From Haliotis rubra (Eukaryota): DNA of 64,000 nt. Positions 1-64,000 of this stretch are shown piece after piece. Within the stretch, counting starts at the first letter, position 1. Each line of letters begins with the position of its first letter. Below the pieces are notes generated by a model. The model did not search any database, had not been told where the DNA came from, and was given only the letters and a program-made list of their open reading frames with translations. The stretch is from positions 806,001-870,000 of the forward strand of contig NW_025767202.1 of assembly GCF_003918875.1 (NCBI RefSeq), given 5' to 3'. Made by a program: the position numbers and the translations under genes.

Positions 1-498
1 CTGTGACCAGTAGCTATTGAACTAATAACCATATACACACCTTATACCTTCACCTGTGACCAGTAGCTATTGAACTAATACCCACATACACGCCTTACAC
101 CTTCACCTGTGACCAGTAGTTATTGAACTAATACCCACATACACACCTTACACTTTCACTTGTGACCAGTAGCTATTGAACTAATAACCATATACACACC
201 TTATACCTTCACCTGTGACCAGTAGCTATTGAACTAATACCCACATATACACCTTATACCTTCACCTGTGACCAGTAGTTATTGAACTAATACCCACACA
301 CACACCTTATACTTTCACCTGTGACCAGTAGTTAGTGAACTAATAACCACATACACACCTTATACCTTCACCTGTGACCAGTAGTTATTGAACTAATAAC
401 CACATACACACCTTATACCTTCACCTATGACCATGCAGTAGCTATTGAACTAATTACCACATACACACTTTATAAATTCACCTGTGACCAGTAGTTAT
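1..498. repeat. 53-bp minisatellite, ~9 copies, cut by window start
   Basis: Unit ctgtgaccagtagctattgaactaataaccatatacacaccttataccttcac starts at 1, 54, 107... Confidence 0.97.
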
Positions 499-2036
499 CA
501 GCTCGGCGCAGCTTCATTTAGAGGAACAGAGGTTCTTGAAGCAAGATGAATCATCGGACTGTTTCGGACATTTACGGAAATCGCCGGAAAGCACTAGCTC
601 ACCTCTCGGAGTGTAATCGGGTCACATTCGTAGTGCCGAAGAAATACCTTCAACGAGCTTAAAATAGCACACGCATCGTCCAACCACGTGGGTCTTCCCG
701 GCCTTGAATAGGCCGACCTGTCATTTATCGAGTGAAACGGATGTCAGTGTTATCATTGTTTATCAATATTTATATATAAGTACGAACCTATTTTGATATT
801 CCATATGTCAGACTGTATTTCCTATGTTGATGTCGGTTTCTGGGGGGCTGCTGAACGCCTACATGTATTCCTTTGTAAAGTGCGGCACTCTGAAGTCTTC
901 ATCACGTCAAATACACATGCATATGCCAATTGCACCCAATACAAGTGATGACATCAAATCGGCTGATATTTATACCTTTGATATTTTGCTAGAAAAGGAA
1001 TGCACGAGATTGATTGCTACTAAATTAGTTTTAATATCATAACTGAAAGAATTGTTAACTACATCACCAACTGGTGGTATTAGACAACCCAGACTATGTT
1101 AACGGTTATCTCATCGAAATGCCCGAATTACCTGAGCCAGGTATCTGATCTGCCTGATAAACAAATCAATTACGTATGTCGGAGTGCATTATGTTTTATA
1201 AAGGTTATCATGAGCGTGCCCCGTGGGCGTCAGAAGGTATCACAAGTAGAACTATAACATCGATGGGGAAGATAATACCAAATCGGAATCATCATTACAT
1301 GGAATGGGAGCCAAAAACAACGCTTCTTTCAGCGATTAAGTGTAATCCAAAACAGATGACCTTTTTCATACAAACGAAACTCTGTGTCCCTAATCGCCGA
1401 GATACATATAGGTGTCGTGTAGATATACAATGTTATTCAACATTATTAAAGGTCATCATCACAAAGCAATTACAATGATGAATAATAAATAAGGCCCTTG
1501 TATCACCCCGTCATTAGCCAAGGCACTGTCGCCAGAAGTGTGACCTTATATTTCCATACCTTGATCATATCACGCTCAGACCTAAGTAAAACTGTCAAAG
1601 TTTGGCACTGGGAAGATAGCTACCTTGATAGGGCGTACTACGTCCATAGGCCTATGCATCGTATTTGAATGTGTGTCTCTACAAGATCATATCTACATGT
1701 TGAGACTGCGGCTCACACAGGCTATGATTCATCAACTAACTTTAAGTATATTGCATATATTTGTTTCGGTGCATATTTTTCACGACTGATTTAGTTCGTA
1801 CAATTTCTCGAGTACAAAGCACCCTGTGTTAACACAAAACAGCACCGTCAGTGAAACAACCAGCCACGACAACCCGACGACGCCGACCTCACGGGGCACA
1901 AAAGGGGTTCACCAGGTAAAACGAAACATCTTCGCTTATCTAAGGACGTTTTTCTGTTGTGATAAGTACCCTAGCTCCTTTCGTTACCCACCGTCTTTCA
2001 CTGGAGTGAGGCTGGACAACTACTTTAGTCCCTGTC

Positions 2037-2158
2037 GGGGCGGTGGGGTAGCCTAGCGGTTAAGGCGTTCTCTCGTCACGCCAAAGACCCAGGTTCGATT
2101 GCCCACATGGGTACAATGTGTGAAGCCCAAAAGCGGCGTAAAACCCAACTCACACACT
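2037..2158 (+). mobile_element. SINE family A (tRNA-Asp-derived), internally deleted
   Basis: A box tagcctagcgg, B box ggttcgattgcc, tail gcggcgtaaaacccaactcacac; central ~40 bp missing versus full copies. Confidence 0.9.
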
Positions 2159-2419
2159 AGTTCCGACAGTATGCTGGAAGGGGGATATATATTAAAGTGA
2201 ATAGTCGGGATGTCACCCTGTCATAGAGAGTATCTTCAGCATCATTCAGAGCTCCATGAATACAAACAAACTCATTATTCGACACAACTTCAGCAGTGAT
2301 TGAAGCTGAGCACTTTACATAATCACGCTCAAGACTAGCATTGACTGGTTGATATTTTCAACACATTACTACTTAATGATTCGAAAGCAATATAGAGTAA
2401 AGACATCGTTGTACACAAT

Positions 2420-2822
2420 TTGGAAAGTCCTAGTTCTCCATCATATGACAGACTTGGGAAAGTGAAAGTTTTGAAGTACCCAGTCTCGACATCGTAAGAT
2501 AGACTTAAGAAAGTGACAGTTCTCAATTACCAAGTCCCGACATCGTTAGATAGACTTGTGCAAGTCAAGGTTCTAGTGCAAGTAATGAGTCCCGACATCG
2601 TAAGATAGACTTAGGAAAGTCACAGTTCTCAATTACCAAGTCCGGACATCGTAAGATAGACTTAGGAAAGTCACAGTTCTCAATTACCAAGTCCGGACAT
2701 CGTAAGATAGACTTAGGAAAGTCACAGTTCTCAATTACCAAGAACCGACATCGTAAGATAGACTTGGGAAAGTCACAGTTCTCAAGTCAAGTACATAGTA
2801 TCATAGACTTGGGAAAGTCATC
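2420..2822. repeat. 51-bp minisatellite with degenerate edges
   Basis: gacatcgtaagatagacttaggaaagtcacagttctcaattaccaagtccg at 2594, 2645, 2696, 2747. Confidence 0.93.
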
Positions 2823-3889
2823 GTGTCATAGACCTAGATGAGTCTCAATGATGAGATCGAGTTTAGGATCAAGTGTATTTAAAGTTTAACACATGAACAT
2901 TTAACATCTGGTTGACAGAGGCGACTTATATCACCTTCATGCATGCTTGCCACATAATACGGGTACACATAGTAAACTGGTATAATGAAAGCAATCATTA
3001 CTTGTACGGTATGTATAAAGCTTGCCATACCTACATACCTCCGTCTACGTGTTCTGCCCCTGACAGCGATGAGGCGGTTTAAACTATAAACTGTGTGTTT
3101 ACCCTAGCTAACGTTTTCAGCTACGGAGACAAAAACGAGACACCTACAGCCCCAAGCGCTCGAAGATCTGTTCCACACATAGGCGCTAATACCCGTCTAC
3201 ACAAAAAACATCCAAATCTGCACGAACTATTTTCTTTGGCGGATATTAGTCAACACTGGAAGACTCCTAATCCGCCTGGCACTCACTTGCCAGAGTGACG
3301 TAAGAATACACTGGCGAGCCATGTGGCCTTTGTTAGCGTCGGAGGGAATATGAAAGAAAATAAACACAGGGCGATAACGGTGACAATAGAAGGCGACAGC
3401 CTAAAAACTACAGCACGTTTCGGGACGTTTTCGTATGTCCTATACATAAACATCAAATTACATGGTCAAATATTTGCGGTTTAATTTCCTTTTTGTCTTG
3501 TATGTGAAGCTTCTATTTAGGTACCAGGATATGTATTTCGGAAGCACAAACCCTTTCAGTTTCGGTACAAGACACACATCCTATACTGAACGCATGATGT
3601 ACAACGTATTTCCTCAAGTAGGTGTGTATGCACTGAATGTAGGATAGACATTTAGGCTGAGAATTGAAAAAAACGTAAAATACACGTTAACGTCATTTCG
3701 AGAAAGCTATACATGACTCACTATAGTTGGAACTCCTCGGTCGTTGACTTGAGGAGAGTGTGTGGGATGAAGAATGTAAGAAACACAAACGCTTCAAGGC
3801 CTCTGTTTGTGTAAAGAATATGCATGTGTTGAAATCAAAACTGACATTTTATACTGGGTCAGTTCCATAACACTAAATCTCCCAACATG

Positions 3890-4025
3890 TAAGTGACAGA
3901 GTTGTTTTCTGCCGTTTTCACGATATGGCAATATCACACCGGATGACACCAGAAATGGTCTTCATACGTTGTACTCTTGAAAGGAATTAAGCTCGACGCC
4001 CTCAACGAGCGAAGGTTTTAATCAC
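3890..4025 (-). mobile_element. Old diverged SINE family A copy
   Basis: gccgttttcacgatatggcaatatcaca...gacaccagaaatggtcttcatacgttgtac...acgagcgaa matches the reverse of family A. Confidence 0.65.
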
Positions 4026-4053
4026 AATTAAGGCTTTAAAATTGTGTCTAAGA

Positions 4054-4437
4054 CGTTATCTCCCCTTGTAATCACTCTACATGCTAGGTTATTCCCCCTT
4101 GACGTTCTAATTCCACAAGCTAAGTTATCTCCCTTGACGTCCGTATTCAACACGATAAGTTATCTCCCCTTGACGTTCTCATATCACTAGATACGTTTCT
4201 CTCTTTGACTGACGTTCTCATTCTACGCGATAAGTTATCTCCCCTTGACGTTCTCATATCACTAGATACGTTATCTCTCTTTGACTGACGTTCTCATTCT
4301 ACGCGATAAGTTATCTCCCCTTGACGTTCTACGCGATAAGTTATCTCCCCTTGACGACTTTCTCATATCACTAGATACGTTTCTCTCTTTGACTGACGTT
4401 CTCATTCTACGCGATAAGTTATCTCCCCTTGACGTTT
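4054..4437. repeat. Compound minisatellite (~36/39-bp subunits, ~75-bp dimer) built on gttatctccccttgac
   Basis: Recurrent gataagttatctccccttgacgttct and catatcactagatacg blocks. Confidence 0.9.
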
Positions 4438-5812
4438 TCAGTTCGCAAAATCTTTCCACCCTTCTGTGAAGTATTTCCTTTCATTCAGCCTCATGGACAA
4501 CTTGGACTAGGGGACATTCGCAACTTGTAGTCTAATAATGAAAGAGAAAACTGGTTATTTGTCGACGATTTACTAATAGGGACATCCTACATGACTATCA
4601 GCTAAATCACAAAAAATTGTTGGATTGAAAACAGTTCACATTGTGTACACTCGAACTTCTTAAACCACGGTTAAGCCTTTCGTTTATTTCAGAAAAAAAT
4701 AATTTTATAAAAAATGTTTTAAATAATCTCATACACCAAAGACAAGTCCATTTACAAAGTAAATCCGAATCGTCCGCGAACGCCCAAACCATCAACAAAA
4801 GCACTATGGGTGAAATCCAGCTTTCCTCTTTAAAGCGGATTGAGATGTGTTCTCGTTTCACATGGTTTTAAGTACACAGTTCTTTTGAAAACAGCGTGCC
4901 CGAACCGTTTATTAATGTCTTATAAGAAAACCACAAAGTCATCCCTTCTACAAAGATCATCCCGTTATCGGGACATTCATCTTTGAAGATGCATGTTCCC
5001 GACCGATGTGTCATCTAGAATTTCCACCTCCGCCATCCCAACTCGACAAGTAGACTTTTTACCAACACGTACTTGGGGCGTACTGATACAAACAAGTAGT
5101 CCTCGGCTCACTCTGAGCTGCAGGAGTAAAGGCGATCCTTATCGATGTTTGTAAGTAAAACCGATGTTTGACAGAACATGCAATTGCGTTTAGTGACGAC
5201 TGTGTCAATACTTGTTTAGTGGGGAGCATGTGTACACACACACCCGACCCTCACACTGACAGGGCGTGGCCATGTTGCCAATATGTCATGAAACCGAGGA
5301 AAACCAGTAACTGTTTTCATGATATTAGATCAAGTATTGGCCACGAGGAAGAGGGTGTTCAGACATTGCTGAAATAGTCGTGAGATTGAACCTTTGTTAG
5401 TGTCACATTGGTAGGAGAAGATGAAAAGAATAAATCAAAGAAGATATTGACGAAAGAGAAGAAGAAATGCAAGAAAATTTGGAACATTATAACACAGTGG
5501 CATATGAAATGAAATGATAATCATGGAAAGTGACTGTACATTTGAGCTGTGGGAAAACAGTATAGAATTGATGATTATATTCAGAATATAGCATGATACC
5601 AAATACCCTTTCCCACTCAACATTTGACTAAACATTGCCATTCAGATTAATTGTCACTATATTCAATTGCCATGGAAACATTTGACGTCATCAATCATCT
5701 AACGACGTCATATCATTGACGTCATTGGCGTCAAATCGAGTGACTTACGGGCACTACTAGTTGAACATTGCCTTCTGATTATATTACAACAAAATGGGGT
5801 GTGTGGGGATGG

Positions 5813-5826
5813 TGGGTGGTGGTGGT

Positions 5827-5866
<40 letters not shown>
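5813..5866. repeat. (GGT)n(GT)n microsatellite
   Basis: Direct reading. Confidence 0.97.
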
Positions 5867-5868
<2 letters not shown>

Positions 5869-5950
5869 CGTCTTACCATATCATCGTGGATGTGCATGGG
5901 TCAAGGCTTAGACTCTAAAAGAGAACTGCACCTAGATTGAGCCATATGAG

Positions 5951-6322
5951 CAGTGTGCGAAATAGTTTCAAAAGTTTACTAGCCAGTCGGGCTAGCTATA
6001 TATATGCCTGAAAATTACTAGCCCAAAAAATTATTCACTGGCCCCAAATCTGAATGTAGAATCTAAGGAAAAGATCACAAAAAATAGATGAGAATAAGGT
6101 ATTGTCGGCATGACATGGGTTTCATCATTAAGCTGCTATCATGATTAACATTTGTGTCAGGCCATAATCTTGCAGGATTTAAAAGTGTATTATAACTTAA
6201 CAAGTCGGAGAGAGTGATATATTTACAAAATGACCCCATGAAAATTCACTCTCCAGTCGGACCAGTGGCTGGAGATTTACTGGTCCGACTGGATTTTTAC
6301 TAGCCACGGGCTAGCGGGCTTG
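5951..6322. mobile_element. Truncated non-autonomous DNA transposon, hAT-like
   Basis: Starts CAGTG; clustered subterminal tactagcc/gggctag/cagtcgg motifs at both ends in both orientations; matching right TIR not seen. Confidence 0.5.
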
Positions 6323-6463
6323 TTGGGTAGACGAGTGACGACAATGCTACTAAAAGTAGTCGCCATCGAATAACTGTTTCTTGTGTGCTTCACGTAGCCA
6401 CGATCAACCATGGGTGGAGACGTCCTTACGCTCGGCAGCAGAGATCAGTCATCAGTAGTACAA

Positions 6464-6799
6464 GCGGAGTGTCAACAGGCGGAGCTCTGCAGCGGAGTAT
6501 CAACAGGCGGAGCTCTGCAGCGGAGTATCAACAGAGGGAATTTTGCAGCGGAGTATCAACAGGCGGAGCTCTGCAGCGGAGTATCAACAGGGGGAATTTT
6601 GCAGCGGAGTATCAACAGGCGGAGCTCTGCAGCGGAATATCAACAGGGGGAACTCTGCAGCGGAGTATCAACAGGGGGATCTTTGCAGCGGAGTATCAAC
6701 AGACGGAACTCTGCAGCGGAGAATCAACAGGGGGGAACTCTGCAGCAGAGTATCAACAGGGGGAGCTCTGCAGCGGAGTATCAACAGGCGGAGCTCTGT
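6464..6799. repeat. 28-bp minisatellite, ~12 copies
   Basis: Unit gcagcggagtatcaacaggcggagctct; explains ORFs 6385-6964. Confidence 0.97.
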
Positions 6800-7048
6800 A
6801 GGAACTCTGAGCAAGACTATCTTTGTAGATGGAACTCGGTGACATTTCAAGCATATGATGGTTGTCTGAAAATATTCTTATGTCGACTTGACAATCCAGT
6901 GATTGATATCATGAATAACGACGATCGGATGCGATTATACGCCATTATAAAGCAGGGACCCTGACTATCTGATTCATCTTGTCACTACAGTTTGCCCGGG
7001 ATCAATTCCAATCTCAACAGCAAGTGGCTGTTGAAAGTAGCTTTAGTT

Positions 7049-7129
7049 AGTGAATGAGTATGGTTTTACGCCGCTTTTAGCAATATTCCAGCAATATCAA
7101 GGAAATGGGCTTCACACATTGTACCCATG
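7049..7129 (-). mobile_element. SINE family A, 3' fragment
   Basis: gagtatggttttacgccgcttttagcaatattccagcaatatc...gaaatgggcttcacacattgtacccatg. Confidence 0.88.
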
Positions 7130-7877
7130 GCGCTTATCTAGGCTCGGTTTGACAACATCACTGACCCTAGAAGGACACATTGTCTACAGCAGACGCCGCC
7201 GGGGTTGTAAATAACAACAGCTGGTGTCACCACAGCCGTAACTGTTTTCTAATTGTCGATTTCAGGCTTGTATGACATTGATTATGGTGATTGATGGGGC
7301 AGGTTACACATGTGCTGGGCAAGGGACGGGCTATCGAGGGAATCAAATACTGGCAATTAGCTGGAGTAGAATGCTATCTTTGTCACTGCCTGACAAGTGA
7401 CGTGAACGGCGAAGAAAGAACACAGACGGCGGTTAGAAAAACAAATATTGTCTATTTTGACAGGTTTCCTTAACATACAACTGTTAAACTTTTTCTTTTC
7501 CTTTATAACATTCACAAACAGATCAGTTTCATGTGGCTGTTCAGTCTGATTGACGTTTGACATGAAGAATTTCCTTGTGGATGGTCTGTTTGTACAAAGC
7601 GGCCTGAAAGCAACGGCGACGGTCAGCTCTTGAGTGAGTAAGTGATTGTTGGATGGAGGGTGGGGTGGGGTTGACACATGCTGCGAGCGTGAGTGAGTGA
7701 GTGGAATTGGTTTAATGCCGATTCCATTCCAGTTGTATGACTGCGCGTCAGCTGGATGAGGATGAGGATGGGGAACTGGATGAGGATGAGGATGGGGAAC
7801 TCAAACTAATGAAGGTCTTGGATGTTTACCACTGTTTTGAAATCAAAGGGCACGGGTGTGGATGACAAAGGTGAAAT

Positions 7878-7967
7878 GGGATTCGAACCCGCCATCAGAG
7901 GTTTCTGGCTTGCCCAAATAACGCTGTCTGCACAGCGAGTTGCTGTGACAACTGAGCCACATGTGCC
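7878..7967 (-). other. tRNA-like Pol III promoter remnant (not family A)
   Basis: Minus strand tggctcagttg (A box) ... ggttcgaatccc (B box) with long spacer; no intact cloverleaf. Confidence 0.55.
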
Positions 7968-8064
7968 CCGAGCCTGTCGTATTTATAAACGACCGATCCT
8001 GGTGATGTTGGCTCCTACAACACACGTCGGAAGAAGGTGTGTGTTCCCCTGGGTCACGGAGACA

Positions 8065-8141
8065 ACTGACTCTACCGGGGTCTTCTATCACTGACTCTAC
8101 CAGGGTCTTCTATCACTGACTCTACCGGGGTCTTCTATCAC
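8065..8141. repeat. 25-bp tandem repeat x3
   Basis: actgactctaccggggtcttctatc at 8065, 8090, 8115. Confidence 0.95.
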
Positions 8142-8173
8142 AGAATCAGATTGCGAATCGGCGAGAAGCTCTG

Positions 8174-8422
8174 GCCCCAATTTCTCGAAACAAACTTAAG
8201 TCTGAGTTTTGACATAAGTTAGAATTTTTTACTCAAATTTGAGAAAACGCAGAAAAAAATTATTTCCCAAAATAAACTAAAATCGATATTAAACTCAAAC
8301 ATAATAAACAATTTGAGTTGTTTGGGCTTTTTCATTTTAAAAATGCACCTGAGTTAAAAATTAAGCTGTTTCAAATTGTCAAACTTACTTTGAAATTTGA
8401 GTTTGTTTCGAGAAATCGGGGC
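8174..8422. mobile_element. PIF/Harbinger-type MITE
   Basis: TIRs gccccaatttctcgaaacaaact / agtttgtttcgagaaatcggggc (1 mismatch) with further internal inverted symmetry; flanked by ctg/cgg (CWG-like 3-bp TSD). Confidence 0.85.
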
Positions 8423-9332
8423 CGGGACAGTTGAAACATTCCTGTATTGTCTTAAATATTGTAATGTAAATCTGTTTGATAATGCATAAGATGCATATCA
8501 ACAACAAACGTATCAAGAAAAGGCCGTTATTGATGGTTTCTTCTTCCAGTTATCAAAGAGGTTCGGCAAGGAGAGCATGTGGCATCTACACTGTTCTCCC
8601 TGTTTCTAAAAAATCTTTTTTTTAACGATCACAAGCGTAAACACCAGAATGTGACAAGGAAATTATAGCTGTACGATATTAAACATATACATTATGTATT
8701 ATGTTTTGGCTGTTGACGTATGTTACTTGATGCATTAGTTGTACCAAAATTGCCATATTGTCACGAGTCTGTGGCCATGGTGGAAAGTGTTCATACAACT
8801 TCTTAGAAAAATCATCATCCTTAAATGGTATGGATGGTACGGTTACCAAAGTGTCTTTCCCTTTCTATGATGTACTACTCACAAACCTAATCACATCTAC
8901 TAATAGCTTCATGTGCAATGTTAGCAACAACCTTGACCGATCTGGTAACACCAATGTACAGGACAGGCAAACTTCCCATAAATAGAATGACTTAATTAAC
9001 TATCGTAGCTATGCCTGGCGCCTTGAACAGTATATTAAAAAAACGGAATTCAGTTACAGAAATGTCATAGAAAGCAAGATTTAAGTTTTCAGTAAGACCA
9101 ATGTAATTTATTTGTAATATTTGCAAGGACAACACTGTTTGATATCTCTCGATTGTTCCCTCATCTCGAAACTTCAGTTGTAATGAGGTAGATATCGATC
9201 CCAATGATTATCCTGAACTCCGACTTATATGGTACTCGGTTGTATGCCATTTAGTTAGTGGCATATTAGTTCAATGTATTCTGGTGGTATGGGGGTTCCT
9301 GGTGTCAACCCCTGGTCTTACCCAGTGTCGAT

Positions 9333-9445
9333 GAGGCGGTAGTCTGCTGGTTACGGTGTTTTCTAGTTTCATCGAAGGCCGTGGTTCGTTACCCCAACAG
9401 GAGAGGCCCACTTCTGGGATATTACTGGAATATTGAATAACAGCA
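9333..9445 (+). mobile_element. Diverged SINE family A copy
   Basis: gtagtctgctggtta...ggttcgttacccc...gatattactggaatattg. Confidence 0.6.
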
Positions 9446-9453
9446 CACACACA

Positions 9454-9525
<72 letters not shown>

Positions 9526-9532
9526 CACACAC
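9446..9532. repeat. (CACG)n/(CA)n microsatellite
   Basis: Direct reading. Confidence 0.97.
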
Positions 9533-11387
9533 ACGAGATAAAGAGAGACCCTTTGTGATTTGCGGGATAGAGCATCTGCCTGGAGAGCGGAAAGCTGGAT
9601 TCGATCTCCCTGATACGTCATACCGAAAGATGTTATGAAGGGTACTTGTTACCATGGCTATACCGAAATGAAGCAATAACTTGTCGTCTCGGAGGCAGCA
9701 GTGTCTGGCAGGGGCTGACAGTATTAAAGCGCTTAGTACAAGCGCACGCACGCACACACGTACGCACAGACATTATGTAAGTGAAATACTCATGTCATTT
9801 CAAATGATACACTCCATACTCGGTGATAACTTTAGAAATAATGATCTGCAACAACAGTTATTTCTGTTTTTATAAACACATGACAATTTTAGACACTTTT
9901 CTGCTGCCTCCAATTATTTACTATCTCCCCCTTGTGCCACAGACACACGTAATCTAATTAAAGGCGAGATGTTACCAATATCAAATAATTATCACGCAGC
10001 GCTTGGGCAAATCAGCAGATAAAGTCTCCACTTTCACGACAAATGTGCATTACCGGAAAACGTATCCCTTTACCGTCCAACTAGGTCAGATTGAGATCAC
10101 CAACTACAAAGAAATATTAGCATGCAGTATTGAAACTTACAACCTATATCACCGTGCCTTCATTGATTCTCTCACTATGACTGGGGAACGACCCTTAGCG
10201 CTAATCCCTTAAAAGGTTACTGCACAAACTAAACTGGTTATCGGGAAAATGATAGCATCTGAACTTAAATCTGATTGGTCGTTGGGCGTGAAAGGATTAA
10301 CTTGTCATGGAGTTGAGGGATTGCACACAAACTGAAGAGAGAATTAAAGATTGAGGCAGGACTATTGGGAGGTATTATTCCATTTCTCGGTCGCTAAAAC
10401 AAATTTTATGCCCAGAATGCAGAACGCCAATCTAACACTCTGGGACATTCGTAATCCCCTTACTTCAAAAATCTATTTATTTTTCATCTTTCCGTCTCAC
10501 CCTAGGGAATTAAACGAGGGCTGTTCAATATCCTCGGTTGTCTGGAAATATTATTGTTCGTGGGTGACATATTCAGTGTCGATGAACTATCATTAGTATA
10601 ACAATGCAAGGGGCGAGGTATACGGGCTTTTGCCGCCCACTCATGAGAACAAATTTGAATGTTTGTAAAAGCTAAAAAGAAACCGTCATGTAATGGCTGG
10701 GAGATGTTCATATCATGGGACCCGTAGTGATGACACGTTGACTGACCGTCAATCGACCAGCCTCTAGCAAGATAAGACTATGAGCGAAATATTGTATAGT
10801 ACTCAACTCTTTATAAGGGTATATTTAAAGAGGTTATTTTGTATACTTTGTGGATATATAATGTATTTAAATATGACCGATTTATTCCTGGGGATAAATG
10901 TTATTCTAAATTATATTCAAAACGCTAATCTTGGGATTGAGTGAGGCTAATTGCTTGGATAAAAATAAATAACTTACAAGCCATTTTTCTGTCAGACATG
11001 GATTTGATAGATAATTTTTGACAAGCAAGTATTCTCTCACAAAATTACAAGAAGTATCTGACCGACTTACTAGATGCTGCTATTGGAAAAAAAACACGAA
11101 GTGCAAGAATAGCATATTTAGAAGAGGCCGACATTTGTAAGTGGGAGCGATCCTGGGACCCCAAAAGTTCATTGAACTCTCTGATTCATCCGTGACGAGT
11201 CAGCGCATCTGTTCCCCTGGACATACTTCAAAGCAGTCCAAATGTACTATGCCAGTCTTGGCTAAGTTTTCGTTTAAGCATCAATATATCTGTTTACCAA
11301 AACATGTGTTTAATGTCTATTCTTGGGATATAAAGTTACCCATAGGTGCGTACTGCCTTGTACTTGCAATGACTAAATGACTAAATG

Positions 11388-11565
11388 GATGTCGTGGTCA
11401 ATCTCGCTGACCGGGTCAAATCCGTAATATTGATTTCTTCAATTGGGGGGATCGAAGCTAGTGATATCAATCATGTGATTGTCTGGTTCAAATTTGATGA
11501 CTGACTGACTACCGCGACATAGGTGAAGTATTGCTGATTGCGGCGTTAAACGATGAACAAAACCA
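11388..11565 (+). mobile_element. Old diverged family B retroposon
   Basis: gtggtcaatctcgctgac...gattgtctggttca...tattgctgattgcggcgttaaac aligns with family B body and tail. Confidence 0.65.
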
Positions 11566-11721
11566 GTGAAGGACATCTGATCAGTCTGCAAGTTATTCAT
11601 GTTCTCGCTGATAACAAAGTTCTCGTTCACTTGGTAAATAGTAATGCCCTGTGAAAAGTCTCCTCGTATCGCGGATATATGGTGAATTTAGAGAACAGAG
11701 CTTGTATCATATAGAGTCATT

Positions 11722-12050
11722 ATGTTCGAAAACAGCTCACGGAGAACAGGACATCCTACTTTGACCAGTTTACAATGGCTGCCCATCCAAATCCATTGCA
11801 ACCCCAAATCCACAATCTGGTATACAAGACAACGTATGGTTTGGCCCTGCACACTTTCAGGTACTGATATTACCCCACAAATAGGCCATCTTCTCACGGT
11901 CACGTACCTAAACAAAGACGAGAGGCCATTTCAACAATTTGGTCCAGTCTTAGCCACAGTCTGCCTCTGGAAGTAAGAGAATCGGATATGTTGACAAACG
12001 TTACAACCGACAAGCTGACCTTGACCTGGGTGTTCAAGCAAGCCTTGGTA
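11722..12050 (+). mobile_element. Decayed 3' end of L2-clade LINE ORF2
   Basis: Across frameshifts: HPTLTSLQWLPIQ...NLVYKTTYGLA...ERPFQQFGP...SLPLEVRES...TWVFKQA; matches the L2 C-terminal signature (HITPVLxxLHWLP...LVYK..GLAP...RAFS..P.LWNSLP...LF). Confidence 0.8.
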
Positions 12051-13747
12051 GTGATTTGATTATCGTCAAAGCTCATCTGAGTAGTTCTACACGGCATGTG
12101 TACAATAAATTCATGAAGAAATTTAAAGCAAGATACTTTTATTGATGTTATACATTTTATTATGATGCAACTTTTCAGTATCGACTTTTGTACCGTTGTC
12201 AAGCAAGAGTGCAACAATTTAGTGTTGTATCATTATTTTGTGGGTATTTTATATAAAGAATTAAAGAAAGTCATCGACCCACACCAAAAGACCACGTGAA
12301 TTTAGGTCACAATGTCAGTTATAGCAACCATGGGATTAAATATATGCTAAATATCTGGGAACATATGATTTTTGGATTGACAACCCACTCGGCACCGTAG
12401 GTAAGAAGCTGGCTATAGAATAAAGTAGTGCTTGGATTCAGCGCTCAATGACTACCTCTAACGTGACCAGAAGGAGCTGTGACATATACAGTGTAAGCCT
12501 TCTCTATTACCGGTGTATGTAACAGCATCTATATTCAGGGTATGGCATGCTCAGGGTAGGTATTCTACCTCGACAGATACCTTAATCTTTCCACCCGAAT
12601 ACTTCCCATGCTTGAATAATCGAGAAAAAAAGTATCTTGAATTTCAATCAAATCTGCCTCGTCATAATACCTATCGAAAAGACTCCCACCGTCCTGTGAT
12701 ATTTAACAAGTAAAAGTGAAATGGTCGAATACAATTACTTTTGTCATCACCTTAACCGTGCTCCATATTGCTTCATCTTTTCCGCTTTGAAAACCAGCGA
12801 AGTAAGGTTGTCCGCACATCGTATCATTTGCGGTTTGTAGAAAGCATGGAATTAAGGCTCCAGGGTAGGTTTACCCAGTGAACTTACCATGGTCATTGCG
12901 TACACTGAATTGTCCTGAAGTAATCTTCGACATGCCATGAGAGATTATTCATATTTGGGGCCAAAGGGCATTAACGTGCAAACCAACACATGAATACGTA
13001 GCTGAGTAAAGAATCCATTTCACCTGCCCCGTAATTTTTTGGGAAGCTCACATGACAGGTGTACAATAGTCCCTCTCTCGCTTGTCTTGTCTCACGTTTC
13101 AAAGAATGCGTTCAAAGATCATCGGATCTTTATTTCAATAGACCTGACGAAAAGGGGACAATTGCCATAGAAGTTAAAGATGGCTGGAAATAATAGTGAC
13201 TGATTGGGCTGCGAGTTAGCGCAGGGGATTGTTTTTGCTGTCTGTGTCTGCCATCTGTCGATATTAACAAGAAATGGCATATGGGCTTGTGACCTTCACA
13301 TAGGACAAGATGGCAGAGGCCGATTTCATCGATGGGACGACAGATGTTCATTCTAAGCCTTACATAAAATCGAAGATTTGTATTCGAAGTTACATGTACT
13401 ATATACAAGCACAGTTTAACTTCACGGTGGTTAAAACTGAAATAAAATATTTGTGGAATTGCTGAATGATATAGGACATCGTTTATGTAACTTCCTGGTT
13501 GCTCCACGCTGTATGTTGTATGCTGTATGCTGTATGCCGTATGACACAACAGCATTGATCACACTGGTCGCTGAACGGCCCGGGAAAGAGGAAAGTATAT
13601 GCCCATGTTTCATGTCGGTATATATAATCAACAAAATAAGACAAGAAACTGTTTTATTTGTGTGCAGCACCTTGTGTTTTCAGTCTCCTGGAAACACTAT
13701 GACAGCGCTTGTAATGTTTTGCTCAAGTCCTATGTTCAAGGGTTGAA

Positions 13748-13921
13748 GGGGGGCTGTGGAACAGCCTAGCCGTTAAAACTTTCTCGTAACGCTGAAGGCC
13801 CGGGTTCGATTGACCACATAACCCCACTCCCCCATCATAACCCCACTCCCCCACCCCCCATTAATATTTTGATATTGATGGAATATTATTAATGCGGCGT
13901 AAACCTAAACTCACTCACTCA
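13748..13921 (+). mobile_element. SINE family A, centre replaced by C-rich duplication
   Basis: A/B boxes and tail gcggcgtaaacctaaactcactcactc; cataaccccactccccca x2 inside. Confidence 0.8.
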
Positions 13922-15740
13922 AGGATTACAATACTGGCGATGAGTGTGAATAATTTCAAACATATATTGCTTTTCAAAATGATAGCAAACAGAGTTAAAA
14001 ATCTTTAAAAAGAAGCCCAATTAATTAATGTCACAAATAGGAATCGTCTGGATTATGGCACAAATCTGGAGAATACAACCTATCCAGTATCCCCCTTCAA
14101 TGTAAGCTCGTTTTGTACCCATCAAGTGTCTGCTTGTTGGTGGTCTTTATTTAAAAATAGTCTGGTATTTCCTTCATAGAGAATAAGACTCTCCAGGCAT
14201 CTATATAGCGACTATCCCACACTTACACATATCCAATAATTTGATGTTTGTCAATGAAGTGAAATCTGCTCTTCCCACGAAACATACGCTGGAAGGTCAG
14301 GGTTCAACGCAGTTTCTTTCACTGCACGCCCTCAACGAGATGTGTAAGTTCCGTTTATAGATCATTCCAGTCAAAGGTAGTAATTACGACCGTGAAATAA
14401 TTATTTCTGGAGTTATGAATGAAATCTACGGTCAATAAACATGTAAAGATGGAGCGTTCACGAATTAAACTGTTTCGATTCAGTGACTTTTATTACACGG
14501 AGAAGTAATCTTCGGTGAATTGATCGTAATGGGTTGCGGAAAGCATTGATCCGCTGAAATAAAGAACCTGTCGGTTCTATTTTTTGCACGACATCAAAAT
14601 GCATTTTAAATGAAGTTATGAAATTAGCGTTATCATGCTGTGTGAATTAAAGAGTAACTTTGCAAGACACGGGCCGATTTCATAGCGTAAAAGCTGCCCT
14701 ATTTTTGATTGTTATTCAACTGTCTAAACATACGAAGAAAATTGTGTGTAATGGCTTTGATGTATCACAAGTCTGTGAACCAATTCGAGAGAATTATTTA
14801 TTAGTTGCGTCAGAGAGGTAGCCATAATAGCGTATATTTAACTGCATGCCGAGTATGACGGCACGGGTCTTAATTAAAGGAGATACACTCCACTGGCAAT
14901 GTGTCTTGTTGCATTGAATGTGTTTTCTGTGTTAATTACAGATGTATCATGTTCAGTTGATTGTGGATGAATGTCCAAACCGAAACCTGAGTTTCATTAA
15001 CTAATTCAGACAATGACCTACTTTTCAGCCGATCCGAATTTTCTCGTGTGAAAGTGAAAAGAGACACTACAAACAACTATGTTTACCTTAAATTCCAATT
15101 TATTGTTTCATAAGAAAATGGTATTTACAAATTAAGTTTAATTTTAATGTTTAAAAAAGTCGTATTTCTATATTTTATGTCGAAGTTTAGGCAGCATGTC
15201 GTTAAATAAGACGTCACAGACTGCCCCTGTTTGAAAAGGTCGTACAATGATTCACAATTCATCTGGCTCATTTGTTACACCTGTTATGTGTTCTTTGCGC
15301 TTATGAAGTGTGCTTTTGTAACGTACAATGTGACTGATATAATATCAAGTCCGTACAGACCTCCAAGCTTTTCTAGCGGCCGAGCCTCGCTTTAAAATGT
15401 CCACGATTTCCAGATTTCCGTTGTCAGAGCACGCTGTACGATGCACGCTGCACGACGTGTTTGTAAGGATTAGAAGGAGCGTAGTGTTGCAATATACAAG
15501 TGATTAGATGTATCAAATAATACTGATTAATATTTATATATCCAGTTGCATGATTTGGTCACAAAATTCTAGACTGGTTATTGTACTAAGTTGCGCAACA
15601 GGACGGAACCCAGTCAGAAGGAAAACGAAATGTTTTGACTTGATACTTTCAACAGCTTCAAAAGTATGGAAAACAAGGATGGGATAGAGTGAGTGGTTTA
15701 GAGTTTACTTTAGTGGTTGAGTGAGTGAGTGGTATAGAGG

Positions 15741-15907
15741 TGAGTGAGTGAATTTGATTTTTACTCCGCTTTTAACAATGTGTCCAGCAATATCACGGCG
15801 GGGGACACCAGAAATGGGCTTCACATATTGTACCCATGTTGGGAATCGAACCCGGTCCTTCCGCATGACGAGCGAACGCTTTAACCACTAGGCTACCCCA
15901 CCACCCC
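15741..15907 (-). mobile_element. SINE family A, full length
   Basis: Complete head-body-tail, embedded among (GAGT)n tracts. Confidence 0.93.
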
Positions 15908-17261
15908 AGTGAGTGATCGAGATTCAGATGCATTACAAATAAGTTTTCATGATTCACGTCACTGACATATCAAATTTTGGCCAGTGAGTGAGTGAGTGAT
16001 ATGAAACCATGACCCCACTACTACTGAGATCATGACACCAGATAGCAATGCAAATGACATCTTGTTATGAAACCATGACACCAAACTCACTAATAACATG
16101 ACATCAAGACAACTGACATCATTACACCGATACAACTTAATGTTACACCAACAGCTGATTGATAAGGAATTGGTAACGAAATCACTCTAAGACATACAAG
16201 TCAACCTGGACTCAATATTTTTCTTCAAGGACGTCTTCTTCAACATATGAATACAGCTCCGCTTCGAATACATTCCACAATTTTCCAAAACAGCGCTAAC
16301 CAAGTTGAACTGTTAAACTCGAAAGCAGATTACAGTTATTGTCTCTTTATGGCGCGGATTTATCGCCGAGATTAACAATGCGCACTTCTGGACCTCTGAT
16401 TGCCATAACCGAGGTTTCCGAGTGCGCGCCATGCACCCATCTACACTGCTGTCATTCATTCAGATGTTCATTGCGTCTGAATACCCACAACCAAAATAAT
16501 CTTGAAGATACATTAGTGCCAATCTTGGCTGTATGCTCGGTTAGTCATGTTTTATAGAACGCTTGTCACCAGCAATCAAAGATGGCTTGAAACGATGCTC
16601 AAGCTTTGATCTCGGGTTAAACAGGCAAAGAGCTCGCATGCAGTCTGCTTCTTCTCGTTTTAATTCGCTAATTATTTGATGAGGTCTTTAGCTAAGGGTT
16701 TTTCTCTCGTCGCGTCATTGAGAACACACCGTGTAAACAGCACTGATCTGGTTGAATGTTATCACGGTGTTGCCGCTGATGTTGTATCTCGTAGGACTAG
16801 GTTTACAACTGGGAGGCGTATATTTGGCAAAATAGTTTGTTGTTTATCAACAGTTTTATTATAAACGCAAAAACCCGCCTACACCTTACGTCATCGTGTT
16901 CGTGTTTTGGTTAACAAGATATGTTGGTTTTCAGCGGTGGAAGTTGTTTGTTTATCGTAGGTCATAAATAGCAAAACCCGGTACCCAGATAATTTGGAAT
17001 GTAACGTTCGTGTATGAATGAATCTAGTGACGCAGATGGAAAGGTGATTACATTACAAGCTTGGGCAACTTCAATTCTATTTCTTTCCCTCCTTCTTCAA
17101 CATATGCAGTGGGAACTACGGGTCATGCCCACCTGGAGGTCAAGGTCAAATCCAATCAAGGTGGAACCTAAGGAACCATGGCAAGAACTGAGAATGCTTA
17201 AACAATTTTTACACTGGTCATAGGTTCAAATCCCATTTTTTAGAAAATATATTCCTTTGTT

Positions 17262-17546
17262 CGTCCCCGTGTCCTCGTCCTTGTCCTTCCTCGTGTCCGT
17301 TCCAATGTCCATGTCCTTGTCCATCTCCGTGTCCGTCCTCGTGTCCATGTCCTTGTCCGTCCTCGTGTCTATGTCCTTGTCCGTCCTCGTGTCTATGTCC
17401 ATGTCCTTGTCCGTCCTCGTGTCCATGTCCTTGTCCGTCCGACTGTCTGTATGTCCATGTGCGTGAGCCCATGCCCGTCTCCGTGTATATGTACGTATCC
17501 GTGTTGGTGCGCCCGTGTCCATTTGTCCGTGCCCGAGTCCGTGTCT
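17262..17546. repeat. GTCC-rich 6-bp/24-bp minisatellite
   Basis: gtccgtcctcgtgtccatgtcctt repeated, decaying rightwards. Confidence 0.88.
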
Positions 17547-17810
17547 GGTGGACTACAGAGAAACGTTACAGGCTATGCAATTTGCATCTTTTCAACCTTT
17601 TCTCCTTGAAAGGGCTCGCGTACTGTGATATTACACAAATGCTGTTGAAACCAGTGATAAACCAAACTCAGTCTCTGTACCAAGGCTCCGTGGTCTTTAG
17701 GATAGATTACACTGATGTACTGTCCGCTGAGTGGGAAATTTTGGTAGTTCGAACTCTTGAAGGAGTCATTTGTAATCAGCAGACGGTCTGTCGTTGCTGG
17801 TTGTTCCCCG

Positions 17811-20800
17811 TGTGCCGCAGTGTGCCGTATTGTGCCGCAGTGTGCCGTAGTGTGCCGTATTGTGCCGCAGTGTGCCGTATTGTGCCGTATTGTGCCGCAG
17901 TGTGCCGTATTGTGCCGTATTGTGCCGTATTGTGCCGCAATGTGCCGCAGTGTGCCGTATTGTGCCGCAGTGTGCCGCAGTGTGCCGTATTGTGCCGTAT
18001 TGTGCCGTATTGTGCCGTAGTATGCCGTAGTGTGCCGCAGTGTGCCGTATTGTGCCGTATTGTGCCGCAGTGTGCCGTATTGTGCCGTAATGTGCCGCAG
18101 TGTGCCGTATTGTGCCGCAGTGTGCCGTAGTGTGCCGTATTGTGCCGCAGTGTGCCACAGTGTGCCGTATTGTGCCGCAGTGTGCCGTATTGTGCCGCAG
18201 TGTGCCGTATTGTGCCGCAGTGTGCCGTATTGTGCCGTATTGTGCCGCAGTGTGCCACAGTGTGCCGTATTGTGCCGCAGTATGCCGTATTGTGCCGTAA
18301 TGTGCCGCAGTGTGCCGTATTGTGCCGCAGTGTGCCGCAGTGTGCCGTATTGTGCCGCAGTGTGCCACAGTGTGCCGTATTGTGCCGCAGTGTGCCGTAT
18401 TGTGCCGCCGGGTGCCGTATTGTGCCGTATTGTGCCTCAGTGTGCCGTATTGTGCCGCAGTGTGCCGTATTGTGTCACAGTGTGCCGTATTGTGCCTCAG
18501 TGTGCCGTATTGTGCCGCAGTGTGCCGTATTGTGCCGCAGTGTGCCGTATTGTGCCGCAGTGTGCCGTATTGTGCCGCAGTGTGCCGCAGTGTGCCGTAT
18601 CTTGCCGTATTGTGCCGCAGTGTGCCGTATTGTGCCGTATTGTGCCGCAGTGTGCCGTATTGTGCCGCAGTGTGCCGTATTGTGCCGCAGTGTGCCGTAT
18701 TGTGCCGCAGTGTGCCGTATCGTGCCGTATTGTGCCGTATTGTGCCGCAGTGTGCCGTATTGTGCCGCAATGTGCCGTATTGTGCCGCAGTGTGCCGTAT
18801 TGTGCCGTATTGTGCCGCAGTGTGCCGTATTGTGCCGCAGTGTGCCGTATTGTGCCGCAGTGTGCCGTATTGTGCCGTATTGTGCCGTATTGTGCCGTAT
18901 TGTGCCGCATTGTGCCGTATTGTGCCGCATTGTGCCGCATTGTGCCGTATTGTGCCGCAGTGTGCCGCAGTGTGCCGTATTGTGCCGCAGTGTGCCGTAT
19001 TGTGCCGCAGTGTGCCGTAGTGTGCCGTAGTGTGTGCCGCATTGTGCCGCAGTGTGCCGTATTGTGCCGTATTGTGCCGCAGTGTGCCGTAGTGTGCCGT
19101 ATTGCCGCAGTGTGCCGCAGTGTGCCGCAGTGTGCCGCATTGTGCCGCAGTGTGCCGCATTGTGCCGCAGTGCCAGTGTGCCGTAGTGTGCCGTATTGTG
19201 CCGCAGTGTGCCGTATTGCCGTATTGTGCCGCAGTGTGCCGTATTGTGCCGTATTGTGCCGTATTGTGCCGCAGTGTGCCGTATTGTGCCGCAGTGTGCC
19301 GTATTGTGCCGTATTGTGCCGCATTGTGCCGTAGTGTGCCGTAGTGTGCCGTAGTGTGCCGTATTGTGCCGTATTGTGCCGCAGTGTGCCGTATTGTGCC
19401 GTAATGTGCCGCAGTGTGCCGTATTGTGCCGCAGTGTGCCGTATTGTGCCGCAGTGTGCCGCAGTGTGCCGTATTGTGCCGCAGTGTGCCGTATTGTGCC
19501 GCAGTGTGCCGTATTGTGCCGCAGTGTGCCGTATTGTGCCGTATTGTGCCGCAGTGTGCCGCAGTGTGCCGTATTGTGCCGCAGTATGCCGTATTGTGCC
19601 GTAATGTGCCGCAGTGTGCCGTATTGTGCCGCAGTGTGCCGCAGTGTGCCGTATTGTGCCGCAGTGTGCCACAGTGTGCCGTATTTTGCCGCAGTGTGCC
19701 GTATTGTGCCGCCGGGTGCCGTATTGTGCCGCCGGGTGCCGTATTGTGCCGTATTGTGCCGCAGTGTGCCGTATTGTGCCGCAGTGTGCCGTATTGTGTC
19801 ACAGTGTGCCGTATTGTGCCTCAGTGTGCCGTATTGTGCCGCAGTGTGCCGTATTGTGCCGCAGTGTGCCGTATTGTGCCGCAGTGTGCCGCAGTGTGCC
19901 GTATCTTGCCGTATTGTGCCGCAGTGTGCCGTATTGTGCCGTATTGTGCCGCAGTGTGCCGTATTGTGCCGCAGTGTGCCGTATTGTGCCGCAGTGTGCC
20001 GTATTGTGCCGCAGTGTGCCGTATTGTGCCGCAGTGTGCCGTATTGTGCCGTATTGTGCCGTATTGTGCCGCAGTGTGCCGTATTGTGCCGCAGTGTGCC
20101 GTATTGTGCCGTATTGTGCCGCATTGTGCCGTATTATTGTGCCGTATTGTGCCGCAGTGTGCCGTATTGTGCCGCAGTGTGCCGTATTGTGCCGTATTGT
20201 GCCGTATTGTGCCGCAGTGTGCCGTATTGTGCCGCAGTGTGCCGTATTGTGCCAGTGTGCCGTATTGTGCCGTATTGTGCCGCAATTGTGCCGTATTGTG
20301 CCGCAGTGTGCCGTATTGTGCCGCAGTGTGCCGTATTGTGCCGTATTGTGCCGTATTGTGCCGTATTGTGCCGCAGTGTGCCGCAGTGTGCCGTATTGTG
20401 CCGTATTGTGCCGCAGTGTGCCGTATTGTGCCGTATTGTGCCGCAGTGTGCCGTATTGTGCCGTATTGTGCCGCATTGTGCCGCAGTGTGCCGTAGTGTG
20501 CCGCATTGTGCCGCAGTGTGCCGTAGTGTGCCGTATTGTGCCGCATTGTGCCGCCGCAGTGTGCCGTATTGTGCCGCAGTGTGCCGTATTGTGCCGCAGT
20601 GTGCCGCATTGTGCCGCAGTGTGCCGCAGTGTGCCGTATTGTGCCGCAGTGTGCCGCATTGTGCCGCAGTAATGTGCCGCAGTGTGCCGTATTGTGCCGC
20701 AGTGTGCCGCAGTGTGCCGCAGTGCCGCAGTGCCGCCACAGTGTGCCGTCTTGTGCCGCAGCAGTATGCCGTATTGTGCCGCAGTGTGCCGTATTGTGCC

Positions 20801-21304
20801 GCAGTGTGCCGTATTGTGCCGCAGTGTGCCGCAGTGTGCCGTATTGTGCCGCCGTGTGCCGTATTGTGCCGTATTGTGCCGCAGTGTGCCGTATTGTGCC
20901 GCAGTATGCCGTATTGTGTCACAGTGTGCCGTATTGTGCCTCAGTGTGCCGTATTGTGCCGCAGTGTGCCGTATTGTGCCGTATTGTGCCGCAGTGTGCC
21001 GCAGTGTGCCGTATTGTGCCTCAGTGTGCCGTATTGTGCCGCAGTGTGCCGTATTGTGCCGTATTGTGCCGCAGTGTGCCGCAGTGTGCCGTATTGTGCC
21101 GCAGTGTGCCGTATTGTGCCGCAGTGTGCCGTATTGTGCCGCAGTGTGCCGTATTGTGCCGCAGTGTGCCGTATTGTGCCGCAGTGTGCCGTATTGTGCC
21201 GCAGTGTGCCGTATTGTGCCGCAGTGTGCCGTATTGTGCCGCAGTGTGCCGTATTGTGCCGCAGTGTGCCGTATTGTGCCGCAGTGTGCCGTATTGTGCC
21301 GCAG
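17811..21304. repeat. 10-bp satellite, ~350 copies (TGTGCCGCAG / TGTGCCGTAT)
   Basis: Two dominant 10-mers interspersed for 3.5 kb; explains all ORFs 17459-21355. Confidence 0.99.
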
Positions 21305-21703
21305 CCTGTTTTAGCAGTTGAAACAGAAACAATCGAGCTATTAATCAATGCTTAATCAACATATTAATCAAATCAGCGATACAATTCTCTTTCAATGTAT
21401 GTTGAATTATCCATATAAAGTCAGATTATTAAGTTAAGTTATAAATCGCGCAATGTTCCACATTAGGCACTTCAAGAAACTGCCAAGAATAGAAAGTATA
21501 GGCGTGGGTGTGATGGTGTTTTAAAATAGAACAAAAATGAAATAGTGTATTCCATGGTGCAATTTGTAATACGGGTATCAAGTTCGCATTGCGTCGGCGA
21601 CTGGTACGGCTTAGTAACGTCTGCAAAGGTCTGGATTGGTTGTAGTCAAACCCTGTGTTCAAGTGTATGCGGCCCCTTTGCCCTGCAGTTCGTCAACAAC
21701 AAC

Positions 21704-21867
21704 TGGGGTAGCCTAGTGGTTAAAGCGTTGGCTCATCACGCCGAAGACCCGTTTTCGAATCCCCACATGGGTACAATGTGTGAAGCCTATTTCTGATGTC
21801 CCCCGCCGTGGTATTGCTGGAATATTTGTCAAAACGGCGTAAAACTAAACTCACTCACTCAATCATT
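21704..21867 (+). mobile_element. SINE family A with TSD aacaacaac
   Basis: Near-full copy; aacaacaac at 21695 and 21868. Confidence 0.93.
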
Positions 21868-21895
21868 AACAACAACACAATAATCACTTCAGGTA

Positions 21896-22070
21896 CAGCG
21901 AAACCCCGTTAATCCAGACGGAGCCGCTCCTAGTGAAACCATTCTGTACCGAAATGTGAGGAATAACGAGGTAATATTCATCTAGCTGTATTAGGAGGTT
22001 CCAAGCAGTGTTTGTATAATGCAAGGCGAGTGGCCGGAATATCGCGAGGTCCGGACTAACGAGGTCTATC
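21896..22070. mobile_element. Tc1/mariner (pogo/Tigger-like) MITE
   Basis: TA|cagcgaaaccccgttaatcc ... ggactaacgaggt imperfect TIRs; right tip decayed. Confidence 0.6.
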
Positions 22071-22617
22071 AGAACAATATATCCCTTGTAGAGCCCTTTC
22101 AATAGGAGCAGTGTACAGTGTAGTGCTTCAGGGGTTACAGCGTCCGTTCAGATATAAAACCAACACATCAATGTTAGTGTTATAGCACATTAATTTCGTA
22201 TGTATTCTCGCCACATCAATGTAAGCGTTAACCGACATATTGTCCCAGATGCGCGTTAATATCCACATATTATGTCGGTAGATCTAACCATGCCATAATG
22301 TGTATACTGTACTGCCAGCAGGACGCTAGCCACCGCTACCACCTGCTGATATTGTCATATATAACACGAATAAAGATATAAAACATAGATAAAGCTCCAC
22401 TGTCTTCACTACTGACGAAAGGCTGGGAGTAACTGTCACTGAAGAGACACCCTATAATGTTCAAAAGTACAAGTATATGTTGCTTTGTGTCGATGGCTAA
22501 GGTGAGACAATACGGTAACCAGGAATCTGGCCGTAAAACACAATTTGGTGTGAAACTAACAAACAACATAGAGATCTTATAAATATATCAACAAATGTTG
22601 TCAAATTTAATTATACA

Positions 22618-22849
22618 GTGAGTGAGTGAATTTAGTTTTACGCCGCACCCAGCAATATTCCAGCCATATGGCGGCGGTCTGTAAATAATCGAGTCTGGTG
22701 CCGACAATCCAGTGATCAACAGCGTGATCATCGATCTACGCAATTGGAATACGACGACATGTGTCAACGAAGTCAGCGAGCGTGATCACCTGATCCCGTT
22801 AGTCGACCTTTACGACCAGCATGGGTTACTGAAGATCAATTCTAACCCG
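22618..22849 (-). mobile_element. Family B retroposon, near full length
   Basis: (GAGT)n tail, body, head ...catgggttactgaagatcaattctaacccg. Confidence 0.92.
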
Positions 22850-23249
22850 TAACATATGTTATATTTGGGATTACACTTTCTTTGTAAAGTGCAGAATCTA
22901 GTACTTTTGTTGGGTTGAGTCCCATCCGGGATTCGAACCCAAACCCTCAGGGTCAGGCACCTAACCGCCAGCACACAAAATCAGACGCCTAGACCGCTCA
23001 GCCACCGCGGCTTCCACAAAAATGGAAGTCGGACAACTGGTAGTCTAGACTGCGGACTTTGTGTACCCCTCTGATAAGTGTTAATTGGCACGGCTCCCAC
23101 GGCCGAAAGCTATGAAATACACAATGCCATTTAGAAAGTGGTCAAATGTAACATATGGGGTTACACTTTCTTTGTAAAGTAAAGATTCTAGTACTTTTGT
23201 TGGGTTGAGTCCAACCCGGGATTCAAACCCACACCCTCAGAGTCAGGCG
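22850..23249. mobile_element. 290-bp tandem unit (~1.35 copies) with antisense tRNA-Leu-like promoter and hammerhead-like motif
   Basis: ttacactttctttgtaaagt at 22871 and 23161; minus-strand A box ggtggctgagcggtctaggcg and B box ggttcgaatccc (23011-22918); plus-strand ctgataa...gaaagcta (23071-23112). Confidence 0.7.
23059..23124 (+). ncRNA. Degenerate minimal type I hammerhead ribozyme motif
   Basis: ttgtgta/tacacaa distal stem I; core CTGATAA (canonical CUGANGA); hairpins gtgtt-aatt-ggcac and ggct-cccac-ggcc; GAAA followed by palindromic AGCT and A; proximal stem I unpaired. Confidence 0.45.
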
Positions 23250-24064
23250 AACTCCTAATCTAAATATAGTAACGAGCACACCACAACTCTCAACTGAGAA
23301 TCTTAACACAAGCACAAATACAACACTGCTCCATAGCGAATAACACTGCCACATAACGATATTGTAACAGATTAGTTAATTTACATAACATCCTGCTTTC
23401 GCCAGATCGCTTACGTTTGCATTTCTACGGGAAAGAGAAGGAAAGCAATACTACAAGACAGGAAATATATCTAACGATCGTGAGTGAGTAATATCCTAAT
23501 ATCCTTCGAACCCCCTGAAAACACACACACACACACATCTGGATACGCCAATGACGGGTACGGATAACACAATACGAATGTGTAGAAATGTCCGATGTAA
23601 CTTACTATCAATTACCGAGAATGTTTGTGAATTTACAGGAAACGATTCACTGACAACCATGTGGGTGTAGCACCTTGGTTCAACAGCAGGCTGAGGGTTG
23701 ACTTCGGTACATCGTCGACTGGTCCACCACTGTGTGTATGTGTGCCGGATCTGTACGAGTCATCTGAGCAATCCAGCTGTCGCTGGTTATTGTTGTCTAC
23801 TTCACTGATAAACAATGGATTCTCCATTACAGATCCGGGTGTGAGGGCGGTTGACAGCGTGAGATGTACATGCTGGGTTTGTCGTTGTTGATGGTGTCAG
23901 TTTAGTGCTTAAAGCGACTGATCCCGTCACTGAGTGACGTGTTTTTCTGTATTTATTGCAATGAAACGAAACACACAGAATGAAATATCTATATTAAGAA
24001 CATGTTGGTCATGAACATCGGAAGCATTCATCTATAGGTAATGACTGTATAATGCGTCATCACC

Positions 24065-24113
24065 CGCGCGCGCATGCACGCACGCACGTACACACGCACA
24101 CACACACACACAC
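24065..24113. repeat. (GCAC)n/(CA)n microsatellite
   Basis: Direct reading. Confidence 0.9.
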
Positions 24114-24207
24114 GTGCTTAATGGAATATTGTTAAGTGGAAAGCATGGTGGCATGTGTCCTTCTGTGCAGAGCAAAAATGGTACATTGATAAATAACATA
24201 CGCATAT

Positions 24208-24350
24208 GAGTGAGTGAGTATGGTTTTACGCAGCTTTTATCAATATTCCAGCGATATCACAGCGCGCCTGACCACCCGATCCCGTTAGTCGCCGCTTACG
24301 ACAAGCATGGGTTACTGAAGATCAGTATTCTAACCCGAATCTTCACGGGT
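24208..24350 (-). mobile_element. Chimeric element: family B head fused to family A tail
   Basis: A-type tail (24208-24264) joined directly to B head cctgaccacccgatcccgttagtcgcc...cttcacgggt. Confidence 0.8.
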
Positions 24351-25287
24351 CACACCGACCAAGAGAAACACATTTCTAAGTTACCTCTTCCTCGAACATG
24401 TGCATTTTTCCATGATGGTACCCAATGAGCTTTTTCTTAAGGCTTGAAGACTAAAAGTGTCACGTGATCCAAAAAGATGGTCCAACGGAAAGCTTCACGA
24501 CAACTGCAACAATTTGGAGGTTTTGGATTGGACCCTCAGGGGTTGGTTTATGTATTTAACCGACCGAAGTGTCCTCGTTGATGAGAGCAGCATGTACTGT
24601 CGATTTCGATACATCCAAAACTAGGCAAATGCAAGGCACAAGTCTTTTTTTGAAACGCCAAAATAGGTGACATGCCCCCACCACCAGCCCCCATGCCCGT
24701 AAAATACCCCATAAATATAACCTAATTGTACAATATACAGGTACTTGTTCGATCGGTACTCACGCATCACTATATTTATTTATAGTATATGATATTGAGG
24801 GTACCGAAACTAAATCGGATAACAGCCTCTGTGTAGTAATCCTATACTTATAACAGTTTATAACTTGGTATAGAGCTGATTGACCTTTTACTGGTACGGC
24901 TTTGGTACACTTTCGGTCACCGTGACCCGGGTTCTTACAATAATGTCAGGAATATTTGGATATTGTAAACACAATGTTATGTCGCATGCAATCCAAAAAC
25001 ATATCAATCAAATACATTATTGCAGTTTGTTTCATGTGTATGTTTATTATACGAGGTGTCAACATTTGTCTCGCTGCACACTCCCACAACGCACGTGTAA
25101 GCAGCCCACGGGCAGGATGTGAGGACCTGGTCTGTCATACAACGTCATACACCGTGAGGTGACGTCAATGGTGTACAATGCACAATGTTATATTGGGAAA
25201 TTAACGCGGTTTGGGGAGGGGGCGTTTCCGTGCCATGCTCTCTTATTCTATTTTATTAATATTTCATATACGGAGATTCGAAACGTA

Positions 25288-25675
25288 CCTTGAAGACCCG
25301 CGATAGAATTAGTCTTCAGCAAACCATTCTTGTCGTAAGTGAGTGAGTATGATTTAACGCCGCTTTTAGCAATATTCCAGCAATATCACAGCTGGGGACA
25401 CAAGAAATGGGCTTCACACGTTGTGCCCATATGGGAAATCGAACCCGAATCTTCAGCGTGACAAGCGAATGCTTCAACCAAGCTACCCGACCTTCCCGCA
25501 TGACATAAGAGGCGACTAACGGGATGTCAGGCTCGCTAACTTGGTTGACACGTCATTGTATCCCAACTGCGTAGATCGATGCTCATGGTGTTAATCACTG
25601 GTCCAGACTCGATTATCTACAGACCGCTGCCATACAGCTGGAATATTGCTGAGCAACGTTAAGCAACAGACATAC
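25288..25675 (+). mobile_element. Family B retroposon interrupted by a family A SINE
   Basis: Head to cttgtcgtaag (25339), resumes at aggcgactaacggg (~25510) and runs to tail. Confidence 0.88.
25340..25498 (-). mobile_element. SINE family A nested in family B
   Basis: Full A copy; decayed TSD cttgtcgtaag/catgacataag. Confidence 0.9.
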
Positions 25676-26621
25676 AAAAACGAACCCATTCCTTCAGCAA
25701 GAGTGATATTTCGGCCAGCCATTTTGTCATTCTCCTTAGCTCAGTTGCTTACATCAAAGAATACTTATTTTACATATTGTCTTGCAAAATATCTATTTTT
25801 TGCCATGAAAAAAGAAATAAATTTCTTTCAGTCTTCGTACCCACAAATGTATAATTGTGCAGCTCTCATGATGTTGTACGGTGCTCTAATGGTTGTATAT
25901 TCTGTACACCTAATGTATAATGGGCCTGTGGCCCCTTTACTGAATAAAACTCTCTCTCTCACATAGTCATTTTCAGTTTCAGAGGGAAAGCACCGAATGA
26001 AGAAAATAAATAAATAGAAAAGCATCATGTTAAACGCCAAACAAAGCAAACTAGAAGCTGTATGACGACACTGTGAACAATCAAACCTGGTCCAGCAAGG
26101 TCAGTGGTGGACATCGGGAGCGACACTCTACGGTCACGATACGATGACGTATCAACCAAGTCTGCGAACCTAACCACCAGATATATTTGTTTGTATTACA
26201 AGGGGTATGCACATTAAATGAAACACCGAGACCAAGTAGGGTTGGTCTAAGTTAACGCTCATCACGTACCGCACGTGCATTTGTTTCACTGTTCCAACTA
26301 CTGCGCTTACCCCCTTGTAATACAAACCAAAACTAACGATTTGAATCTATGATCGTTTGTTCAACAACTTTTATCCGATTTACTTTTGTGTTGAAAGTGA
26401 AATTCATCTGTACGTTTTCACTGCGAACAGACAATAGTCTCAAGGCTACTTAAAGTTATGGATGTTGACCATTCGTCATGAGTGTAATTGGTCACCACCG
26501 GCCTCACTGTACTGTTTTCGTTTGTACAAGAGTTGCCTTTGTTGAGAGATAAATAGGGCGAATGTTGCGAGCTCAAAAGGTGAAAGTACGAAGCCTTCGT
26601 CAGTCACTTCAATTCTTCAAA

Positions 26622-53798: not shown

Positions 53799-53894
53799 AT
53801 ATATTCCTTCCAAGTATGACTACGAAAGACCTTGCTTATGATTTCATCAACGCTGAACACAATCCAAGTGAAGATTGAGGTGAGCCGATCTGGA

Positions 53895-54065
53895 CTGACT
53901 GACTGACTGAGTTTGGTTTTACGCCGCTTTTAGCAATATTCCAGCAACATCACGGCGGGGGACACCAGAAATGGGCTTCATACATTGTGCCCATGTGGGG
54001 ATTCGAACCCGGGTCTTCGGGGTGACGAGCCAACGCTTTAACCATTAGGCTACCCCACCGCCCCC
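53895..54065 (-). mobile_element. SINE family A, full length, (CAGT)n tail, 13-bp TSD
   Basis: gagccgatctgga at 53882 and 54066. Confidence 0.97.
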
Positions 54066-54098
54066 GAGCCGATCTGGAGTTTAATATCGTGTGTAAGA

Positions 54099-54337
54099 GG
54101 GGGCGGTGGGGTAGTCTAGTGGTTCAAGCTTTGGCTCGTCACGCCGAAGACCCGGGTTCGATTCCCCACATGGGCATAATGTGTGAAGCCCATTTCTGGT
54201 GTCCCCCACCGTGATATTGCTGGAATATTGCTAAAAGCGGCGTAAAACTAAACTCACTCACTCACCCTCTCAGTGAGGAGACTGAGGAGCTTAATTTCCT
54301 AAACACTGAATTATGTGGACGTCTGGACTAAACTCAG
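54099..54337 (+). mobile_element. SINE family A carrying a 62-bp 3' transduction, 12-bp TSD
   Basis: tcgtgtgtaaga at 54087 and 54338; 54267-54328 matches 57064-57125. Confidence 0.92.
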
Positions 54338-54375
54338 TCGTGTGTAAGATTATTGCAGGAATACAGCTACGCACA

Positions 54376-54403
54376 TGCGTGCGTGCGTGCGTGCGTGCGT
54401 GTG
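54376..54403. repeat. (GCGT)n microsatellite
   Basis: Direct reading. Confidence 0.9.
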
Positions 54404-54691
54404 CGGTTTATTAATGCCAAGTTATTAGCGGGGGCACGTTGCCCGTCCTCTTAGCTGACGCAATTATATGTGCAGAGTTGCGTCACTCGGGCACCTATAT
54501 GTTCGAACCATGGTTCTATCGCACCACATTTCTATATTGTCAGAACCATGCCGGTGTTCTTGGGTTCCACCAAAATGGTAAAATGTCTGAGACCGACATC
54601 ACTTCCGACTTTCCTTCCACATCCAGTTGATAAACCGTGTTAAAAATAGAATATTTTTCAAAGAGACATAAAAACCCAAACTCACATTATA

Positions 54692-54858
54692 GTGAGTGAG
54701 TGAGTATAGTTTTACGTCGCTTTTAGAAATATCCCAGCAATATCATGGCGGGGGACATCGGGAACGGGCTTCATACAATATACCAATGCGGGGAATCGAA
54801 CCCGGGTCTTCAGCATGACGAGCGAACGCTTTAACCACTAGGCTACCCCACCGCTCCC
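54692..54858 (-). mobile_element. SINE family A, full length
   Basis: Complete head-body-tail. Confidence 0.93.
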
Positions 54859-55119
54859 TCACGTAGAACTAACCACTTGATATACCATGCCGCAGTTTAA
54901 CATGGACACATTATACTGAGTCCGAGCCGACCACCCCCCGAAAATTGCCTTTATTTTGAGCGCCAGGAAAGGTAACAATAAGTTTCATCTGTTTTGGCGA
55001 CCTGAGATTGAACCACCGAGTTGTGCAGTCCGGGAAGACCCCCTGTCCGTAAGACTACGGAGACAGCATTGAAATTGAGCTTTTTGTCTTATTGAACATT
55101 TGTTTTGCTAGACCTGGGG

Positions 55120-55334
55120 ACCTGTGAAGATCCGGGTTAGAATTGGTCTTCAGTAGCCCATGCTTGCCGTAAGGGGCGACTAACGGGATCGGTGGTCAGG
55201 CTCGCTATCTTGACACATGTCATCCTATCCCAGTGGCGTAGACCGATGTTCATGCTGTTGATCACTGGATTATTTAACGACTGCCGCCACATAGAAGGAA
55301 TATTGCTCAGTGCGGTGTTAAACAACAAACCAAC
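55120..55334 (+). mobile_element. Family B, full head, (CAAC)-type tail
   Basis: cctgtgaagatccgggttagaattggtcttcag...gcggtgttaaacaacaaaccaac. Confidence 0.9.
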
Positions 55335-56899
55335 GCTCTACCAGGGAGTAGTATATTGGAAGAAACATCTCCAGCGAAACCTAATTGCCAGTAAAAGCAA
55401 TCAAAGCTCGTTCGTTTGTGAATGTGAACAGTCTCCCCATTTTACTCGGCTTTTTATCAGCTTCAGATGTCCAGTAATTCATCAACGTCAACACAGGAAC
55501 AATTAATTCAGCTTAATCGCTGTAACACGTGGACATAAAGCCATTGCTATTAGTGTTGTCAGGTAATACTTTTTCTGTCGTGTTCACCCCTCAAAAAACA
55601 CATCAATAACTGGCAATTGTTTACACTAAAATTCTCATAGATTTACATTTACTTGGGTTTGCAGGTATTTATATATGAATCTTACGTACTTACGTCGGTG
55701 TTTTCACAGCATTTGCACGTGCATTGAATTTGTTTGATTACCGTGTGGCTCGTTCAATGAACTTGAATAGCACGTTATTCATATCTTTTACACTCAAGTA
55801 GATTTTAACATTTCCACGGAACATGATTTACACGCCTTTTACATGCCCCTGATGGCCCGTTGAGTCGGCACTCCCCGAGCACGTGCTGAATGTCTGGCCC
55901 GTGCAGCACTTGCGGTTTACTTGACTGTCTACCAAGAGCCCGGCGGTTTGAATTCCATGCGAAGATTTGACCCCCTGTTTTGCCTTCTACCAATTTAACC
56001 CCCACAATCTTTCACGATAGCTTTAAAATGCATACACTTGTTTCTTTGAGAGCCCTAACAGTTGTTAAATCGGTCCTGCGTTTCTCTGTTCTTCTGGAGA
56101 AACACACTTCAGCATACTTAGCGCAGGAAAGTGCAGGGCGCCGAAGGTTTTGCCAGTAAGTAATTCTACGACACGTGTTCGAGGGGATTTTCGCGTAATT
56201 TTTAACATTCTTGAAATAACTTGTGTGTCAAAAAGGTTTTGTTTGGAAGCAGTGATGGAATGTCTTTAACAAGTTGGCCTGTTTATGCATGGGAGTTGTA
56301 GTATTCCACTTCACTTCGCATTCTGACTTCTTCGCATAGCTGTTAACGCTAAAGTGTGAATGCTTAGCCTAGCATGCTAAACAACGCTCGCAACACATTC
56401 AGATGGTGTGAAAACGTTGTTTTACTCTTTAATAAAAATTAACAAAATGAATCTATTAAAGAGAAAGGAAGAGAAAAACACATACAACATATATCATGGC
56501 GACGTTGTGCATATTAATTTGAGAAATGGAATAAACAAACGAACGTCATTTTCTTAAATAAAGAAAACCCCAACAAATGGTTAAAAATACGTACATGATA
56601 TGCACTTAAAGATTTTTAAAAATTATTTTTGTGAATATCAGTTCATCTTTAACTTCATCTCATATACACCGGATTCTGTCGATTTACGTGTGGTCTTTCT
56701 TTCATGTTGTTAGGCAGTCAGCCCGAGGGGACAAGCTGACCCGGGCTTGACCGTCTACAAGAACCCACCAAGACAAGTGGCAGAGAGTGCCCGGGGTGGT
56801 GTGGGCTCCCTGGACCCTCATCCACAAGTATTGACCACTTGAGACTCAGTCCGACTTGACCTTTGATACACCACGTATATGTAACTCTCAGTGAGGAGA

Positions 56900-57063
56900 T
56901 GGCGGTAGATGGCCAGTGGTTAAAGCGTTCGCTCATCACGCCGAAGGCCCGGGTTCGATTCCCCACATGGGTACAATATGTGAAGCCCATTTCTGGTGTC
57001 CCCCGCCGTGATATTGCTGGAATATATTAAAAAGCAGCGTAAAACTAAACTCACTCACTCACC
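56900..57063 (+). mobile_element. SINE family A, 15-bp TSD; putative source of the 54099 copy
   Basis: ctctcagtgaggaga at 56885 and 57064. Confidence 0.95.
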
Positions 57064-57444
57064 CTCTCAGTGAGGAGACTGGGGAGCTCAATTTCCTAAC
57101 CACTGAATTATGTGGACGTCTGGACATGTACACTTACATAGAAGGGATGCATACAGACGAAGTAACTAAATACAAGAAAGTTTGGGAATTCGGCAAACAG
57201 TGAACTATTTTTGTTTTAAAGAAAGAAACTTTGTCGTGATCTCAGTTGACCAGTATTCTAACGTCAAAATACTCTGGCGAGTTACGACGATGTGAACGAA
57301 TATGGCGTGTGAAAACTCTAGTGTAGAGGCAGCAATCATCTATGGGACTTTATATGCGTGCGTATGTGTTTATAACGTATGTGAAATAAATATCACTTCA
57401 ACCAGTAATGCATGTTATGTACTCAATTATGTCACTTGTAATAT

Positions 57445-57614
57445 TCGGGGTCGGTTGGTCAGGCTCGCTGGCTTGGATGACACATGTCATCGGTTCCCTA
57501 TTGCGCAGATCGATGCTCATATTGTTGATCACTGGATTGTGTGGTCCAGACTCGATTATTTACAGACCGCCGCCATAGAGCTGGAATATTGCTGAGTGCG
57601 GCGTAAAACTAAAC
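57445..57614 (+). mobile_element. 5'-truncated family B, 13-bp TSD
   Basis: tcacttgtaatat at 57432 and 57615. Confidence 0.93.
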
Positions 57615-58985
57615 TCACTTGTAATATCACATGTCAAAACTGTTCAGTTCGTTGCCGCCCGATTTTTCACCGAATAGGTCCCTCTGTAGGCAGAGACACG
57701 TGCAGCACGTGCTGTAGAGAATGGTGTGGGCTATTCCGAGTGTAAACAATCCCATTTGCTCCTCTCTCAAGCAGACAATTAGAGAGACAGAGGTTCCAGA
57801 CCCGCCAAGGGATACCTTTTGTTCTTCAACTTTTGAAGAACTTGTTTCTCTTTAGAACTGAAGCGCGTGTTATAGGTTCACTACGGAGGACATTTACCCC
57901 TGTCTTTGAAGTGGTCCGTTTTGTCATTTCATCACAAGCACTTTAAAGTTAAAGAAAAACTATAAAGAAATTATCCCCAACTGGTGACTCTCACCTGGAT
58001 GTTTGTATTGAGTACGTCTTTCACGGTATAGATGGGGAGGCATTCCATCTCCCGCTGTATGTACAACAAGTTGAACTCAGTGCATTAGGTTCAAATTAAA
58101 GTTTGTCAAAACACGTACACGACTGCTGACTGAACGAAACGGTTTCATCTCATTCTCAACTGGTATGTTTTATGATATAAATGAGTGCAACCCTGGTTCC
58201 TGTATTGACGCTCTATGAAAAATGTTGAATATAAAAATAGATATATTGAAACGTTCAACCATACACGTTTAAGACAACAGTGCGCTAGTGCAAATCTAGC
58301 TTTAATTGGGGGTGTTTGACTTGGGTCGCACCATACCCGGTGCTCCACGATGAACCTGTTGAGATTCCTTCAAGACAAAATCGCTTAATCGCTTTATTTG
58401 AGAAAACGTTTGATAACTAGTTAGCCCGAAGCGCAATTTACAAAGAAAACATTATTTAGCGGTCGCGAAATACCGTCTTCTGTGAGTTATCGGTACAGAC
58501 GCTTGCATAGCGACGAGGGCCTCCCAGATGGCGCTTGTTAGTACAGCTCCTAGGGTTGATAATCAAATCGAGAAAAAAGCGGTGTAGTAATGCACATGTA
58601 CATCGGGTCTGTAAACAGGAGGGGGGAAGCGGATTCGTTATAATATGATGCAAGCTGGTGTGTTCTGATATCGTGCGGTAGTTCTTGAGTAGTGCCATGT
58701 TGGCCAAAGTTTGCACACGAACAAGTAAACGATGTCCCCCAAACGAGGCAATGGTGGCTTGCACGTGCATGGTGCTGAGTGTCAACCTTTGTACACAGAG
58801 TTATAGTGTATATAGTACACCGTGATTAGGTGGGACGCTGAATCTCGAAGTCGAGGCTGATCTTCCATAGAGTAGATATAGAGTGGGAGCATTGTCACCC
58901 ATACAATGAATAGGGGAGATCCACATATATTTGGAATATAGGAAATATTCATGAAGATGTCGCCTCGACTTTACTAATTTACGAT

Positions 58986-59144
58986 GTTAGCCTAGTGGTA
59001 TAGCGCTCGCTCGTCTCACCCAAAACCCGGGTTTGATAACCCACATGGGTACAATGTGTGAAGCCCATTTCTGGTATCCCCGTTGTGATATTGCTGGAAT
59101 ACTGACAAAGCGGCGTAAATCAATACTCACTCACTAACACACTC
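58986..59144 (+). mobile_element. SINE family A, 13-bp TSD
   Basis: actaatttacgat at 58973 and 59145. Confidence 0.93.
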
Positions 59145-59569
59145 ACTAATTTACGATTTACACGTGTATTATATAACGCACGGAGCCCATTTACTTGTAT
59201 CTGCGTGTTTTTTGCGAGCATGATACTCAAACACTTTCATGCGAACAGCACAGTAATTGAGGGCGATCGAGTATCAATCTTTATTTGCCTTTCAGATGCC
59301 ACAGTCCTATAGTACACGTATACAGACACTATTATTATTAGGTAGTAGAGAGTACATTTTTTCTGTGTAGAAAGGCATGATACAGAAACATTGAAACACG
59401 TATACTATTCCTTTTGCTGATCAACGAAAAACAGACACGTTATCTTCAGAATTTTATTATACATACGTTACTTCAGCTGGACTGAGGGCAAATTCCATGC
59501 TGATTACTTTTTAAGGCTTGTACAGTACTTACCTAACCACAATACTGTTTTCAAGCATTATTCTCATTA

Positions 59570-60730
59570 TAATGTTCCATATCGAAGAGGTATTTTGGGA
59601 ACGTATACACCGATAGTGGTACGTGGCTTAAGGGGGGATTAGGATATTTACCAACATTCTACCCAGTTAGTGTGCGGAGGTAAGCTGCTCTTTGTAATCT
59701 GATAGGAGTGGTTTATAAATCAAGCCTGGGAAGGTTTGGCCGAATCCCCCCATGACCACTGTACCGTATCGCTATTCTTTAAACCTTACACAATCTGGGG
59801 TCAACAAAGAATTTCTTGGTGCAATTGTTCAGGTTATCATGATCCGTAGTCCCGTAGAACTGCAACTCGGTCATCCATTAAAGTTGATCTGTTAGAGGAC
59901 CAAGAAGTAGACCCGGTAAAGGACTAATAAGTTGATACGATGAGCAAGAGGTTGATCTGACGAAGGACTAAGGCGTTGATTGAGAAGTTGATCTAATAAT
60001 GAACCAAGACGTGAATCTGATGGAGGACCAAGAAGTTGATCTGACGAAGCAACAAATTGATCTAACGAAAGACCAAGACGTAGACCTGATGAAGATCAAG
60101 AAATTGATTTGATGAAGGACAAAATGGAACACCTTACGTAGTCACGGTGTTATCGTCTTGAAGTTTGTTTCTCAAAAGCAATCTTAGCTAGGGGACAAGT
60201 TGCGACTGGAGTGAAGACTGCTGTAGAGATGTAGAGATGCACTATTATCGAGTGCTAATTTCGCCTCAGACAATATGCGAGTCACCTTAAAGTGAACTTT
60301 TATCTCAAAAGTCATCCAGTTAAAAGTATTTGATACATATTCAAAGAAATGTCAAGCAATCTGGCCAAAAAGTATGCTTCTTTAAACTTATCTTTCCACA
60401 CGAAAAGCTACTCCCAGAGAGATTACACAATTAGCGCCGTTGGCTGAAGATGATGCACACACTGATGGCGGTGATATAGTTGGAATCGGAACATGCACTC
60501 TTAGTAGAGCAATGGTTTGACTGTAATGTGTATGATACAGTATTTGGGCCCGAAGTCTTAGTATAACAACATCATTTCTCCATGAGTTCCATTTGTTTGG
60601 CACTATAGTCTATCATAGTGTCTCATGAAAACATTCTGGGATACATCCAAAACAGTATGCTTTGATGTGGTGATGAGGAAGGAGAGATTTGGTATCTGCT
60701 CGATGATGGACCAAAGTTCGAGGCCAGTGT
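59570..60730 (-). pseudogene. Possible heavily decayed trypsin/chymotrypsin-family serine protease relic
   Basis: Collinear minus-strand fragments across frameshifts: VLDVSQNVFMRHYD, NDVVILRL...QTIAL, ANCVIS, ELQ...C...LC, GDSAKP (59749-59732), SVYT..KYL (59613-); no intact frame. Confidence 0.35.
59880..60120. repeat. Degenerate 24-bp minisatellite
   Basis: gaagttgatctgacgaaggaccaa-like units, ~10 copies. Confidence 0.8.
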
Positions 60731-60740
60731 GTTTTAAGAG

Positions 60741-61060
60741 TGAGTGAGTGAATGAGTGAGTGAGTCAGTCAGTCAGTGAGTTTAGTTTTACGCCGCACTC
60801 AGCAATATTCCAGCCATATGGCGGCGGTCTGTAAATAATCGAGTCTGGACCAGACAATCCAGTGATCAATAACATGAACATCGATCTACAATTGGGATAC
60901 GATGACATGTGTCAACGAAGTCAGCGAGCCTGATCACCTGATCCCGTTAGTCGCCTCTTACGACAAGCATGGGTTACTGAAGGCCAATTCTAACCCGGAT
61001 CTTCACGGGGAGACAAGCATGGGTCACTGAAGATCAATTCTAACCCGGATCTTCCAGGGT
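60741..61060 (-). mobile_element. Family B, full length with duplicated 5' head
   Basis: Head present twice (60962-61009, 61012-61060); decayed TSD gtgttttaagag/gtgtcataagag. Confidence 0.93.
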
Positions 61061-61295
61061 GGTGTCATAAGAGATCTTCGGTTGCTGCTGAACGCATATT
61101 AATACGGCATATTAACTCTAATGACAAAACGGATAGCCCAAGCTATTCACTGCGATGAGTTGTATCAGAAAACTGTTATCGTGGGTTTCAATCCCATATT
61201 CGGCCTGACAATGTTTACACGTAGGAACCAAGCGTTTCTCCTGAGCGGTAACCGTCTAATACCTGCTTCCCACCATCATACCACACTGTGCGTCT

Positions 61296-61601
61296 CACCC
61301 ACATCCGACACCCCACATCCCCACCCCACACCCCACCCCACACCCCCACACCCCACACCCCACATCCCACACCCCACACCCACACACCCCACATCCCACA
61401 CCCCACACCCCACACCCCACATCCCACACCCCACATCCCACACCCCACATTCCACATCCCACATCCCACACCCCACACCCCACATCCCACATCCCACATC
61501 CCACATCCCACACCCCACATCCCACATCCCACATCCCACATCCGACACCCCACACCTCACACCCCACACCCGATACCCCACACCCCACACCCCACACCCA
61601 C
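61296..61601. repeat. 7-bp (CCCCACA/CCCACAT)n microsatellite
   Basis: Direct reading. Confidence 0.97.
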
Positions 61602-62423
61602 GTGATACAACTGTTAAAGACTGACCACTATTCAGGGTTTGCTTCCACAAAACGACCTACGCACGACCGAAGTCCTCCAGGCAGTCTCATGGGTTTTTAA
61701 GGGTTAAGATCGCCAAAGCGGACCCAGGCGTCTGTTTAACACACATAATTGTATGTCTGCTATAAAGAACAATAGCGACGGATTTCTTATCGAAGGATGA
61801 TTAGAGTTCAACACTCGAAGACAGTCAATCATGTTTTAAATTAATAAATAACTTTGATAGTCGGGTTCATATGGCAGGAGATAGAAACGCGTCAGCCTCA
61901 AACCTCTCCTTAACTATACCCTTTGATGAAGCATGCCGTAACGGTACCGCGCTTGAGATGCTGCAGGTGAAGCATCACCGATGCCTCGCTGAGGATATAA
62001 ACGGACACTCCCGTGATGTCATACCAGCATTCCTGATAACATTTACCAATTGAAACATTTTATTGCAGTAGTTTTTTTTACAGCCCGGGATTTTCAGACT
62101 TCCAAGTCGATGTACCGCTAACCCAAATAAAGTTCACTGACCGCGTAATTTATACAGACGTTGGAGCCATTTTCAGACAAATCTGTTGCCATGGGAACAG
62201 AAGAAACTGCGACATAAAGGTATGTCAGAACTTTTAAATAATGGTGTCCATTTGAACCCAGATTCGGTCGCCCATCGTCTCCTCTTTTAAAATAGCGCCC
62301 TTCTTCTGTTGTATCAACACTTGGTGTAAATCGAGTATCACGAAATTTGTCATACCATTAGTTACTATGCTTCAGCTGGTGGTCATCAGGGTCATACTTA
62401 TGTACCATTTACACTCGCTCATC

Positions 62424-63551
62424 CCCTCCTTTGTCCACTCGCCCACCCCTCCTTTGTCAACTCAGCCACCCTCCCCACCCACCCTCCTTTGTCCACACAC
62501 CCACCCTCCTTTGTCCCTCTCGCCCCCACCCTTTGCCCTCTCGCCCACCTCTCCTTTGTCCACACGCCCACCCTCCTTTGACACCCGCCCACCCTCCTTT
62601 GCCCACTCGCCTACCCTCCTTTGTCCACTCGCCCGCCCCGTTGTCCACTCGCCCACCCTCCTTGTCCACTCGCCCGCCCTCCTTTGTCCACTCGCCCATC
62701 CCTTTGTCCACACGCCCACCCCTCCTCCTTTGCCCGTCCCTCCTTGTTGTCCACTCGCCCACCCTCCCTTTGTCCACTCGCCTCGCTGCCCCCCTTTGTC
62801 GACCGCCCGCCCACCCCTCCGCCCACCCCCTCCCCTCGCCCACCCTCCTTTGTCCACTCGCCCACCCCTCCTTTGTCCACTCGCCCACCCCCCTTTGTCC
62901 ACTCGCCCACCCCTCCCCTTTGTCCACCCTCTCGTCCCTCGCCCTCCTTTGTCCACTCGCCCACCCTCCTTTGTCCACTCGCCCACCCTCCTTTGTCCAC
63001 TCGCCCAGCCTCCTTTGTCCACTCGCCCACCCCTCCTTGTCCACCGCCCACCCCTCCTTGTCCACTCGCCCACCCCTTTGTCCACCGCCCACCACCCTTT
63101 GTCCACCGCCCACCCCTCCTTTGTCCACTCGCCCACCCCTCCTTTGTCCACCCCAACCACTCCTTTTCCACTCGCCCACCCTCCTTTGTCCACTCGCCCA
63201 CCCTCCTTTGTCCACTCGCCCACCCTCCCTTGTCCACCTCGCCCACCCCCTTTGTCCCCTCGCCCACCCTCCCTTGTCCCCTCGCCAAAGCCCCTTTGTC
63301 CACTCGCCCACCCCTCCTTTGCCCCTCGCCAAAGCCTCCTTTGTCCACTCGCCCACCCCTCCTTTGCCCCTCGCCAAAGCCCCCTTTGTCCACCTCGCCC
63401 ACCCCTCCTTTGCCCCTCGCCAAAGCCCCTTTGTCCACCTCGCCCACCCCTCCTTTGCCCTCTCGCCAAAGCCCCTTTGTCCACTCGCCCACCCCTCCTT
63501 TGCCCTCTCCCAAAGCCCCTTTGTCCCTGCCCACCCTCCTTTGCCCTCCTT
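62424..63551. repeat. ~23-bp C-rich minisatellite, ~48 copies
   Basis: ctcctttgtccactcgcccaccc; gccaaagccc variant after ~63285; explains ORFs 62367-63762. Confidence 0.97.
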
Positions 63552-64000
63552 AATCCACACACTCACAACCTTACCCGCTGACCTGCGCTATTTTTCACAA
63601 CAGTTACTGAAGCCACCTCGTCCCTGTCTCTCTTCACCACCCTCTGTGGACACTGAATACCCGTTAAAACATGGTTTGTTGTGTGAAAGGCAAACGTCTC
63701 GGACACGAGCAAGAAACGATCCTCTCCACCCTGGTTCCCACTTGTTACATAGTAACATGTAGCACATGCAACACAACCTCGCACGCCAGACCGTACACCA
63801 CGAAACTTCCCTAACAAACCCACAGTTATCCTATGTGTCCCACTCCATACCTGTAACGGAGAACGCACTCTCCATTCTGTCGTCTTCTTCTCTCAATAGC
63901 CTGGTGGTCCCCGTCCCGTCCCCACCCCCCACCCCACCCACACACACACAACATCAAGCTTACACTCCCTCGAGGTCACTGTAAGTTTAAAGTTTTACGA

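What the first reader, a model, noticed from the sequence alone, without database searches (positions are those of the whole stretch)
54087..57125. Local source-daughter SINE pair linked by a 3' transduction
The SINE at 56900-57063 has TSD ctctcagtgaggaga. The SINE at 54099 is followed by that same 15-mer and the next 47 bp of flank (54267-54328 vs 57064-57125; 59/62 identical), then a short tail-like taaactcag, all enclosed by its own TSD tcgtgtgtaaga. The first T4+ run after the 56.9-kb copy is at ~57207, so Pol III read-through is feasible. Inference: a read-through transcript was retroposed only 2.8 kb from its source. Caveat: the putative source now has a decayed A box (tggcggtagatggccagtgg) while the daughter is near consensus, implying later decay, gene conversion or a template switch.
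Basis: partly seen in the sequence, partly recalled or inferred. Interest (0 to 1): 0.7.

Follow-up and report, generated by a model that had tools for sequence, protein, structure and literature searches.

The report
Young SINE captured its neighbour's flank
A young jumping repeat carries a short piece of DNA matching the end of an older repeat 2.8 kb away, but it is not that repeat's offspring; the piece was likely pasted in by a local repair or copying slip, which mimics a parent-daughter link and occurs at least once more in this genome.

Summary
Both target-site duplications (TSDs) and the 59/62 tag are there. The tag occurs at only these two places in the assembly, and the junction stands in contigs of two organisms.

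The read-through model fails. The 54.1-kb copy (D) shares none of the 56.9-kb copy's (S) private changes. It carries two marks typical of a younger subfamily that S lacks, and ends in that subfamily's G-type tail. D is a chimera: young body, about 80 bp matching S (tail plus flank), then its own tail, all in one TSD.

A genome-wide tail pattern found a second case whose only donor lies 6 kb away. Three more cases have untraced donors.

Most likely a break or gap near D's tail was repaired from the neighbouring homologous SINE and rejoined at 2-nt microhomology (DDSA or one-sided-invasion type). A double template jump by the reverse transcriptase is the main rival. No insert-free D allele was seen, so timing is open. 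The scan's notes showed no earlier report.

The parts
54087..54098 (+). 5' target-site duplication of D (12 bp)
   Evidence: exact copies at 54087 and 54338 only
54099..54240 (+). Body of D: full-length tRNA-type SINE carrying young-subfamily states at 54133 (col 35 G) and 54175 (col 77 C); not derived from S
54241..54328 (+). Tract matching S (85 of 88 identical to 57038-57125): end of the element, C-type tail, S's 15-bp TSD and 47 bp of S's flank. The left switch point lies somewhere between 54240 and the tail repeats (inferred)
54327..54328 (+). 2-nt microhomology (AC) joining the captured flank to D's own tail
   Evidence: junction print
54329..54339 (+). D's own terminal tail, G-type (TAAACTCAG plus TC shared with the TSD); shorter than any of 22 sampled G-type tails
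54338..54349 (+). 3' target-site duplication of D
   Evidence: junction present in contigs of X1 and X19
56885..56899 (+). 5' target-site duplication of S (15 bp)
56900..57063 (+). S: older C-tailed copy of the same SINE family with a private, decayed head; donor of the captured tract
57064..57125 (+). Donor tag: S's 3' TSD plus 47 bp of unique flank
57208..57217 (+). First T runs downstream of S (T5, T4); the captured tract stops 82 nt before them
53900..54065 (-). Inverted G-tailed copy 33 bp upstream of D (92% complementary); can fold back on D and is a possible, untested cause of a break near D's tail

Best explanation
D is a young SINE whose 3' end holds about 80 bp matching the tail and flank of the older SINE S 2.8 kb away, likely copied in from chromosomal DNA by homology-primed repair rather than by retroposition of S. 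Shown: D's body differs from S and carries young-subfamily marks, its last tail is G-type, the inner tail and tag match S, one TSD encloses all, and the right junction has 2 nt of microhomology with no loss of D sequence. Inferred: D inserted by ordinary target-primed reverse transcription. A gap or break about 10 nt before its tail repeats (unfinished second strand at insertion, or a later break) left an end with about 150 bp of homology to S. That end invaded S, was extended through S's tail and 62 bp of flank, came off and was joined to D's remaining tail. This is DDSA or one-sided-invasion type repair using a nearby repeat.
For: Chimeric make-up. Independent second case D2 (G000:C1:3044.4-3044.7 kb), found by a tail pattern blind to distance: G-subfamily body, C-type inner tail, 54-bp unique insert, G-type outer tail, enclosing TSD. 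Its insert has one other place in the genome, 6.05 kb away on the opposite strand, directly behind a C-tailed SINE; a random donor lies within 7 kb with chance about 1e-5. D2 also lacks its donor's private 3' changes. In D, D2, L123, L174 and L179 the subfamily marks put the switch to donor-type sequence in an interval that includes the column where the outer piece resumes, as expected if one element was opened and refilled. S is older than D: its tail-flank contig is present in organism I at about 6% divergence, and C-tailed copies are more diverged than G-tailed ones (median 8.3% vs 1.7%). One homologous end plus one microhomology end fits the DDSA description read in PMC3276153. Gaps at the 3' end of new L1 insertions that turn into breaks are proposed in bioRxiv 2024.12.14.628481 (passages).
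Against: No allele of D without the insert was seen: organism H already has it, and organism I and run X3 do not cover the locus. The complementary-halves pattern is also expected from a reverse-transcriptase jump out and back. Only 2 of 5 TSD-enclosed cases with a unique insert of 40 bp or more had a traceable donor. L123 and the C247 case had none genome-wide, and the C558 case had none behind a SINE within 40 kb (not searched genome-wide). Five of six outer pieces start within about 20 nt of the tail repeats, which suits an early slip of reverse transcription as well, though the search patterns favour short outer pieces. D's exact seven-column haplotype occurs with a G tail in 2 copies and with a C tail in 1 other copy, so the body marks are not exclusive to G-tailed copies. 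D2 shares 35G and a CpG-type change at col 31 with its donor.
Confidence: 0.55

Rival explanations
1. Double template jump during D's insertion: the LINE reverse transcriptase primed on a G-subfamily RNA tail, copied about 11 nt, jumped at 2-nt microhomology to S's flank (nascent RNA or DNA near the target site), copied the tag and S's tail, and returned by homology to the G-subfamily RNA.
For: One TSD encloses all parts and all are in sense orientation, the pattern given for template-switch chimeras in PMC13174262 (passages). Outer pieces cluster near the tail. Insert and element look similar in age (3 of 88 differences to the donor vs 5 private changes in D's body), and the insert predates the split from organism H. 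No reverse case (old body, young inner tail, unique insert, enclosing TSD) was called in 49 of 96 reverse-pattern matches examined.
Against: Needs two jumps, the first almost without homology onto a site kilobases away. Diffusible RNA donors give no reason for 2.8- and 6-kb distances. The reverse-case screen under-calls TSDs in old copies (it missed one in L223) and left L250 ambiguous.
Confidence: 0.3
2. One reading: a Pol III read-through RNA of S was retroposed 2.8 kb away; the differences arose later by decay of S and gene conversion of D's body.
For: The tag starts exactly at S's end, is in the same orientation, is 95% identical and unique; no T4 run lies between S and the end of the tag. 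A G-tailed inverted copy 33 bp away shares 35G and 77C and could act as a conversion donor.
Against: Does not explain the G-type terminal tail next to the TSD. That tail has T at col 151 where the inverted neighbour has C, and D lacks the neighbour's 21A and 118G. D has 0 of S's five body changes although S is the older copy. D2 shows the same cross-subfamily build. A survey of 118,489 AluY confirmed no transduction (bioRxiv 2024.04.29.591526, parts 1-2 of 3 read).
Confidence: 0.06
3. Unrelated events or artefact: a very short G-type insertion landed next to an older local duplication, or the assembly is wrong.
For: Short 5'-truncated G-type insertions close behind older tails are common in the pattern hits, each with its own nested TSD.
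Against: Here the TSD encloses the whole unit and no nested TSD exists. The junction is in contigs of two organisms, and the two tags differ at 3 positions.
Confidence: 0.03

Closest known systems
Duplication-dependent strand annealing (DDSA; Fiston-Lavier 2007, known here only through passages of PMC3276153; primary paper not held) and one-sided invasion (Belmaaza and Chartrand 1994, seen as a citation only; content recalled)
   Same: A repeat copy is refilled from an ectopic copy of the same repeat, synthesis runs past the repeat into unique flank, and the far end is a microhomology join.
   Different: Described for segmental duplications, up to tens of kb in the case read; here the tract is about 80 bp, sits inside a SINE's own TSD, has a donor 3-6 kb away and may be tied to the insertion event.
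3' transduction by L1/SVA and the sought-for Alu transduction (bioRxiv 2024.04.29.591526, parts 1-2 of 3 read)
   Same: Extra sequence between element end and 3' TSD that maps behind another copy, in the same orientation.
   Different: Recipient and donor are of different subfamilies, the recipient keeps its own terminal tail, and the donor is older and local, so the tag does not mark the parent.
Template-switch chimeric retroinsertions (U6/L1, Alu/L1; PMC13174262 and PMC2912911, passages read)
   Same: [quoted passage not shown]
   Different: Those join a second RNA at the 5' side and do not return; here a local unique flank is enclosed between two parts of one element.
Mollusc SINEs with LINE-type tandem-repeat tails, e.g. 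Haliotis LP-SINEs (PMC4758252, passages and section 10 read)
   Same: Short tandem-repeat tail preceded by an ACTAAA hexamer, tail shared between a tRNA-headed family and a second family (57446-57619), variable TSDs.
   Different: No published consensus was aligned here, so the family name is not assigned; the host being an abalone is recalled and echoed by unchecked scan notes.

Membership tests
SINE 3' transduction (Pol III read-through) | Extra sequence between element end and a distant 3' TSD | tested here: met
   62-bp tag plus 9 nt before the TSD at 54338
SINE 3' transduction (Pol III read-through) | Extra sequence maps at 90% or more directly behind another copy, same orientation, not a segmental duplication | tested here: met
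   59/62 at 57064; unique genome-wide; outer flanks unrelated
SINE 3' transduction (Pol III read-through) | T4+ terminator downstream of the transduced segment | tested here: met
   T5 at 57208, but 82 nt beyond the end of the tag
SINE 3' transduction (Pol III read-through) | Offspring and source belong to the same subfamily and share the source's variants | tested here: not met
   D has 35G, 77C and a G-type terminal tail; S has 35C, 77T and a C-type tail; 0 of S's five body changes are in D
DDSA / one-sided invasion repair | Homologous repeat at one end of the copied tract | tested here: met
   D-S bodies 90.6% identical over 149 bp leading into the tract
DDSA / one-sided invasion repair | Other end joined by microhomology or end-joining | tested here: met
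   2-nt AC overlap in D; one extra base, no overlap, in D2
DDSA / one-sided invasion repair | Recipient existed before capture (allele without insert) | tested here: inconclusive
   Organism H has the insert; X22 and X3 do not cover D
DDSA / one-sided invasion repair | Dependence on a DNA break and recombination proteins | not testable with these tools
   Needs experiment
Reverse-transcriptase template-switch chimera | All parts sense-oriented inside one TSD | tested here: met
Reverse-transcriptase template-switch chimera | Parts arrive in one event (no intermediate allele, equal age) | tested here: inconclusive
   3 of 88 vs 5 private body changes; both predate the A-H split
tRNA-derived SINE | tRNA-related head with Pol III boxes | tested here: inconclusive
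   Rfam tRNA hits of 22-24 bits (gathering 29) on the two neighbouring copies, none on D; ARAGORN found 0. A B-box-like motif is visible in the sequence (motif recalled)
tRNA-derived SINE | Short, interspersed, non-coding, variable TSD, tandem-repeat tail | tested here: met
   60 near-full copies in 464 kb; 81 of 149 full-length copies have a TSD next to the tail
tRNA-derived SINE | 3' end shared with a partner LINE | tested here: inconclusive
   No long ORF with an RT-like motif followed by this tail in the 10-kb pieces held

The most novel reading that the evidence does not exclude
Newly inserting SINEs of this family recurrently finish their 3' ends by copying the tail and unique flank of an older SINE within about 10 kb. 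This insertion-coupled, proximity-driven capture mimics 3' transduction, moves unique DNA locally, and would be filtered out by transduction pipelines that demand the same subfamily or drop donors within 10 kb.
Probability: 0.35. Interest if true: 0.55.

Novelty: new variant of a known kind. Interest (0 to 1): 0.38.

Why it matters
3' tags are the standard way to name the active parent of a retrotransposon. Here the tag points to an older neighbour that is not the parent, so such tags can mislead. True transduction by Pol III SINEs was not confirmed among 118,489 AluY. That survey required source and offspring of one subfamily, and a dog LINE-1 survey dropped hits within 10 kb (PMC13141329, passages); events like this would be discarded by either rule. 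The C/G tail dimorphism of this family is a natural label that lets local repeat-primed capture be counted and dated genome-wide. The locus itself shows no sign of function, and the events are rare.

Tried and rejected
Tag as a subfamily tail: rejected. S's head as a subfamily head: rejected. Assembly artefact: rejected. Terminal 9 nt taken from a look-alike 40 nt further down S's flank: 6 of 9 letters match vs an exact match to the G-type tail (by eye). Splicing of a long RNA running to the second-family SINE at 57446-57619: the junction has no GT-AG on either strand (by eye). Empty-site or insert-free alleles: the first read lay was swamped by SINE contigs; the second showed no cover of D in X22 and X3, which proves nothing. 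The collapsed tag contig in X19 may reflect bubble removal, so I draw no gene-conversion claim from it. Flank-sharing screen of 162 tails in fetched DNA: only D/S apart from long duplications and arrays. Donor searches that failed: L123, C247 (31, 45, 51), C558 (77, 83; a weak E=0.003 hit 3 kb away is not behind a SINE), and L174, L179, L250, C2111, C2335, C2764 locally. Inverted neighbour as a general trigger: D has one at about 35 bp (6 of 183 copies have one within 100 bp), but D2, L123, L174 and L179 do not. Partner LINE not found. The Rfam miRNA hits are the inverted SINE pair, below gathering score. Papers not held: the DDSA primary paper, Gilbert 2005 and a LINE gene-conversion paper. 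No supplements were read. No RNA runs were examined.

Full report
1. Observation. The sequence is as described. D spans 54099-54337 between 12-bp TSDs at 54087 and 54338. S spans 56900-57063 between 15-bp TSDs at 56885 and 57064. D's tail is followed by S's TSD and 47 bp of S's flank (59 of 62 identical), then 9 tail-like bases. In the 1.38-Gb assembly the tag has 2 matches by DNA search and 2 by a 25-nt pattern with up to 2 mismatches; S's head has 1. Public contigs confirm the D junction in run X1 (0 differences over 54267-54366; possibly the assembly's own sample) and in run X19 of organism H (1 difference over 54299-54366). Organism H differs by 49 letters in 1640 and organism I by 101 in 1683 in nearby unique DNA. 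Run X22 (organism I) has one tag-bearing contig that ends 33 letters upstream of the laid piece, as expected if S's repeat tail is there (inference), and no cover of D. Run X3 also lacks cover of D. Neither hole proves absence.

2. Subfamilies. Copies from fetched DNA fall into C-tailed (ACTC repeats) and G-tailed (AGTC repeats) groups. In the unbiased 464 kb (window plus 40 neighbouring pieces, 60 near-full copies, D left out, 55 typed), column 35G occurs in 11 of 15 G-tailed and 1 of 40 C-tailed copies, and 35G with 77C in 7 of 15 vs 0 of 40. In 1.22 Mb that includes pattern-chosen loci the figures are 49 of 56 vs 10 of 120 and 20 of 56 vs 2 of 120. G-tailed copies are younger (median divergence 1.7% vs 8.3%). 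D has 35G and 77C; S has neither. D's last bases are a G-type tail, while its inner tail is S's C-type tail with the same repeat count. D shares none of S's private changes (cols 40, 52, 83, 131-134, 141 and the head) and has five of its own. D and S differ at 14 of 123 body positions and 3 of 88 positions in tail plus tag (p=0.04). Against over-reading: D's exact seven-column haplotype is found with a G tail twice and with a C tail once besides D, and its terminal tail is shorter than all 22 sampled G tails. Neither point makes S the parent.

3. Recurrence. Patterns for a C-type tail followed by a G-type tail gave 15 matches (all examined) and 44 matches (33 examined, the rest being arrays, duplicates or already seen). 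Most are ordinary nested insertions with their own TSD. TSD-enclosed two-tail elements were D, D2 (L096/L114), L123 (present twice as a 99.9% duplicate region), L140, L174 and L179. L097/L117 has the same build with a matching tandem array 0.5 kb upstream, but no TSD was called. A C/C pattern (165 matches, 100 listed, 23 printed) added C247, C558 and C2167. Five cases have a unique insert of 40 bp or more. D's donor is 2.8 kb away. D2's 54-bp insert has one other site, 6.05 kb away on the opposite strand, directly behind a C-tailed SINE. D2 was found without regard to distance, and chance proximity is about 1e-5. L123 and C247 have no donor by genome-wide search or in 20-35 kb each side. C558 has none within 40 kb and was not searched genome-wide. 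So 2 of 5 were traced, and both are local. The reverse pattern (G then C) gave 96 matches; 49 were examined and none was called as an old body with a young inner tail, unique insert and enclosing TSD. That screen under-calls old TSDs, and L250 stays ambiguous.

4. Mechanism. Shown: D is a young body plus an S-matching tract plus its own tail in one TSD, with long homology at the left junction and 2 nt at the right, and nothing of D is lost. In five cases the subfamily marks place the left switch in an interval that includes the column where the outer piece resumes. Inferred, best (0.55): an end near D's tail invaded the homologous S, was extended through 62 bp of flank and rejoined by microhomology. 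This matches DDSA as described in PMC3276153 (passages). The end could come from unfinished second-strand synthesis at insertion, as proposed for L1 (bioRxiv 2024.12.14.628481, passages), or from a later break. D forms a 166-bp inverted pair with a copy 33 bp away, but the other cases lack such a partner. Rival (0.30): the reverse transcriptase jumped early from a G-type RNA to local donor RNA or DNA and back. Clustering of outer pieces near the tail, similar ages and the lack of reverse cases fit it; locality needs an extra assumption. The two give the same product, and only an insert-free allele or the donor statistics can part them. Plain read-through transduction (0.06) fails on subfamily and on the terminal tail.

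5. Comparison with what is known. It looks like a 3' transduction and meets three of the four criteria taken from the Alu survey (bioRxiv 2024.04.29.591526, parts 1-2 of 3 read), but fails the same-subfamily criterion, so it is not filed there. It works like DDSA or one-sided invasion, with the pre-capture allele untested. The element is a short interspersed repeat with tRNA-like head and tandem tail. The tRNA match is below Rfam's threshold, no partner LINE was found, and no family name is assigned; PMC4758252 (passages, section 10) describes similar tails in Haliotis. The abalone host is my recall, echoed by two unchecked scan notes. Other papers seen: PMC11481361, PMC13174262, PMC7980453, PMC4666360, PMC7407515, PMC4888836, PMC2912911, PMC13141329 (passages); PMC8857657 (abstract and outline). 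Literature searches (listings only, open-access library) showed no report of SINEs capturing a neighbouring SINE's flank inside their own TSD. Several key older papers were not held, so this is no proof of absence. The scan's notes held nothing similar.

6. Verdict. Observation confirmed; interpretation partly supported. A real, rare, recurring local capture that mimics transduction; a new variant of known repeat-primed copying, with no sign of function at this locus. Interest 0.38.

Noticed in passing
window 53900-54264: Head-to-head inverted SINE pair, 166-bp arms, 92% complementary, 33-bp spacer; folds at -197.6 kcal/mol as DNA. Only 6 of 183 copies have an inverted partner within 100 bp.
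   Followed up: partly
G000:C1336 (L188), C2283 (L189), C2770 (L180): Three loci where the second SINE family sits inside the head of a G-tailed copy at nearly the same column (20-28): a composite subfamily or a preferred target site.
   Followed up: no
L223, L230, L232, L238, L243: Old C-type copies holding a G-type 3' part in register, as if new insertions were joined to the target copy by homology at their 5' end.
   Followed up: partly
G000:C447, C105, C69, C274, C303, C410, C554, C2334 and others: Many tandem arrays built from the SINE's last 50-100 bp plus a few flank bases; SINE multimers are described for bivalves in PMC11481361 (passage).
   Followed up: no
L140, L151, L166, L072 and similar: Recurrent junction of a tail to consensus column 99, duplicating the last 60 bp inside one TSD, probably through a TC microhomology.
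   Followed up: partly
window 57446-57619 and copies at 22625-22798, 38963-39136, 60775-60946: Second SINE family sharing the last 50 bp and tail with the first; resembles the Haliotis LP-SINE description, not aligned to a published consensus.
   Followed up: partly
window 17810-21304, 28055-28873, 29857-31474, 48533-49241, 62424-63543: Minisatellite arrays; the 35-bp unit at 28055-28868 contains a stretch like the SINE head.
   Followed up: no
G000:C401 vs C2778 (L183, L204): 9.9 kb at 99.9% identity between two contigs: an uncollapsed haplotype or very recent duplication.
   Followed up: no
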